Under the pieces are notes generated by a model. It saw nothing but the letters and a program-made list of their open reading frames with translations. It searched no databases and was not told the origin of the DNA. A DNA stretch of 64,000 nucleotides from a virus, in IMG/VR virus record IMGVR_UViG_3300035158_000384, positions 31,754 through 95,753 of that record. The stretch is one strand, 5' to 3'. The translations under genes and the position numbers were made by a program. This document shows, in pieces, positions 1 through 64,000 of the stretch; the first letter of the stretch is position 1, and each line of letters opens with the position of its first letter.

Positions 1-31
1 TTGGAGCCGTTCACCGTATCACTCTGCCCGT

Positions 32-59
32 ATTATACCACATCTTGACACAATGTCAA
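32..59 (-). promoter_or_regulatory. sigma70-type promoter (TTGACA-16-TATAAT, extended TG) in repeated early cassette
   Basis: Minus strand reads TTGACAttgtgtcaagatgtggTATAAT; AT-rich tract upstream; points out of the left edge of the window. Confidence 0.8.
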
Positions 60-114
60 GCCCTTTTTCAAAAAAATTTCCGGGAAGTCGGGGAAACGGC
101 ATCGGAAAAGGGTT

Positions 115-672
115 TTACTCGGCCAACAGAGTGCCGGGGTGTATCCACCTGTGCAATTCCCCTGCGCGAAGATCATCCAACCACGCCGCCCTGATTGTGG
201 CGGCAGACTGCGTGTTCCACGGTTGCGGGAATATGCACGCCTGTCCACCCTTTGCCACAAAAGCTGATACATTGTGCAGAGCGTCATCTATCAGGATGTG
301 ATTTGGTGAAGCGAGCAAGTCCTTACGGTTTGTCAACACGTAGTCCCGAAAAGCGGAACCGAAGCGGTCAAGGAGAAAGCCATGCTTACCAGCAGTACAT
401 GCAGGATCGTCAATCGGGGCGGTGCAAAACACTACCTCGTCAAATTGATCCTGCAACAACCCGTACATCTCGTCAAACCACGGGTACGTCACAAGGTTAC
501 GCCAAAAAGCCTCACCCTCGGCCCTTATTCGACCCCAAAACTCCTCTGCGGTTACACCGAGACATTCGTGTATTTCCCACCGAGTGACTACCTCCCCGGA
601 TGCCCCAAATAAGCGACAAGTGGCCTCCATCATATCAACGCAGACGCCGTCAAGGTCCAATAAGATTTTCAC
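115..672 (-). CDS. HAD-family 5'(3')-deoxyribonucleotidase
   Basis: N-terminal ILLDLDGVCVD (DxDxV motif), T-x-P motif II, K and LIDD motif IV typical of NT5C-like phage enzymes. Confidence 0.85.
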   Translation of the reverse strand: MKILLDLDGVCVDMMEATCRLFGASGEVVTRWEIHECLGVTAEEFWGRIRAEGEAFWRNLVTYPWFDEMYGLLQDQFDEVVFCTAPIDDPACTAGKHGFLLDRFGSAFRDYVLTNRKDLLASPNHILIDDALHNVSAFVAKGGQACIFPQPWNTQSAATIRAAWLDDLRAGELHRWIHPGTLLAE

Positions 673-678
673 ACCCCG

Positions 679-963
679 TCACTCCTTCGTTTCGTTGTCG
701 TCAACCAGACAATAAATAGGGGCGGCGTAGGGGATACCGAGGACGTTTTTGCGTTCCCCAAATTTTGCGATCAGGGTACCGTTTTCCACCGCCTCCCGCA
801 AGAGCCTCCCCAAACGACCATTCCCAATGGAAATACCAGCGTTTCTGGCCTTTTGTAAAAGCTCGCGCTTAGTGAAGCCCTCGGATTTACCTTCGTCCTT
901 CGCAATGGCCACCGCGTCGATAAGCCATCGCTCCAAAAGTAATTGCGATTCGTCTTTCTTCAT
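679..963 (-). CDS. hypothetical protein, possible winged-helix
   Basis: 94-aa ORF with GAGG RBS; helical pattern FTKRELL...RLGRLLREAVENG followed by beta hairpin. Confidence 0.6.
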   Translation of the reverse strand: MKKDESQLLLERWLIDAVAIAKDEGKSEGFTKRELLQKARNAGISIGNGRLGRLLREAVENGTLIAKFGERKNVLGIPYAAPIYCLVDDNETKE

Positions 964-976
964 ATTAACCCCCTCG

Positions 977-1861
977 TTACGCTAAAGATTTGGTCATATC
1001 GTGTATAACCAGCCTACCAAACCGATCCTCGGTTATACACAAGATGCCAAAGATAGGTAAAAGCTGTTTGGGAACGTGTTTGTCATGCAACCAATCGTTG
1101 GGCAACTTCCAACAGGGGCAACTCACAGCATAGAACGTATGGTTGTTGCCCACCTTTGTCCACAGCCCTGCGTAGTCGTGGCGATGTGCCCTAACGATTA
1201 CATGCGGCGCTTCCACACCCCAACGTCCAGCCACTTCCCACGCTACCTTGGCCTCTTTCTCCAAGGCTCTCAAACCATACTCCCCTGTCCCCATAGAGTG
1301 ATAAAACTGTATGCGATGCTTGCGCCAATGGATTGTGAGACATTTATGTGTGCGCGTTCCTGAGTGTTTCGCTCTCGGAATCTTGAACCGTGCGGCCAGC
1401 GTTTCGGAGTATTGCCCTGCACGCCCATCATGTGCAGGCGTACCTCTGATAATATGAAACGCACGGGCGGCATCTACTATGGGGAAGAAAAGGTCGAAAG
1501 CAGAATTGATCTGGTCCATTATCTCGGTGGAAATCAAAAACTCCGGGTGCTTCTTCCCATCGACGAAGTCACCAACGTGAACCACGTCAAAACAAGCGTT
1601 TTGAAGCTTTTTAACCCGTAACACATGAGGCAACCACTCCCACCAACAAAAATCCCAAAACTTGTGTAGTTCCAAACCTGTCTTGTGTGGGATATAGGTT
1701 GAACCTGATTCCAACTCGGTCTCTGCGGGGTTGATCCCGTGCTTTGCGCCACAATGAGTATCCGCAACGATAGGTATACCTTTGACTTTGTCGGGGATAG
1801 TGATCGTGTGCCTTGACGGTATCGTCAAGTGAGGAAAGTCGTAGTCTGCGGCTTTTCGCAT
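977..1861 (-). CDS. calcineurin-like metallophosphoesterase
   Basis: Motifs DTHCG, VGDFVDG, GTPAHD, FYH, AHRH; start trimmed to MRKAAD. Confidence 0.8.
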   Translation of the reverse strand: MRKAADYDFPHLTIPSRHTITIPDKVKGIPIVADTHCGAKHGINPAETELESGSTYIPHKTGLELHKFWDFCWWEWLPHVLRVKKLQNACFDVVHVGDFVDGKKHPEFLISTEIMDQINSAFDLFFPIVDAARAFHIIRGTPAHDGRAGQYSETLAARFKIPRAKHSGTRTHKCLTIHWRKHRIQFYHSMGTGEYGLRALEKEAKVAWEVAGRWGVEAPHVIVRAHRHDYAGLWTKVGNNHTFYAVSCPCWKLPNDWLHDKHVPKQLLPIFGILCITEDRFGRLVIHDMTKSLA

Positions 1862-1899
1862 GAGCACACCTGTCAACCGGTTGTCAAACTAACGAACCC

Positions 1900-1910
1900 A
1901 TTATACCACA
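1900..1910 (-). promoter_or_regulatory. extended -10 promoter (TGTGGTATAAT) for the phosphoesterase operon
   Basis: Perfect TG-N-TATAAT about 40 nt upstream of the 1861 start; no good -35. Confidence 0.55.
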
Positions 1911-1994
1911 GAATTGGGACTTCGCGTTAATTTCATATGAGTTTTAGCAGATCGACAGGTTTAGGTATTTTGACGTAACCCTTTGGTGTGCAAA

Positions 1995-2028
1995 CAAAAA
2001 GAAAAGGCCACCCTCTTCAGGTGGCCTT
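1995..2028 (-). terminator. intrinsic terminator
   Basis: AAGGCCACC-loop-GGTGGCCTT followed by TTCTTTTTG on the minus strand. Confidence 0.8.
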
Positions 2029-2278
2029 CCGGGAGTTTCCCGATTACGGATGTCACAGAGTGTACCCCCCAACTCTGCGTACACCCGGAGAGTTTTCTCG
2101 TGCAAGCGTGGGCAGCTATACCCTCAACTTACCTCACACTTGGAAGGTTTTCACGGTCGAGGGTCGGTAGCTATACCTCCAACTTTCCGTCCCCTCGGGC
2201 AGTTTTATCGGGTTTGACTGCCAACCCTCGGCGCTTCTGGCGTCCCCGCGCGTCTCCACGCGGTTTTGTTGTGTTGAT
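1995..2278 (-). ncRNA. putative structured ncRNA: tandem array of four pseudoknots
   Basis: Bounded by a perfect promoter (2285-2313) and a terminator (1995-2028); no credible ORF; 55-nt periodic hairpins whose loops are complementary to the next linker with compensatory changes. Confidence 0.7.
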
Positions 2279-2284
2279 ACTTGT

Positions 2285-2313
2285 ATTATACCCCACCCGT
2301 GACGGAATGTCAA
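2285..2313 (-). promoter_or_regulatory. consensus sigma70 promoter TTGACA-17-TATAAT
   Basis: Plus strand ATTATA 2285-2290 and TGTCAA 2308-2313, 17-bp spacer, AT-rich upstream. Confidence 0.85.
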
Positions 2314-2493
2314 GTGGTTTTTCAAATTTATTTTCCCGACCACCCAGTAGTGTGGGGGTTTATCCTTGCAGAGCCAACCAGTCAAAAATTGATTTGACCC
2401 GCTCAATCCCTGACGTCTTTCCCTTCCTTGTGTATTTTGTGCAATTTACACAAACCTTTAAGTACGAACGACTTAAAAGTTTCTTTCGCTGTT

Positions 2494-2509
2494 TGGCACG
2501 CCGTTGGCA
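2494..2509 (+). promoter_or_regulatory. sigma54 (RpoN)-like -24/-12 promoter
   Basis: TGGCACGccgtTGGCA has GG-N10-GC spacing, 50 nt upstream of the 2559 start; inverted repeats upstream at 2381-2398 and 2428-2453. Confidence 0.55.
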
Positions 2510-2558
2510 ATAGGTTTTACCGTGCTTTTATCGGGTCAAACAACGAAGGGAGCTAAAA

Positions 2559-3002
2559 ATGGAACTCGTCAACCTGACACCTCATGCCGTAAACATTGTG
2601 GACGACAATGGAAACGCTCTAAAAACCATAGAGCCCTCGGGTAAGGTCGCCCGAGTGTCCATGTCTCGCGAGGTCGTGGACCACATCAATGGTATCCCCG
2701 TGAACCGCGCTGTCACCGGTGAGCCCACCGACCTCCCCGATCCTGTCAGAGGTACTACGCTCATCGTCTCCCGAATCGTGGCGGAAGCTTGTAAGGTCCG
2801 TCATGACCTCGTCGTCCCCGACGAAACCGTCCGCGACGACAAGGGCCGGATTGTCGGATGCAAGGCGCTCGCCACCGTCTCCGACAGCCGCAACGAGTAC
2901 TACTACTGCCGGGCCTGCGGGCTTACCACCGAGCACAAGCCTGTCACAGGTCGGTGCCTCGAGTGCGGGGAGGACGACAGCTACACAGGCCCGTGCGCGT
3001 AA
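2559..3002 (+). CDS. conserved phage protein (NLTPH family) with C-terminal Zn ribbon
   Basis: MELVNLTPH...VSRIVAEA...RD..G.I.GC signature seen in many phages; CxxC...CxxC tail; GGAG RBS. Confidence 0.7.
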   Translation: MELVNLTPHAVNIVDDNGNALKTIEPSGKVARVSMSREVVDHINGIPVNRAVTGEPTDLPDPVRGTTLIVSRIVAEACKVRHDLVVPDETVRDDKGRIVGCKALATVSDSRNEYYYCRACGLTTEHKPVTGRCLECGEDDSYTGPCA

Positions 3003-3036
3003 TTTTGTCAAGCGATACAACGTGAAGGGAACAAAC

Positions 3037-3258
3037 ATGGCCACTTACGCAAACTGCCCGAAGTGTGACGGGAAGATCGAAATCAAGCTTAACTGTGAAC
3101 TGGATGCAGTCTGCGAACATTGCGGAGCGTCGTATTGTCCGTGGTGTGGAGCGGACGACAAGCACATGACCGTACATTCAGAGGACGAAGAAGTAGACCA
3201 GTACTGTGGACCCGGATGCGCCATCTGCGGGTGGGAGCATTGCGGGAGGTGTGTATAA
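3037..3258 (+). CDS. small Cys-rich zinc-finger protein
   Basis: MATYANCPKC..CEHC..CPWC..CAIC..HCGRC; AAGGGA RBS; start trimmed from the longer ORF. Confidence 0.7.
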   Translation: MATYANCPKCDGKIEIKLNCELDAVCEHCGASYCPWCGADDKHMTVHSEDEEVDQYCGPGCAICGWEHCGRCV

Positions 3259-3303
3259 GCAACGACTTTCTCACTCAGGCAATACAACCGAAAGGACGAG
3301 ACA

Positions 3304-3975
3304 ATGTTCGAGATTCACATGCACGACGCCGTTAGACTCGCGGAAACCGAACTGGACCGTGAGGACGACTACTTGGTGTACTGCGGATTCTACGGGTTCG
3401 GCGGGGCGCGGGTTCTGCCGTCGTACTCGGAGTTTACCTTCGAAGCCCTCACCGAACTCGCTCGCGAACTGCGGGACGATATATTCTGGCAGGAAGCGTA
3501 TAACTGCGGCATGCCGGAGCTTATCGTCGAACGTCTGCGGGATCAGGTCTTCGACGCTCACCCCAACTACCCCACCAAGGCCCTCGATCTCTCCGCGAAC
3601 CTCGCCAAGGCAGGCGTGGACCATTTTGTGGAATCGGACGGCTTGATAGGGTTCAGAGAGGGTGAAGAAATACACACCTACCCGGTGGACATCCCCGATC
3701 TCGACCGCAAACTCTCGCACAGCCGTGCAACATTTGGGTCCGCTCTGCGCATGTACCCGCCCGAAGTCTACGGGCACGGTGTGGTGTCGCTCCATTTCTA
3801 TCGGGAGACCACGCAATTCGTCTCCAAAACCGGACCTTATGTCCAAATCTTCACCGAGCGGATACTGGACAAGGGGGTCAAGCTTCCGAAGAACACGGAA
3901 CTTGCCTTGTCTACAGGCACGGATTTGGACAACATCGAAATGGAGGGGGATGAAATCCGATTGTGGCCGATGTAA
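3304..3975 (+). CDS. hypothetical protein
   Basis: 223-aa ORF with AGGA RBS, ending at a bidirectional terminator. Confidence 0.7.
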   Translation: MFEIHMHDAVRLAETELDREDDYLVYCGFYGFGGARVLPSYSEFTFEALTELARELRDDIFWQEAYNCGMPELIVERLRDQVFDAHPNYPTKALDLSANLAKAGVDHFVESDGLIGFREGEEIHTYPVDIPDLDRKLSHSRATFGSALRMYPPEVYGHGVVSLHFYRETTQFVSKTGPYVQIFTERILDKGVKLPKNTELALSTGTDLDNIEMEGDEIRLWPM

Positions 3976-3981
3976 TCGACA

Positions 3982-4028
3982 CAAAAGAACCCCGCGGGAG
4001 CCTTGTTTGCACCTGCGGGGTTCTTTTG
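3982..4028. terminator. bidirectional intrinsic terminator between convergent genes
   Basis: CAAAAGAACCCCGCGG...CTGCGGGGTTCTTTTG inverted repeat with A/T tails on both sides. Confidence 0.8.
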
Positions 4029-4031
4029 CGG

Positions 4032-4586
4032 TTACTCACTGAGAAGGTGGAGACTGTCGTGCCGCTCCAAGTGCGTCTCCAATTTCTCCAAACTTCGGAA
4101 AATGAACACGTTGTAAACACCACCCGCTACGATGGACCACTTGTGGATGTAAATTACAAAGTCATCCACACCGTCGTTCTTGTGCCTGCATACGCACTTT
4201 TCGAGCTTGCGCGGGTAAGCATTGGCGACCCCAACAGCCTCTTCCCCAAGTACTTGGCGCGATTTCAACTCGTCAATGGCGCAAAGGGTGGCCCAACCGT
4301 CCTCCACCATATGCTCATTGGACTCGTAGACCATCGTGATCAAGTCCTGCGCCGATGCGCTGACTTTCTGTGGGCTGTGTTGTATGGCTTCGGTTTCCAA
4401 ACCCTTGGCCGTCGTAAGGATGTAGTCATCCCACATTGCCCAAGTGTGCTCCTTCCGCCGGGGGTCGAACGCGACGTGTATCAGGTTTGTGTCCGCGGTG
4501 GCAAAAGACGTGTGACCTTCCATCCGCAGAAGTTCCCGCAGACGGTCTTTTGTTGTACAAACGTGTCCTTTCGAGGCATAACGCAT
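4032..4586 (-). CDS. hypothetical protein
   Basis: 184-aa ORF, AGGAG RBS. Confidence 0.65.
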   Translation of the reverse strand: MRYASKGHVCTTKDRLRELLRMEGHTSFATADTNLIHVAFDPRRKEHTWAMWDDYILTTAKGLETEAIQHSPQKVSASAQDLITMVYESNEHMVEDGWATLCAIDELKSRQVLGEEAVGVANAYPRKLEKCVCRHKNDGVDDFVIYIHKWSIVAGGVYNVFIFRSLEKLETHLERHDSLHLLSE

Positions 4587-4625
4587 GGCTCACTCCTTTT
4601 GACTGTTCGTCGGGTGTAGTCGCTT

Positions 4626-5138
4626 TTACTTTTTGCTTTTCTTGCTCTTCTTGGTTTTCTTCGCCTTCTTCGGTTTAGCGTCCTCTTCTCCGTCAGAAAC
4701 AGTATCGAGCGAAAGGTCCGCACCCTCTGTTTCCGGTTCGGTTACGTAGGACAATTCCCCGAGCATGTACGCCTTCAGGTCCGTATCGCCGGGGTCGATC
4801 TTGACGTGGTTCAGAACCGCTTGTGCAACCTGCACCGCTATGTGCTCCACGTCGTGGTCGCGAAGCATGTGCGGAGGGGAGTAGTACCGTACAGCTTTCC
4901 AGATAGCGGGTTGGAGTGTGCGAAAGCGGTACCTGACGTCGTGTTGGCTCAAATCCTCAAGTATGCGCTGTTCGGTGTAGGGGTTCAGGCAACCGTTGCG
5001 GCTCCACGGACGCCACATATCGCTCGTGGGGGCACGCAGTTGGTCGATCTTGGCAATGTACTCGTACCCGTGTTCCAACGCCCAAAAAAACAAGGATCGC
5101 CCAACCCATAAACGCATGTCGGCCTTGCTGAAAGACAT
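4626..5138 (-). CDS. hypothetical protein with acidic then Lys-rich tail
   Basis: GGAGG RBS before MSFSK; C-terminal PKKAKKTKKSKKSKK. Confidence 0.7.
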   Translation of the reverse strand: MSFSKADMRLWVGRSLFFWALEHGYEYIAKIDQLRAPTSDMWRPWSRNGCLNPYTEQRILEDLSQHDVRYRFRTLQPAIWKAVRYYSPPHMLRDHDVEHIAVQVAQAVLNHVKIDPGDTDLKAYMLGELSYVTEPETEGADLSLDTVSDGEEDAKPKKAKKTKKSKKSKK

Positions 5139-5195
5139 AGTCACTACCTCCAATGAAAAAACAACCTGTTCAGGTCGATGTCGGTTACTGTGCGC

Positions 5196-5224
5196 AGTTT
5201 AGCACGGTGGGAAGGGTAACGCAA
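5196..5224 (-). promoter_or_regulatory. sigma70-type promoter TTGCGT-17-TAAACT
   Basis: Intergenic, TG-extended -10, correct spacing. Confidence 0.5.
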
Positions 5225-5286
5225 GCCTTTTCACACGCTTGCCCGCGTCACCCGATGTTTGAATCGTTTGACGTTGTGTCATTATC

Positions 5287-5667
5287 TTACGGCGTGCCCC
5301 ACATGCTTACGATTTGATCTACTATCTGTCGCAGTTTCCACTCTTCCCACTCCGACAAAAGTATTTTGGTGGGGGTACTTACCGATATATGTAGGCCCAA
5401 CTTCATGCCCTCGTCGTTTTGCTCACACGTTTGGATTCGCTCTGTGTAAGCCTCGACGCGGTCTATTATCTGCTCAATAGTCATTTGTTCGGTATCAGGA
5501 TCAACAACCAGCAAGGCAAGCTTTTTGCACTCCTGCGCGAGTGTCTCCGCGCTTGTCCTTATCGTTTGCGGTGTGTATTTTTTTACCCACAGCTTGGTTA
5601 GTGTTCCGAAGAGCTTACGAAAACAATGTATGTACTTTTGGACTTGCTGGTCTGTTATCTTGGCCAC
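5287..5667 (-). CDS. hypothetical protein
   Basis: GAGGAG RBS before GTG (MAKITDQQ), coupled to the upstream stop. Confidence 0.65.
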   Translation of the reverse strand: MAKITDQQVQKYIHCFRKLFGTLTKLWVKKYTPQTIRTSAETLAQECKKLALLVVDPDTEQMTIEQIIDRVEAYTERIQTCEQNDEGMKLGLHISVSTPTKILLSEWEEWKLRQIVDQIVSMWGTP

Positions 5668-5668
5668 T

Positions 5669-6271
5669 TCACTCCTCTTTCTCCTCCTCTTTTGCGGAAA
5701 GCAGAGGAAAACAAACCGCGGGTAGCCGTCCTTGTTTGATACCCTCAAAAAGCTTGTTGAAAAGCTGAACCCATTCTTGGTGTTTGGAGCGTTTTTTAAG
5801 TTCCGTAACGAAATCCGTCAGGGTAAGCCACTTGTCGTCGTCACCGTCTGGATAAACTCCTGTTGTCATGTCGATATTCGCGTGTTGCATGAGTGCAAGC
5901 AGGAAACCTGTATCGCTAATGGCCATGCCTCCGCTCATGGGCGAATAGTAGTGACCGGCGATGTAATTGGCAATCGCCTTCGAGATTGTCCGAAAAAGGC
6001 CGTTTGTGCCTCCAAACGCCTCAAAGTACGCCTTGAACCTGAAAAACGTATCCAGCGCCAACGTGAGGCGTTCTTCGGGGGGTTTTTCGTCGAACCTGTG
6101 CCCTCTGAAAGCGGTGTTCAGATTTTCTTCTTCAAAAATCGGGCGCTCAAGGGTCACTCGTGTTACGCGGTGTGAAGCCGGAAAAGGGCCGTAGACTACC
6201 CATTCGTCGTTATTGATCATATTGGAGGTCTCGTAAATGCGCCTCGTAAGGTCTCTCTTCGTGAGTTTCAC
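5669..6271 (-). CDS. hypothetical protein
   Basis: 200-aa ORF with GGAGAG RBS. Confidence 0.65.
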   Translation of the reverse strand: MKLTKRDLTRRIYETSNMINNDEWVVYGPFPASHRVTRVTLERPIFEEENLNTAFRGHRFDEKPPEERLTLALDTFFRFKAYFEAFGGTNGLFRTISKAIANYIAGHYYSPMSGGMAISDTGFLLALMQHANIDMTTGVYPDGDDDKWLTLTDFVTELKKRSKHQEWVQLFNKLFEGIKQGRLPAVCFPLLSAKEEEKEE

Positions 6272-6316
6272 GGATCACTCTCCAAATTTTGGTGTGCTTG
6301 GCCTGCAACCAAGGGT

Positions 6317-6736
6317 TCATAGGATGAGGTATTGTAATTCTCCATCCGTAACCCATTTTACCAACTCAGCGTAGTAAAATGGGTTAATTGTCGGCATCTG
6401 CATCGGCAGTACCGACTCCTTGGCCACCATCTCAGAAACCAACTCAGGGTAATTCTGGACGGCGTACCACACCATAAGGTCCGCCTCGAAAACCTCGGGC
6501 AGACCGAGTGCGAACGCAACCCACGGATTGCACCCGCAATCGTACCAGTCACGGGTGTGACTTTCGGACGTAGACGTGCCTATGATCCACTTCGGGCGGG
6601 GCACCCCGGCCATTATGTCTATGGCCGCCTCATACCGCGGTGCGCCCTCCATTGCGTTTTCGCGAGCGCGGTAAATCAACCTAGTGTCTATCGTTAGGCC
6701 AATCACCCTGATTTTGTCCGCGAAAACGTGGAACAT
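6317..6736 (-). CDS. hypothetical protein
   Basis: 139-aa ORF tightly packed in the operon. Confidence 0.65.
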   Translation of the reverse strand: MFHVFADKIRVIGLTIDTRLIYRARENAMEGAPRYEAAIDIMAGVPRPKWIIGTSTSESHTRDWYDCGCNPWVAFALGLPEVFEADLMVWYAVQNYPELVSEMVAKESVLPMQMPTINPFYYAELVKWVTDGELQYLIL

Positions 6737-6738
6737 AT

Positions 6739-7212
6739 TCAGCCCCTATCCTGATTGAAGGTTGTAGTGGACAAGGGTAACAACTCTTTCAACCAATTGC
6801 CGAGGGCTTCATACTCCTCAATTACATCCTCCTCGAGAAACCGTTTGTCAAGCTGTCTCTGAACCTCATATTGGAAAGCACCCCCTTCACCCTCCACGAT
6901 GTTACGGTTCTCAATGACGAAAAGCTCACGGATTGGCATGAATCCAAACCCATCCGCGAAAATTTCATCGCTATCGGTGTCGTTGTACAACGAAATTTCC
7001 TGCCAATCAACCTGCCCCGTGATTTCAGCCACGAAATACATCTCACACATGTTGATCAGCACAACGTCACCCGGCTGAAGGGTGAATAACTGCCCTCGCT
7101 CGCTCTCCCAACAGGAATCAGTCTTGCCGGAACGGTAGCGACCTAGAAATTGGCCGTCTGTCCACTTTGCGGGTGCTCCGTTCCGTGTGGTGGGTTCCAC
7201 AAGCAAGTGCAT
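6739..7212 (-). CDS. hypothetical protein
   Basis: GAGGA RBS before MHLLVEP; start trimmed. Confidence 0.65.
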   Translation of the reverse strand: MHLLVEPTTRNGAPAKWTDGQFLGRYRSGKTDSCWESERGQLFTLQPGDVVLINMCEMYFVAEITGQVDWQEISLYNDTDSDEIFADGFGFMPIRELFVIENRNIVEGEGGAFQYEVQRQLDKRFLEEDVIEEYEALGNWLKELLPLSTTTFNQDRG

Positions 7213-7222
7213 GGCTCGGTCC

Positions 7223-7552
7223 TCAATGTATTGTTTTGGGTAGTACGGTAAAGAATTTTGCGCGTGCGGGATCGCGCTTTCGTTGCTTGGCCTGTTCAGC
7301 CTCTGCCTCTGCACGGCTCTTGAACACCTTTAGATAAGGTGTGCTGTGCTTACGCACTCCACACTCGACAAGGACATAAACCTTGCCTGTCCGAGGGTTC
7401 CTCCTGTCTTCTTCTGAAAGCCCCTGAAAGACGGGACGCTGACCTCTGCGTGCGAGTGTAATTTGGCGACCGCATGCTTTGCATACGTTGTTTGTAGCCG
7501 GTACCAAATTACCGCATCGACATCTTGTGGGTATCCCTATGTCGTTTGCCAT
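7223..7552 (-). CDS. Zn-ribbon protein
   Basis: GGAG RBS before MANDIG; CRCG...CKACG. Confidence 0.6.
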   Translation of the reverse strand: MANDIGIPTRCRCGNLVPATNNVCKACGRQITLARRGQRPVFQGLSEEDRRNPRTGKVYVLVECGVRKHSTPYLKVFKSRAEAEAEQAKQRKRDPARAKFFTVLPKTIH

Positions 7553-7572
7553 TGTGTTTTCTCCCATGAAAC

Positions 7573-7624
7573 AAAAAGCACGGGGACGGGTTTGCGGGCA
7601 ACACGGTGAGGAACCGTCCCCGTG
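7573..7624 (-). terminator. hairpin with U-tail (terminator or attenuator)
   Basis: CACGGGGACGG...CCGTCCCCGTG 11-bp stem followed by TTTTT on the minus strand. Confidence 0.6.
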
Positions 7625-7634
7625 TATTGCAACG

Positions 7635-8183
7635 TCACCTCGTCTCGTGATCCCCCTCGTTCTTGGTTTGATCAGCGCAAGCGGGTGGATACTCCAAAGG
7701 ACTAGCACCCTTCAGTTTGATGTCGTTGACGATACGCTCACACGACGTGCGCTTGTCGCACGCTTGACACGTCGGGGAATCCGCGGCGTAATGGTTCAGC
7801 GCGTGGAATACGTAACCGCGAGGCGCAAGCGCGAGCAACTGGTCTACGAACGGTTCCATGATCTCGGTCGAAGCTTTCAGGACCGCCTTTTCTTCCCCCT
7901 CGTACTTCTCGAATACGGCCCCGCTTTTATGCGCTTCAAAAGCGATATACAGGGCATCTGGCACACCGACTTGGAGCACAAACATCCCGATTGTTCGGAC
8001 CAAGCTCAGGTAGACATCCACATAGAGATCAAGCTTTGCCACCTGCATATTGGTTTCATCCGCACGCCCTGTCTCAAGCGCGTCCAAGCGTGTCCCACAC
8101 ACCTGTTGCTTCATGTCTTCCAGATGTGTTTGAATCAGGCCGAGTAGTTTTCTGAATTGGTTTTTTTCTTCGTCGGTCATCAC
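7635..8183 (-). CDS. hypothetical protein
   Basis: 182-aa ORF overlapping the upstream stop. Confidence 0.65.
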   Translation of the reverse strand: MMTDEEKNQFRKLLGLIQTHLEDMKQQVCGTRLDALETGRADETNMQVAKLDLYVDVYLSLVRTIGMFVLQVGVPDALYIAFEAHKSGAVFEKYEGEEKAVLKASTEIMEPFVDQLLALAPRGYVFHALNHYAADSPTCQACDKRTSCERIVNDIKLKGASPLEYPPACADQTKNEGDHETR

Positions 8184-8887
8184 GTACCTTTCGGAAACGG
8201 TGGAGGTTCAACGAGGTGGCATGCACAAAAGGCGTAAATCGTATTCCATTGTGCTTGTGTCAACTTCTCGGCACTCTCGTAGTGAAACACCCCAAAGTGA
8301 GGCGCAAAAAGGTCTGTACTCAGGGACACACGCACCCAACCAAGGGAGTCTGCGGTGGCCTCGGGGTTTTTATCTGTTGGTCTGAGTATTCGGATCAGTT
8401 CGCTGTGTTTGCCGTATTTGCACGGGTGGTATTTGCCGTCTGGCGTAATATAGCCGCTTCCCGTCGCAAAAGGGTTGTCGTCCTCGTCCTCGTCGGGGAG
8501 AGGGGTGTACTCGTCGGGTTCTTCGGGTTGAATTTTGGTATGCACAGTAGCGGCCCCATACTGTTCCAACAGCGGGCACGTTTTGACGTCGCCCAAGCTC
8601 TCACGCGGGTTGTTCTCGAGGTACAAGTTTGCGGCGGCGAAGATGTCTGCCAGCGCAGGGTAGTCCGCGGGGGGTGTCCAGTCGTCATCGACCACGTCCC
8701 ACGCACCCTCGCCGTCATCAGCGTACTTTTTCCGCCCGTAAATGACCTCCAAGCACAGTTCCAGCGGCTGGGGTGGAACTGTGCAGGACAAAACATCGAG
8801 TGCGACCGCGAAACGTCCCTCGCGCCAAAGGTCTCTGGCGCACGTCGTCACACTTTCTCCTTTAATGCTCATGGTTATGGTGTCCAT
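8180..8887 (-). CDS. hypothetical phage protein (GYITPDG...H...GWVR domain)
   Basis: C-terminal G-x-I-x-P-D-G..H..GW motif common in phage proteins; start trimmed to MDTIT. Confidence 0.65.
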   Translation of the reverse strand: MDTITMSIKGESVTTCARDLWREGRFAVALDVLSCTVPPQPLELCLEVIYGRKKYADDGEGAWDVVDDDWTPPADYPALADIFAAANLYLENNPRESLGDVKTCPLLEQYGAATVHTKIQPEEPDEYTPLPDEDEDDNPFATGSGYITPDGKYHPCKYGKHSELIRILRPTDKNPEATADSLGWVRVSLSTDLFAPHFGVFHYESAEKLTQAQWNTIYAFCACHLVEPPPFPKGT

Positions 8888-8898
8888 TACCCCCCCCC

Positions 8899-9243
8899 CT
8901 AGTAGTGGATGATCTCGGTCTGCATGAGAGCCTGCGCAAGGTCTCTCAGCTTGTCCGTGACCTCGACGATGCAACGCACCCGGTCGGCGTCGTCATCGAG
9001 CTTGACGTCCACCGTGATGGTGTCCATGTCCGTGCGTCCCATCTTTGCCATCGAAACCACAGCGGCTTCGGCCTCGGGGTCGTGTAGCGCATCAATGAGG
9101 ACGCCCACGCACGATTTGCACATGGTGGGCGCTTTGAAGATTGGACGGTACTTCAGAGGGCGCTCACAGACCTCACACTCTGATTTGTGAAGGCGGACGA
9201 CCTCGCACCCCAAGTGGGTGATGTTGTTTTCGTCTCTGTACAT
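8899..9243 (-). CDS. Zn-binding hypothetical protein
   Basis: CEVC...CKSC; GGAGAAGGGAG RBS. Confidence 0.65.
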   Translation of the reverse strand: MYRDENNITHLGCEVVRLHKSECEVCERPLKYRPIFKAPTMCKSCVGVLIDALHDPEAEAAVVSMAKMGRTDMDTITVDVKLDDDADRVRCIVEVTDKLRDLAQALMQTEIIHY

Positions 9244-9281
9244 TGTAGTTCTCCCTTCTCCGATTGAAAAAAAAGACTGGG

Positions 9282-9758
9282 TTACTGTTTGGGCCAGCCG
9301 GGTTCCCACGTTATCGCGTCTTCGCCCCATGTGCGAGCCACAAGCGCCGAAGCCTGCGCCGCATCCTCAACGAGGATGTTGCCGTCGTCCGTGAGCCAAA
9401 CGATGTCAGAACTGCTCGCGACACTCGCAGGGATTGCCGAAATGTCGAGAGCAACGCTCTCGCGTTCGGGAACGTAGTAGAGCACGAGCACTTCGCCCGT
9501 GGTACCCATCTTCTGACCGAACGCGCGGACGATCTGAAGGTCGGTGAGGTCCATCTGCACAGCGAGGCGGTACACCGTCGCCCGTGTGGTGTCGTCGTCC
9601 GTGAAGTGGTTGGCGATCTTGGTGATTTCGTTTACCCGGCTGTCGGGCTGGGTCTCCGCTTCTGCTCCGCATTTCGGGCAGGTGAGCCGGTCACACTTGT
9701 TGTGTATGTAGTGTGATTCACACTCACAATCCCAAAACCCATCGTGTGTTGTTGGCAT
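9282..9758 (-). CDS. hypothetical protein with N-terminal Zn finger
   Basis: FWDCEC..YIH...CPKCGA...QPDSR; GGAGAAGGGAG RBS. Confidence 0.7.
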   Translation of the reverse strand: MPTTHDGFWDCECESHYIHNKCDRLTCPKCGAEAETQPDSRVNEITKIANHFTDDDTTRATVYRLAVQMDLTDLQIVRAFGQKMGTTGEVLVLYYVPERESVALDISAIPASVASSSDIVWLTDDGNILVEDAAQASALVARTWGEDAITWEPGWPKQ

Positions 9759-9823
9759 CTTGTCTCCCTTCTCCGATTTTGGCCCCTGTTTCCGGTCGAA
9801 GCCTTCCACCGTGTTCTATTTCA

Positions 9824-9852
9824 AGTATACCACACGCTTGACACAATGTCAA
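9824..9852 (-). promoter_or_regulatory. sigma70 promoter TTGACA-17-TATACT (cassette copy 2)
   Basis: Near-identical to 32-59; -35 embedded in the 15-bp palindrome. Confidence 0.8.
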
Positions 9853-9860
9853 GCCCTTTT

Positions 9861-10127
9861 TCAAAAAAATTTCCCCGGTTCCGGGGAATCCGCATCGAAA
9901 ACCGTGCGGAGGGGTGCGGGTGTGCGCACGTCCACATCGAGCGTCTCGAGCATCATCTGCGGGTGCTTATCCCACAGGGTTAAGAGCATGCGTACCGAGA
10001 CCGGGGGGAAGTAGTTGCCTTGCTCCCACTCCCGTGCGGCGTTGGAGCTGATTCCCAACGCACGGCCCAAATCGGTGTAACTCCACCGATACTCGAGCAT
10101 GAGCCTTCGTATTAGTCCATTCTCCAT
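9861..10127 (-). CDS. XRE/Cro-like helix-turn-helix protein
   Basis: IRRLMLEYRWSYTDLGRALGISSNAAREWEQGNYFP matches the HTH_3 pattern; GGAGG RBS. Confidence 0.75.
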   Translation of the reverse strand: MENGLIRRLMLEYRWSYTDLGRALGISSNAAREWEQGNYFPPVSVRMLLTLWDKHPQMMLETLDVDVRTPAPLRTVFDADSPEPGKFF

Positions 10128-10128
10128 T

Positions 10129-10425
10129 TTACCTCCCGCATCCGGCGCGACGCATGGCCTGCGTGGGTCCGTGGACATCGAACCACTCGCGTGCCTCTTC
10201 ACGCGCCTCTTCGAGCCGATCCTCGTCCTCGGAGCACCGCTCGCAGAGGTATGCGTAATCCTCGGAGCAGTCACATCCGCAGTACGCACAACGGGTTTCG
10301 TCCGCTTCCCGCTCCCATGCGCCTGTGGCTTTGGCGTGGCGGGTAACGTGGGCATGCGCATGGGAAATGAGTATATCGAGGACTTTCTCCTCGTAGTCTT
10401 CCCGTGCGGCGTCGTGAATATCCAT
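10129..10425 (-). CDS. Zn-finger hypothetical protein
   Basis: CAYCG...LCERC; GGAGAAGGGAG RBS. Confidence 0.65.
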   Translation of the reverse strand: MDIHDAAREDYEEKVLDILISHAHAHVTRHAKATGAWEREADETRCAYCGCDCSEDYAYLCERCSEDEDRLEEAREEAREWFDVHGPTQAMRRAGCGR

Positions 10426-10494
10426 CTGTTGCTCCCTTCTCCGGTTGAAAAGTGGCGGGGGGTTTACCCCCGCCTGTCGGGTATTGCGGACGGT

Positions 10495-10935
10495 TTATTT
10501 CGTGCGACACACCGGCCCGATCCCGAGATCAATCGAGATGGGGTCGGTGAGCGGGCGGTTGCACCGCAGGCATCGTTTGGCGAGTTTCACGGAGTATTTG
10601 GCGGCGTCGAAATGCGGTGATTTGCGCCCCAAAACGAGGGTGGTGAACATGTGGGCGAGCTTCTCCCACTTGCTCCACAGCGCCCATCCGTCGCCGTGTC
10701 CGCGCCGTGACTTCCATACGGCGACGCGGTCGCCGTTGATGACGAAGCCGAAACCGGTGTAGTCGGCCTCGTTATCGGGGCCGGTGAGCAACCCGATAAC
10801 GCGGGAACCGGGCGCGAATTTGGCCTTTTCCGCCTGCGTTCGCACGCGGAAGGTCCGGTGTTCACCGGTTTCCTCGTTCCTCAGCGTGAAAAACCCGTTG
10901 AGGATTCCGGGCGTTTTTGCCGTCGTTTCTTCCAT
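10495..10935 (-). CDS. DUF6011-type domain protein
   Basis: C-terminal CLRCNRPLTDPISIDLGIGPVC signature. Confidence 0.75.
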   Translation of the reverse strand: MEETTAKTPGILNGFFTLRNEETGEHRTFRVRTQAEKAKFAPGSRVIGLLTGPDNEADYTGFGFVINGDRVAVWKSRRGHGDGWALWSKWEKLAHMFTTLVLGRKSPHFDAAKYSVKLAKRCLRCNRPLTDPISIDLGIGPVCRTK

Positions 10936-10971
10936 GTGCTCCCCCTTCTCCGAAAATCAAAGCTCACCTGA

Positions 10972-11000
10972 AGCATACCACACGATTGGCCTTGTGTCAA
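10972..11000 (-). promoter_or_regulatory. sigma70 promoter TTGACA-17-TATGCT (cassette copy 3)
   Basis: Same upstream cassette as copies 1 and 2. Confidence 0.75.
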
Positions 11001-11060
11001 GCGATTTTCCAAAAAAATTTTCGGGGAGCCGGGGAAACGGCATCGGAAAAGGGGTTTGTG

Positions 11061-11219
11061 TCACTTCCTGTGAGGCGCTCGCGGGAGTTTGCGTTGCACA
11101 ATCTGTGAGCCTGTGCCGGGGCACGGTTTGCCCGCGCAATAATGGTCGTAAGTACGGAAGTGTTGTGCAATACGCCCATCTGTAGTGATTTTCACCAAAC
11201 GACCACACCGGGGGCACAT
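11061..11219 (-). CDS. small Zn-finger protein
   Basis: MCPRCGR...H...CPGTG; start adjacent to the upstream stop. Confidence 0.55.
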   Translation of the reverse strand: MCPRCGRLVKITTDGRIAQHFRTYDHYCAGKPCPGTGSQIVQRKLPRAPHRK

Positions 11220-11220
11220 C

Positions 11221-11517
11221 TTAGGAACCATCCTCGGATACATCTGGTATCCCCCTTTCGCCACACAGAATTTCTATGAGGAGCGCTCTGTAGTCATTCA
11301 ATTGGTCACTTAACCGGTTCAGGTATTTTGGATCGGCCCCGTGCGCGACAAGGCCGAGCATACGAAAAGCGATGTGGTCAGCGCATTGCTGTAGTACCAA
11401 GTTTTCGCCCTTCGGGTGGTCCTTTATAGACTCTTCAGCCACGTCGAGGCGTTCGCGGAAGCTCTTGAGCCATTCGTCAAACGGTTCTGGTTTGGACACT
11501 TCCTTGCGGTCTGCCAT
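11221..11517 (-). CDS. hypothetical protein
   Basis: 98-aa ORF downstream of the promoter at 11557-11585. Confidence 0.65.
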   Translation of the reverse strand: MADRKEVSKPEPFDEWLKSFRERLDVAEESIKDHPKGENLVLQQCADHIAFRMLGLVAHGADPKYLNRLSDQLNDYRALLIEILCGERGIPDVSEDGS

Positions 11518-11556
11518 AATGCCCCCGTAGTTGTGGTTTGGCTTGTTTTATTTTGC

Positions 11557-11585
11557 AGTTTAACCTATGGACCGGGTTTTGTCAA
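11557..11585 (-). promoter_or_regulatory. sigma70 promoter TTGACA-17-TAAACT
   Basis: Correct spacing, immediately after a terminator. Confidence 0.7.
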
Positions 11586-11596
11586 GAAAATACAAC

Positions 11597-11627
11597 AAAA
11601 AAGTACCCCGGTGGGCTAATCCGGGGT
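11597..11627 (-). terminator. intrinsic terminator (copy B)
   Basis: ACCCCGG/CCGGGGT stem plus T6. Confidence 0.7.
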
Positions 11628-11727
11628 TCTGGAAAGGGCGTCGCGGTGGTCGACGCCGCTTGGCAGGTTTTATGGAATTACTACACACTTGCGCCTTACA
11701 CGTCAAGCGTAATTCGGATTTTTCTTG

Positions 11728-11762
11728 AAAAAGAAGAACCCCGGTGGGCTGGACCGGGGTTC
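11728..11762 (-). terminator. intrinsic terminator ending the structural operon (copy A)
   Basis: GAACCCCGGT/ACCGGGGTTC stem plus TTCTTTTT. Confidence 0.75.
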
Positions 11763-11785
11763 AAGGGGCTGACAGAGATGGCCCG

Positions 11786-12202
11786 CTACTCCGGGGGCTG
11801 TGGAGCGGCGGGCTCTGTCGGAAAGGATGAAGGATTTTGTTCTTCCGCTCCTTCAACGGGAGTTTCCTCTTTGGCTTCTTCCGGGTAGCTGTACTCGGTC
11901 GTGGCCTTCAATCTTGTGTCGAGGCGGACCCATGCAATAGATTCCTGCCCTTGCAGGTTGGTGCGTTCAAAAAATGACCGCAACAAATCTGTCTCGCCTT
12001 CCTGAACCTCGAAAACGATCATGTCAACAGGGTCTGCGTCAAGCACAACCCGCTTGGGCTGTAACGAGCCAATCCTCTGCATCAGCGTGTAGTACGTCCG
12101 CGCTTCACGCCCTGACATACTGACACGTTCAAGGAATACCATAAGGTCTTGTCGGTCTTGCACGGTCAACAGAATTGCCGGTTTCGGCTTTGCTTCTGCC
12201 AT
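11786..12202 (-). CDS. hypothetical protein with two internal helical repeats (possible fibre chaperone)
   Basis: DLMVFLERVSMSGREA vs DLLRSFFERTNLQGQES; last gene after the tail fibres. Confidence 0.6.
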   Translation of the reverse strand: MAEAKPKPAILLTVQDRQDLMVFLERVSMSGREARTYYTLMQRIGSLQPKRVVLDADPVDMIVFEVQEGETDLLRSFFERTNLQGQESIAWVRLDTRLKATTEYSYPEEAKEETPVEGAEEQNPSSFPTEPAAPQPPE

Positions 12203-12295
12203 ACTCGCCTCCACGTTTTTTGAAAGTGTTTTACGGGTAACTCGATAACCATACTCTATCGAACTAAGAGCGTTCTGTCAAACACAAATCGCGTT

Positions 12296-13828
12296 TTAAG
12301 GTGCGAAGTATGGTAAGAGTATGCGCACGCGCAAATCTCCAGCGTAGCACTCCGCCGCAAAATCGCCTCCGGTTTCCGAACCGTCGCGCATGGCAAGGTT
12401 GTCGGTTTTGTACATCCAGTTGTCCACGTAGGACATCGCAAACATCGCGTTGTCGTTGACAAATCCAAGCTTCAAAACATCAGGGTCTACCGAGTGTACC
12501 CAAAAGCCTTTTACAATCAACGAAGCACTTCCTATGTTTTCCCCTTCCACAGCCACATTTTTTCCGAAATCGGTGAGGTAATTCCCTTTTATAAACTGCG
12601 TACCTGAACCATCGTCAATAACCGGGCGGAGGAAAATTTGGATGTGGAAATTCAGGAAGTCGTCGAGGGTGAGCGACCCGTCGAAAATGGTTTCGTCAAA
12701 AACACCCCCGTTTTCGGCCCGTATGTCAAAATTGTCTTTCGATGGTAACGGATTCTCGGGGTTGCTTTGGCTAATGCCCGACACAATGTACTGGTAGTTG
12801 GAGGAGCCACCGGCTGTTGGGCGGCTTGTAACAACCTCACCAAGCTGCCCCGCCCAGTTGCTCAGGTGGATGTTGTAGAAGTCCGGGTTGTCGTAACCCA
12901 TGAAATCGCAAGTGGCTGTACCAAAATCACCTCCACCGTTGCCTCGGTTTGATACTCCATTCCTAGCACCTGTAATGCCACCAATATCGGCTAGTCGAAA
13001 CCAGCCAGTATCCAAAGCAACCTGCATACCAGCTTGACTTAACGTCAAAAAAGGATTGGCCGCTGACGGAGACGACGCGCCATCCGCAGCATCTTTCTGA
13101 TCGTCTGTGAGATGTTTCTCATTCGACCGCACGTTTGTAATGTGGTCTTGTAGTTTGGACGAAGCTTCAAACTGTGAGGTGCCGTCGTTGTACTCCAAAA
13201 TTTGATTTGCTGTCGGGGAGAGGCTCGTCTGCACATCCTCGAGGCTCTTCAGTTCACGTTCCGGCAGGCCGGTCGTCCACTTGGCCCCGTCGTAGTAAAA
13301 GCCGTCCCCTGCGGACGGAGCAAGACTGTCAACGTCTTGCAAACTCGACAGGTCCATGTCCGGTGTACCGGCAACCCATGTACTCGTGCCTGCATCGTAA
13401 ACCAGCGCGTCACCGTCCACAACACCCGCGGTATCCACATCCGTCAATTCTGCGAGCGTAAAAGCGGTAGCAACCCATTCTGCACCGTCGTATGTGATCA
13501 CATCACCTGTGGACGGGCTTAACGGGTTTTGGACGTCTGTGAGGTCTTCCAGCGCGATTGTTACAGCCCCGCCCTTGAGCACGCCGTCGTCGTCAAGCGA
13601 CACACGAAGATAGTCATGGAGCGAAGCCAAGTTACCTGCGGCGTCATTAATGGCGTCGATTATTTCATCTTGCTTGACTCGCACAACAGTATCGCGGTAC
13701 GCAAGGTTTTTGCTTGGCCGGTTGAACGCCTCGAAAAAGACAGGGTCCGGTCCAATCAAGTAGTCAACGTCGCCGCTGTTATAATTTGTCCCGTCTGCGA
13801 GGGGCAAACCTGTTTTGGTTATGGCCAT
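12296..13828 (-). CDS. tail fibre protein
   Basis: Baseplate-anchor N-terminus shared with 13842..15812; repeats L.DL.DV...G..L.YDG..W. Confidence 0.8.
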   Translation of the reverse strand: MAITKTGLPLADGTNYNSGDVDYLIGPDPVFFEAFNRPSKNLAYRDTVVRVKQDEIIDAINDAAGNLASLHDYLRVSLDDDGVLKGGAVTIALEDLTDVQNPLSPSTGDVITYDGAEWVATAFTLAELTDVDTAGVVDGDALVYDAGTSTWVAGTPDMDLSSLQDVDSLAPSAGDGFYYDGAKWTTGLPERELKSLEDVQTSLSPTANQILEYNDGTSQFEASSKLQDHITNVRSNEKHLTDDQKDAADGASSPSAANPFLTLSQAGMQVALDTGWFRLADIGGITGARNGVSNRGNGGGDFGTATCDFMGYDNPDFYNIHLSNWAGQLGEVVTSRPTAGGSSNYQYIVSGISQSNPENPLPSKDNFDIRAENGGVFDETIFDGSLTLDDFLNFHIQIFLRPVIDDGSGTQFIKGNYLTDFGKNVAVEGENIGSASLIVKGFWVHSVDPDVLKLGFVNDNAMFAMSYVDNWMYKTDNLAMRDGSETGGDFAAECYAGDLRVRILLPYFAP

Positions 13829-13841
13829 TGTAGTCCCTCAA

Positions 13842-15812
13842 TTACACGCCTGAATACGGGAAAGTATCTGTAAGACCACCGGCGGAGTTGTACGCCGTAT
13901 TTCTTGAGATCGTGAGGGTGGACGCGCCGTCCACACGTATTGCTCTATCCGTTCCTGCCGCGGCGCTATCGTGGTAGCCTCGGGACTGTATGAGGAAAAC
14001 GTGGTTGTACAAGGACAACCCGTTCGCTGTACCGTTCGCGCCACCATAACAATTATCCACAAAGTTCGGGTCTCCCACAGTTCCACCCTTAACGACAAAC
14101 CCGCTGACATGATCACCTCCACCGGGGTCTTCACCAATCCCTCGACAATCCACAAGATGATTCCCAAGACTCTCTACATGGATACCTGCCATGTCGTCGT
14201 AAGTGAGGGTTCCGGTTTGAACCAACCCGCCTGACCGTCCAACGCAAGCGGTGAGGTGTGCGCGTGTTCCATCTACTTTGATACCAATACCGCGGACGGC
14301 ATAACCAATGCAGTTTGTCAATTTTGGTTCAGGTGCCGCAGAATTGACACGAATACCCATTCCGTTGTCAACCGCGTCCGCTGTTGTGATACCAACGCAC
14401 TTGCGCAGGTAGTCGGCTTCCGTTTCGATTGCTGTTGCTGCGGCTCCGGCATGTATAACTTTGCAACCTTCAACGTGGCTGTTTGTGTGCGCCATAATAC
14501 CTACTGTTGACGCACCGTCACACTCCGCAAGGCTGTTCAAGAAGTGCCCTTCGTAAACCCTGATTTTCACGGGGCTTGTACCCGCCGCGTATACATAACC
14601 ATTTCGGAACATGGCAGTTTCATCACCGTTCATGTAGACAGCCGCGCCGTCTGTACTGTAAATTCGACAATTCGTAACCTGCCCCTGATCCAAACGCAGC
14701 GTGAGTTCATCCGCGCCGTCGGACACCGATACGTTTTGCATAACCGCCCCGCTGTACTGCAAAGCCAGCAGCCACGTAGTCGCGGGATTTCCGGGGATCA
14801 ACGCGCGGTTCAAGTCTCGATGCCCGTTGCCGAGCCAACCAAAGTGGTTTGTCACGCGCATACCACCGTCAGGTGCGGTATTGGTGTTGATTGTAATGTG
14901 ACCCTGTGTAGTGTCGATATACAAGTACGCAGGCCACGGGTCAACCCAGCCCAACGCGGCGGGCCAAGTTGCGTTACCAAGCACAGCGATTCGATAACGG
15001 TATGTGCCTGATATGTCGCTCCACCCGGACGGACGTTTTCCTGAGTCTGTCGTGGCGTCAATCGCTTCCGACAAAGTGTTATAGTGTGCCACACCGTAAT
15101 CGGTAGTGAGTTCATCCCCGACATAGAGCACGTAAGCATCCGCGATCTTTTCTTCCAGATCACCCACGTCGTCCATCGTGGCGAATACATTGGTGGAGCT
15201 TGGTGAATTGGCCCCTGTCAGGGCGTCAAGTTCATCCTCGAAAGCAAGGTTCTGCCACTTGCTTGTTCCTGAATCGTATGTCAGTATGTCCTTGTCCGCT
15301 ACCCCGACAATGTCTGTATCACCGAGTTCGTCCAAAGCCGCTTCTTCGTTGACCCACTCCGCACCGTCGTATTTCAAAACTTCGGTTGCCGCAGGTCCGG
15401 TGATGTTGACGTTGTCCAAATCATCCAACGTGAGTGTGATGGAGTCGGGTGCTGTGGCAACCCACTCTGCACCGTCGTATTCCAAAAGATAGCCTGCCGC
15501 CGTGGGAACCGCTGTGACGTCGTTCAGGTCGTCCAGATTGATTGTCACAGGCCCCGGTTTGAGGTTTCCATCATCGTCGTGCGCCACACGAAGGTAGTCG
15601 TGAAGGGAAGGCTTGTTGCCAGCAGCGTCGTTTATGGCGTCAATGATGTCGTCTTGTTTGTCATGAACCATTTTGTCCCGATACGCAAGATTGCGGAGCG
15701 GGCGGTTCATAACCTCGTAGTAAACAGGATCGAACTCCGTGAAGTAATCGACGTCACCGTCTTCGTAATTCACCGCCAAAGCCAAAGGCAGCGTCACTTT
15801 GCTGATAGCCAC
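13842..15812 (-). CDS. tail spike with parallel beta-helix (pectin-lyase-like) domain
   Basis: Same N-terminus; YNTLSEAIDA followed by Cys/Gly/Asn-rich beta-helix coils. Confidence 0.8.
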   Translation of the reverse strand: MAISKVTLPLALAVNYEDGDVDYFTEFDPVYYEVMNRPLRNLAYRDKMVHDKQDDIIDAINDAAGNKPSLHDYLRVAHDDDGNLKPGPVTINLDDLNDVTAVPTAAGYLLEYDGAEWVATAPDSITLTLDDLDNVNITGPAATEVLKYDGAEWVNEEAALDELGDTDIVGVADKDILTYDSGTSKWQNLAFEDELDALTGANSPSSTNVFATMDDVGDLEEKIADAYVLYVGDELTTDYGVAHYNTLSEAIDATTDSGKRPSGWSDISGTYRYRIAVLGNATWPAALGWVDPWPAYLYIDTTQGHITINTNTAPDGGMRVTNHFGWLGNGHRDLNRALIPGNPATTWLLALQYSGAVMQNVSVSDGADELTLRLDQGQVTNCRIYSTDGAAVYMNGDETAMFRNGYVYAAGTSPVKIRVYEGHFLNSLAECDGASTVGIMAHTNSHVEGCKVIHAGAAATAIETEADYLRKCVGITTADAVDNGMGIRVNSAAPEPKLTNCIGYAVRGIGIKVDGTRAHLTACVGRSGGLVQTGTLTYDDMAGIHVESLGNHLVDCRGIGEDPGGGDHVSGFVVKGGTVGDPNFVDNCYGGANGTANGLSLYNHVFLIQSRGYHDSAAAGTDRAIRVDGASTLTISRNTAYNSAGGLTDTFPYSGV

Positions 15813-15837
15813 AGCACCACCTCAATTTGACACAATG

Positions 15838-16779
15838 TCAATACAAGATCGTGTGAATGAAGGAGTAGCTCACTCCAACAGGTTTGTTCAAGGCCGCAAA
15901 CGTCTTTCGAGCAAACAAAAACTCCAGCCCGGACGTTCCAGCCATCGTCAGACCTTCTTCGGAGATCGGTTCCCCAACTGCCTCTGTTTCGTCCAAACCT
16001 GCGGTGAATTGTACCGACCGGTCGTCGGGGAACTCAATCGTAGGTAGTTTGTAAGGAGGGCTTGAAAGGGTGTCGTACAGGTCTTCGTCAGTTTCTTCCG
16101 GGTCAATTGCGCGCGTGGGGTCCGACGGGTCGTTGCCTCCGTTGCCCCATTTCATCTTCGTGATGTAGAAGTACTCGGGATGCCCTGTAACCACGATGTC
16201 GTCAGGAAAACCTACCTCACCGGGGTCCGTACCCGGAACATACGCCGCGTATGTACTTGTGTCCACACCGTCAAGCTGGAAACTGTTGGCATCCAAAACC
16301 GTCACATCGTAGACACGTCCGCGCAAATTGATCCAGTCACTCTGTTCAATGTTGCGCAGGCGTGCTGTTGTTTGTGTCCCCGCTGGACCAAGCCCGTGAC
16401 CTGTAACGGTTACAACACAGACAACTGCGCTGGTCATGCCTTCAATCGCTACGTAATTGTTGTGGTATGCAAACGTCGTGGGTCCGACGGAGTTTTGTAC
16501 CCCAACACACAAACGAGACATAGCTTTGCGAGCGGCCAAAACCACAAGGTTTGAATCCTCAAAGACTACACCTTTGAAACGACCCTCACGTTTCAATTTT
16601 TCTCGCGCTTCCGTGGTCAAAGGTGCAACAGGTGCTTCATAAGCCTCTACACACAAACGCCCACCGGGAACCGTAAATCGATCTGCTTTGACTGTCGCCA
16701 AAGCCTTTACTGCCTGAATACGTAAGGCGTCGGCGAGCTTGTTGCAAAACCGTTTGAAGCGATCTCCGAAATCACCCAT
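15838..16779 (-). CDS. baseplate/tail-collar protein with inserted FCCH-like beta domain
   Basis: NLVV...MKWGNGG...ISEEGL...LFARKTF collar pattern; insert VVTVTGHGL...VTVLDANSFQL.GVDTS.Y. Confidence 0.65.
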   Translation of the reverse strand: MGDFGDRFKRFCNKLADALRIQAVKALATVKADRFTVPGGRLCVEAYEAPVAPLTTEAREKLKREGRFKGVVFEDSNLVVLAARKAMSRLCVGVQNSVGPTTFAYHNNYVAIEGMTSAVVCVVTVTGHGLGPAGTQTTARLRNIEQSDWINLRGRVYDVTVLDANSFQLDGVDTSTYAAYVPGTDPGEVGFPDDIVVTGHPEYFYITKMKWGNGGNDPSDPTRAIDPEETDEDLYDTLSSPPYKLPTIEFPDDRSVQFTAGLDETEAVGEPISEEGLTMAGTSGLEFLFARKTFAALNKPVGVSYSFIHTILY

Positions 16780-17917
16780 CTAGTGCCTCCTTCATACCCT
16801 CACCCATCGCCAATACTGCTTTTTCAACGGTGTAAGAGCGGCTTTTCGATCTAGCCCTGTTCCTGTACTTCTTGGCCGAAGCCTTCGTTTGTAGTTGTTT
16901 CTGCACTTTTCGAAGCACTCGGGTCAAATCCTTCGGGTCTTCAAAACGACAGGTTTCAGTTGCTGCATTCGCACCTTTTCTCGCAATGACTGGACAGCCG
17001 CACGACGTAGCTTCCAGAACCGTTCGGTTATCCTCTGCCGCGGGTGTAACCAATACGTCGGCGGCTCTATGCACCTGTTCGATTTCTGTATGTACTGTGT
17101 GCAAGTCACCGACCACCGATTTTAGACCATCGGTGACAGCATACAAAATCGAATGCCACGGGTGCCCAGTCAATTGTATTACAGGCGTCATAGACTCCAT
17201 ACCATCCACAAGCTCTTTCGGAATTGCAAACAGGTGAATTTTTGAGCCAGTTTGCAAGCAAAACTCACGGGCTCCGTGTAGTAGCTGGAAAGGGTCTTTG
17301 AACGCCGTATAACGCCAATGATCCGCAAAAACAATGTTCAACCCGTCTTCCTCTGCGGGCTTTTGGAACTCATACACCGGCCCGTCAGGACTGAATCGCT
17401 CCTGATCGCAGAAGTGGTTAGTTACGATTACATTGTCAAAGTACGGTTCCCAAAACGGGGCGTGGCGCTCCCACATTGTAATTGCGCCCTTGACCCACGG
17501 TTTGTCCCTCAATGTTATGGTCACGAGCGACCACGAGCCTGTGAAGGGGCCTTTTTTGGCTCTTTCAACCCTCCCGACATCGCTCGAAACACATTCAAGC
17601 ATCATCTGCGAGTAGAAGCAGTATTCAGGTGTGCCATGCGCCACGAAGAAGGTTGGTTTCTTCCCTTCAAACTCACGAGGTATCCCTGAATGTAGTACAT
17701 GCACGTCGGCCTTCAAAGCGAAGTCCAGAGGTGCAAGCGGGGTTCCACGATCATCCGGCTTGTCTGTACGTTTGCCGCCTTTGGTCGTAACGTGGGTTAC
17801 GTCGATCATGCGAGCATCCCAACCAAGAAAATCACGCTGGCCTTGGGTTATTTCGCGAGTGGTCTCGTACAAGCCTGAACGCATCGGCGCGTATTGTACA
17901 AAGTGAGCAACCTTCAT
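16772..17917 (-). CDS. GT-B (GT4-like) glycosyltransferase
   Basis: MKVAHF..SG...; C-terminal ADVLVTP...VLEATSCGCPVI nucleotide-sugar motif. Confidence 0.75.
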   Translation of the reverse strand: MKVAHFVQYAPMRSGLYETTREITQGQRDFLGWDARMIDVTHVTTKGGKRTDKPDDRGTPLAPLDFALKADVHVLHSGIPREFEGKKPTFFVAHGTPEYCFYSQMMLECVSSDVGRVERAKKGPFTGSWSLVTITLRDKPWVKGAITMWERHAPFWEPYFDNVIVTNHFCDQERFSPDGPVYEFQKPAEEDGLNIVFADHWRYTAFKDPFQLLHGAREFCLQTGSKIHLFAIPKELVDGMESMTPVIQLTGHPWHSILYAVTDGLKSVVGDLHTVHTEIEQVHRAADVLVTPAAEDNRTVLEATSCGCPVIARKGANAATETCRFEDPKDLTRVLRKVQKQLQTKASAKKYRNRARSKSRSYTVEKAVLAMGEGMKEALDG

Positions 17918-17949
17918 GCTTCTACTCTCCTGTGGTCGTTTGACCTTTG

Positions 17950-17985
17950 AAAGAAGAGGGCGGCGGCTCGAAAACCACCGCCCTC
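17950..17985 (-). terminator. hairpin terminator
   Basis: GAGGGCGG/CCGCCCTC stem then TTCTTT. Confidence 0.55.
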
Positions 17986-18007
17986 AATATAAACGCTGTT
18001 GGAGGTA

Positions 18008-20002
18008 CTAGATGGAGTACGTTACGCTGATCGTGGAACCGAGAAGGCCGTTGACTGTCAGCGTGTCAGCACCGTTGTCCACCTTACCCACAAGCATGAT
18101 GGTGAACGGTAGCTCGTCCATCGCTGTGGAATGGAGGAAGTTGCCGGAACGATACTCGGATTTCTCCGCGGTCGTTTCAGCGCGTTCAGTTCCGGGGATG
18201 TCCACAGCACCTGTTAGGGTTGGTGTGTCTCCTGCAACAACCATGAGCTTCGTGTCGCCGTCGTTGGCATCCATCGACGCAGCCCACCCGATGTCGAGGT
18301 AGCAAGCCTCGACGGTCTTGGTTCCGGTTGCGGGCGCGTCAATAGTGACACTATCGAGGATAGCGTAGGACGTGGACTGTGTGGTGTTTGTCCCCGCTTT
18401 CTCGTAGTCGATGCCACCGTCTGCGAGACTGACATTCACGGTTTCGTTGTTGTTCCAGACGTACTCGGTGAATTCACCCTTCTGTACGCCGGAAGCCGCG
18501 GACATGTCGTCCACTTTGGAATCGACGGTTGAAACCTGATCTCCAACAGAGTCAACCTTGGAATCGACGGTTGAAACTTCGCCGTCCACAACGTCGATCT
18601 TGGAATCCACGGTAGACACGTCGGTTTCGACGTCGCCAACAACCGTTCCAACAGAGTCAACCTTGGAATCGACGGTTGAAACCTCGTTGTCAATGACGGT
18701 GACTTTGGAATCGACGGTTGAAACCTGATCTCCAACAGAGTCAACCTTGGAATCGACGGTGGAAACTTCGTCGTCAATAACGGTGACTTTGGAATCGACC
18801 GTTGAAACTGCGGCTGACGAAGCAACGTCTGTCGGGATGAGAGCCCCAACGGAATCCACTTTGGAGTCCACTACGGAAAGTTCGTCGTCAATGACCGTAA
18901 CTTTGGAATCGACGGTGGAAACGTCTGTTTCAACATCACCAACCAACGTACCAACAGAACCAGTCTGAGTTCCGACGGAATCCACACGAGAATTGAGGTC
19001 CGGGTTGTCGTCGTAGACGGTGAAGTACCGGGCCTGATAAATCGTGTTGGTTTCTTCATCGTAATCGCAAACGATGCGATAGTTGCCCAAGTCCGCGGTG
19101 GTGATGAGATCGACGTCCGTGTAGTAACGCCCAACACCGTCCCGCGTCATAAGTGTGCGGGCAATAAGGTCTGATCCGTCGGGTTCCACAACCTGAATGT
19201 AAGCCTCGTTCGAATCAGGGTCTTCCATCGCGCCGTCTGCACCGTAGATGTACAGCCACGCACGGATTGTGAGCGTACTGACTTCATCCCGCACAACGTC
19301 GGACGGAAAGAGAATCTTGGCGGAGACGTTGTTGTCGAGGGCGTCAATAGCGGTCGAAATGTTATCGACCTTGCCGTCGATTGTCGTTGCCTGCCCGCCG
19401 ACGGAATCAACTTTGGTGTCAACAACTACAACACGCGAATCGACGGTTGAAACAGCAGCAGAAGAAGCGGTATCGGACGGAATTTGCGCCCCGACCGAAT
19501 CCACCTTGGAATCAATCGTTGAAGACTGCGTTCCAACGGAGTCAACCTTGGAATCGACGGTTGAAACTTCGTCGTCGACAATTGTAACCTTGGAATCCAC
19601 GGTAGATACAGCGCTTGACGACGCAATATCTCCCGGAATTTGATCACCGACAGAATCGACCTTGGAGTCGATTGCAGATACCTCGTCGTCAACTACCGTA
19701 ACCTTGGAGTCAACGGTGGAAACTGCACTCGAAGAAGCGATGTCTGCGGGTATTTGTGACCCCACGGAATCGACCTTGGAGTCAATCGTTGAGGACTGAT
19801 CCCCAACGGAATCGACCTTGGAGTCAACAACAACCACACGGGAATCCGTAGTGGACGTTGCTGTCTCCACGGTTGTTACTTGTGTGCCGACAGAATCAAC
19901 CGCGGTGTCCATAACAACAACACGCGAATCAACGGTTGAAGTCTGTACGCCGACAGAATCGACCTTTGACGACACCCTGCGACTAGATGCCTGAAAACCC
20001 AT
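18008..20002 (-). CDS. Val/Ser/Asp heptad-repeat coiled-coil fibre protein
   Basis: Dozens of VSTVDSK/VDSVGDQ/VTVIDDE heptads flanking a central beta domain, plus a C-terminal globular domain. Confidence 0.75.
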   Translation of the reverse strand: MGFQASSRRVSSKVDSVGVQTSTVDSRVVVMDTAVDSVGTQVTTVETATSTTDSRVVVVDSKVDSVGDQSSTIDSKVDSVGSQIPADIASSSAVSTVDSKVTVVDDEVSAIDSKVDSVGDQIPGDIASSSAVSTVDSKVTIVDDEVSTVDSKVDSVGTQSSTIDSKVDSVGAQIPSDTASSAAVSTVDSRVVVVDTKVDSVGGQATTIDGKVDNISTAIDALDNNVSAKILFPSDVVRDEVSTLTIRAWLYIYGADGAMEDPDSNEAYIQVVEPDGSDLIARTLMTRDGVGRYYTDVDLITTADLGNYRIVCDYDEETNTIYQARYFTVYDDNPDLNSRVDSVGTQTGSVGTLVGDVETDVSTVDSKVTVIDDELSVVDSKVDSVGALIPTDVASSAAVSTVDSKVTVIDDEVSTVDSKVDSVGDQVSTVDSKVTVIDNEVSTVDSKVDSVGTVVGDVETDVSTVDSKIDVVDGEVSTVDSKVDSVGDQVSTVDSKVDDMSAASGVQKGEFTEYVWNNNETVNVSLADGGIDYEKAGTNTTQSTSYAILDSVTIDAPATGTKTVEACYLDIGWAASMDANDGDTKLMVVAGDTPTLTGAVDIPGTERAETTAEKSEYRSGNFLHSTAMDELPFTIMLVGKVDNGADTLTVNGLLGSTISVTYSI

Positions 20003-20019
20003 TGTTTCCTCCTAGATGT

Positions 20020-20733
20020 TTAGAGTGGCAGTATGACGATGTTTTTCAGGCCGAATTCGCCGCCGTGCGTGTCTGCCGCGTTGTCGCCGTCACGAGTCAG
20101 CCTTGCTTCAATTTCAACAGTATCGCCTGTGATTACCCCGCTTGGAATAGTAAGGGCTGTTAATACACCCAAGTTGTCCATGACATTAAGAGGGGTTACA
20201 GTCTGTGTGTTGGTGTAGTCTGTACCACCATCGTATGCTTCCCCGCTGTCATGGACGGTGTAATCCAACGTCAGAACAACGTCGGCGCTCTCGGATGTAC
20301 TCATTGCGTAAATAAGCCACAACTGAACCCCGTCTTCGTAGTCATCGAAGGGAGGTTTCAGGTTGAACACAATATCTTGGTCAACGCCCGGTTCAAACGC
20401 GGCGGACTCCTCGATGTCAAACTTGTCGATTTGTACGACCAAGGGGGAAACTGTACCGGGGTAAAAGTCAATTGAATGTCCAATTTGAACATCTGCCCCG
20501 ACTACGGTGATGTTCCCCAATGCGTCGTAAGTGAAGATCGTTCTCCAACCGCCACTTAAATAGCGCTTGAATGCTTGGTTGGAGGTGTCAAGCCATGATT
20601 GGCCCTCCTGCGGGCTCGCAGGTGCTGTAGGTCCAGAATGCGCAGTATTCAACGCGGTTAGTTGCGTCCTTATTTCGGACGAATCCAGAGGTGAGCGATA
20701 CCCCGGAACATTCGGGTCGAATCCTTGGCTCAT
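20020..20733 (-). CDS. tail fibre-associated protein
   Basis: HSGPTAPASPQEGQSWLDTS..KRY..GGW fibre motif plus C-terminal beta sandwich. Confidence 0.65.
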   Translation of the reverse strand: MSQGFDPNVPGYRSPLDSSEIRTQLTALNTAHSGPTAPASPQEGQSWLDTSNQAFKRYLSGGWRTIFTYDALGNITVVGADVQIGHSIDFYPGTVSPLVVQIDKFDIEESAAFEPGVDQDIVFNLKPPFDDYEDGVQLWLIYAMSTSESADVVLTLDYTVHDSGEAYDGGTDYTNTQTVTPLNVMDNLGVLTALTIPSGVITGDTVEIEARLTRDGDNAADTHGGEFGLKNIVILPL

Positions 20734-20766
20734 GGTTCCACTCCTTTTTTGCGTAGGTTCTTTCCC

Positions 20767-20794
20767 ATTCTAGCACAGAGGGGCACCACGTCAA
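20767..20794 (-). promoter_or_regulatory. internal sigma70-type promoter TTGACG-16-TAGAAT
   Basis: TG-extended -10 in the intergenic gap. Confidence 0.45.
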
Positions 20795-21813
20795 CGAGCA
20801 ATCGTTTGGGTTTCAATCAGATTCCCAAGACTGTCGTATTTGTTGATAATCAACGGGTCGGAACCGGCATACTGACATGTGTTGTTCATAAAGTAGCCAC
20901 CCCAATTGTCCAAGTGAACCAAGCCTCCGCTGTCCGGGATAATTTCCCCCAACTGCCAACGCGAGAAATCATAGGGGTCTATCGCCGCACCTGCACCGGG
21001 AGGGTCGGGGTAAAAACGCCGCTGCCAACCGAAGCAGCAACCTATGGCCCAACTTTCCAAATCGACGGTGGGGTTTTCACCGTAAAACAGCGTTAAGCAC
21101 TCTGGCTTGCGCGGTTTACGTCTAAACTTGTCGTACAAGCGCATCGTCCCGAAGATTTGCAAGACGTCGGTAGTCTCGGGGAAGCTGTCAAAAAACTTGA
21201 CGATATAGATGAAGTCTCGCAACAGGACGTGAATAGGGCGAACTTCTTCCATACGGGCCACGACCCAATCGAGCACACTCGCAAAATACGCGGGTGGTAC
21301 CGCGTTCTGGTCAATCGCAGTCACTTCCACGTCAATTCGACTGTGCGGATACCACTCGGCAGGCACGTCAACCCAAGGAATGTAGTCTGGAGGGAGGGGA
21401 ATTTCCGAAGCGCGTTTCACTTCATCGGTGTTTTCATTCCACCAAAGTTCATAAACCTCTACGTCGTACCCCAGCGCTTGAAACAAAATCTCGAACGAGG
21501 ACATCTTGCCTTTTTCCTTGTATTTCAAAATCGCACTCTTGATCTGCATACGCCAAGACGCCTCCGTGTCACCTTGACGTAGTGGTGCTCCGACCTGATA
21601 TGCGAGGTAAGGCAAGAAACGCTTCGGGCACTTGTCAGGGTCAAACAGGTCCAGAAGCCCCGCTTCCAAATCGTCTTCCACACGCCGCTCTTCGTCCAAC
21701 AAGGACAACAGATATTGCAAAACAGCATCCGGGTCAAGCACAAACAAAGCCTGTGGAAAGTTACGCAACATGAAGTCTGCGTCTGCCCCGAATATGCTGT
21801 CTGCGTCACTCAT
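20791..21813 (-). CDS. baseplate wedge / P2 gpI-like tail protein
   Basis: DPDKCP..FLPYLA...KEKG...EVRPIHV; start reassigned to MSDADS after the upstream stop. Confidence 0.75.
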   Translation of the reverse strand: MSDADSIFGADADFMLRNFPQALFVLDPDAVLQYLLSLLDEERRVEDDLEAGLLDLFDPDKCPKRFLPYLAYQVGAPLRQGDTEASWRMQIKSAILKYKEKGKMSSFEILFQALGYDVEVYELWWNENTDEVKRASEIPLPPDYIPWVDVPAEWYPHSRIDVEVTAIDQNAVPPAYFASVLDWVVARMEEVRPIHVLLRDFIYIVKFFDSFPETTDVLQIFGTMRLYDKFRRKPRKPECLTLFYGENPTVDLESWAIGCCFGWQRRFYPDPPGAGAAIDPYDFSRWQLGEIIPDSGGLVHLDNWGGYFMNNTCQYAGSDPLIINKYDSLGNLIETQTIAR

Positions 21814-21833
21814 TCTTGACACCGTGTCAAAGA

Positions 21834-23909
21834 TTAGGTAGCGTACTGCAAAGTCATCGTTATTGTGCCGGGGACGAGCAACCACTCGTTGCCCGCAGGT
21901 ACTACATCAGCCGCCGGAGCAACCAGCGTGAAGTGCAGTACACCCGCCACATCGCTGATCGTGTCGTAAAACCGGGAGATTCTGAAAGCGTCCCCCGGCT
22001 GGAAATCCGCCGCGGAGAAGAAGTCTGCAACGGCATTCTCAATGTTGTCCTCAACTTCGGCCAAGTCATACTGATCGTCTACCGTGACGGTTCCGAGGTC
22101 GATGTTGACGGTTTGCATCTTACCATCGAGAACATATGCCTGTGTGCAAATTACACGGCGTTCGTGCAAATACCGATACAATGCCACTTTCAACCCTTCA
22201 GACGGCACCGTGAACGTGTTCCCTGTCTGTGTCCAGATGTAAATGTCAACACGATTGATGTTTGGGTCGGTTGGGGGCGTCGCTCCACCATTCGAGTTAT
22301 GCAATTCTACATAGGCACGCGCAACAGCACCATAATCCGGGTCTTCAAACTGCTCCGAGAGAGTCGTGTAGTCCTCTGCGGTTATTGCCTTATCCACCGT
22401 GCGCGTCCACGCGGGGATATTTACCCGAAGCTCTGCCAATGTCTCTTCGTCTGCTCCCCCCGAGGAAGGGAAGTAGTTGGTGAACACAATCTTCGCACCG
22501 TCGGCCCCAAAATACCCTTGTACCTGCGTACCGTCTGCGGCCCCCGTCAACACTTCTCCACCGGCTCCGCCACCTGTACGATAATCGACGGAAATCAATT
22601 TGCCGGATGCGGGTATCTTACCTGTGTTCCCGTCACCGAAAGTGATCACCAAATTCCCGTCCGCTGTCAATGTTGCTTCGTAGACTTCTGTTGCTGCCGC
22701 CAATAGCACGGAATCCACTTCCGTCCACTCGATGCTCCCCACTTTGACAGTCCACGAATCTTCCAACACATCACCCTGTGTAGTCGTGAAGCTTTGGAAA
22801 GCCGATCCGTCCGAATTGAAACTGTCAAACTGTGCCTGACTGTTTGACACGCTGATTTCCACATTGGTTCCGCCCGACATACCTGTAACGACGATGTCGG
22901 AACCCTCTTTTTCCAGCGGTTGGTTTCCCAACGGCATTTGGTAGTCGTGGTACAGCGTCGCTGTGTCTGTTGTGGCGGTGCTTGTGATCGCGAGAACCGA
23001 GCCGTCAATCGCCGCGTCAAGGTTCGTATTTGTTGCGAGAACGTCCGCTCCTATCGTTACAGCCGTATTCGCGGGGTCAACCGAGGCGTTGTCATCAAAT
23101 TCAAACGTCACGCTTTGTGTGGCGTCTGACAGGGTTATTGTGTCGCCGTCCGTGGGCTGGGTTTTGAGCAACAGGATTTTATCAGGGTCGTCGTCGTAGA
23201 TGGAGAGGGCAGAACAGTCCTTCGACGCAGTTATTGTCGCACCAACCAAACGACACGCGGCACCCGCCACCATTTGAATTGTGGCGTTACTATTGAACGC
23301 GGTTATGAAATTGACGATTGTCTCCGGGATTGTCGCCCCAATGGTTACAGGAACGTAATCGTTTCCGTAAGTGCCATTGTTGTCAAACTCAAAGGTCACT
23401 AGGTTGAAGCCGTCGTAAGCAATAACTTTGTCGGCATCATCCGGTATTCCTATGAGTTGCACCGATCCGGTCGGGTATGCCGCAGACGTACCAGCGAGAA
23501 AGGTGTAGTCATCGACAAGCTGAAACGTGAGGTCATCTATCTTGACATCCGTGCCGGAAGCAAAGGACAAATTCTGAGACGTCAATTGCGCTGGGAGAGT
23601 CACAGCGGTCAACGTGAGTGACGATGCGGTTTTTCTTCGCGGGCTGTATGCGTTTGTTGAGGCGTGCTTCAACCCGGATGCGTACTCTTGACATGTAGCA
23701 AGGAACATCTCTTGTTGTGTGTAGTTGTCCATGTACGCTTGCAACGCACCGTTGGCGGCAATCATACGCATGATCTTCATGCCGATGTTCGACTCGAAGA
23801 AGTCCGTCCATAGCTCGGGACGATCCCCGGAGCGAACAAGCTCCTTCAACCACGCCATGATTGAGCTTATATCCCTCGCCGTATATTGAATGTCTGGCAG
23901 AGACGACAT
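21834..23909 (-). CDS. baseplate J/gp6-like wedge protein with two inserted domains
   Basis: YTARD..., TFGDGNTGKIP, YRTGGG..G, SGGADEET, AITAEDY motifs. Confidence 0.85.
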   Translation of the reverse strand: MSSLPDIQYTARDISSIMAWLKELVRSGDRPELWTDFFESNIGMKIMRMIAANGALQAYMDNYTQQEMFLATCQEYASGLKHASTNAYSPRRKTASSLTLTAVTLPAQLTSQNLSFASGTDVKIDDLTFQLVDDYTFLAGTSAAYPTGSVQLIGIPDDADKVIAYDGFNLVTFEFDNNGTYGNDYVPVTIGATIPETIVNFITAFNSNATIQMVAGAACRLVGATITASKDCSALSIYDDDPDKILLLKTQPTDGDTITLSDATQSVTFEFDDNASVDPANTAVTIGADVLATNTNLDAAIDGSVLAITSTATTDTATLYHDYQMPLGNQPLEKEGSDIVVTGMSGGTNVEISVSNSQAQFDSFNSDGSAFQSFTTTQGDVLEDSWTVKVGSIEWTEVDSVLLAAATEVYEATLTADGNLVITFGDGNTGKIPASGKLISVDYRTGGGAGGEVLTGAADGTQVQGYFGADGAKIVFTNYFPSSGGADEETLAELRVNIPAWTRTVDKAITAEDYTTLSEQFEDPDYGAVARAYVELHNSNGGATPPTDPNINRVDIYIWTQTGNTFTVPSEGLKVALYRYLHERRVICTQAYVLDGKMQTVNIDLGTVTVDDQYDLAEVEDNIENAVADFFSAADFQPGDAFRISRFYDTISDVAGVLHFTLVAPAADVVPAGNEWLLVPGTITMTLQYAT

Positions 23910-24310
23910 TACGCCTCCTCGCGTTGAACCGTAAGTTCAGTAGTATCCGTGTCTTGCAGGGGAATGATCGTGTAGGTAATCTCTATTTTGAGTTCATGGT
24001 CATCCGCAGTTATATCGCACCCTATGATGGAAATTCGGGGCTCCCAACGCTCGAGTGCTTCAACTGTGTAGATGCGTCCTTGTGCTTGCAGAATGTCGTC
24101 GTTCGGCTCAAACGCCAGCAAATGTAGGTTTGAGCCAAATTCCGGGTTGAAAAACTCCGAGCCAATCGGCGTCATGAGCACGACGTGAATGCTTGATCTA
24201 ATCAGCTTTCGGAGTGTTCTTGACGTAAAATAACCGTCCGCCCCTTTGAACATCGGGAGCGTTGGACCACGCCAATCCGTAGGTGTGTCATGTACTGTGT
24301 TCTGTGCCAT
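23909..24310 (-). CDS. gp25/GPW-like baseplate protein
   Basis: SI..VL.TPIG....PEFGS.L....FEP....ALERWEPRI. Confidence 0.9.
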   Translation of the reverse strand: MAQNTVHDTPTDWRGPTLPMFKGADGYFTSRTLRKLIRSSIHVVLMTPIGSEFFNPEFGSNLHLLAFEPNDDILQAQGRIYTVEALERWEPRISIIGCDITADDHELKIEITYTIIPLQDTDTTELTVQREEA

Positions 24311-24344
24311 GCTCTAATTGTACGTTGAACCCTGTAACTGTCAA

Positions 24345-24536
24345 CTACGTGTGGCCGGGGCTTGGGGGGTTTCCGGCTGTATCCTGCAACAACTGCATGT
24401 TTTTGTACACCGCTGTCGCGATAGCCATGATGAAAGCATCCATACTGCCCCCGGTAGGAGGTGTTACGAGTACAAAACCTGCGTCCAGAAGTTCCTGCTT
24501 GATGTCCGCGTAAATCTGAGCCGCCGAAGTAGCCAT
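24345..24536 (-). CDS. small baseplate-region protein
   Basis: 63-aa ORF with GAGG RBS, between the spike and gp25. Confidence 0.6.
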   Translation of the reverse strand: MATSAAQIYADIKQELLDAGFVLVTPPTGGSMDAFIMAIATAVYKNMQLLQDTAGNPPSPGHT

Positions 24537-24546
24537 TTTTACACCT

Positions 24547-25446
24547 CTATGTCTTCGTTGCTTTCACGTTTGTACTGCCATCGTAATGCGGCAGACCTGT
24601 AAACGGGCAAATCGTGCCATTTGGACCAGCCACAACCACACCACCAGTCGGCGAAGTTCCGCCGTTGCCTTTCAACTCTATCATCGTGGCACTCTCAATT
24701 TCCACGTCGCTCCCCTCGACCTTGACTGACCCACCGTTCACGAGTACCTGCACCGCGCCGTTTATCTCTACGTTACCAAGCGCTTCAACACTCACGGTGC
24801 CTGTTTCTTCATCCAATTGCACAAGATTGCCTGTGGAGTCCTTTATCTCGATACCTCGCGGTTGCCCTTTTCCTGTGGCTTGCGGCGATTCACGAAGCCA
24901 GATTTTTTGACCCCCCGCGGTCCGTAGTACGATCTCCAAATCCAGCGTTTCATCGCTGATCTCAATTACATGCCCGTGGGCAGTCTTGTTCACCTGCCGT
25001 CGCGGATACCCCGTCAAGTAAGGTTTGGGCGTCTCAAGGTTGTTGTCGTTTTTGTCGTGCTGTTGCCACGCCTCTGCGGGTGTTTCCGGCTGTGTGTACT
25101 TCGTTGGTAGCGACATACCCCACCACGAACCAATGTAAACGATGTCGCGTTTCCGTCCGCCCACGAAGAGCACAAAAACGGTGTCACCGATGTTGTACGG
25201 GACGTTGAATTGCCCGTAACCGTCACCTGCTCCGGGAGGTGCATTTGGTGTGGCCCAAGGTAGTGTCATTGTGGGCACTTTATTGGGATCGGGATCGTGA
25301 ACCCCTTGAACCCTCGCCTTGATCCGCCCTCTGTATTCAGGGTCTTCCACACTCTCCACCGTACCGCGGTAAAGACCATAGAAGTATCGCCTCCCCAAGA
25401 ATTCTTCTGGACGCCGTATGTAATTGATAGGGTCCAAAACGCCCAT
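24547..25446 (-). CDS. baseplate central spike (gp5/gpV OB-fold)
   Basis: YRGTVE..DPE.RGRIKARV...LPWA.P...GD.VFVLF; C-terminal CPFTGLPH. Confidence 0.85.
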   Translation of the reverse strand: MGVLDPINYIRRPEEFLGRRYFYGLYRGTVESVEDPEYRGRIKARVQGVHDPDPNKVPTMTLPWATPNAPPGAGDGYGQFNVPYNIGDTVFVLFVGGRKRDIVYIGSWWGMSLPTKYTQPETPAEAWQQHDKNDNNLETPKPYLTGYPRRQVNKTAHGHVIEISDETLDLEIVLRTAGGQKIWLRESPQATGKGQPRGIEIKDSTGNLVQLDEETGTVSVEALGNVEINGAVQVLVNGGSVKVEGSDVEIESATMIELKGNGGTSPTGGVVVAGPNGTICPFTGLPHYDGSTNVKATKT

Positions 25447-26696
25447 TATTCGACCTCCCGCACTACGAAGTCTTTCGCCAAGTCATCTGCGTACTTGGTT
25501 ATGTCCTCGGGGTTTTTGATCTCCAGCTTCCGCCCTAGCACATTTATAATTCCAGCACCGCTCGTATCACGAACCAAACGCAATTCGGACTCGAAAGACC
25601 CTGCGGAAATCAAGTGCTGTATACCTTTCACTAAGTAGCGCCCCGACCACCTATCGTGAATCGTCCCATCGGACTTCACAACATTTACAACTACAATATC
25701 CAAAGGCCGGACAAAAGGGTCTCCCACGACTGTCAACGTCGCTGAAAAGCTCGCGATGTTGAACGTGGCCCACCGCCACCGCAAATACGCTTCAAACTCT
25801 TCTTTAGATTTGAAAGGCATGTTTATGACTTTTGTTATGCGAGCATCTGGATAGACCGGTGAGTACTCGCCGGGGCCTATAACCTCACTCTGTGATGTTG
25901 TTCTGTGCTCTTCCTCGCTCACTCTGCGTTTACTCCGTGGGTCCACAAACTCAAAACGCGCATCCTCACCCGCCAACCACGAAATAGCTACAGAGTTGGT
26001 TTCTGGCGCGAACGAAATAACATCCCCCTCCAAATCACGACCGAATGTATACACCCGGTAAGCCTCGCGAACACCCCCAACTGGATCGTTGTTGTACTGC
26101 GGTCGATGGAAATGCAATTCACGGTTGCGTAGAAGGTATGTTTGGAAGCCTCCGTTCCCCTCCAAGTTAAAAGAAAGCTCCAATAGAGTTTCCTTTATGA
26201 ATTGCAAATCAGGCATATTGTCCTGTGTCAATGGCTCTGTCAACGGCCTTGTTGGTTCTCCCACGAAAGCCCAACCGTTTTCTAAGGCAATCTGCCGCAC
26301 GATGTCTGTAGGTGTAGGAGTAACTGTGGGCGACCACCCCCGAGACTTTGGATTGAGCATTGTTCGCCCGCCAGCATCCAACAAGGGTATATCCAACTCC
26401 ACACCTTTATGCTCAAACGTAGGGGTATATTGCCCAATGAGCAATGTAATCTGCTCACTCAACTTCCCCGCAAACCCAAAACGAAAATCCACAGGAGCAA
26501 ATTGACCGGCGCGGGCAAGGAAAGTTTCAAGGTAGTCCCAATCAGGATCATACAGTACCATACGACCCGTACTCGATCCCGCGGTGGCTTCCTCATACTC
26601 GAACTCTAAAAGATGATCAGTCACGTCCAGAGGAATCCCTGCGATAGAGAGTTGTACCGTCGCCATTCTTTCAGGGCCAAGGTCTGCCACTCTCAA
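25446..26696 (-). CDS. baseplate hub (gpD/gp27-like)
   Basis: IVRQIA...Q....DLQFI...VVGDP....SGRYLVKGIQH. Confidence 0.8.
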   Translation of the reverse strand: MRVADLGPERMATVQLSIAGIPLDVTDHLLEFEYEEATAGSSTGRMVLYDPDWDYLETFLARAGQFAPVDFRFGFAGKLSEQITLLIGQYTPTFEHKGVELDIPLLDAGGRTMLNPKSRGWSPTVTPTPTDIVRQIALENGWAFVGEPTRPLTEPLTQDNMPDLQFIKETLLELSFNLEGNGGFQTYLLRNRELHFHRPQYNNDPVGGVREAYRVYTFGRDLEGDVISFAPETNSVAISWLAGEDARFEFVDPRSKRRVSEEEHRTTSQSEVIGPGEYSPVYPDARITKVINMPFKSKEEFEAYLRWRWATFNIASFSATLTVVGDPFVRPLDIVVVNVVKSDGTIHDRWSGRYLVKGIQHLISAGSFESELRLVRDTSGAGIINVLGRKLEIKNPEDITKYADDLAKDFVVREVE

Positions 26697-27019
26697 ACTC
26701 CTGCCATGTAGTTATTAACTGTGTCTCTTGAAGGAATTATGATTGTCTTGCCCGCGGTCAAGCCTCGTAACGGATGGTGAATTTTATTGACCCATAGAAT
26801 GACCCAAAACAAATTCACGTTGCGGTAGTATTTGTACGCCAACAGGTCTGGACGTCCTTCTTCCGCTTGTGTAATCGTGTGCTGTATATCAGATGTTTTT
26901 GGGCTGTAATCAAAGGGAGGAACCCAAATACCGAAGAACAAATTCCCATCGCCGTCGGTGTGGATGGGGGTGTCCACCAACATCGCATCCCGTCTTACCC
27001 GTACTTTTTGTGTCATCAC
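26693..27019 (-). CDS. gp53/LysM-like baseplate wedge protein
   Basis: RPDLLAYKYY....FWVI...N......L.AG..I.IP. Confidence 0.8.
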   Translation of the reverse strand: MMTQKVRVRRDAMLVDTPIHTDGDGNLFFGIWVPPFDYSPKTSDIQHTITQAEEGRPDLLAYKYYRNVNLFWVILWVNKIHHPLRGLTAGKTIIIPSRDTVNNYMAGV

Positions 27020-27028
27020 TACACCCCT

Positions 27029-27622
27029 TTACTGAGGGCCTGCGTGTGCCGCACGGGAAGCACCCCCGAGAGACGAAGCAGGGTGAGGATTCAAAACGCC
27101 GGACGCGGTATGTCCGTGCAACGGGACCGTTACAAAAGTGCAATCCATCTCGGCCTGATACGGAAGTAGCGGCTGATCCAACCAAGGCCCCATGTATGTC
27201 GGGTTCGCGCCGCCTTCCAAAATGACTCTCTCAGTTATGATGTCCCCTATTTTCAAAATACAGGTTGCAGGACGGGAAACCAAACCCTCGAACGTCCTGA
27301 TAGGGTAAGCCAAGGACTCTAAAAACCGTATGTTTGACATAACTTCGTCGTCAATAGCCTGTCGTATGGAAGCTGTCCGATTACCTTCTGCGAAGAACTG
27401 AAATTTGATGTCTATTTCCTTCGCTCCGGTACTCCCGTAGATGTGATACGGATGTGAACGGCCTATGACCTCCACCGTATCCCAATTAGCCTGCACAGAC
27501 GTGGAGAAGTCCTCAACCCAAAACTGAAAGAATATCCGGTCCTTGCCTGCGTAAGCCTGCCGAACTTCCTCGCGGCTTTTATCTACCGCAAGCCATGCGT
27601 CTATCGGATATGGAAAAGACAC
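27029..27622 (-). CDS. tail tube initiator-like protein
   Basis: ANW....IGRSHP...Y....K.I...F; L.SLAYP; position after the tape measure gene. Confidence 0.7.
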   Translation of the reverse strand: MSFPYPIDAWLAVDKSREEVRQAYAGKDRIFFQFWVEDFSTSVQANWDTVEVIGRSHPYHIYGSTGAKEIDIKFQFFAEGNRTASIRQAIDDEVMSNIRFLESLAYPIRTFEGLVSRPATCILKIGDIITERVILEGGANPTYMGPWLDQPLLPYQAEMDCTFVTVPLHGHTASGVLNPHPASSLGGASRAAHAGPQ

Positions 27623-27623
27623 C

Positions 27624-30600
27624 TTAACCTCCCCACGTTTTGATCATCTCTTGCACCATGCCGTCTTGTCGATTGCGCCCACCTCTTTGACCTGCGGTTG
27701 CTCCTCCTTTGAGTATGTCACGTATCTCCGTCAGGAGAGTGACAACACGGTCGTCACCTGTTGTAACACCAATGCCCGTAGCTTCCGCTTGAGGGCCGGT
27801 GAGAGGAACGACGGCTTCTGGTCCGGCTTCGCCAATCAGCGCCAAAGTCGGTCGGGTTACAATACCACCTTCTGCAAGCCCTAACAGGTTTGACAAGGAA
27901 CCCATAGGGTCTTCTACAAAGTCCTTGGCACCCTTTGCAATATCACTCACCAAACCGCCTCCGGCCTCCATTAAATCACCTATTGGCGCAAGCACGGTCT
28001 CTATCGCACCTTTGAGAGCATTGAAGGCATCCGCCAGTAGTCGAACAGCGCTGGACGCGGCGTTAAAAACGGTATCGAATGCACCTTTTACAGCACCACC
28101 TATATTCAAAAAGGTAGTTAGAACAGTCACCAAGCCTTCCATAGCCTCAGACATAAACTGCACAACCTCTGGCTTACTTAACACGGCCATAAAAGCCCGG
28201 AACAAGCTCATTATCTCAGGTAAATTATCTGCTACAAGATTCAACACCACAACCAGCCTATCCAACCCCTTCTCTAACAATTCCGCTATCAATTTCATCA
28301 TCGGCGGCAGAATGGCCTCTATCATGGGGAGGAACGCTTCAATAGTGTCCGCTATATGGTGCCCCAAGATTTTGATTATTGTAGTTAAGGGCTCCATAAG
28401 CTTAGGTATAGCGTCGTCCAAAAGATCAAACAAGGGTTCCAGTAAACTATCTAATAGAATACTCACAAGACGCACAATCGGAGGCAATAGGTTTTTGAAC
28501 AGATTCCCAATAACCCCTATAATAGGAGCAAGGACGTTTGCTAAAAGTGTGATTAAACGCGACACATGAGGCAACAACGCCTGAACGAGGCTTATAACTG
28601 CGTCAAAAACGGGCATGAACATGCTTGTGAGGGCGTTAGCAACTTGAATTATAGGAGGCAGTAAACCGTCGAGGAGGTCAATAACCACAGGGAGTAAAAT
28701 AGCTAAGTTACTCTGCAAGCGTTCTGACAACAGCTCTAAAACGGGCGCGAAATGCCCGGTTATCGTCTTGACAATTCTTTGAATGGGCGGCACCAAAGCC
28801 GCTATAATGGGTTTCAACGCCTGTATAATTGGAGGTAGTATCTCCACCAACATATCAATCAAAGGCTTGCCTATCTCCCCTAGAGCATCAAGCACCACAT
28901 TTTTCAAGCGCCCAAGTTGCCTATCTAACGACTCCGCGGCGGCGTTGGTAACTTCCGCGTACCCTTCCATCGAATCTGCTTGAGCCGCCAAACCTGCTTG
29001 AAAATCGTCTATGAAAGCTTGCGCACCCCCAGCAGCTATTTGCTGTATGGTTTCCTTATCAAAAGCGTCACCAAACAGTTGTTCCAAAGCCACACCGTAT
29101 TGATCCATCATAGCGGGGTCTACGCTTTCTATCCCCTCGAAAATAGACGTAACAATCGGTGCAATGTTTCCGGCTTTGGCGCTCTGTAACATACTATCGA
29201 AAGTCTCGTCTGTAACATTTGCTATCCGCGCCAACATAGGAGCAATCGACTCCATCTGCTCCGCATCTTGTACCGACGTCATAAATTGCTGGATACTACT
29301 GGTGTCCAACCAAAAATCACCCCCTGCTTGTGTCAGAGCATTAAGTTGTTGCGTCAAACCTAGTATGCGCTTCTGTTGCTCCTCCGCAGGAACATTGGCG
29401 GCTGCCATTGAGATTTTTAACTGATCGAACATGTTGACGTTCTCACCAATCACATCAACAAAATCTTGGTAGAGCACATCCCCTTGTTGTATAGAAGTAA
29501 CGATGTCAGCAAACGCTTTTCGAAAGTTTTCACCCTCCAAACCTACACGGCTTAGAGAAGTCCAAACATCGTCCAGCATTTGATTAACGGTTACGTCTTC
29601 ACCCATCGCCTCCAACGCCATCTGCGCTTCTCCGAGAGCTTCCCCCCAAACCGCCCAGTCCGTTTCACTTATGCCCTTCTGCGCAGCATTGACGGTTGCC
29701 GCTATCATATCTTCACGGTCTGTACCGAATTTGTTTATGACATCGCGACTGTGCTGCATAAACTTGTCGACTTCTTCACGGGACTTTCCTGTGGACGTTT
29801 GGATAGCAATGCGAGCGTTATCCCACTCTAACGCAACAGACCCCGCTAATATCCCGAGACCGGCGACCGCACCACCTACAATCGTTCCCGTGGTTGCCGC
29901 CGTTGCGCCCACACTACGCAGAGCACCCCCCACATTACCAGCTATTCCACCTCCTGCTTTTTCTGCTTTCTCGCTCGCTTCCTCCAAACCCTTTTCTATG
30001 TCCTCCATCGCTTCGACGCCCTTCTCACCTGTTTCCTCAAGGGCATCCCCTAAATCTTCCACAACAGGGGTTTGTACACGATCCATATACCGCGTAGTCT
30101 GGCGAAGGGCTTTGCTGTAAGCCCTGAAAACCTTGGTGAAAGTATCCCCGATGGACTCCCACGTTTCGTCCAACTGTTTGGAAACAAGGCCCAAATCAGC
30201 GACAGAAGATGCTACGGAGGGTACGGGTTGCATACCACCTACACCTGCGGAACCGCCCCCTTCTAATGGAATGACTGCTTCCGGCCCCGCTTCACCAATA
30301 AGTGCGAGGGTCGGCTCTGTAACGATACCACCCTCCTGCAACGCGGGTATTTCACCAATGTAATTCGGAGGTACAACCTGATCCCGATACGCGGCCATAA
30401 GCCCCGTGCGCTTGAAATAGGGACTTTTCGATCCGCGAGGGAATGCGGCGCGAAGGATGATCTGTTGTGATTTTTGAGCTTTCTGTGCGCCCGCGGTAGC
30501 GGCCCTCATCCCTGCGCTCGAGAAACCTTGCAAGGACTTGGTGGACGACTGTGCGTTGTTGGCAACGGCTTCGAGAGAGCCAGCGAGCATCGCCATACCT

Positions 30601-30758
30601 TGTGTAGACTTCTCGCTGGTTTTGGACGCGGTTTTGGCCACCGCATCCATTGTGCGTTCGAGAGAAGCATAGCGATCCTCGGCCTTTTTCAAAGCCGAGG
30701 ATGCTTTGTCTTGGACTTCCAAGTAGAACCCTATTGCTGCTCCCGAAAAATCAGGCAC
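27624..30758 (-). CDS. tape measure protein
   Basis: 1044-aa Ala/Leu helical protein with periodic prolines and AEGGIVT.PT.ALIGEAGPEAV.PL motifs. Confidence 0.9.
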   Translation of the reverse strand: MPDFSGAAIGFYLEVQDKASSALKKAEDRYASLERTMDAVAKTASKTSEKSTQGMAMLAGSLEAVANNAQSSTKSLQGFSSAGMRAATAGAQKAQKSQQIILRAAFPRGSKSPYFKRTGLMAAYRDQVVPPNYIGEIPALQEGGIVTEPTLALIGEAGPEAVIPLEGGGSAGVGGMQPVPSVASSVADLGLVSKQLDETWESIGDTFTKVFRAYSKALRQTTRYMDRVQTPVVEDLGDALEETGEKGVEAMEDIEKGLEEASEKAEKAGGGIAGNVGGALRSVGATAATTGTIVGGAVAGLGILAGSVALEWDNARIAIQTSTGKSREEVDKFMQHSRDVINKFGTDREDMIAATVNAAQKGISETDWAVWGEALGEAQMALEAMGEDVTVNQMLDDVWTSLSRVGLEGENFRKAFADIVTSIQQGDVLYQDFVDVIGENVNMFDQLKISMAAANVPAEEQQKRILGLTQQLNALTQAGGDFWLDTSSIQQFMTSVQDAEQMESIAPMLARIANVTDETFDSMLQSAKAGNIAPIVTSIFEGIESVDPAMMDQYGVALEQLFGDAFDKETIQQIAAGGAQAFIDDFQAGLAAQADSMEGYAEVTNAAAESLDRQLGRLKNVVLDALGEIGKPLIDMLVEILPPIIQALKPIIAALVPPIQRIVKTITGHFAPVLELLSERLQSNLAILLPVVIDLLDGLLPPIIQVANALTSMFMPVFDAVISLVQALLPHVSRLITLLANVLAPIIGVIGNLFKNLLPPIVRLVSILLDSLLEPLFDLLDDAIPKLMEPLTTIIKILGHHIADTIEAFLPMIEAILPPMMKLIAELLEKGLDRLVVVLNLVADNLPEIMSLFRAFMAVLSKPEVVQFMSEAMEGLVTVLTTFLNIGGAVKGAFDTVFNAASSAVRLLADAFNALKGAIETVLAPIGDLMEAGGGLVSDIAKGAKDFVEDPMGSLSNLLGLAEGGIVTRPTLALIGEAGPEAVVPLTGPQAEATGIGVTTGDDRVVTLLTEIRDILKGGATAGQRGGRNRQDGMVQEMIKTWGG

Positions 30759-30768
30759 CTGTCACCTC

Positions 30769-31005
30769 TCAACGTCGGCGCGGTCGTCGGGAGTGCATAC
30801 GGCTCTGTTGCGCTTTCATCTTTTGTTGGGCTTCTTTCTGTCGGGCGATCTCGTCCTTGATCTTCTTGTTCAATCGCCGGACGTGCCATTGCCGCTCTAC
30901 AAAAGACATCGACGACACATCGCTATAAGTGTAACCGTTGCCATAGTTTAGGAGGTAAAATATCTGCTCCCAAACGTCCTCGCTACTACCGCGAGCTTGG
31001 CTGAA
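30769..31005 (-). CDS. gp51-like tail assembly chaperone extension (no own start; probable +1 frameshift product)
   Basis: Open frame EDVWEQIFYLLNYG.GYTYSDV..MSFVER.W....L...K.E; not in the ORF track. Confidence 0.6.
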   Translation of the reverse strand, partial: FSQARGSSEDVWEQIFYLLNYGNGYTYSDVSSMSFVERQWHVRRLNKKIKDEIARQKEAQQKMKAQQSRMHSRRPRRR

Positions 31006-31753
31006 AGAACTCCGCGGTGAAGGGCATCATAAACTCGTTTATGTACCCGCACTTGGAGCACTCTTTCATGATCGTGAGGTCGATACCCGGTTCGACGTCA
31101 GCAACAGCGGCACGGAACGCCGCGGCATCACCGAGATTCAAACCCTGCGCAAATTCCAAGGCGGCTTGTTTATCCTCTGGAACCTGTGCTTGGTCCAAGG
31201 TTTTCCCACCGATGCTCACCAATTGTAAACCTATACGGTAGCGATGTGACGGGTCTCCCGCGTCGTTGCTCCGCATGAGGACACGCTTGGCATGACGGCT
31301 GACCTCTATTTCGTCTTTACCCCGCAAAAGGCGGAACTGAACTTTCTTCCCGCTGTGCGGTAGTTTGACTTCAAACGGCTCGACCTGATCGTCGGTCATT
31401 CTCTGGTCGTCGAGGTCTTCCAACAGGTTGACGCTGATCTTCCGTTGTGCTCTGCACGAGGAACAACGGAACGGCACACCGTTGTAGGTGGGGCCGAATG
31501 CCTGAATCCGAAGCATGAACAAAATGTACATCCTGTCGGTTACAAGCAAGTCTTCGGGTGGCACCTTATCGGCGTCCATGTAGCAGTTGTCGATAATTTG
31601 GCGAATGTGCGACATCGCATCGCCCTGTTGAAACAAGATTTGCTCTTCGGCGGCTCCCATAGGCTTCAACAATGCTTTGCCTTCTGGAAGGGCTCCGTTG
31701 TAAGGCACACCTCTCGACGGCAGATCGACCGTAAAGGTATCGTTCTTGCTCAT
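30986..31753 (-). CDS. gp26-like baseplate hub / tail assembly chaperone
   Basis: LPSRG..Y...M.A.EE.IL, DR..IL..LR...G..Y, two CxxC pairs, ends AEFFQP. Confidence 0.8.
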   Translation of the reverse strand: MSKNDTFTVDLPSRGVPYNGALPEGKALLKPMGAAEEQILFQQGDAMSHIRQIIDNCYMDADKVPPEDLLVTDRMYILFMLRIQAFGPTYNGVPFRCSSCRAQRKISVNLLEDLDDQRMTDDQVEPFEVKLPHSGKKVQFRLLRGKDEIEVSRHAKRVLMRSNDAGDPSHRYRIGLQLVSIGGKTLDQAQVPEDKQAALEFAQGLNLGDAAAFRAAVADVEPGIDLTIMKECSKCGYINEFMMPFTAEFFQPSSR

Positions 31754-31840
31754 GACACACTCCTTTTGTCTAAAAGGCTACGTAAATGCCTGAAAATAAC
31801 CAACCGTCTCGGTGGTTAAGGTTTTGACACAATGTCAATT

Positions 31841-32386
31841 TTACACGGGCGGGATCACTCGACCGGAGTAAAAACCGGCACTCGGGAGCGCCCTGTCACA
31901 GCTACAAGTCAAGCTGATTTTCAGGATGTCATCGGCGCTCATGTCGATGTCACCGGGGTCCATGTTGTTGATCCACAACCCTTGCACGATCATCTCTCGG
32001 TCGAAGAAGCCATTCGGACCATAAGTCGTAATGGTCCCTGCCTTCTTGTAGTACCGTGCCAAACCGTTTCTGCCGGTGTAAGGATCGTGTGTTTCGAGGA
32101 ACCAATCCCATAACACCAACGCAGTCTGCACGTCTACAAAGTCGCGAACAACGATGGTGAGGTCTTCCACGTTCACGTTGCCTGCGAATTTCGAGCGTGT
32201 GTTCAGGTACATCGCTTCAACAGGGTTGATTGTGAACTTCGGCATCGGAAAGCTTTCCAATGACAAAGTCACAAGGTCGCTCTGAAGCAACCCTTCAATG
32301 CGTAGTAGAGCGTTGTTTTGGCGCTGGGGTTCAAAAAACCCCGCTTGGGCCGCTATGTGGCCTGCGGACATGTCCAGAATAGGCAT
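31841..32386 (-). CDS. tail tube protein (gp19-like)
   Basis: FEPQRQN...KFAG.......D......W.......G....YKK...GL.....GD.D; follows the sheath gene. Confidence 0.85.
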   Translation of the reverse strand: MPILDMSAGHIAAQAGFFEPQRQNNALLRIEGLLQSDLVTLSLESFPMPKFTINPVEAMYLNTRSKFAGNVNVEDLTIVVRDFVDVQTALVLWDWFLETHDPYTGRNGLARYYKKAGTITTYGPNGFFDREMIVQGLWINNMDPGDIDMSADDILKISLTCSCDRALPSAGFYSGRVIPPV

Positions 32387-32450
32387 CGCTTTGCCTCCAA
32401 CTAGGGGTTAAGCCCCCGACAGCTCGCATGTGCCGGGGGCATTTTCCTTC

Positions 32451-33977
32451 TTACACTTCTGCGAAGTCCGCCCCGGTTTCGAGGATGCCAAAGTCCACGA
32501 TGATAAATTCCGCAGCCTTGGTAGGTTTCAAGAGCACCTTACCGTACATTTCGTTGCGGTTTATGCGCACGTCTGTGTTTGTGGTTTCATCGCAGATCAC
32601 ACGGAAGTCGTAGACGCCTCGCCTGCGTTTGATGTCGTCCATGAACGGCTCGACAATGCGGGTGAAGGCTTTCCACGTCGTTTCGTCGTGCGGATCGAAG
32701 TCGATATACCGCACGGATGTTGCGATGGACTTCTCAACGTAGAGCATGAGCCGTCTGACGTTGATGCGGTTCAATGCTGAGTTACGCCGCGAGAGAGTCC
32801 TTTGTCCATACACAGCAATTCCGTCCTGCGGGAATGCCATGATGGGGTTGATAGCATTTCCACCGGAGTACATGTAGTCGCGCTCTCCCTTGGTGGGGAT
32901 GTACTCGGTGCGGATCGCGTTGATTTTGCCTCGCACAAGGCCCGCAGCGGCGTACCAAGGATCGGCAATGTAGTCGTTGTACGCGATCACCTCAGACATA
33001 AACCCGGAAGGCGGTGCCCAAATCGTGCCACCGTTCCACGAGTCCGTCATTTCAACCCACGGCCATTGAACCGAACCGTAACTGTTGTTGAAGGCCGTGT
33101 GGGAATACCCGGTCCCGTTGTGCCAGTCAACCACGCCTGCGGGGGTCAATCCAAAGGGTGAGTCAATGAGGCCAAAGCAGTCCATGCGCTTGACCGAGCA
33201 GATGTCCAAGATTTCGTTGACTACTTGAGCATCGCTCACGCCGGGGACGCCAATAAGGTTCAAGTCCACACGTTCGGGGTTGGCAAACACCTGCAAACCT
33301 GTCGAGGTCTGTCCGAAGGTTGTGCCGATGTAGTCCGAGGGAGCAAGACCGGAAATCCCGTCGTCGCCGCCTGTGAGTGTGTACGTGTCGGTAAGCGGGG
33401 TCAACGAGCCGTCAAGCACGTCCACAGTAATGTACTCGGACGGCATCTCAGAATCCGTACCGTCATTGATGATTGTCTCAATGTACCGTTCGTTCACAGG
33501 ATCGTCGAGGACAACATCCTCGAACGTCTCCGGTGTGGAACGGTTTCCGCGGTTGTCCACAACGATACTGATACTCACGTTGTAGTACCCCGACCCGGAC
33601 CCGTCTGCAAGGGTCACTTCGATTGTGTCACCAAAAGTACCCTCGTACTTGGCTTCAATCTCCATGACATCCTGCGGAACACCGAGAGTATCCTCGGGAA
33701 CCGTGACCGTAGCCTTGGCCGCACTCGCGCCAACACGACAGTAACGAAGCTGAGTGCCACGGCGCAGGTAGCGTGCGGCGGCATACAGACCAAAATCGTC
33801 TTTCGTCGGCAAACCGAAAGTGGTCGTGAGTTGGTTCTCGTTGGTGATCAACGTGTCGTCGTTCATCGGACCCCACGTTGCACCACCGACAAAACCGCAA
33901 ATTGTGGTGGCAAGTGACTCTACATAGTCGCTAAAGTCATGCTCTCGCCAGTAAACTCCGGGTGACAAGAAAGCCAT
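32451..33977 (-). CDS. tail sheath protein (gp18-like)
   Basis: MAFLSPGVY..E.D.S, PPSG, W.A.AG..RG, YGQRTL, RINVRRL, CDETTNT, KPTKAAEFI. Confidence 0.95.
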   Translation of the reverse strand: MAFLSPGVYWREHDFSDYVESLATTICGFVGGATWGPMNDDTLITNENQLTTTFGLPTKDDFGLYAAARYLRRGTQLRYCRVGASAAKATVTVPEDTLGVPQDVMEIEAKYEGTFGDTIEVTLADGSGSGYYNVSISIVVDNRGNRSTPETFEDVVLDDPVNERYIETIINDGTDSEMPSEYITVDVLDGSLTPLTDTYTLTGGDDGISGLAPSDYIGTTFGQTSTGLQVFANPERVDLNLIGVPGVSDAQVVNEILDICSVKRMDCFGLIDSPFGLTPAGVVDWHNGTGYSHTAFNNSYGSVQWPWVEMTDSWNGGTIWAPPSGFMSEVIAYNDYIADPWYAAAGLVRGKINAIRTEYIPTKGERDYMYSGGNAINPIMAFPQDGIAVYGQRTLSRRNSALNRINVRRLMLYVEKSIATSVRYIDFDPHDETTWKAFTRIVEPFMDDIKRRRGVYDFRVICDETTNTDVRINRNEMYGKVLLKPTKAAEFIIVDFGILETGADFAEV

Positions 33978-34005
33978 TGTTCATTCCTCCACGTCCGACG
34001 TTGGC

Positions 34006-34305
34006 TCAATTGTAACGCTTTATGATACCCGACGCTATCTGTGATTCGAGTAGCGGGGTCATTTCCGCTTCAGTTATCGTGAAGCGTTCACGCCTGTTCA
34101 ACTTGCGCTCGTAGAACTCCCCGTTCACGTCTTTCAACTGTGTTGGCAGGGTCTGATTGAGCGTGTTTTTCAGCGTGACCTTCTTCCCGGACTTCCCGTG
34201 CGGTCTCGCCGGTTTATCGTCTCCGGCGTTTAGAGGCACCATAGGTCCGCGATGTTTGAGCGGTTGCGCTTGTCCAACGTCTCTCTTCTGTTTAGGATCA
34301 GACAT
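34006..34305 (-). CDS. hypothetical protein
   Basis: AAGG RBS before MSDPKQ. Confidence 0.6.
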   Translation of the reverse strand: MSDPKQKRDVGQAQPLKHRGPMVPLNAGDDKPARPHGKSGKKVTLKNTLNQTLPTQLKDVNGEFYERKLNRRERFTITEAEMTPLLESQIASGIIKRYN

Positions 34306-34344
34306 TTGAAAACCTTTCTGCACCGCAAGGTGCTTTGGAGGGTT

Positions 34345-36111
34345 CTACGACGATAGTGTCCTCGCCAAACCCTCTGCAACTTCCCGAACGGTAACACCGT
34401 CCAAATAAAAAGTAGTGCCAACAGAAGTGCGCTGTCGAACGCGGAGAGCTATCTTGTCGCCTATTGGCCTTGTAATTAGGCTGTATCGAGCCCAATAGTC
34501 TGTTGGTTCAAAGTGTACCGTCTGTATGTGTTGCGGTGTGCCGCTTGGCACGTCGTCAAGTACACTAAATTCTATCACACCTCCTGCACCTTTCAACCTA
34601 AGACTCACGAGAAACACTCGACGTTCTTGAACGGTAAGCTCATGTTCCACACCTTCTAGGTCTGAAAGTGTTGGGCCGTTGGCCTCTACCTTCAGGCTTT
34701 GTGTGCCAACATAATGCTCGTCCGTAGAGAAAGCCAACAGAGTTGGCATCTTCGTCGTGCTCCCCGGTAACGGGTGCCATTGTGTGATGTCGCTCCCCGG
34801 CGGCATACTGCCGTCTGGAAGCAGGTTTGTGGCGTTCGTGAGCCCCATAGAGCCCATTTTAGCCACGACCCCATCCACAACCACCTCTGTCTCTTCGGGT
34901 GGCGTATAACGGATTCTGACGGCGTTGACGCCATCTTCCGTCGTGGTGTAAATTGTAGGGGTAATTTCTGTCTCTCCGGCACCCACCACGATCCGCTGTA
35001 AAGGTGCGCCGTTGAAGTCGAGAATTTCCACGGTGGAATCGTCCGCAAGTGCCGCGGGTAGTTGGAAGCTTGGCTGTAAAACCATGACTTCGTCCGGCGG
35101 GGTTGGTACATCGATCACCTGAATGTAACCTCCGGCGGCATCCGGGATCAAAAAACGAGTGTCATCCTCAAGCTCTTCTGCGAGGGGGCCGGGTTGGATA
35201 ATTTTCGGAACCTGCAACCGTATTTTCTCAATCAGGTCGTAGTTGTACTGGTTGATGCTTGTCGGTTCTATCGGTGTGTCGCCCCCCTTCAAGGACTCTA
35301 AACCAATGTCCACACGACTTCGCAAAATCGTTGGAGCAGGTCTGCTGCCTTCCGGTAGGCTACTCGCCACGGAACCTCCACTTGTTGACGTTGTGTCACC
35401 ACCGGGTATCTGTCCATATTGACCGTCTGGCGGCGTGACACCGTCGGGATACGCAATTGGATGGAAAAACCAAGCCTTCAAATTGAACGTGAGAGTGAAA
35501 CGTAGTTGACGGTCGTCTTCGTCCCCCGGTTCCAAATCGGAGTTGTCCGTCAAACTCATGTCCTTGGCGGCTATAATTTTCTCACCCCAAGGTTCCGGGA
35601 AAGGCACCGTCAGAAAAAATTCATTCGGGCTTGCACCTATGGGGCTTTTGACAACCGCCAACCACTCGAGCAGGTGAGCCTCTGTAAACTTACTGCGCAT
35701 CCAGTACTCAATCGTGTACTGGATGTCGTAAGCCAAAGGGTGGCGAGTAGCCGCATAATTACCTGCGTACCGTTGAAATTTGCGGAACACAAACGGCACT
35801 ATCCCCCGGCTCGGATCGGGCACAGGGTCGGATCGCGTTATGGAAGCGAACGGATAGGGTATGTTATACCAATCCTGATCCCCCTTGTCGTCTACCCCTG
35901 TCATACCTTTAAGGGTCCAACCTTTACGCTTCAATACCTGCATTGCAGACGCATGAGCATGTGAAGGCGTGGCATAAACCCAAAACAATCCACGTTCGCG
36001 CTCCGGCATCCCCGACATCTCTCCGTAGTCAACAGGCAGAGAGTTTACAAAGTCAGCGACGGCGCGGTCGTATATCCGAAGCTCATTGTAGAGGCTGAAA
36101 GGGAACGCCAT
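34345..36111 (-). CDS. tail terminator/sheath stabiliser (gp15-like) fused to a carbohydrate-binding-like domain
   Basis: P.P.ASITR...YDIQY.....DNSDLE...R.....L.AW; C-terminal NLL.DG...GTQSLKV...W.RYS...FYLDGV CBM4/9-like. Confidence 0.65.
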   Translation of the reverse strand: MAFPFSLYNELRIYDRAVADFVNSLPVDYGEMSGMPERERGLFWVYATPSHAHASAMQVLKRKGWTLKGMTGVDDKGDQDWYNIPYPFASITRSDPVPDPSRGIVPFVFRKFQRYAGNYAATRHPLAYDIQYTIEYWMRSKFTEAHLLEWLAVVKSPIGASPNEFFLTVPFPEPWGEKIIAAKDMSLTDNSDLEPGDEDDRQLRFTLTFNLKAWFFHPIAYPDGVTPPDGQYGQIPGGDTTSTSGGSVASSLPEGSRPAPTILRSRVDIGLESLKGGDTPIEPTSINQYNYDLIEKIRLQVPKIIQPGPLAEELEDDTRFLIPDAAGGYIQVIDVPTPPDEVMVLQPSFQLPAALADDSTVEILDFNGAPLQRIVVGAGETEITPTIYTTTEDGVNAVRIRYTPPEETEVVVDGVVAKMGSMGLTNATNLLPDGSMPPGSDITQWHPLPGSTTKMPTLLAFSTDEHYVGTQSLKVEANGPTLSDLEGVEHELTVQERRVFLVSLRLKGAGGVIEFSVLDDVPSGTPQHIQTVHFEPTDYWARYSLITRPIGDKIALRVRQRTSVGTTFYLDGVTVREVAEGLARTLSS

Positions 36112-36554
36112 TAACCACCTCGGGCCAAGTTGATATACTCGCGTTTCACGTTTTCTGGAATTAACTTACCTTCGTCTTTGTCCATACACCACGAAAGGAA
36201 TCCAGCCATGCACACATATAGTTTGTCATGGACCTTTTTGGAGGGCACCCCCTCCGGTACACTCTCGCAAGGTATGTAAAACCGTGCTGGATGTACGCCG
36301 TGATAGGGTTTTTCCACCTCGTCCAATACAAGTGAGTGCCCGCCTATCAGGATCACCAAACACGAGAAAAGGTGTTTTTTCTGATCAAGAGGTATATCAA
36401 ACCCTTTGAGCTTGAATTCATTAGTGACGGAGATGTTGAAACCAAGCTCAACCTTTATCTTGACCCTATCCACTTGCTGTACGTAGCACGTCTTGGCACG
36501 GAATGGTCCCGCTTCCCGTGTCAACCTTGTGCTTTTGTCGTCATCCTTGGGCAT
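36111..36554 (-). CDS. degenerate thermonuclease (SNase)-like protein
   Basis: VELGFNI.....KL.GFDIP resembles phage SNase IDLGF...RL.GIDTP but lacks DGDT. Confidence 0.4.
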   Translation of the reverse strand: MPKDDDKSTRLTREAGPFRAKTCYVQQVDRVKIKVELGFNISVTNEFKLKGFDIPLDQKKHLFSCLVILIGGHSLVLDEVEKPYHGVHPARFYIPCESVPEGVPSKKVHDKLYVCMAGFLSWCMDKDEGKLIPENVKREYINLARGG

Positions 36555-36592
36555 CGTAAGCCTCGTCTGTTGCAGGGTTGAAGTTGAAAGTG

Positions 36593-37291
36593 CTAAACCA
36601 TTACCCTCGCTTGCCTTAATTCATTCTTTAGAGCCGCTGCCAAATTCTCGCTCGCGTCCTCTGCCAAACGTCTTGCATAGCGTTTAACCCGCAGGAATAT
36701 CGGCATCCAATGAGGCCGAGCAGGTATCACAATGTGTGTTGTAGTCTTTCGCAAAAACAAGCCGCGCCAACGCAAGTAAGCCCGCATCTTGGGCGTGACT
36801 TTGATTTTGGCACCGTACTCCAAAATTCGCCCCAAAGTCTCCATCGGCAAGCCGCCGGGGTGCCTTTCCCTGTCAAACCCCACCTTATATGTCCAGCCTT
36901 TGCCTTTTTTCTGCTCCACAACGGAAATGGAATTGACATACGCACCTGTAGCTATCAATCTGCGGCTGTCTTGTCCTTTTCGCTGCTTTTCTTTCAGCGT
37001 GAACGGGTGCAATGGGTTGCTGAATACTCGGGGTTTCCCAAAAGCCCGTCCACCCATTCCGGGCACATCTTGTGCGGCAATACGCTCGCGCAACTCTTCA
37101 ACCGCCGCTTCTGCGATCCCTCGTAGTTCTCTCCGAGCAATCGTCATGGCAGACTCACGAACGACAGCGAAGAACCTCTTCATCTTCGCTTTGCCCTGCA
37201 CCTCTGCCTTACCAACGAACCGACCGCGAGCCCCGCGCATTGCTTGCGGAATCCCTCTCGCCGGTTTGATTTTGGCAGGTTTGAAAGGCAC
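36593..37291 (-). CDS. neck/tail completion protein (HK97 gp10/virion morphogenesis-like)
   Basis: L.P.T...K......LIATG....SI...LEYG...IPARP.W.P. Confidence 0.7.
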   Translation of the reverse strand: MPFKPAKIKPARGIPQAMRGARGRFVGKAEVQGKAKMKRFFAVVRESAMTIARRELRGIAEAAVEELRERIAAQDVPGMGGRAFGKPRVFSNPLHPFTLKEKQRKGQDSRRLIATGAYVNSISVVEQKKGKGWTYKVGFDRERHPGGLPMETLGRILEYGAKIKVTPKMRAYLRWRGLFLRKTTTHIVIPARPHWMPIFLRVKRYARRLAEDASENLAAALKNELRQARVMV

Positions 37292-37297
37292 AGTAGG

Positions 37298-37873
37298 TCA
37301 ACTCCCGTATCTGGCGTATTTGCAGACACAAACCACGTACAGGTCAATGGATGTGTTTTTCCAATAACCCGCCGTGGGGTCTTCAAACTTATAAATCTCG
37401 TAGACATGATCCTTCCAGAAGAAACGATCTCCCTTCTTGACCATGTCAATTTCGGCATCTTCCAAAAGGGGAACGAGAAACGTCGCGATCATGTACCGCC
37501 CCTGTTCAATGCCGAATTTCTTCAACTGCCGGGTTGTAGGGTTGTGGTTCAGGTGAACGTGCATGTACCCTTTTGACTCGAATTCGTCTATTTCCGTCGC
37601 GTCAAGCCTCTCCGTAGTATGGGGCTGTTGCCAAGCCGTGCCCATCTGTTGTCCGGGCGGGTTGACTTCTCCCCAAAGATCGTCAACATCCTCGCTGTTT
37701 GGCAAGGGTTGGACATCGCCTGTGTGCTCCGAAACCATAGCATCGGGAATTTTCCTCGATTGGTAGTCAACTTGAGGAAAAAACCGTTCATAACGCTCTT
37801 TCATCATACGTATGGCGGTTTCGATGTCCTTGTCGGTCCCGGTTGGAAAGTGCGTATTGAACAAGCGATCCAT
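37298..37873 (-). CDS. head closure/neck protein (gp14-like)
   Basis: DDLWGE...L.KFGI......F.......KGD.F.W....YEI. Confidence 0.7.
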   Translation of the reverse strand: MDRLFNTHFPTGTDKDIETAIRMMKERYERFFPQVDYQSRKIPDAMVSEHTGDVQPLPNSEDVDDLWGEVNPPGQQMGTAWQQPHTTERLDATEIDEFESKGYMHVHLNHNPTTRQLKKFGIEQGRYMIATFLVPLLEDAEIDMVKKGDRFFWKDHVYEIYKFEDPTAGYWKNTSIDLYVVCVCKYARYGS

Positions 37874-37874
37874 G

Positions 37875-38633
37875 TCACTCCAACTCCGGCAGGAATGGTC
37901 TCCGACGCCGCCTCAATTCCTCCTCGAGACGTTGCATATCGTCACGAGCTTCCTGCAAGAGTGTGTCCGCGTCAATCTGCAAATCACCCTCTGGTCCGGG
38001 GATGCCCATGAATTTTCCTCTGATACGCCCGAGGATTGTTTTGGCTTTAGCGGTGGCATACTCTACAACCCATTCAATGTCACCGTCGGGCAGTAAACCC
38101 ATGCCAGTACTGGCGTCGTCGTCAACCGACAAACCCCAAGTGAATTCGTAACTGCAAATTACGGGGGTGGGAGCGTCAATATACAAATAGTAGTTTTGAC
38201 CCTCCCATTGCCCCAACCACTCAGGTTCGGCGTCCACAAGTCTTGCCGCCACCTCACGGTATTGGTAAGTCTGCATCAATTCACCGAACGTCATACCGGC
38301 AATTGTGTAACCTGACGGCGTGAAGTACGAAAAAGGATCGAAGGGGTCGAGTCCTTCACTTTCGACCGTGCGAGGGTCTAAAAACTCCACCCGCACTACG
38401 CCTTTCATACGGCTGTGGCCATCGCGTGTCTGAAGAGGCCCGTACTTCCGTTGGGAAGCTGATACTTGCTGTACGGCGCGTGCTCGCATAGGAGCCCACC
38501 GGTTGTACTTGCGTACCGCCGACTTCAACGCCGTAGTCAAGTCATTGGACTGCAACTCAACCATAATCCCGGAGTGTCCGAGATAGGTGAGCATCTCTTC
38601 TTTCAGTTCGTCGACTGTGATGCCACTCCGCAT
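37875..38633 (-). CDS. neck/adaptor protein (gp13-like)
   Basis: LG....VEL...; WV.EYA.A.AK.ILG.IRGKF..IPGP.G......L..EA. Confidence 0.85.
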   Translation of the reverse strand: MRSGITVDELKEEMLTYLGHSGIMVELQSNDLTTALKSAVRKYNRWAPMRARAVQQVSASQRKYGPLQTRDGHSRMKGVVRVEFLDPRTVESEGLDPFDPFSYFTPSGYTIAGMTFGELMQTYQYREVAARLVDAEPEWLGQWEGQNYYLYIDAPTPVICSYEFTWGLSVDDDASTGMGLLPDGDIEWVVEYATAKAKTILGRIRGKFMGIPGPEGDLQIDADTLLQEARDDMQRLEEELRRRRRPFLPELE

Positions 38634-38656
38634 AACGCGACCCTTTCGCCGTCAGA

Positions 38657-39145
38657 CTACTTGTCGCCGGACTTCTTGGCTTTCTTCTTGCCGCCTTTTT
38701 TCTTCGACTTCTTGGGCTTCTTCTTGCCTTTGTCGTCGTCTTCCTTCACCTCGGCGGCGTCTTCCTTAGTCTCGGGCTCCTTCACTTTCTCTTTTTCTTC
38801 TTTGGGAGCCTTCGCTTTTTCTTCTTCGGGAGCTTTGGCCTGTTCTTGAACGTCTTTCTCTCCCACATCCACAGGCTTATCGCTTTTATCAGGTGTCGGA
38901 GGCGTTTTTTGCACCACTTTTTTAGCCTCTCTATCGGCCCGTGTTTCGGGAAAGGGAGACAACGGCCCCCTCGCACCTAAAAACTGACGGTAGTGCAAAC
39001 CTTCGACGACATACAACGCACCCTCCTTGTGAGGCTTGTCGTTCCAAGGATGCACCGTCACCGTGCGGCGGTTGGCGTCGTAAACGTGAACGGGCATGCT
39101 CTGCATGTTCACAAAGCGCGGTTCTGTGTGTTGCTTTGGCATCAT
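38657..39145 (-). CDS. hypothetical protein with Lys/Glu-rich tail
   Basis: GGAGG RBS; low-complexity C-terminus. Confidence 0.65.
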   Translation of the reverse strand: MMPKQHTEPRFVNMQSMPVHVYDANRRTVTVHPWNDKPHKEGALYVVEGLHYRQFLGARGPLSPFPETRADREAKKVVQKTPPTPDKSDKPVDVGEKDVQEQAKAPEEEKAKAPKEEKEKVKEPETKEDAAEVKEDDDKGKKKPKKSKKKGGKKKAKKSGDK

Positions 39146-39191
39146 TTCCTCCTGCGTGGTTTAGACGGGTCTCCGTCCAGCGTAAGGTAAC

Positions 39192-39236
39192 AAAAAACGC
39201 CGGGGTCAGGGTTATTTCCGACCCCGCACCCCGGCG
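39192..39236 (-). terminator. terminator after the major capsid gene
   Basis: CGCCGGGGT/ACCCCGGCG stem then T6. Confidence 0.75.
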
Positions 39237-39256
39237 CTGGTTCATGAAACTACCGA

Positions 39257-40768
39257 TTACGGACCAAGGTTGATCCTGACATACATGTCGGGGTTGACCA
39301 TCTTGGTGGCGTAACGGCTCGCCATTCCCTTCTGTGAAAGGAAGTCGGCGGTTGTGAGCGTCTCCGTCGTGTAAAGCAGACGGTACGGTGCCCACACAAA
39401 ACCGGCTTCGTAGAAGTCCTGACCTTTGAAGCCCATGAGGATGTTTCCGTTGGGCGCGGCTCCGGGTTCCTTGTCAAGGTGAATGTCCTTGTAGACCCGG
39501 TATTCACCGGCGAGAGTGCCGATGAAGTGCAGTCCCTGCGGATTCTTGGGTTTCGGGGCCTTGACGAACAGGTCGCCGGGAAGCGACTCGATGACGTTGG
39601 CCGCGAGCTTGTCCACGATAAGCCAGTTACCGTAGACCTTCTGCGTCCTGCTCCAGATGTTGTTGCTTGCGGTGTTGAGCAGGAAGATGATGTCGCGGAA
39701 GTGCTCCTGCTGTGAGTAGCCGGAGCCGGGGTTCGTGGTCGGGAAGACACCCGCCACGGGAGCAACGGTCCAGAGTTCGTGGATGATCTGCCGTGCGATC
39801 TCGAAGTTCATCTGCTCGGCAGCGGCGGAAACCAGATTGGGCTCCAACTGGACGCCGAATTCAGCCATGAGGTCTTGCACCGATTCGATGCTGTAGTTGA
39901 CCATGATAGCGCGGCGTTCGGTTTCCACGGTGCTCTGCGTGATCTGAACGTCGATCTGCGGCACCATTGAGGAGCCTTCGCTGTCCCACCTGTACGTGGC
40001 GACGGGCTGTAGGCTGGCGACGAAGGTGTCGGCGTTGAGTTCGATACTGAATTCACCGGTGGAGTAGTCGATGTAAGTGTTGGCACCTGCGGTAAGCGCG
40101 AGGGTTGAAGTCCACCCCCCGTTACCGTTGTCGAAGAACTCCTGACCAGCACCGGCACCTGTTGTTTCCGCGGTGACTTTGACGGTGCCGGGACGGACAC
40201 CACCACCATCGTGGAAGGTGAGTGTTCCGGTGTAAACGGCGTTGGCGGGAGCCGTAGTGGTTGCCAACGTCTCGGCGTCGATCACTTCGTTGGAGAAGTT
40301 GAAACCGGCGTCCTGTTTACCGTGGAGAGCGTCGAAGAGGCGCTGACCCTGATAGTACGAGCCCTTGCCCCGCCCGACTACGAAGTTCCAGTAAACCACC
40401 GTGGCGGTGCGACGGTTGGTCGGCTGGACCGAAACGATGTCATTGATGGGGTTCGTGGGGAACCCGGCGCGGATGATGGGGAAGATGTAGTCGCTGAAAC
40501 CACCCAAAAGCGCGGAGCGGGTGACTTCGTTGATGTGCATGCGGCCAGCTTCGTCGATCCGACCGCGGCACTTCCTCGCCATCCAATGTTTCGTGTTCTC
40601 GAGCATGAGCGCAGTCATGCCGCGCATGCGGTCGTCCTTGATCTGAAGATCGGCTTCCTCGGACTCCGCAAAGTATTCTGCCCATCCACCTTCCGCTTCA
40701 GGAAGGCGAGCCAACTCCAGACCCGTCTGAATCTCGTTGGCGTATGAACCGATTTTGTTGATAAGCAT
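39257..40768 (-). CDS. major capsid protein (T4 gp23-like)
   Basis: VSVQP, SIESVQDL, EIARQII, MGFKG....AG.VWAPY, G.ASRYA.KMVN. Confidence 0.93.
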   Translation of the reverse strand: MLINKIGSYANEIQTGLELARLPEAEGGWAEYFAESEEADLQIKDDRMRGMTALMLENTKHWMARKCRGRIDEAGRMHINEVTRSALLGGFSDYIFPIIRAGFPTNPINDIVSVQPTNRRTATVVYWNFVVGRGKGSYYQGQRLFDALHGKQDAGFNFSNEVIDAETLATTTAPANAVYTGTLTFHDGGGVRPGTVKVTAETTGAGAGQEFFDNGNGGWTSTLALTAGANTYIDYSTGEFSIELNADTFVASLQPVATYRWDSEGSSMVPQIDVQITQSTVETERRAIMVNYSIESVQDLMAEFGVQLEPNLVSAAAEQMNFEIARQIIHELWTVAPVAGVFPTTNPGSGYSQQEHFRDIIFLLNTASNNIWSRTQKVYGNWLIVDKLAANVIESLPGDLFVKAPKPKNPQGLHFIGTLAGEYRVYKDIHLDKEPGAAPNGNILMGFKGQDFYEAGFVWAPYRLLYTTETLTTADFLSQKGMASRYATKMVNPDMYVRINLGP

Positions 40769-40789
40769 TGGTACCTCCTATGCGACGTG

Positions 40790-42487
40790 TCACTCTGTTA
40801 TGCGATGTAGTGCTTGCCCTGCTAACGTCGCACCCTTGCTCGTGGGTTTCGTGGGTCGTTGGTCCGCTTTCGTGGACTCCGACACCACGTTCCCTCTTGG
40901 TAGCGCGGTCCTTTTTATGTCTGCGGCGGATACCTGTTGTGTTCTCTCCTCTCGGCTCTGACGCATAGCCGCCGGTAACAAACTTTCGGCCAGAGACTTA
41001 GCATGGTCCGCGCTGACAGCCGTTTCAAGAGTGGTCTCGAAGGGCTTCAATTCAGGCGTTTCACGCAGGATTTCCACAACAGTTTCTTTCACGCTGTCGG
41101 TTGTGTTTTTTGTGCTGTTTTCAGCCAACAGCGACTGTAACAATTCAAGTTTCTCTACGAGTTCGGTGCGCTCTTCGGCAAACTCGCCTTCAAGGGTAAT
41201 CCTCTGTTCCGCGAGCTTCGCCTCAAACTCCTCTTTTTGTGCCTCCAAACGGCTTTCAAGAGCGTCAACCCGACTCTCTTTTTCAGCAAGCTCGCTACTC
41301 TTTTCAGCGAGTGTTTTGCGCAATTGGGCTAACTCGGCCTCTGCGGATTCTGCGCGGCCTCTTTCAAGTTCAACGTCCGCGTTGGCTTCATCCACCTTCA
41401 ACCGGAGACTCTCAACGATATGCCTCACGGCGTCATCTTTGGCCTTGTTTGCATCTTCTTCTGTGAGAACAGAATCGACTACCGACTCAAAAACCTCTTG
41501 CGGGTCGTTTGTTTGTTCTGCGGCTGTCTTCCCTTCGGTAAGCCGTGCGTGTAATACGGTTGAAGCTTCCTCGGAGAGTGCGCCTTTGGAACGCATAACC
41601 GCGAGTTGGTTTAACTTTTCCGTCAACGCGCTGTGTAAAACCTTTCGATCTGTTTCACTCAAAGCGTCTGGATTGGTGTCCAACAGGTAGTCCACTTGCG
41701 CGGTGAACAGTTGAACCGCTTCTTCGTCGCGCTTCTTGCTGGCGTTCTTTGACATTGTGTCAATGTCGACACTCTCGTTCACGCCTTGTGTGCTTTCGTT
41801 CTTTTTTGGCCCCGAAACGACGGTCGGGTAAGCTCCGGGAGTACTTGGGCGCATCACAGCGTCCCATGTTTCAACAACGTAGTCATCTTCATTCACGTTG
41901 CCGTCGTCGTTTACGCTCCCATTCCCGCGAGAAGAGACACCCCACCGAACACCTTTGCGGGTGTATTCCTGCAAAATCAAACCGTTTGGGGTGTCAAGAA
42001 TTTCGGCCTTACCCCACACAACGCCGTCGTCTTGCAATTTCAGGTCGCGCACTACTATCGCGCCCTCTTTGCCATCTGTACGGCCATCTGAAGGGTGCTC
42101 GAGGTGCCCGATCATCCCACCCGCCTGCATCGTCTGCATCGGTATGGACTTGGCGTCACCTACAAGCCGTTCCCATATCTTTTTGGAGTAAACGCGCCCG
42201 TTGGCGTTGCGCACACCTGAACGCTGGAAAGGGCCTTCAACGGTCCAAACGCCGTCTTTCACACGTTTGACCTGTTTACCTTCAACAACAATGTCCTCAG
42301 TCTCAAGATCGTCGATGCTTTCGACAATCGTGTGTGACTGCCCTATCGACTCGACGAGAGGACCACTCGCCTTGTAGTCACCCTTGGCAAAGAAAACCTT
42401 GTCGCCTTGGGTGACATAGGCTATCTCGGGAAAGTAACAGCCTTCCCGACCCTCATTAATAACGCCGAAAGCCTGACCTAAAGACAT
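40790..42487 (-). CDS. prohead protease (gp21-like) fused to coiled-coil scaffold
   Basis: NANGRVY, GHLEHP, LDTPNG, GVSSRG.GS, WDAV..PSTPGA, followed by a long Glu-rich coiled coil. Confidence 0.9.
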   Translation of the reverse strand: MSLGQAFGVINEGREGCYFPEIAYVTQGDKVFFAKGDYKASGPLVESIGQSHTIVESIDDLETEDIVVEGKQVKRVKDGVWTVEGPFQRSGVRNANGRVYSKKIWERLVGDAKSIPMQTMQAGGMIGHLEHPSDGRTDGKEGAIVVRDLKLQDDGVVWGKAEILDTPNGLILQEYTRKGVRWGVSSRGNGSVNDDGNVNEDDYVVETWDAVMRPSTPGAYPTVVSGPKKNESTQGVNESVDIDTMSKNASKKRDEEAVQLFTAQVDYLLDTNPDALSETDRKVLHSALTEKLNQLAVMRSKGALSEEASTVLHARLTEGKTAAEQTNDPQEVFESVVDSVLTEEDANKAKDDAVRHIVESLRLKVDEANADVELERGRAESAEAELAQLRKTLAEKSSELAEKESRVDALESRLEAQKEEFEAKLAEQRITLEGEFAEERTELVEKLELLQSLLAENSTKNTTDSVKETVVEILRETPELKPFETTLETAVSADHAKSLAESLLPAAMRQSREERTQQVSAADIKRTALPRGNVVSESTKADQRPTKPTSKGATLAGQALHRITE

Positions 42488-42794
42488 CGTCTGACTCCTC
42501 ATCGTCGAATTTTATAGCAGGCTTCTGCGGGTCTCGGTTACATAACGCTATCACACGACCATCGGACGGTATCGCTTGTGCCGCACCAAACTCGCGTGCC
42601 GTGTCAATAGCTCTGTTACCTACTTCTTCCAAGCCCCAACGCTTGAAGTACCCCATAATAGCTGGGATGTCCCCATGCAAATTGTAGCTGCTCCGGTCTT
42701 CATCGTCCACAATCAACACAAACCGCTCGTACAAGCGATCATATTGTAACACAAAAAACTCTCCCGGAAGCTCAAGGGGCAGCGGAACACTCAC
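42456..42794 (-). CDS. hypothetical protein
   Basis: 112-aa ORF in the head operon. Confidence 0.55.
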   Translation of the reverse strand: MSVPLPLELPGEFFVLQYDRLYERFVLIVDDEDRSSYNLHGDIPAIMGYFKRWGLEEVGNRAIDTAREFGAAQAIPSDGRVIALCNRDPQKPAIKFDDEESDDVFRSGFRRY

Positions 42795-42798
42795 AGAA

Positions 42799-43224
42799 TC
42801 ACCTTTTGTAGTTTTTACACTCGTGATTCAGGTCAATTACAATGTCGGTTGGTTTCAACCGACACCTTCCACGCCGATTATACTTGCAACTCCGTGCTTT
42901 GCAAGTCAGGTGCGAAAACATCTTGTGAATACCCGCACCTATGGCCATCGACAACACATCCTGCATACCAAAACCTTCTAAGAGTGCAGCGGTCTCAGTA
43001 TCAATGCAACTCTCGTCGGGCTTACCTAACCCAACCATGTGTTTAAGGATGCCTGTGGCGAGTTTGTAGTAACGCTCTTTCTCGGTTTCGCCTGTATCGT
43101 CTCCGGGCTCTTCAATATCGTATTGGAGCGTAACGAGCGACTTCGCCTTGCGCCATAGGCGTTCGACTTCCTCTTCACTCTTTCCCGACTTCTCCGCAAA
43201 ACTACGGATGATATTTTCAGGCAT
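42799..43224 (-). CDS. T4-like small head-region protein with C-terminal Cys cluster
   Basis: SFAEKSGKS..EVE.LW.KAK motif; C.A..C.YN....C......C..Y. Confidence 0.6.
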   Translation of the reverse strand: MPENIIRSFAEKSGKSEEEVERLWRKAKSLVTLQYDIEEPGDDTGETEKERYYKLATGILKHMVGLGKPDESCIDTETAALLEGFGMQDVLSMAIGAGIHKMFSHLTCKARSCKYNRRGRCRLKPTDIVIDLNHECKNYKR

Positions 43225-43405
43225 CCTTGTCCTCTTCTGGAACGGCCTCGTTCCGTGGAGCGCCGCAATGCGGGCACTTTGATGGGTAACGCCCCGGATA
43301 AACGGGAAGAGGGAAACCGCACTCCTTGCACAGAGTGCGGTATTTGCTTTTACCGAGTGCGTTCAACACGCCCTTGGTCATGTATCCGGTCGTTGCTTCT
43401 GCCAT
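43217..43405 (-). CDS. small Zn-ribbon protein
   Basis: CKECG...YPGRYP..CPHCG. Confidence 0.6.
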   Translation of the reverse strand: MAEATTGYMTKGVLNALGKSKYRTLCKECGFPLPVYPGRYPSKCPHCGAPRNEAVPEEDKDA

Positions 43406-43872
43406 TACAGCAACTCCGCTTCGTGTTCGATCCTTGTCAGTATGCCGCCGAAGTGCGTAAGCGTCATACGTCCCGAAAAGCGCCCGTCCGCAGTAGTTTT
43501 GAACTTCAGGAACGCTTTGGTAGACCCTTCGATTGCAAATACTGCCTTCCCTCCGGGTACAACCTCCACGCTGGTCACGTTTGCGCCATCAACACGTAAC
43601 GTCAACGCGGCTCCATAGGAAGCGGGAGCGTTATCGTCGGAGTCTACCACCTCGAGGGTGAAGGATTCCTCAGAACGGCTATCGTTCTCCAAAAGCCCAA
43701 TGATTGGACCAATTACAAGATCGTGGAGAACTTCTCCGTCCAAATTCACTTGCCTGCGCCGCACAATTGCGATCTGTTCTGGAGGCACGCCGGTGTTGTC
43801 TTCGTACCCCGGAATTACCGAAATTGGCCACGAGTAAATCTGTGGGTAGTGTGAGGAACCTGCTATCGACAC
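43405..43872 (-). CDS. beta-sandwich structural protein (paralog family)
   Basis: Distant similarity to 43890 and 44724 (EVVDSDD....YG...VV.GG....FLKF). Confidence 0.55.
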   Translation of the reverse strand: MSIAGSSHYPQIYSWPISVIPGYEDNTGVPPEQIAIVRRRQVNLDGEVLHDLVIGPIIGLLENDSRSEESFTLEVVDSDDNAPASYGAALTLRVDGANVTSVEVVPGGKAVFAIEGSTKAFLKFKTTADGRFSGRMTLTHFGGILTRIEHEAELL

Positions 43873-43889
43873 GTTTCCCCCTCTCTCAT

Positions 43890-44663
43890 TTAGACAATAG
43901 AGATTTCGAGGGAACCATTGTGCCGCATCTGGACGTTGCCTCGAGCCGAACCAGACGTCACGAAGCGCAGGTGTGTCAAGTCTTCGTGAAGCAGGAACGT
44001 ATAATCGAGATAGCCGTCCTTCACTACGGTCTTTGCTCCCACGCTGCTTCCGTCTGCGTCAACTGGTGCGGCCCAATTAGCGCCGTCGTCGTCGCTCACA
44101 GCGGTGGTAACAACCAAGGCGTTTTCAGAACCCGCGGCCTCGAGCCTCACGGAAACCTCTGCACCTTTCTTGACCTTGAAAAGGAGCGCAACGGCATCGT
44201 CGTCGGCGTCAACACCACCGGCGAAACTACCGCCGCCACCAATAGCAGGTTCGTTACCACCACCTGCGCTGGAAGCTGTAGCGGAATTGCCTTCGGCTCC
44301 GTTCTCGTGGGTGAGGGTTACAACAGCACCGGAACGTGAAGCGGTGACGTGCGGGACAGCCCACCCGTTGACCATCTCCTTGAAATTCTCGGCGGTGTCT
44401 TCCTTGGTTGAACCAATCTCAGTACGAATGTTACCAGAGATGATTCCGTAGTCCGGGTCGATGGAACCGCCCGGCAATTCACGCGCCACGTCAAATTCAA
44501 ACGTCCGCTGAAAACGGATAGCGGTGATTGTCACCGTGTCTCCATCATCAGGGTTGTTGTTGAAAGTGACTGTGATTGTCGCGTGAGTTTCCGTCGGCGT
44601 TCCGGCAGACGCGGGCGCTCCGAAATCATAAACATCTACTGCGGCTGCTTGACTCCTCGGCAC
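43890..44663 (-). CDS. beta-sandwich structural protein with inserted TFEFD domain
   Basis: MPRSQAAAVDVYDFGAP N-terminus shared with 44724..45098. Confidence 0.65.
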   Translation of the reverse strand: MPRSQAAAVDVYDFGAPASAGTPTETHATITVTFNNNPDDGDTVTITAIRFQRTFEFDVARELPGGSIDPDYGIISGNIRTEIGSTKEDTAENFKEMVNGWAVPHVTASRSGAVVTLTHENGAEGNSATASSAGGGNEPAIGGGGSFAGGVDADDDAVALLFKVKKGAEVSVRLEAAGSENALVVTTAVSDDDGANWAAPVDADGSSVGAKTVVKDGYLDYTFLLHEDLTHLRFVTSGSARGNVQMRHNGSLEISIV

Positions 44664-44723
44664 GTCAGCCTCCTGATACGTTGTTTGTGGAAAGGATCAG
44701 TCTCAACTCATACAAACACCTAG

Positions 44724-45098
44724 TTAGATGTTGACGATGTCGAGAAGCGATCCACCCCGAATCTGAACATTGGCGCGGCTTCCACCGACGGCCAAAATCC
44801 TCATGAACTTGTCCTCGTCCTCGCGGAGAAGGAAATCGGCGAAGTCCTTCGTCCCGCCCGCAGCCACTACCTCGTCTGCAATAGCAACAAGGTTGGTGTC
44901 CGCGGCAGAGTCGCTGTAGGAAGAGCCGTCGGCGCTCACCTGAACGGTGACGGTGACGTCGTTTTCGGCTTCCGACGCGACTTCAAAACGGAAAGAGAGC
45001 TTCCCCCCGTGACGAACCTTGAATTCCAACACGGTGTCCTCTGTGAGAGGGGCACCAAAATCGAAGGTGTCGACCGCAGCTACTTGACTTCTAGGCAT
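44724..45098 (-). CDS. beta-sandwich structural protein (possible decoration)
   Basis: MPRSQVAAVDTFDFGAP; VQVSADG..Y motif. Confidence 0.65.
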   Translation of the reverse strand: MPRSQVAAVDTFDFGAPLTEDTVLEFKVRHGGKLSFRFEVASEAENDVTVTVQVSADGSSYSDSAADTNLVAIADEVVAAGGTKDFADFLLREDEDKFMRILAVGGSRANVQIRGGSLLDIVNI

Positions 45099-45107
45099 TT
45101 TTGCCTC

Positions 45108-45851
45108 CTATGTCTCTTGCAAAGCTGTTTGTTCAACGAACTTTTCGGACGCTATGTCGTCGATGTTACCTTCGGCTTCGAACACTTCTACGTTGTTCCA
45201 AAAACCACCGTAGGGCGTTTGTTCCGAAAGCCACTCGGTGTAATCCGCGAATGCGGGTCTGTTGCCCTGCCAAAAGGCCCATTGGTTAGCGAAGGTTTCC
45301 GCTTGAACAGTCCCTTCAGCAGTTGCGGCAGAACCGCGTTCATCAATTACAAGCGCATCCACTAGGGTATTATCGCTTGCAAACAGAAAAAAGCAAGCGA
45401 GTTTCCGGGAAGATAATTCCGCTTTCGCAATCTCAGCCAACGGATCAATCTTCGGGCGAGCCTGTATCATGGCTACCCAAGGCTCAAAATCATAGTCTGG
45501 ATACGCCTCTGCCATTTGCTGAACTTGCTTTATATACTCGACCTTGTTCAGGTCTATGCGTTGCCGCATCTCGTTGAAGCGTAGTACACGGGACGCATTG
45601 TCCATACCCGGTGTGATGGTGTAGGTTTCACCCTGATAAACTGTTTTCCACCTCCCGTCAACCTCTTCCCAAGTAACTCCGGGCATCCGTATAAACGCCC
45701 CTTGGTTTTCAACCAGAACATCTGCTGACCACCAGTCCCAAAAGAAAACTAGCGTACCCGCTTTAGAAGTGACTACAAAATCAATGGTGGCAAAGGCAAA
45801 GTTCTCTGACCCTTCTAAAACCGCGCCACTCATACAGATGTCGAATAACAC
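45108..45851 (-). CDS. hypothetical protein downstream of the giant protein
   Basis: 247-aa ORF starting 10 nt after the giant gene stop. Confidence 0.65.
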   Translation of the reverse strand: MLFDICMSGAVLEGSENFAFATIDFVVTSKAGTLVFFWDWWSADVLVENQGAFIRMPGVTWEEVDGRWKTVYQGETYTITPGMDNASRVLRFNEMRQRIDLNKVEYIKQVQQMAEAYPDYDFEPWVAMIQARPKIDPLAEIAKAELSSRKLACFFLFASDNTLVDALVIDERGSAATAEGTVQAETFANQWAFWQGNRPAFADYTEWLSEQTPYGGFWNNVEVFEAEGNIDDIASEKFVEQTALQET

Positions 45852-45861
45852 AAATCACCCC

Positions 45862-48800
45862 CTACGGATTGCCCTCATCGTTTGTTTTAACGATTACCTT
45901 TTCAGGTTTTCGTCCGTTGAAAAAGTGTGTGAAGCCTTTCTCATAAGCCAACTCTACAAGCTCTTCGACTGTATGAGATGTGTATGGACCGATTACCGCA
46001 GTATGTAGATATTTCATAAGGTCTAGGCTGTGTCTCACATTGACTTGTGGTTTTGTGGCTGCACATATCTCACCGGTCCAACCCCAATGATGCCCAGCTT
46101 CCACCATACGTTCAAAATCGGTTATGCGGGGAGCCCCTTCGTTCCCGAAATCGTCGAACCACGTCACAAAAACATCGGTGCGGAGTAGAACACTCAGATC
46201 GAAGTAGAAAGCACCTATATCCCCCCCTGTAAGCCCTGTTCGGAAAGTTGCAAAAATACCTTGTGTACCTCCAGAGGCGAAGTCACTCCCTACTGAACCG
46301 CCAGAGGGTTCTTTCCCCGGCTTTCCGAAGGGGTCCAAACCATAATAAGGTTTGGTATTGTTCGACAACAACGCCCCATTGTTTACCAACATGAGGTACA
46401 ATACGTCTCCTGCATTACCTTTCAAAGGACGATGTGCCACGAACGTATTAGAAGGGAACACCTCCACCACATCATCACGAGTCACACCCAAACGCGCCTT
46501 GACATTCCAACCCGCGTCTTTTCCGTCATATTCCCCCTCTGGAAGCCATCCGGGTAGTTGATCCAGAGTCTCTTCGGTAACGTCAGGATACTTGTCTGCG
46601 AGTTTCGCTGCCACGCGCTTACGCAGCAAAGACAAAGCCTTCTCGGTATCGCCCTCCCGATAAGCATCCATAGCTTCAGCAAACTCTTCCTCAACCTCTG
46701 CGCTGACTACACCACCAGCATAAATGTGCCCTGCAACCGCCTTGGGCTGCCAACTCTTCCCTTTGTCTTGAAGCACAACCAACTGTTTGGCTAAGAACAG
46801 CACCTCTTCGTCTTCAGAGGTAGCCGGGGTCATAGGCATTTCTGTCAAGTCCTGCACAAGGTGCAGAAGTCGCGCAACCGTTTCAGGTGAAGGTTCGCCG
46901 GGGATAAGACCCCAACATTGTCCACGGTGGCCGCGCAAGTCTGCCATAACTTCAGACCACGGTGTTTCCCCCGGAGGCGTTATATACAAACGGGCTTGCG
47001 TAGTTTTGTCCTCTAAAACAAACTGTGAGTGGGAAGTGGCGTTGAACATGGCTTTGTTTCCACCCGCCGCCCAATGTTTTTTGCCGTATGCGTCCTCGAT
47101 CTCTTTTTTGAATTGGACCCCTGTTTCGTCCGCCTCAATTACCCCATCAGCAACATTACAATTAGGCCATTCTGCTCCTGCCCCTTTGAAAGTCACGTTG
47201 AACGGTTTTTCTTCAGGAACCTCTTCTACTACTTCCTCTTCCTCTTCCTCTTCCTCCGGGGGTTTTTCCCATTGGTAAAAGTGCTCCTTTATACCCTTCC
47301 CCAAGTAAGTGTCCATATCCCCAACTACGCTTTCCATCTTCTCGCAATAGTCAATGTAGCTGTCGCACATCTTCGCGATGTCCGAATACTTATCGCCGGT
47401 TTCGGGATGTTTTTCTTCAAGCTTGGCTACAGCCTCTTCCTGCAAATCGATCAAGTCCGACTTTAAGTTTTTTCCGGCTGTGTGCGTTAGCGGCGTGGAA
47501 ACCACCGGGGACACCTTGGATTCATTCAAGTTTTTATCGTTCGCGACCGCCAAGTGGTAGTTGATATTGCCCACCGCAACGCGGATAGCTTTCCAATACC
47601 CCTTCAACACGTCGATCTTCAAAGCGTCAATCTTGTCCGTCGCATCGCTGGCCTTGACATGCACCAGATTCGCCTCGGGTAAAAGCTTACCGGTCAATCT
47701 CATACCAGCATCGTGGGAAATTCGGAAATGTATCAAGGTGGCGTCCACTACATCACCTTTTGCGGTGCGCATCTGTACCTTGCGCACCATGACCGCTTGC
47801 TCCTCAATCACATCGCGGTCTATCTGCACAGATTTGCCACGCCAACCAGAGTTTTTGGCTTCCTCAATAATCTTGGCTTCCTTCTCTGTAAAGCCCACCG
47901 CTTCCACAGAGTCACCTAGATCACCTATACCCGGCAGAGGCGCAAGCCACTCAACCTCGCCCACGGAAGGCCACTTGAAGTCCGCCCGTAGATTTTTAAG
48001 CACTTTCGTCCAGTTTGCAAGGTACTTATCGCGGCGGCTGAACAACTCGTTGTAGACGGCTTCGGTTTGACTTTCCGTCAAACCCTTCTTCTCTAAAACT
48101 GGGTCAATTTTGGAGCGCAGGAAACCGTCCGTCATACCTTGTATGTTGGCGATGACACGACGCATGGCTTTCCATGCAAGTGTCGGTATCTCTGCCTCTT
48201 CCATACCCCATGACTTGAGTAGCTGCTTTGCATAACCTTGCCCAAAGTTGCCTGCGGGGTGGAAATCCGGCTTTAGAGATTCGCCCGACGACTGACCCTG
48301 CAACGCGCCTTTGATAATGAATTTGAAAGCCTGTCCACGGTCGATGGGAATAAGCTTCCCGCCCTTCATTAACCAATTGCCGCTGTGACCGTCATGATCG
48401 CCCACAAACATGTCAAAGGCATGCTGTGCAAGTAGTTCTGCTTTGTTGTCGTCACTCAAGCTCTCGGGATTCGCGGGTGGGGGATTGTCGGGTTCAACAA
48501 ACGGCTGTAGACTACCGAGGCGCTTGGTGCCGTGCATATCTGCGTTTACAACGCGAACAGGCACGTTGTTACCCTTCACCGCTTCAGCAAGCTCAAACGC
48601 GGCGGCGTCAACGTAAGGTCTGAAGTCTTCCGCGCTTGTAGGTGCAGTCTTGAAAAAGTATTTGTTGCCTTCTTCGTCAACCAATATGGTGTTGGGTTTT
48701 GACCCTCCGGGTGAAGCCTCCCCTGTTTCCGTCAAGGTGTTTGGATTGAGCGTCAGTAGTTTGTTGTGCAAATCAGGCGACAACGGCGATTTCAACTTTA

Positions 48801-51800
48801 TCTTCTTCGCCGCTTTTGACGTTGTGTCAAACTCCGGGTCTGCCGCAACCCCCTGCAACGCACCTTTCGTTTTGAGGTCCGCAACGTGCTTGAGCCAATT
48901 CTCTACCGCCTTCACCTCTCCGGGCGTTACCTTGTTCGTGAACAGCTTGGCAACCTTTGGAGCCATATCCTTCGTTATGGTCTCATATCCTTCAATCCCG
49001 GAATCCGCACACCACGTCTGGAAGGTTTTCAATGGTACGTTCAACTTTCCAGTAGTCGCCCAAGCAGACATGGCTTTGTCTTTCACACTCGAACCGGTCG
49101 TGTACTTGGCGGTTTCATACTGATACTGTTGTTCCTGCCCCTCTTCGAGCAGCTCAATTTTAGCTACGTTGAACCAGACATGGTACGGAGGCTGTGAAGG
49201 GTTTATTTTGGTGTTAGCGACGTACTCACCGACCCTCTCCTCACCCTCCGCAGTCGTCAATATGAACCTGCCTAACGACACGGAAGGATCAGAACCCGTC
49301 AAAACATCCCCATCAGCATCATAAAGACGTACTAACTTCCCGTAATAGTCTCCCGGCTCATACTTTATTGCTGTTGTGTCTGTCCCTACCGCTGCGTTCA
49401 ACACCTTTAGTGCTTCTGGCGGCAACGGGACGCCAGCAGTCCAAGCCAAAGTCTGAACCATATCGGACACGCCATCCGTAGATGGAGGTGCTGTCTCCAC
49501 CTGTTTGGGTGTTGTCTCCTTTTTACCCACCAGTATGAAGTCAGAAGGGTATTTTACCACCATACCCTCTTCGTCATATATCGTGAACCACTCAATGGCT
49601 ATGCCAACCTTACTTATCATACTTACTATCTCGCGCGGTTTCGGTTCCTCCACGTAACCCAACACGGTAAATACGTCATCACCACCCACCTCCGTTTTGA
49701 ATACATCGTCAACCTTTGGGTAGCCTTCTGGTGAAGGAATAAATTTAAGCTCGCTGATGTCGTTTATGAAGACATTGGAATCCACAATCGCCTTTTGTAT
49801 TGCAGGGTTAGCTGGGGGGCCTATTACTGGCTCTTGTTCTTCTTTTGTTTGTTCGGGTTCGACAGCATCCGATCCCACCAATTTGAAAGCGCCGGGGTCT
49901 CTAAACACCTTCAAAACCTCGTCGTCATCAACATCTTTCTCGTATAGGGACAAAGTATACGCTAGTACCTCGGAGCTTTCAGCGAAACCTATTCCGTAGA
50001 TCATATGCTTTAGCTCATCCCTATAACGGAAATACCCGACCACCTTACTGACTTCAATATGGCTCGGAGCAAATGTAACATCGAAGCCCACAGGCGGGTA
50101 GCCTTCAGGAACATCAACCCACTCAAATGTGGACATAGAATCAGGAACAAGATCGGACAAAGCGTCTGTTACTGCGTCGGCGTCCTTCTGCGACAACGTA
50201 TATGGAGCAGTTGTCACCAAAGCAGCCCCTTCGGTTGAAACCTCAAAATTGTCGGGGTCTGTATCAGCCACCGCGTAGTAACCACCCTCTTCGGAAGGTA
50301 CCTCAAATATCGGGTTGACATGCTCGGCTTCCGTACCTTTCACCACATAATGCACATACGCCACGAGCTTTGACGCTTTGGGCAATTCCGAATGGTTGAC
50401 CATAGAACCAATCTCGGGGAGCCCTTGACCTGTCATGTTTTGTGAGCTTAAAAAGCTCCAATCCACCGTCTTGTAGTGGCCCGAACACCACGCTTGCAAA
50501 TCAGGTTTAACGGAGTAATTGGGCTTGCCCCTCGGCGCTGTTATGCCCTTGTTGGCGGGATCATTAACCTCCGAGACTGTGGGCGCGGCATCTGTCTCCG
50601 CAGCCTTGACTTCGTTATCCTGCGGCCATCCATGCTTTGCTACCCATTTGCTTGCATCGACGTAAATTTTCTTGTCGCGATCTGTGAGCTTCTTCCACCA
50701 CTTCTGTGTCTGCGCCGCGGCTTTTGGAAGGATGGGCTTGATCAAGACCGAATCTGTTTCCTTACCTGCTCCGTGCGGTTTGCCTCCTTTGATGTCCCCG
50801 ATGAAAAAACGGGAGACAGAACTTCCGCTGTGGTAGTCTCCGAGGTACGCCACAGGTCGAACAGCTAATCCGGTTTCCTCTCGCACTTCTCGAACCGCCG
50901 CCTTCGTGAACCCTTCACCTTCGTCAACAGTACCTTTCGGAAACGTGAGTGTGTAACCCCCAAACTCGTTCATAGGATGAACCATAACAAAACACGGAAC
51001 CGGGCTTGTGAACAACTTACCTTTACCGGAGAAGGTGGTACCTGCCGGAACAACTGCTACAACGCCTGCGGACAAATGACCCTTACTCGGTGTTTTTACC
51101 TGTGGTTGCTGTACGGGTGTGGGTTGATCATACCCTTTTGGAAGGTCCGAAGGTAGCGTGACGTTTGTTCCCGGCACCGTAACCGTCAATTCTGCACTTC
51201 CTGCCTTCTTACCAAACGTCACCTCACCCGTATCCGTGTCAATGTCCGTATCTCCGCTGTACGCGATAGTCCATTCGTTTTTATCAGCTAAAGAGGACAT
51301 GTCTACTGTCCCAACATCTTCTTTCTTCGGTGTGTATGTTTTTGTCTTTGCGGGCACCAGTACTCCCGCAAGATTTCCACCAGACCCTGTACCAAGCACC
51401 CACCCCAAAAGCCGATGAGAGGTTCCGGTTGCAACTCTTTTGATCTTTGTGTTGACAAAGAAAGGCGCATCTCCCGGAGCATCAATGAAGACATTCCCCG
51501 TATGCTTTGACCAAGCCTTGGCCACCTTGCTCAAACTGTATGACAATGTCGGAAACCCTGATTTACCCGGTTTGGAGTAGAGAGTTTCTGCAACGTCAGG
51601 ATCAAAACCAAGCACAGGAGCCTTATTGAGATTAACAGCGGCATATGCTCCATAAATTTCATCTGGACGTAAAGCTACAAAGTAATGAGGTGTCGTACCG
51701 TCGGGTCCGAAAGCATAGCCGTGAACAACAATTTCGGTGAAACTACCTGTTAAGGGTTCGAGTAATGTTCCAATATCTAATGTGAAAGCCTCGCTCTCCC

Positions 51801-54800
51801 CTTTCGTTGCAGGGAGGTAGTGCTTCCCCTTGTCCGGTGATAAATTAGCAAATGCTTTAAGCGCAACCGCTGTTCCGAAGACGTCATCAGGTGTTTTCGT
51901 ACCTTCAACCGCAGTTTTGGGAAGCGGCTGTGCGTTAGCAGCAACTGTACCGTCGAAACTATAAACCTCATGATTCTCATTAAGGCTTTTAGCGTGCTGT
52001 CCTGTGATCAAGCCTGTGGATTTAAGAGATGTGATGTAATACGGTGTGGAATTGTTGGTTAAGGCATAACCTAAGATCGTCAGACCGTCTCCCAATCCGC
52101 CCTTAGTCCGAACTACATCCCCTATGTTATATATAAAATCCCCGGACATACTTTTACTAGCCAACCCCAAACTAGACGATTTCTTCTGTACGTATTCCTG
52201 CGCCTCCGGGGTACCACACATCTCAGGATCAGTTTTCATTGTCTGCGCATCACTACCGGGTGCAGGTATCGCGTCGCTGGCTATCTCTTTTGAAAAACCT
52301 GCTATCTTATCGGTATTGGACGAAACACAGGAAGCAAAGAAAATAATCCCAGTATCAGGCTCCTGCGCCATGTAGTGTGGCTTACCGTCGACCTTTGCGT
52401 AACCCAATATACTGTAGACCTTGCCTGTGGCTGATTCAAGTAGCGTACCTATAGGGTATTTGTATGCAATGTTGGCATCTTGTGCTTCAAAAGTATACTC
52501 GAAATCCCACCACGTCGCGTTCTTAGCGTAGTTCAACCCTTTCTGCGTCACGGAGGGTGAAAACGCCACAGAGTCCTCGGCTCCGGGCTCCGGTTTTGGT
52601 GCAACAGGTGCATAGTTGGCTGCCGGGGCCGCTCCTTTTTCCAACGCCAAAACAGGCACAACTTTGAGTACAAAAATTTTCGCCTCTGCGGTTGTGTTTT
52701 TGGTTTTGTACTCTGTCCAAGCGGTTGTTCCAAGTATAGCCTGAGTGGTGTTTGTTTTGGTACTCTTTCCGTAACCCAGCACCTCATACAAACCGGTATT
52801 CCCGTCTATGGAGAGATTAACCGCGTCACCAACCGCAAACGGAGCATCTGTGGGTGTGTCGATGGGGTCTATATTCTTGGTCTCAATGTAGTTTACAAGA
52901 TCGCTCAAACGCGCAAACGTAACAGGTATGTGGTCCACAGGCTTGGCAAGGAATTGCTTTTCTACGGTCGAAAGATTGTAGGTATAAACCTTTGGAGGTT
53001 TCGACATGGATGAAGCGCTCAGGAAAACGACATGACACCCGTGAACAGGCAACGGATCGTTCACAACGATAGCATAGCCATCTCCATTAGCCTTCTCCAA
53101 GACATCAAACTTCTTGTACATGAAATCAGATTCAGGTTCCGGCAACGGGCCTTCAAACGGCGTCAAAGCACCGTCATTGTAAGCAGTCAGGGCAACAACG
53201 TCGGAAACAAATTCGTAGTTACCGGCGACATGTTTTAATGCAATCATCACCTCGGACGTTTGGTAGTTCAACGCCTGAACCACGGTGACAGGGTCGTCAT
53301 AAAACAGCCAATTGGAACCTTCAACAAAGGTTTCGACTCCTGCTTCCTGTGCTGTTTTAGTGTCTTTCAGCGGGTAAGCGGAGATGTCTGCCAACGCCAC
53401 TTGGTTTGCATACTGCGCAGCAAACTCAAGTTTGACTCCTGCATCAAGATCAGGCTTTTCTACCTCGGGCACAAATGGTTGAAATTTAGCGTCCGCGTAC
53501 AAACCTGCCAGAACCGCTTCGCTCGCGACACGGTAAAACTCCCCAGCGTCATCCGTCAACGAGATGTAAGTGGTTAGTTCCTCCGCCAAGTACTGCACAC
53601 GGTAAGCCGATCCAAGGAAAACCTTCTTGTTGTTCTCCTCTACCCACACACCATTTAATATCTCGTCGCTTTGGTGCTCTGCGCTCAAAGCCTTGTAAAA
53701 CGCGGTGTCTTCCAAACCAATCTGTGTGATGGTCTTGTTGGCGGCATCGCCTGCTCCCAACAGAGCCTTGAGTGTGTCCAAATCCACGGAGCCGTCTATC
53801 TTCGGAGCTTTCTCTCCCCGCGCCACTTCCTTCAACTTTTCGGTTGTGTAATAACCAGTCACGACGTCGTCGTAGTAGGGTACAGGATCGCTTTGGTTGA
53901 AGGCCACAAAAACGGTTTCACTCGGTTTGGTCTTGTAAGCCCCCTCGAGTCGCCAAATGGCGTTTGTTGGAGTGTGTAACCACAGACTGCCCTCGTCGGC
54001 GGTGTCACCACCCTCTATGGCTGTTTGTACAAACTCGGTTTTCGCCAACGGATAAGGCTCTATACTTTCCGGTGGAACCCCTACCGTCTGTTTGATCCCT
54101 TGTTCGACCGATGCGGGGACGCTTTTGGTAGTGATAGCTTCAGGCTCTTCGCCTTCTTCCTCTTCCCCTGCAACCGTGTCTTGTGCTTCCTTCTTTTTGT
54201 AGTTAGTCCAAGGCATGTCGATATGCCCTTGAACCACCTCAATTGTGTCTTCCTCCCACATATCCACAATTTGATCATCCCAAACCGCTAAATTCTTGCC
54301 TGTGGTCGCTTGTGTGAGAAGAAAAACAGGATCGCCGTCCACGTCCTGAAAAACGGTGGTTACTGTAACTTGGTTGCCATCCGCGTCTTCAAGCACAGAC
54401 CCTATACCTACGTCTGTCCCCGCTTCTTGACAAAGTTCGCCAAACTCGGTGCTCCCAACCGGAACAAACTTCACGTCTTCCAAGCCGTCAAGTTCCGGGT
54501 CGTCGGACTGGGCCACATATGCTTTGACCTGTTTCTCTATCTGTTTTCCACCCGCGCTTTGCTGGAGCTTGTAGCCTTCTTTCGGTTTAGGGTTCGTCTT
54601 GACCCACTCCGAAAACGTGGTGTACATATCCGACGCGACCGACAGCGTTGTCAAAATCGTCTGCCAATCCCCTTTTTCCCACGCTTTAATGAGCGTGTTG
54701 AATGGGCCTCCTGACAGCTTTCGTTTTTGAATCCACTTCTTTAATTTCTTCAATGCGGACCACACGGCGGGCGCTTCCATGTTCTGCCCCAAGTAAGCCG

Positions 54801-55758
54801 CACGGTACATGTCATAGGTAAGCTTGACCAGCTTATCTACCTGCGTTTGGTTCATGCCGGAAGGAACGGAGTAAAACTGACCATCCGGGTGGAAATACGC
54901 CAGATAAATGTTGATGGGATCGTTGTAGTGGAGGGGGTTGCGCTTTGTGCCTATGTCTTGATAAGACGGAGGGGGTTTAGATTCGGAATTTACGCCGCCT
55001 ATCTTGAGGTACGCACGGTCTTCCACCGCGAGCACGAAGTACGCCATCATCGTGCCCCATATTTCCCACAAGTATTTTTTGGAGGTTCCGTACTGCTCCT
55101 TGCCTGCCTTGGGATAAATGCTCTCATTCATGTCGTTGAGGTCTTGCAGAGCCGCTTCTTTGTAGTCCGCATCGGACGTGTTGCTCAAAATCCCTTGAAC
55201 GACCTCGTACACATCGGGCTTGTGTCGCCGACGAATCACGCCATTTTCAACCGCTTCCGCAGATTCGCCGAACGCAGCCTCAAAATCGAGGGTGTGCCCC
55301 GTATGTTGTTCGTACAAATCGACGAAACGAGCGGCGGTGGGAAGGTCAAAACCGTAGTCCCACCGCCACGCTTCTGCTTGGAACCTTTCGCAAACCTGTT
55401 CAGGCTCCAACCCGTATAACGCACCGACCCTGTCTTCGTCAACTAGCCCCTGAGCGGATGCTTCAGCATACAGCCGAGCCGCCCACGCTTTTCCCGGCTC
55501 TGCACCGTGCAATGACCACGAGCGCACAACCGGGGACACTTCCTCCGTCAAGAGTTCAGATAAAGCTTGGGCGTAGTCCTCTTCTGCCGCTTGAAAAAAA
55601 CGGTGCATACGCGACACCGTTTGAAGGCCCACACGACCCTCTGACAGCTTTTTCGCGACGGAGTGACCTGTCACACCCTCCAAGGCCGGAAAACGATCCT
55701 CACAAGCAGACAGGGCGTTTGTGGCGTGTTTCTTGACGGAATCAGGTACGATATACAC
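45862..55758 (-). CDS. 3298-aa polyvalent protein: head-morphogenesis-type N-terminus, beta-barrel repeats, Nudix hydrolase, HipA/PI3K-like kinase, ART-like C-terminus
   Basis: Exact Nudix box GTVDEGEGFTKAAVREVREETGL; kinase GGS..KYFFK..GSLQ..FD.FVGDHDGHSGN...IDRG; C-terminal H...GALLS...GG...F...D.F....D.FG. Confidence 0.8.
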   Translation of the reverse strand: MYIVPDSVKKHATNALSACEDRFPALEGVTGHSVAKKLSEGRVGLQTVSRMHRFFQAAEEDYAQALSELLTEEVSPVVRSWSLHGAEPGKAWAARLYAEASAQGLVDEDRVGALYGLEPEQVCERFQAEAWRWDYGFDLPTAARFVDLYEQHTGHTLDFEAAFGESAEAVENGVIRRRHKPDVYEVVQGILSNTSDADYKEAALQDLNDMNESIYPKAGKEQYGTSKKYLWEIWGTMMAYFVLAVEDRAYLKIGGVNSESKPPPSYQDIGTKRNPLHYNDPINIYLAYFHPDGQFYSVPSGMNQTQVDKLVKLTYDMYRAAYLGQNMEAPAVWSALKKLKKWIQKRKLSGGPFNTLIKAWEKGDWQTILTTLSVASDMYTTFSEWVKTNPKPKEGYKLQQSAGGKQIEKQVKAYVAQSDDPELDGLEDVKFVPVGSTEFGELCQEAGTDVGIGSVLEDADGNQVTVTTVFQDVDGDPVFLLTQATTGKNLAVWDDQIVDMWEEDTIEVVQGHIDMPWTNYKKKEAQDTVAGEEEEGEEPEAITTKSVPASVEQGIKQTVGVPPESIEPYPLAKTEFVQTAIEGGDTADEGSLWLHTPTNAIWRLEGAYKTKPSETVFVAFNQSDPVPYYDDVVTGYYTTEKLKEVARGEKAPKIDGSVDLDTLKALLGAGDAANKTITQIGLEDTAFYKALSAEHQSDEILNGVWVEENNKKVFLGSAYRVQYLAEELTTYISLTDDAGEFYRVASEAVLAGLYADAKFQPFVPEVEKPDLDAGVKLEFAAQYANQVALADISAYPLKDTKTAQEAGVETFVEGSNWLFYDDPVTVVQALNYQTSEVMIALKHVAGNYEFVSDVVALTAYNDGALTPFEGPLPEPESDFMYKKFDVLEKANGDGYAIVVNDPLPVHGCHVVFLSASSMSKPPKVYTYNLSTVEKQFLAKPVDHIPVTFARLSDLVNYIETKNIDPIDTPTDAPFAVGDAVNLSIDGNTGLYEVLGYGKSTKTNTTQAILGTTAWTEYKTKNTTAEAKIFVLKVVPVLALEKGAAPAANYAPVAPKPEPGAEDSVAFSPSVTQKGLNYAKNATWWDFEYTFEAQDANIAYKYPIGTLLESATGKVYSILGYAKVDGKPHYMAQEPDTGIIFFASCVSSNTDKIAGFSKEIASDAIPAPGSDAQTMKTDPEMCGTPEAQEYVQKKSSSLGLASKSMSGDFIYNIGDVVRTKGGLGDGLTILGYALTNNSTPYYITSLKSTGLITGQHAKSLNENHEVYSFDGTVAANAQPLPKTAVEGTKTPDDVFGTAVALKAFANLSPDKGKHYLPATKGESEAFTLDIGTLLEPLTGSFTEIVVHGYAFGPDGTTPHYFVALRPDEIYGAYAAVNLNKAPVLGFDPDVAETLYSKPGKSGFPTLSYSLSKVAKAWSKHTGNVFIDAPGDAPFFVNTKIKRVATGTSHRLLGWVLGTGSGGNLAGVLVPAKTKTYTPKKEDVGTVDMSSLADKNEWTIAYSGDTDIDTDTGEVTFGKKAGSAELTVTVPGTNVTLPSDLPKGYDQPTPVQQPQVKTPSKGHLSAGVVAVVPAGTTFSGKGKLFTSPVPCFVMVHPMNEFGGYTLTFPKGTVDEGEGFTKAAVREVREETGLAVRPVAYLGDYHSGSSVSRFFIGDIKGGKPHGAGKETDSVLIKPILPKAAAQTQKWWKKLTDRDKKIYVDASKWVAKHGWPQDNEVKAAETDAAPTVSEVNDPANKGITAPRGKPNYSVKPDLQAWCSGHYKTVDWSFLSSQNMTGQGLPEIGSMVNHSELPKASKLVAYVHYVVKGTEAEHVNPIFEVPSEEGGYYAVADTDPDNFEVSTEGAALVTTAPYTLSQKDADAVTDALSDLVPDSMSTFEWVDVPEGYPPVGFDVTFAPSHIEVSKVVGYFRYRDELKHMIYGIGFAESSEVLAYTLSLYEKDVDDDEVLKVFRDPGAFKLVGSDAVEPEQTKEEQEPVIGPPANPAIQKAIVDSNVFINDISELKFIPSPEGYPKVDDVFKTEVGGDDVFTVLGYVEEPKPREIVSMISKVGIAIEWFTIYDEEGMVVKYPSDFILVGKKETTPKQVETAPPSTDGVSDMVQTLAWTAGVPLPPEALKVLNAAVGTDTTAIKYEPGDYYGKLVRLYDADGDVLTGSDPSVSLGRFILTTAEGEERVGEYVANTKINPSQPPYHVWFNVAKIELLEEGQEQQYQYETAKYTTGSSVKDKAMSAWATTGKLNVPLKTFQTWCADSGIEGYETITKDMAPKVAKLFTNKVTPGEVKAVENWLKHVADLKTKGALQGVAADPEFDTTSKAAKKIKLKSPLSPDLHNKLLTLNPNTLTETGEASPGGSKPNTILVDEEGNKYFFKTAPTSAEDFRPYVDAAAFELAEAVKGNNVPVRVVNADMHGTKRLGSLQPFVEPDNPPPANPESLSDDNKAELLAQHAFDMFVGDHDGHSGNWLMKGGKLIPIDRGQAFKFIIKGALQGQSSGESLKPDFHPAGNFGQGYAKQLLKSWGMEEAEIPTLAWKAMRRVIANIQGMTDGFLRSKIDPVLEKKGLTESQTEAVYNELFSRRDKYLANWTKVLKNLRADFKWPSVGEVEWLAPLPGIGDLGDSVEAVGFTEKEAKIIEEAKNSGWRGKSVQIDRDVIEEQAVMVRKVQMRTAKGDVVDATLIHFRISHDAGMRLTGKLLPEANLVHVKASDATDKIDALKIDVLKGYWKAIRVAVGNINYHLAVANDKNLNESKVSPVVSTPLTHTAGKNLKSDLIDLQEEAVAKLEEKHPETGDKYSDIAKMCDSYIDYCEKMESVVGDMDTYLGKGIKEHFYQWEKPPEEEEEEEEVVEEVPEEKPFNVTFKGAGAEWPNCNVADGVIEADETGVQFKKEIEDAYGKKHWAAGGNKAMFNATSHSQFVLEDKTTQARLYITPPGETPWSEVMADLRGHRGQCWGLIPGEPSPETVARLLHLVQDLTEMPMTPATSEDEEVLFLAKQLVVLQDKGKSWQPKAVAGHIYAGGVVSAEVEEEFAEAMDAYREGDTEKALSLLRKRVAAKLADKYPDVTEETLDQLPGWLPEGEYDGKDAGWNVKARLGVTRDDVVEVFPSNTFVAHRPLKGNAGDVLYLMLVNNGALLSNNTKPYYGLDPFGKPGKEPSGGSVGSDFASGGTQGIFATFRTGLTGGDIGAFYFDLSVLLRTDVFVTWFDDFGNEGAPRITDFERMVEAGHHWGWTGEICAATKPQVNVRHSLDLMKYLHTAVIGPYTSHTVEELVELAYEKGFTHFFNGRKPEKVIVKTNDEGNP

Positions 55759-55786
55759 CGCACACCTCGCTTCACGTTATTTTCAA

Positions 55787-56092
55787 CTACACCAGAGACG
55801 ACACGAGGACTTCACCGAAGTCTTTGGCAAAAGCCAAAAGCACTTCTTTCGCCTCATTGCGAGCCGCGAGCACAGCCCCGGTAGCCAAGCGCTTCATCGA
55901 CTCCAAACGCCGCTCGGAAATGCGCTTGTACTTCACTTTCGACCACTCACCGCGAGTGTACTTCTTGAGGTCTTCTTTCATATCGTCGAGGATGTCGTCA
56001 GCAAGCTCTTTTGCATCACCTTCCAATTGATCCTCGACGCTGTCAAATAGACCCTCTACTGTACCTTTTAAGGCATCCATTTCGTCAGACAT
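55787..56092 (-). CDS. small helical protein (possible lysis/membrane partner)
   Basis: GGAGG RBS before MSDEMD; amphipathic C-terminal helix. Confidence 0.6.
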   Translation of the reverse strand: MSDEMDALKGTVEGLFDSVEDQLEGDAKELADDILDDMKEDLKKYTRGEWSKVKYKRISERRLESMKRLATGAVLAARNEAKEVLLAFAKDFGEVLVSSLV

Positions 56093-56201
56093 GGTTTCCT
56101 CCGTCTGAAGAGTTGTCAAACACCAAAACAACGCCGGGAGGGTACCCGGCGCTGGTTAAAACTCTACAACCAAAAACGCGGGGTCAAGTATTGACGTTGT
56201 G

Positions 56202-56537
56202 TCAATCCTCACTACCCGTGTCGTCCTCTTTCTCCTTCTCGGCCAAGTCCATCTCCGTCTCAACCGAGTCATAATACTGTTGGGTTGCGTCGAGATAGTC
56301 AGGGTCCAGATAACCGGGGACTGGCTTACCTTCCAATTCCCACGCCTCTTGCTCTTCGGGGGTCAAAGCCTCGTACTCTGCGGCCTCTTCAGGAGTTGGT
56401 TTCCTGTCTTGGTTGTAGTAATTGTACCAATTGCCGTTGATCTCGCGAACTTCCTTAACAGGAATACCGACGCAACCGCCGATGCTCACAAGGGTCACAA
56501 CCGCAATTAATACCAGCCATGCCAACCTCGTCTTCAT
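56202..56537 (-). CDS. lipoprotein
   Basis: MKTR + hydrophobic stretch + IGG-C lipobox-like site. Confidence 0.65.
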   Translation of the reverse strand: MKTRLAWLVLIAVVTLVSIGGCVGIPVKEVREINGNWYNYYNQDRKPTPEEAAEYEALTPEEQEAWELEGKPVPGYLDPDYLDATQQYYDSVETEMDLAEKEKEDDTGSED

Positions 56538-56552
56538 CCTCTTTACTCCTTT

Positions 56553-56699
56553 TCACGTCTGTGCCTTTGAAAAATAGGTGTCAATGTACTCGCGATAACA
56601 CACGGGACAAACCACATGACACCCAATAAAAGCAAAGCCTATCGACATAGGGTAGTGATAAGCACACATCGCACATAGGTACGACAGGCTCACCCTCAT
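56553..56699 (-). CDS. 48-aa Zn-finger protein (below the ORF-track cutoff)
   Basis: MRVSLSYLCAMC...VCPVCY; ATG directly follows the upstream TGA. Confidence 0.5.
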   Translation of the reverse strand: MRVSLSYLCAMCAYHYPMSIGFAFIGCHVVCPVCYREYIDTYFSKAQT

Positions 56700-57269
56700 T
56701 CAAACGTCGTCGATGTCTTCGATGATGCGGATGCCAACGTAACCAGCCGCGGGATAAGTACGTTTTGACCCTGCGGGGGCTGTGACTTCAAACTCGCCCC
56801 AAAAGACACCTGTACGGTCGGTATCTCCTGTAACCCACTCGTACACGAGTTTGTTGTTGTCGTCACCGTCTACCAAAGCTGGTTGTGTTTGCAATTTCAA
56901 AAACCAAACGGTGGCTCCTCGCGGATAGTAAGCCGCCGGGGAAACCCCTCTGTCAAAGGTGACTTCTCCCGTCTGGTAGTCCACCGCGGAAACTGTCAAG
57001 ATTTCGTCGGACACGTTGCTCTCGATACGGCACTCGTCTCCAACACGTACTGTCTGAACCCACGTTTTGTTGGGGAATGTGACAGTAAAGGGGTCTGTCG
57101 GTTCAGCCACCTCATTCGGGAGCGATGTCTTGGCACCCATCGAGAAAGTGGCGGTGTACCCCGAGAGGTCTTTAGGGGTTGTACCATCAGACTCATAAAC
57201 CAAAAGCTCTACTGACGGCGCGGTATCGTGCCGTTTGAGTGTCACCGAAATTGACGAGGTAGTACCCAT
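56700..57269 (-). CDS. BppU-like Ig/baseplate-upper domain protein
   Basis: LKRHDT.P......DLSG.TA.F.M...YEW..GDT...G.F.GEFEVT.....TYP. Confidence 0.7.
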   Translation of the reverse strand: MGTTSSISVTLKRHDTAPSVELLVYESDGTTPKDLSGYTATFSMGAKTSLPNEVAEPTDPFTVTFPNKTWVQTVRVGDECRIESNVSDEILTVSAVDYQTGEVTFDRGVSPAAYYPRGATVWFLKLQTQPALVDGDDNNKLVYEWVTGDTDRTGVFWGEFEVTAPAGSKRTYPAAGYVGIRIIEDIDDV

Positions 57270-57281
57270 CTGTAAGCCTCC

Positions 57282-58691
57282 TTAGATTGCGCTTAGGGAG
57301 ATCACGTTTGCAGGGTTTGCCCCGTCAACAGGCGTTGTGACTGTCGGTTGTGTGTACACCCCGGCAATGATCAATTGCCCTGTGCTGTCCATCGTTATAA
57401 CTGCGTCCGAAGCACCCGCACCGGCGTCGATAAAGGTGGTGCCTCGAATCGATCCGTTTCCGGTGCTTTCGAAGTGCATCTTGCCGCGAGCATAATGCGC
57501 GATAAACTCCACCTCGGCGTTGTTTGTAACATGTACAGACGTGTCTGCCGTAGTCGCCGCGTTCGTCTGTCCATTCTGTCCGGCGAGCTTCCCTCTCAGA
57601 AGGTCTACAGCGTAACCCGTTCCGAGGTTGTTGAAATTCACGTTGTCGTAAACAACCATCGACCCGGAGCCGGTGTTTTCGAGTTTGATAGCAGCACCTG
57701 AACCCGAGTTGTTGACCTCACAATTGCTGATCCGCAATTGCTGGGGATTGGTTCCGGTAAACGTAAGTGTTGCATCCGCGCTGGACTGTGAAATGTCGAT
57801 GCCGAACCACGAGGAAATCTGATCCCCAACGGTGCCTGACTCGGTGTTTTCAAACGACATTTTCCCTGTCACCTTCGTCATGTAGTGCTTGCCACCATCC
57901 CACGCCTCAATAATGAGGTGAGGCTTCATAACAATGTCTTCGACGTAAACACCGGGTTTGACGATGATGCTCAAAGGGTTTGAATGCGTCGGCGAAGCGT
58001 TCCAAGCAGCGTCAATGGCATCCTGTATGGAATCGTAAGGATCACCTGCATCCTTTCCGACTACGTAGGGTGTAATGCCTGCCAGCTCGAGGTCGGCCAT
58101 CGTCGCCAGAGGGTTGTCGGTGTTCGGAGTGTGCGCACCGTTCAAAGCATCCTTCTGATCCGGCGTAACCCCAATGGAAACGCTTGGAGGTGTATGTCCC
58201 GTAATCATGTACTCGTCACCGGACGAAACACCTGCGGGGAACGGCAGAGAGGTGTTGAAAGTGAATGTGGTAGTCGTCAGTTCCCAGTCTGCGATTGTCG
58301 CGCTTACTCCCGCGGACGCTCCGGTCATCATTGTGAGCGTCAAACCATTCCAAAAGTCGGAGTCCTCTGTACGCGCCGTATCAACAACCGTCGTGGTTGA
58401 ACCACCTGTGGCTGTTCCGTGTGTAGTCGCGGGAATAGTTTGTTCGATAGCCAAAATGCCGCTGTCAATCTGAATCGACATGGTGGGGCCGATTTCAGAA
58501 TCGAAAACGTCGATAGCTTCGCTCGGAGCCAACGTGAAAGTGACAGTCTGGCCATTCACTTTTTTGTCGGTCTGCACGGTAACGCTTCGGGTGTTGCGGA
58601 TAGTCCTCAAGTTGTCAGCAGGCATGGCCCCTCCTGATAAGTCCCATGTGCGATAATCCCAAGTGTCTGTATCCCAAAAACGTACCGGCAT
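57282..58691 (-). CDS. tail spike/fibre with beta-helix domain
   Basis: GTATGGSTTT.VD..R.E...FWNG domain; YDSIQDAIDA...I.VKPG.Y.E beta-helix cap. Confidence 0.75.
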   Translation of the reverse strand: MPVRFWDTDTWDYRTWDLSGGAMPADNLRTIRNTRSVTVQTDKKVNGQTVTFTLAPSEAIDVFDSEIGPTMSIQIDSGILAIEQTIPATTHGTATGGSTTTVVDTARTEDSDFWNGLTLTMMTGASAGVSATIADWELTTTTFTFNTSLPFPAGVSSGDEYMITGHTPPSVSIGVTPDQKDALNGAHTPNTDNPLATMADLELAGITPYVVGKDAGDPYDSIQDAIDAAWNASPTHSNPLSIIVKPGVYVEDIVMKPHLIIEAWDGGKHYMTKVTGKMSFENTESGTVGDQISSWFGIDISQSSADATLTFTGTNPQQLRISNCEVNNSGSGAAIKLENTGSGSMVVYDNVNFNNLGTGYAVDLLRGKLAGQNGQTNAATTADTSVHVTNNAEVEFIAHYARGKMHFESTGNGSIRGTTFIDAGAGASDAVITMDSTGQLIIAGVYTQPTVTTPVDGANPANVISLSAI

Positions 58692-58730
58692 TCTGCCCTC
58701 CGTTCTTGCTACATTTATTTCTTGTTTTTG

Positions 58731-58758
58731 ATTCTACCACCGAATCGACCAAGCGCAA
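58731..58758 (-). promoter_or_regulatory. sigma70-type promoter TTGCGC-16-TAGAAT
   Basis: TG-extended -10 in the intergenic gap. Confidence 0.45.
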
Positions 58759-58764
58759 GCGTAT

Positions 58765-59904
58765 CTATTCGGAAACGGCTTCTTCCAGAACCTTGGTGTA
58801 CAGATCGGCAACGTCCACCCAATCATATTTACACGCCAAAGCGTGCGCTCGGTCTGTCAGAGCCTTCCTCTGCTTGCTCGACATACTCATAAGAGTAGTG
58901 ATCGCCGCCCTTATGGATTCGGGAGTGCTCTCACAAGGAATGCAAGCGTCCTCGGGACAATACCCGCCGATACCGCCTTGTCGTGTCGTGATCAACGGTG
59001 TCCGGGCGATCATGGCTTCAAGCCCCACGATCCCAAACGGCTCGTGAATTGAGGGAAACAACACAGCATCTGCGGACCTGAGCAACGCCACCTTCTCCAC
59101 GCCTTCCACAAACGGAATCTGGAATACCTCGGGACGTCTGTGCGCTGTCTGGCAAACACCCTGCCACAAATCACCTGCCTTCGCACCACCCACGAAGTGT
59201 AGTGCGGTGTCCTCGGGAAGCTCGAGATCAAACAACTTGTCCACGCCCTTTTGCGTGCTCATGCGTCCGATGTAAACGAGGTTGTGTTTGTACCCACCCG
59301 GAAATTCGTAGGGTTCCGTCGGCTGTGACCACATGTCCATGTCCAAACCGTTCGGGACGACCTTGGTTTTCTTCGAGTACTTCCCGATCATCAGGTCGCG
59401 ATAATACTCCGACGCGACAAGGAGTGTGTCACATGCGTCCATTGCCATCTGCTCAATCTGCGTCATGTAGTCGGAGAGCACTTGCACGTCCGGTCGGAGA
59501 GTACGCCTCTGCGGAGGGACGAGCTTCAGAACCTCCTCCCACCCGAAACGCACCAACTCAAAAAAAGGCACCACCGGGATGTCACGATGAAAAGCCACAC
59601 TCAGCGCCGACAGAATGACGTGGTAGTCAACAGCCACAATCAAGTCCGGTATGCCTCGCTGGTCGATAAATTTCTCGACCATGCCCACAAGCATCGTGTG
59701 AAGCTGGAAAGGTAGGTGGCCTTTGTCGGCGAACGATCCGTAAACGGCACCGATCTCCATACCCTGCCACTCGCCGCCTTCCCCGATGCAAAACACATCC
59801 ACGTCCAACCGCTCCGATAAGAGCGGCAACAAATACCTGTACTTCTCTCCTACCCCTCCCGATGGTCTCACCGGGCTGTCGGGCAGCAAGAACAAAACGC
59901 GCAT
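58765..59904 (-). CDS. GT4-family glycosyltransferase
   Basis: GG..., VVPNGLD, YIGR....KG, PSIHEPFGIVGLEAM. Confidence 0.9.
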   Translation of the reverse strand: MRVLFLLPDSPVRPSGGVGEKYRYLLPLLSERLDVDVFCIGEGGEWQGMEIGAVYGSFADKGHLPFQLHTMLVGMVEKFIDQRGIPDLIVAVDYHVILSALSVAFHRDIPVVPFFELVRFGWEEVLKLVPPQRRTLRPDVQVLSDYMTQIEQMAMDACDTLLVASEYYRDLMIGKYSKKTKVVPNGLDMDMWSQPTEPYEFPGGYKHNLVYIGRMSTQKGVDKLFDLELPEDTALHFVGGAKAGDLWQGVCQTAHRRPEVFQIPFVEGVEKVALLRSADAVLFPSIHEPFGIVGLEAMIARTPLITTRQGGIGGYCPEDACIPCESTPESIRAAITTLMSMSSKQRKALTDRAHALACKYDWVDVADLYTKVLEEAVSE

Positions 59905-59913
59905 AGGGTTCTC

Positions 59914-61878
59914 CTACGTTTGAGATTCGATGCCCCACAAATGCCAATTCGTGTACGCATCCACAGTCACACCCTGATAGATGTGATCTCCGCTGAACAA
60001 CCAAGAACCTTGCTGGTTCGGTGAGTAGTAACCGTACATACAGAACGCGAGAAACTTCTCCGTGGCTTCATTTGTGTACGCCCGCCACGATGCACCGCTT
60101 GTAAATGCCTCAAGCTGCTGCGGCGCGGTCCATGTACCTCCTGTACCGTCTGTGGACCGTGTAATGTCGCAAGTAAGGGATGTATTCCGGTAGATAAGCA
60201 ACCATTGGTCGAGCGTGCTGTCCCATGCAAGAACCGCCTCGGCTGCCAACGCCCGGTCTTTCGAGGAGATCGGGTTGCGAATCTGTGCGTTGTAGTTACC
60301 TGTGTTAATCAGAGGCCACGACCCGTCAGAATACGTCCACGTCGCACCGCCGTCATCGCTGTAATTGAACCTGATGTCCCCATCGGAGTACGGGAATGTG
60401 TAACCCGTAATCCCCCGATCAAAAGCGAACAACGCAATACCAATCTGATCCCCGTCTGTGCTCTGGAAAACGCAGACCTCTCCACCGTACATGAAATCGT
60501 CCTGCGTACAGACCTGCGACCAGTTACTCCCACCGTCGGTAGTTTTAACGAAGGCATTCTTCATGACGCCATACGCATTGCCTGTGGGCGACCCTGCGTC
60601 GGTGTAATAGGTGAATGCAGCAAAGAGATTGTTGGCGTCCACAGCCCTCAAATAGGCGATAGGTGTCGACCCATTCTGTCGGAAGCTGTTTGATACGCGA
60701 GTGTCGTAATCCGTGAACAAACCACAAGTCTCCACCGCGAAAATCTCACTCGGCGCGGTAGTGGTTATGTCCGTGGTTGAAAAGAGCCGAACGAAACAGT
60801 CTTCGCGGCACATGTGGAACAGAATGTCTGCGGTGAAATCCACCGTGCGCCCACCATATCCGGGGTTGTTCCCTCCCGCCAACCCGCCGGGTGTGGTCAG
60901 GTACATGCCAAACCTTCCGACCGTCTCGTCGTTCATGGTGTTATTGCCATACGACGTGGCCCTGTAGTTATAGGTGTTCCACCCGGAATTGGTGTCGTAG
61001 ATGCTCCATTCCCACTCGTAATCTACCAAGGCGAGGAAGAGGTCCGAGCCATCGTGATAACATGACGCACCAAAAGCACTCCCCATTAGATGACTCGGTA
61101 CCGCTTGCCATGTGTCGCCCGAATCGTCTGTATACCACGTTCCACCTGTCGTACCCGCCGCAGTTTGAGCGGTCACGATGCCACAATTGCCATCCTGCGG
61201 ATCAAACACAAGCTGGAAGTCGCAGAGCTTGTTGTTGGTGATGTCGCCACCCGTAGCCGTTGCACCTGTGTAGGGTGCGAGGTTGAAACTCTGACCACCT
61301 CCCGCTTCCGAGTTTTTGACCTCAACGACGAGCTTTGAAGTAGCTCCGCTGTTGTCCAGATACACGCTCTGAATTTGAAAATTGTACCCGTACAACTCTG
61401 AATTGTCGAACGGTACCGCTTTTGAATCATCGCCATACCCGAGCACAGGATTCGTCCCCATGCGCTCAAACACCGGACGTGAGACCGGATCGCTATCGTC
61501 GACATACTCCTGTGTCACAAGTTCGAACAGCCGACGTGTGTCCTCCGGGTCTTCTGTTATCATTAGCGCTCCACCGCTCGTTTCGGTGTTCAACGCCCCT
61601 GCGCCGAAATTGAAGCCGAACCGTGTGTAGGCGTATTCAGGAGCCTCCACCCACTCGATATTCTCAATGACAACAGACTCGTACAAGGCCCCCAAGTCCA
61701 ACCCTATACCGGGATGCTTGGCGTCCGTGTACACATAGGTGTCACCCGGATCGAGGGGTAATTCGGCAGCATCCGGTTGCGGGAGCCGTATCGTCCCGAT
61801 CCTGACAGGGTACTGCCCCAATGGAGCATTTGCGATATTAGCCTGTTTGAATATGCCCTTTTTGGCTCTCCAAGTCAT
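59914..61878 (-). CDS. Asp-box (BNR) beta-propeller protein, sialidase-like fold
   Basis: TDDSGDTW, KTTDGGSNW, SDDGGATW, STDGTGGTW. Confidence 0.7.
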   Translation of the reverse strand: MTWRAKKGIFKQANIANAPLGQYPVRIGTIRLPQPDAAELPLDPGDTYVYTDAKHPGIGLDLGALYESVVIENIEWVEAPEYAYTRFGFNFGAGALNTETSGGALMITEDPEDTRRLFELVTQEYVDDSDPVSRPVFERMGTNPVLGYGDDSKAVPFDNSELYGYNFQIQSVYLDNSGATSKLVVEVKNSEAGGGQSFNLAPYTGATATGGDITNNKLCDFQLVFDPQDGNCGIVTAQTAAGTTGGTWYTDDSGDTWQAVPSHLMGSAFGASCYHDGSDLFLALVDYEWEWSIYDTNSGWNTYNYRATSYGNNTMNDETVGRFGMYLTTPGGLAGGNNPGYGGRTVDFTADILFHMCREDCFVRLFSTTDITTTAPSEIFAVETCGLFTDYDTRVSNSFRQNGSTPIAYLRAVDANNLFAAFTYYTDAGSPTGNAYGVMKNAFVKTTDGGSNWSQVCTQDDFMYGGEVCVFQSTDGDQIGIALFAFDRGITGYTFPYSDGDIRFNYSDDGGATWTYSDGSWPLINTGNYNAQIRNPISSKDRALAAEAVLAWDSTLDQWLLIYRNTSLTCDITRSTDGTGGTWTAPQQLEAFTSGASWRAYTNEATEKFLAFCMYGYYSPNQQGSWLFSGDHIYQGVTVDAYTNWHLWGIESQT

Positions 61879-61880
61879 GC

Positions 61881-64000
61881 TTACCTCTCTCCCACCACCT
61901 TCAGAATCTTCACGGTGGCATTTGTTGCCATCGTGTCAATCGAGATGCCGAAGAAGATCGCCTCTATGTCATCGTCATCCAACGTGCAGTCGATAGTGAG
62001 GCGTTTGAATTTGTTTGCGTCCGTGTCGGCCACGGTGAGTGTTGCAGTAGTCGCAGACGAGAAGCTGTCGTCGATGCCGTCGTCCGCAGCAACCCAAAAC
62101 GCATCGAGGTTGATCACGGTATTTCCTGAAACTCCCGTACCTTCAACCACCAGCAAGACATCGAGAGTCACGGTCTTGCCGTCCCATCCAATGCCCGATT
62201 CAAGCTGGACAGACCCTTTGGCGGTGTCTGCGGCGGTAGTAAGCTCACCCGCCTGCAACGTGTCCGAACCTGAATTGATGGTAATGTCCGAGAGTGCTGC
62301 ACCGACGCTTCCGTCGTATTCCAATTCAGCCGGACCAACTGAGTAGGGGGTCGAACCTTGAACCACAGCAATCTCGTCAAGTGCAGCCTGTGTAGTTTCA
62401 CCAGCAAGCCCTGATGTGCTGTTATCGTAATTGACGCCTGTGGCAACCGTTGTTAGGACTTTGTCGTTATTGTCGAACGTGGGAGAGTTACCAGTCAACG
62501 TGCGCCATGACACAGCGTCAATTTTGACGTCACCGGGAGCTAACAGACCCGAGGTATGAAGTGTCGAACCAAACTGGTAAGTACTGCCTGTGAAACGACA
62601 ATTCATTATCCCCGGATAACCGTCGCTCGCATAACCACCAATCGACCCATCATCCGCAGGAGGTGAAAATTCAGCGGGGTGTGCCTTGTAGTCAATATCT
62701 CCAAACCGGCACCCATCAGCGTTGTAAATCGTAACGTAACCGGACAAAGTGGATTTAACGATTGAATCCGTGACCTCCAACCGGAAACCGCCATACGGAG
62801 GTTCCTCGGAGTAAATGTGCCCGTAGTCAGGGTCTGAATGCTCCACATCACAGTTTCTAATGTTGGCAATAATCTGAGCAACTGGAAGACCGCTGGCGTT
62901 CTGTACGTTGTACAGCCCTGCAAAGGAAGCGTTGGACGCTAGGAATATACCGTTTAGATCACCGCTGGTGCTGCTGGCTGCGCGGGTAAAACGTACTACA
63001 CCCGTCACGTCAAGGACAGGTACATCAATCGACCTGTACGCTCCTCCACCTATCCCCGACAAAATGAGAACAAAGTTACTATTACTTGGGCTTCCGTTAT
63101 CACCCTCATAAATAAGTTCACCATCGATCTGCACAAAAGTCCCTAGAATAGCTTGATACTTGTACCGAGGCAAATTGACGTCGCCGGTATAAGTACCCGG
63201 TGCTATCTTATAGATAATAGGGGTATCAATGTTGCCTGCCGTAACTGCCGGTAGATCAGCTATTGCACCATTTACCGTCTGGTACGGGTTTAGAGCACTC
63301 CCGTTTCCTGTTGTGTCGTTTCCGTAGCTTGCGTCGATATGGACAATCTCCGCGTTGTTGAAAATAGCAGGAGCCCCGATTTCGTCAATGGCATCCTGCA
63401 CGTTGGTTGCTGTCAAACCGGATGTGCTGTTGTCGTATGCCACACCTGCGGCTTCGTCGATAATATACTCGTTGGATGGAGCCGCACCTGTGTAAGTCGA
63501 CGACGCATCGATCCATAAGGAGTCGATACTTGTACAAACCAGCGTGGCGTTGCGGTAGACATATGCGTTGAGCTTGCTGTCGTTTGCCGCAAACGTACCG
63601 CCACCAGCAACAGAAGCCGTGATTAACGTAGCAAACGCCTGCGTAGAAGCTGTTACTGTGGCCAGCGTTTGACCTGCGCCGATGAGGATCGCGCTATCTT
63701 CAAATTCCCAATCACAATTATTGTCCCGCATGTCAATCAGCGGTGTAGTAGCCGCTAAAAACATGAAATTCACGTTACGAAACTTAACATTGGACCCATG
63801 CCAATTGTTCGTTATAGTTCCAAAACTCAAATTAGGCTTGCCGGAATGTGTCAGTTCCCCTTCGAACAAGATGTTCGACACATCCTTGTCTGCCGTGTCA
63901 CAATTTACAGTCATATCGTCGAGAATAAGGATGCGCCCACCCTTTGACCCCAAGGCGTCGATGGCGTCGTCGAAATTGTCGTAATCCGCTCCAGCAGGAG
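61881..64000 (-). CDS. tail spike/fibre with beta-helix domains (5'-truncated by the window edge)
   Basis: Frame open to 64000; YDNSTSGL.A...Q.A.DEI repeats, GND..GNGS..NPY.T...AI, APGTY. Confidence 0.75.
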   Translation of the reverse strand, partial: PAGADYDNFDDAIDALGSKGGRILILDDMTVNCDTADKDVSNILFEGELTHSGKPNLSFGTITNNWHGSNVKFRNVNFMFLAATTPLIDMRDNNCDWEFEDSAILIGAGQTLATVTASTQAFATLITASVAGGGTFAANDSKLNAYVYRNATLVCTSIDSLWIDASSTYTGAAPSNEYIIDEAAGVAYDNSTSGLTATNVQDAIDEIGAPAIFNNAEIVHIDASYGNDTTGNGSALNPYQTVNGAIADLPAVTAGNIDTPIIYKIAPGTYTGDVNLPRYKYQAILGTFVQIDGELIYEGDNGSPSNSNFVLILSGIGGGAYRSIDVPVLDVTGVVRFTRAASSTSGDLNGIFLASNASFAGLYNVQNASGLPVAQIIANIRNCDVEHSDPDYGHIYSEEPPYGGFRLEVTDSIVKSTLSGYVTIYNADGCRFGDIDYKAHPAEFSPPADDGSIGGYASDGYPGIMNCRFTGSTYQFGSTLHTSGLLAPGDVKIDAVSWRTLTGNSPTFDNNDKVLTTVATGVNYDNSTSGLAGETTQAALDEIAVVQGSTPYSVGPAELEYDGSVGAALSDITINSGSDTLQAGELTTAADTAKGSVQLESGIGWDGKTVTLDVLLVVEGTGVSGNTVINLDAFWVAADDGIDDSFSSATTATLTVADTDANKFKRLTIDCTLDDDDIEAIFFGISIDTMATNATVKILKVVGER

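What the first reader, a model, noticed from the sequence alone, without database searches (positions are those of the whole stretch)
1995..2313. Stand-alone ncRNA made of four tandem covarying pseudoknots (55-nt period): candidate anti-defence decoy RNA
Seen directly: a perfect TTGACA-17-TATAAT promoter and a clean intrinsic terminator bracket about 285 nt with no credible ORF. On the minus strand there are four units. Unit 0 is GGGUU-GGCAGU-CA-AACCC-GAUAAA-ACUGCC. Unit 1 is a long stem with loop GGAGGU(AU), then CGUGAAA-ACCUUC. Unit 2 has loop GAGGGU(AU), then CGAGAAA-ACUCUC. Unit 3 has loop GGGGGU(AC), then CGGGAA-ACUCCC. In every unit the 6-nt loop pairs with the hexamer after the A-rich linker, and both sides change together. 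The long stems of units 1-3 differ in sequence (CGAGGG/CCCUCG, CAAGUGUG/CACGCUUG, CGGGUGU/ACAUCCG) but keep pairing and an unpaired A at the same place. Landmarks recur at exactly 55 nt (CAACT at 2070/2125/2180; linker ends at 2100/2155/2210). Structure is conserved while sequence is not. Established: type III toxin-antitoxin antitoxins (ToxI/CptI/TenpI) are tandem H-type pseudoknots with A-rich linkers followed by a terminator, and phage PhiTE uses pseudo-ToxI repeats to escape abortive infection. Inference: no toxN-like gene follows (the next gene is a phosphoesterase with its own promoter), so this may be an orphan, diversified antitoxin-mimic panel or a new protein-sponging or nuclease-blocking RNA class.
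Basis: partly seen in the sequence, partly recalled or inferred. Interest (0 to 1): 0.88.

Follow-up and report, generated by a model that had tools for sequence, protein, structure and literature searches.

The report
Orphan tandem-pseudoknot RNA gene, large phage
An uncultured large phage carries a probable gene for a tightly folded RNA of about 285 bases that makes no protein; it is built from one small knot and three diverged 55-base knot-like modules, matches no catalogued RNA family, was found in no other accessible genome, and its function is unknown.

Summary
The sequence facts hold. A perfect TTGACA-17-TATAAT promoter (2313-2285, minus strand) and a 12-bp intrinsic terminator (2030-2002) bracket about 284 nt with no credible ORF. 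The promoter belongs to the same class that drives this phage's early genes.

The RNA folds far better than shuffles (z = -5.5). It has two leader hairpins, one compact H-type pseudoknot (U0) and three 55-57-nt paralogous hairpin modules (U1-U3). Among the modules, 7 of 21 proposed pairs change on both sides and still pair.

The loop-tail pseudoknot is possible in 4 of 4 units but not proven:
- purine-rich loops and pyrimidine-rich tails pair easily by composition;
- two non-cognate combinations pair as well as the cognate ones;
- a nested fold scores better under a generic pseudoknot penalty.

No homologue was found in Rfam, GenBank phages, IMG/VR, JGI metagenomes, GTDB genomes or five related phage records. 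No expression data could be obtained.

The type III antitoxin reading fails its defining tests: the repeats are not near-identical, there is no ToxN-like gene, and there is no ToxI match.

Best reading: a real, early-expressed, stable structured RNA with repeated modules, probably a multivalent binding or decoy RNA. That mechanism is inferred only.

This scan has noted similar orphan multi-pseudoknot phage RNAs on other DNA. None shares sequence with this one.

The parts
2285..2343 (-). Sigma70-type promoter: UP-like A/T tract plus GAAAAA, -35 TTGACA (2313-2308), 17-nt spacer, -10 TATAAT (2290-2285)
   Evidence: 12 of 12 matches. Alignment A6 shows it is invariant at most positions from about -60 to -7 with four early-gene promoter cassettes of the same genome.
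2264..2278 (-). Predicted 5' end (about 2278) and unpaired CA-rich leader AUCAACACAACAAAA
   Evidence: Inferred from the position of the -10 hexamer. Sequence. The start site was not measured.
2230..2263 (-). Two leader hairpins: H1 2263-2246 (7 bp, GAGA loop) and H2 2245-2230
   Evidence: Minimum-free-energy fold and hairpin-only structure evaluation.
2198..2227 (-). U0, a compact H-type pseudoknot: S1 GGGUU/AACCC, S2 GGCAGU/ACUGCC, junction CA, A-rich loop GAUAAA
   Evidence: Sequence. S2 duplex -8.5 kcal/mol and specific to its own tail. Tail-shuffle p = 0.0065. The nested fold already pairs loop and tail.
2143..2197 (-). U1, 55-nt module: three-part hairpin (6+3+4 bp with unpaired A's), loop GGAGGU (2180-2175), linker ACCGUGAAA, tail ACCUUC (2148-2143)
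   Evidence: (68.7 bits to model R1).
2088..2142 (-). U2, 55-nt module: hairpin (8+3+4 bp, bulged A), loop GAGGGU (2125-2120), linker CACGAGAAA, tail ACUCUC (2093-2088)
   Evidence: (68.6 bits).
2031..2087 (-). U3, 57-nt module: hairpin (7+8 bp, bulged A), loop GGGGGU (2069-2064), linker UAAUCGGGAA, tail ACUCCC (2036-2031)
   Evidence: (58 bits).
1992..2030 (-). Intrinsic terminator: 12-pair stem GGAAGGCCACCU.../...GGGUGGCCUUUU, then a U-rich tract
   Evidence: Only terminator-like sub-threshold Rfam hits fall here.

Best explanation
This is a separate gene for a non-coding RNA of about 285 nt in an uncultured large myovirus. Host RNA polymerase transcribes it from the phage's early-promoter class, and a strong intrinsic terminator ends it.

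The RNA is a chain of folded modules: two small leader hairpins, one compact H-type pseudoknot (U0) and three diverged copies of a 55-nt module (U1-U3). Each module is a long interrupted hairpin. Its G-rich apical loop (G-N3-G-U) can pair with an A-C-N3-C hexamer that follows an A-rich linker.

All four modules keep the same core around that junction (GUUG...GU-MW-A, then RAAA(A)C), while the helices have been re-coded. I therefore infer that the RNA is a stable, multivalent platform offering three or four copies of one recognition surface to a single partner. The partner is most likely a protein of the host or the phage that the RNA sequesters or organises early in infection.

Shown here: the transcription signals, the absence of coding potential, the strong folding and the compensatory changes in the hairpins. 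Inferred: that the pseudoknots actually form, that the RNA accumulates, and the sponge or decoy action.
For: - Promoter and terminator are present. The promoter shares nearly all positions from -60 to -7 with four cassettes that front early genes carrying ribosome-binding sites.
- No coding signal on either strand.
- The fold has z = -5.47 on the minus strand against -3.2 on the plus strand. At least ten G-U cells in the model would be A-C on the other strand.
- Model R1 finds exactly three units in the 95.7-kb genome, at 58-69 bits, and nothing else above 12 bits in the 64-kb window.
- Paralogue covariation: 92% of cells paired, 7 of 21 pairs with changes on both sides, and the pseudoknot helix 100% paired with 2 of 6 pairs doubly changed.
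- Loop-tail complementarity is present in 4 of 4 units in the same register. A tail-only hairpin alternative exists in only 2 of 4 units.
- My hairpin-loop/A-rich/complement descriptor finds U0-U2 as the only tandem cluster in the genome.
- The gene lies among early-promoter cassettes and small accessory genes, the usual place for host-takeover functions.
Against: - No homologue was found anywhere, so there is no between-genome covariation.
- Two nearly complete related phages lack both the RNA and its flanking genes.
- For U1-U3, pseudoknot pairing is only weakly beyond composition (p about 0.17 each), and two non-cognate pairings are as stable as the cognates.
- The nested minimum-energy fold (-124.6 kcal/mol) uses the tails differently, for example GAGGGUU of U0 with AACCUUC of U1. 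It beats the four-pseudoknot model if a generic 9.6 kcal penalty per knot is charged (-105.8), although not if no penalty is charged (-144.2).
- In U1-U3 a 9-10-nt linker must span a hairpin of about 15 bp. That is possible only near full extension or with a bent stem (inference).
- No partner protein is identified.
Confidence: 0.5

Rival explanations
1. Degradation-proof RNA. Each module is a mechanical block to processive or scanning ribonucleases, in the way viral xrRNAs use a stem-loop whose apical loop pairs with the 3' flank. The RNA would persist, or would stall and titrate a host RNase (RNase J, RNase E scanning, or a defence nuclease).
For: - Plant-virus class 3 xrRNAs are stem-loops (P1, P2) of about 50 nt with an apical-loop to 3'-end pseudoknot of 3-9 bp, and flavivirus xrRNAs occur in tandem (PMC12397905, read; abstracts). 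The predicted unit layout and size here are similar.
- The linker CGUGAAAAC loosely resembles the coremin spacer GUUAAACUAC (PMC6546385).
Against: - Nothing lies downstream of the last module to protect except the terminator.
- The hairpins here are 14-16 bp, far longer than xrRNA P1+P2.
- There is no YGAD tetraloop hairpin as coremin requires.
- No xrRNA family of Rfam matches.
- The host, and therefore its RNase set, is unknown.
Confidence: 0.12
2. Type III antitoxin or antitoxin mimic. The modules bind and neutralise ToxN/CptN/TenpN-type abortive-infection endoribonucleases of the host.
For: - Tandem pseudoknot-type units with A-rich linkers, followed by a terminator.
- Phage-borne pseudo-ToxI is an established escape route (general knowledge, not checked here).
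Against: - The units are diverged and 55 nt long, not near-identical 34-45-nt repeats.
- There is no ToxI match in the RNA.
- No ToxN-family gene is present in the held genome.
- The downstream gene is a metallophosphoesterase.
Confidence: 0.06
3. Cis-acting leader. The folded RNA acts on the transcribing polymerase or senses a ligand to control read-through of its terminator into the phosphoesterase operon, like put/EAR-type antitermination or a tandem riboswitch.
For: - Same orientation as the downstream genes, with a terminator directly after the last module.
- H-type pseudoknots with A-rich tails are a common aptamer design, for example preQ1-I (general knowledge).
Against: - The 299-aa gene starts 134 nt further on, behind its own extended -10 promoter (TGGTATAAT at about 1905-1897).
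- The terminator is strong (12 pairs plus a U tract).
- No riboswitch family matches.
- Four modules for one terminator has no precedent that I know of.
Confidence: 0.1
4. Ribosome-related RNA derived from, or convergent with, the tmRNA pseudoknot string (one small knot, then three of about 55 nt).
For: - The layout and sizes resemble PK1 and PK2-PK4 of tmRNA (general knowledge).
- The loops are Shine-Dalgarno-like (GGAGGU) and the tails anti-SD-like.
Against: - ARAGORN finds no tmRNA.
- There is no Rfam tmRNA hit at E <= 10.
- There is no tRNA-like domain, no tag reading frame and no CCA end.
Confidence: 0.05
5. No function of its own: a recent local triplication behind a spare copy of the early promoter, or a decaying cassette whose folding is incidental.
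For: - Seen in a single genome and absent from five related records.
- The pseudoknot pairing of U1-U3 is largely explained by composition.
Against: - The units have diverged to about 70-77% identity while keeping 92% of pairs, with seven double changes.
- The promoter and terminator are perfect.
- The fold z-score is -5.5.
Confidence: 0.12
6. The region is protein-coding: the 176-aa plus-strand ORF 1983-2513, or small minus-strand ORFs.
For: An open frame of 176 codons exists on the plus strand, in the same frame as the real gene at 2559-3002.
Against: - The codon-usage score is -0.19 bits per codon, against +0.08 to +0.25 for real genes.
- There is no PHROG hit.
- It has a TTG start without a ribosome-binding site, inside the terminator.
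- A stop codon separates it from the 147-aa gene, which has its own AAGGGAG site.
Confidence: 0.02

Closest known systems
tmRNA pseudoknot string (PK1, PK2-PK4 of SsrA)
   Same: A run of back-to-back H-type pseudoknots with no spacers: one of about 30 nt and three of about 50-60 nt, with A-rich third loops and a total size near 300 nt.
   Different: There is no tRNA-like domain, no tag ORF and no match to tmRNA models. Here the small knot directly abuts the three large ones.
Type III toxin-antitoxin antitoxins (ToxI RF02519, CptI, TenpI)
   Same: Tandem structured units with A-rich linkers, ended by a terminator ahead of a protein gene. They act as protein-binding RNAs.
   Different: The units are 55 nt long and diverged rather than near-identical 34-45-nt repeats. 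There is no toxin gene and no model match.
Class 3 plant-virus xrRNAs and tandem flavivirus xrRNAs (PMC12397905)
   Same: A stem-loop of two or three stacked helices whose apical loop pairs with the 3' flank, about 50 nt per element, with elements used in tandem.
   Different: The stems here are much longer, and no conserved T-loop or ring-forming nucleotides could be checked. This is a stand-alone bacterial-virus RNA with nothing downstream to protect. Nuclease resistance is untested.
preQ1-I type riboswitch aptamers (H-type knot with an A-rich tail in the minor groove)
   Same: U0 has the same order of elements: 5-bp hairpin, A-rich tail, and a 3' end pairing with the loop.
   Different: S2 is 6 bp with no first loop. 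There is no RF00522 match and no regulated ORF.
Pseudoknotted leaders of this phage's own early mRNAs
   Same: Same promoter class and the same design: a 4-bp S1, a 6-bp S2 and a 6-nt A-rich third loop (GAAACA against GAUAAA).
   Different: The leaders carry one knot ahead of a ribosome-binding site. The RNA carries four knots and no ORF. Sequence similarity is limited to the linker.

Membership tests
Type III antitoxin RNA (ToxI/CptI/TenpI) | Array of near-identical direct repeats of about 34-45 nt | tested here: not met
   The units are 33, 55, 55 and 57 nt long. Mean column identity among U1-U3 is 77%. TRF reports no such array.
Type III antitoxin RNA (ToxI/CptI/TenpI) | ToxN/CptN/TenpN-type endoribonuclease gene directly downstream | tested here: not met
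   PF13958 is absent from the 95.7-kb record. The next gene is a calcineurin-like metallophosphoesterase with conserved DxH, GD and H motifs. The record is only about 47% complete.
Type III antitoxin RNA (ToxI/CptI/TenpI) | Match to the ToxI covariance model | tested here: not met
   No hit in 1900-2450 at E <= 10. RF02519 gives only two sub-threshold hits elsewhere in the genome.
Type III antitoxin RNA (ToxI/CptI/TenpI) | Terminator between the RNA and the downstream protein gene | tested here: met
   Terminator at 2030-2002.
tmRNA | tRNA-like domain with acceptor end, and a tag reading frame | tested here: not met
   ARAGORN finds none. Rfam gives no hit at gathering score or at E <= 10.
tmRNA | String of H-type pseudoknots | tested here: inconclusive
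   Four are predicted but unproven.
Class 3 xrRNA (plant-virus type) | Stem-loop with stacked P1/P2 and an apical-loop to 3'-end pseudoknot | tested here: inconclusive
   The same topology is predicted for U1-U3. The stems are far longer than in the described elements (PMC12397905).
Class 3 xrRNA (plant-virus type) | Ring around the 5' end and resistance to 5'-3' exoribonuclease | not testable with these tools
   This needs a 3D structure or an enzyme assay.
Coremin-type xrRNA | 3-4-bp hairpin with a YGAD tetraloop, a conserved 10-nt spacer, then a second hairpin | tested here: not met
   There is no such tetraloop hairpin. Only the linker loosely resembles the spacer (one search compared with PMC6546385).
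preQ1-I riboswitch (RF00522) | Match to the family model and a downstream regulated gene | tested here: not met
   No hit at E <= 10. No ORF follows within the transcript.

The most novel reading that the evidence does not exclude
The RNA is a tandem-pseudoknot sponge for the factor that acts on the single pseudoknots in the leaders of this phage's own early mRNAs, or for a host defence or RNA-decay protein that recognises such knots. Four diversified copies on one abundant early transcript would titrate that factor and set the timing or survival of early gene expression. That would be a new class of phage regulatory or anti-defence RNA.
Probability: 0.1. Interest if true: 0.8.

Novelty: new variant of a known kind. 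Interest (0 to 1): 0.45.

Why it matters
Large phages keep turning up orphan RNAs built from chains of pseudoknots, and none has a known function. This example is compact and its modules are cleanly delimited. It has a textbook promoter and terminator, and it sits in a genome whose early mRNA leaders carry a knot of the same design, which points to a testable partner-sharing hypothesis. If the modules bind a host nuclease, a defence protein or a translation factor, this would be a new RNA-based host-takeover or counter-defence mechanism. It would also be a ready-made stable multivalent RNA scaffold. As it stands it is a single-genome candidate without expression data, so its value is as a lead.

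Tried and rejected
**Searches for homologues of the RNA (all negative)**
- Rfam at gathering score over the whole window, and at E <= 10 over 1900-2450. Only terminator look-alikes appeared.
- blastn against GenBank phages.
- Four DNA-pattern scans of IMG/VR:
  - single unit: two chance hits in AT-rich coding DNA;
  - promoter cassette: none;
  - three spaced tails: 119+ loci, none passing my descriptor or model R1. The one 22-bit hit, in L125, lies in coding-looking DNA;
  - the 16-mer AGTTGRRGGTATAGCT: 118+ loci, mostly V-G-G-I-A codons and one tRNA, none passing R1.
- Tandem-unit pattern in JGI metagenomes: one chance hit, L016. In GTDB genomes: none.

**Searches through flanking genes and related phages**
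- The 299-aa gene has one 74%-identical relative, P0002, on a 14-kb NCBI contig. That contig could not be fetched:
  - P0002 was absent from genome contigs, metagenome contigs and phages;
  - no accession is given.
- Its next relative, P0003, is not in IMG/VR. The family alignment was too diverse to scan with.
- Major-capsid relatives at 60-69% identity gave five records, two of them complete. All lack the RNA (descriptor) and both flanking genes.

- Relatives cannot be drawn for a virus record.
- The AlphaFold model of the 299-aa protein was unusable, with pLDDT 31.6. PDB sequence search gave nothing.

**Ideas considered and dropped**
- CsrA/RsmA sponge: a GGA loop motif occurs in only one unit.
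- Pistol ribozyme: there is a 6-bp loop knot, but no P2/P3 arrangement and no Rfam hit.
- CRISPR-repeat mimic: the units are not repeats.
- phi29-type pRNA: the phage is a large myovirus.
- tRNA-like acceptor mimic: GGUAUAGCU resembles tRNA positions 5-12, but no tRNA model fits.
- A genome-wide compact-pseudoknot descriptor was not clearly enriched over shuffles, at 44 hits against 12-42, so it says nothing about a 'knot regulon'.

Full report
**What the window is.** The window is bases 31754-95753 of a 95.7-kb IMG/VR virus record that CheckV rates about 47% complete. Almost all genes lie on the minus strand. PHROG hits identify a tail sheath, baseplate wedge, major head protein and head protease, so it is a large myovirus. 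The record carries at least 12 tRNA genes upstream of the window.

**The observation.** On the minus strand, a 12-of-12 match to TTGACA-17-TATAAT lies at 2313-2285. A terminator with a 12-pair stem and a U tract lies at 2030-2002. A start near 2278 gives an RNA of about 284 nt.
- U0 at 2230-2198 is GGGUU-GGCAGU-CA-AACCC-GAUAAA-ACUGCC.
- U1 (2197-2143), U2 (2142-2088) and U3 (2087-2031) are long hairpins with loops GGAGGU, GAGGGU and GGGGGU. After A-rich linkers come ACCUUC, ACUCUC and ACUCCC.
- AGUUG recurs every 55 nt.

**The promoter is real.** It is not a lone consensus match. Aligned with four promoter-leader cassettes that front early genes in the same genome, it shares most positions from about -60 to -7. 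These include an A/T tract, GAAAAA, CTTGACATT and G(T/G)GGTATA. The transcript diverges from the cassettes after the -10 element.

**The region is non-coding.**
- The 176-codon plus-strand frame 1983-2513 has no PHROG hit.
- Its codon-usage score is -0.19 bits per codon, while neighbouring real genes score +0.08 to +0.25.
- The small minus-strand frames inside the RNA score at most +0.03.
- The real plus-strand gene starts at 2559 behind its own AAGGGAG site. The RNA gene and that gene are therefore divergent neighbours.

**Folding.**
- The minus-strand RNA folds at -124.6 kcal/mol against -94.4 +/- 5.5 for shuffles, z = -5.47. The plus strand gives z = -3.2.
- Each of U1-U3 folds alone into a three-part hairpin.
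- A covariance model of the unit (R1) finds exactly these three units in the phage record, at 58-69 bits. In the 64-kb window the next best hit scores 11 bits.
- Treating U1-U3 as paralogues, 92% of cells in the hairpin-plus-pseudoknot model pair, against 39-47% when partners are slid.
- Seven of 21 pairs carry changes on both sides, reached by 2 of 500 shuffles. The six-pair loop-tail helix is 100% paired with two doubly changed pairs.
- About ten G-U cells fit only the minus strand.

The hairpins are therefore well supported for a three-sequence sample.

**The pseudoknots are plausible but not proven.**
- In favour: the complementarity is present in 4 of 4 units in one register. U0 is specific and significant (-8.5 kcal/mol; tail-shuffle p = 0.0065).
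- Against, composition: for U1-U3 the loops are purine-rich and the tails pyrimidine-rich. Shuffled tails pair as well about 17% of the time.
- Against, specificity: U1 loop with U3 tail, and U2 loop with U1 tail, are as stable as the cognates.
- Against, energy: the nested minimum-energy fold uses the tails otherwise. It is more stable than the four-knot model under a generic penalty (-124.6 against -105.8), though less stable than that model without a penalty (-144.2).
- Against, geometry (my inference): a 9-10-nt linker must span a stem of about 15 bp.

**Relatives.** None was found.
- Rfam, GenBank phages, four IMG/VR pattern scans (filtered), one JGI metagenome scan and one GTDB scan gave only chance matches.
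- Five capsid-related phage records, two of them complete, lack the RNA and both flanking genes.
- The one lead is a 74%-identical copy of the downstream gene on an NCBI contig.
- Read evidence was unavailable.

**Context.**
- The next gene, 977-1876, belongs to a large, mostly viral family of calcineurin-like metallophosphoesterases. The DxH, GD and histidine motifs are invariant. It has its own extended -10 promoter.
- Further down lies an NT5C-type deoxynucleotidase.
- No ToxN-family gene is present in the record.
- The early-gene leader cassettes each contain a textbook H-type pseudoknot: CGGU, GGCUYC, ACCG, GAAACA, GGRGCC. This is the same design as U0 and sits behind the same promoter class.

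**Interpretation.** The best-supported statement is that this is a real, early-expressed, stand-alone structured RNA made of repeated modules. The modules keep a common core while their helices are re-coded. I infer that it presents several copies of one surface to a partner, as a sponge, decoy or scaffold. That step is inference only.

Rivals:
- an xrRNA-like degradation block. The topology is similar to class 3 xrRNAs (PMC12397905), but the coremin requirements are not met (PMC6546385);
- a type III antitoxin mimic, whose defining features fail;
- a cis-acting leader for the downstream operon;
- a tmRNA-like string without the tRNA and tag parts;
- a functionless recent triplication.

**Comparison with earlier notes of this scan.** Other follow-ups have described orphan phage RNAs of about 255-295 nt with three or four pseudoknots on other DNA. 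None shares short words with this stretch, so kinship is unshown.

**Verdict.** The antitoxin link is not supported, and the function is open. It is a single-genome candidate of moderate interest.

Noticed in passing
window 1-89 and 9720-9882; genome 28.3-28.9 kb (L018 12355-12856): Four copies of a promoter-leader cassette: an A/T tract, GAAAAAGGGCTTGACATTGTGTCAAG, then TATAMT. Its leader can form an H-type pseudoknot (CGGU / GGCUYC / ACCG / GAAACA / GGRGCC) just upstream of the ribosome-binding site GGAGAAGGGAG of unrelated small genes. All four S2 variant combinations still pair.
   Followed up: partly
window 2381-2558 and 2559-3975 (+): This is the only plus-strand island. On the plus strand, TGGCACGCCGTTGGCA (about 2491-2508) has sigma54-like GG-N10-GC spacing, about 50 nt before the start codon at 2559. 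It shares the 245-bp divergent control region with the RNA promoter.
   Followed up: no
window 2559-3002 (+): A 147-aa protein beginning MELVNLTPH matches the C-terminal half of PHROG families 30542 and 21731 (unknown function). It has scattered relatives in Paenibacillus, Bacillus, Thermobifida and Microcystis phages and in archaeal viruses.
   Followed up: partly
window 977-1876 (-): A 299-aa protein with no Pfam or PHROG hit nonetheless belongs to a family of 963 relatives, mostly viral calcineurin-like metallophosphoesterases. D34, H36, G97, D98, H144, H188, H226 and H228 are invariant. Some relatives are fused into proteins of 600-770 aa.
   Followed up: partly
window 2175-2184 and 2120-2129 (-): GGUAUAGCU in the U1 and U2 loops equals the acceptor-end/U8-A9/D-stem stretch of many tRNAs; one IMG/VR pattern hit, L266, is a tRNA. 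The loop-tail helix would then resemble a pseudoknotted acceptor stem. No tRNA model fits, so this may be coincidence.
   Followed up: partly
window 2264-2278 and 1992-2001 (-): The RNA starts with an unpaired CA-rich run (AACACAACAAAAC, an A-R-N-type repeat) and ends in a U-rich tail after the terminator. These are the two features typical of Hfq-binding small RNAs.
   Followed up: no
window 45862-55758 (-): A 3298-codon open reading frame, by far the largest in the window. It was not characterised.
   Followed up: no
genome 3.8-7.5 kb (L017 3810-7496): A cluster of 12 tRNA genes (Leu, Pro, Ala, Ser, Ile, Tyr, Arg x2, Glu, Asp, Val, Met). A TROVE (Ro60) search of the whole record found nothing at E <= 0.001, which does not support an earlier first-reader note of a phage Ro60 gene here.
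   Followed up: partly
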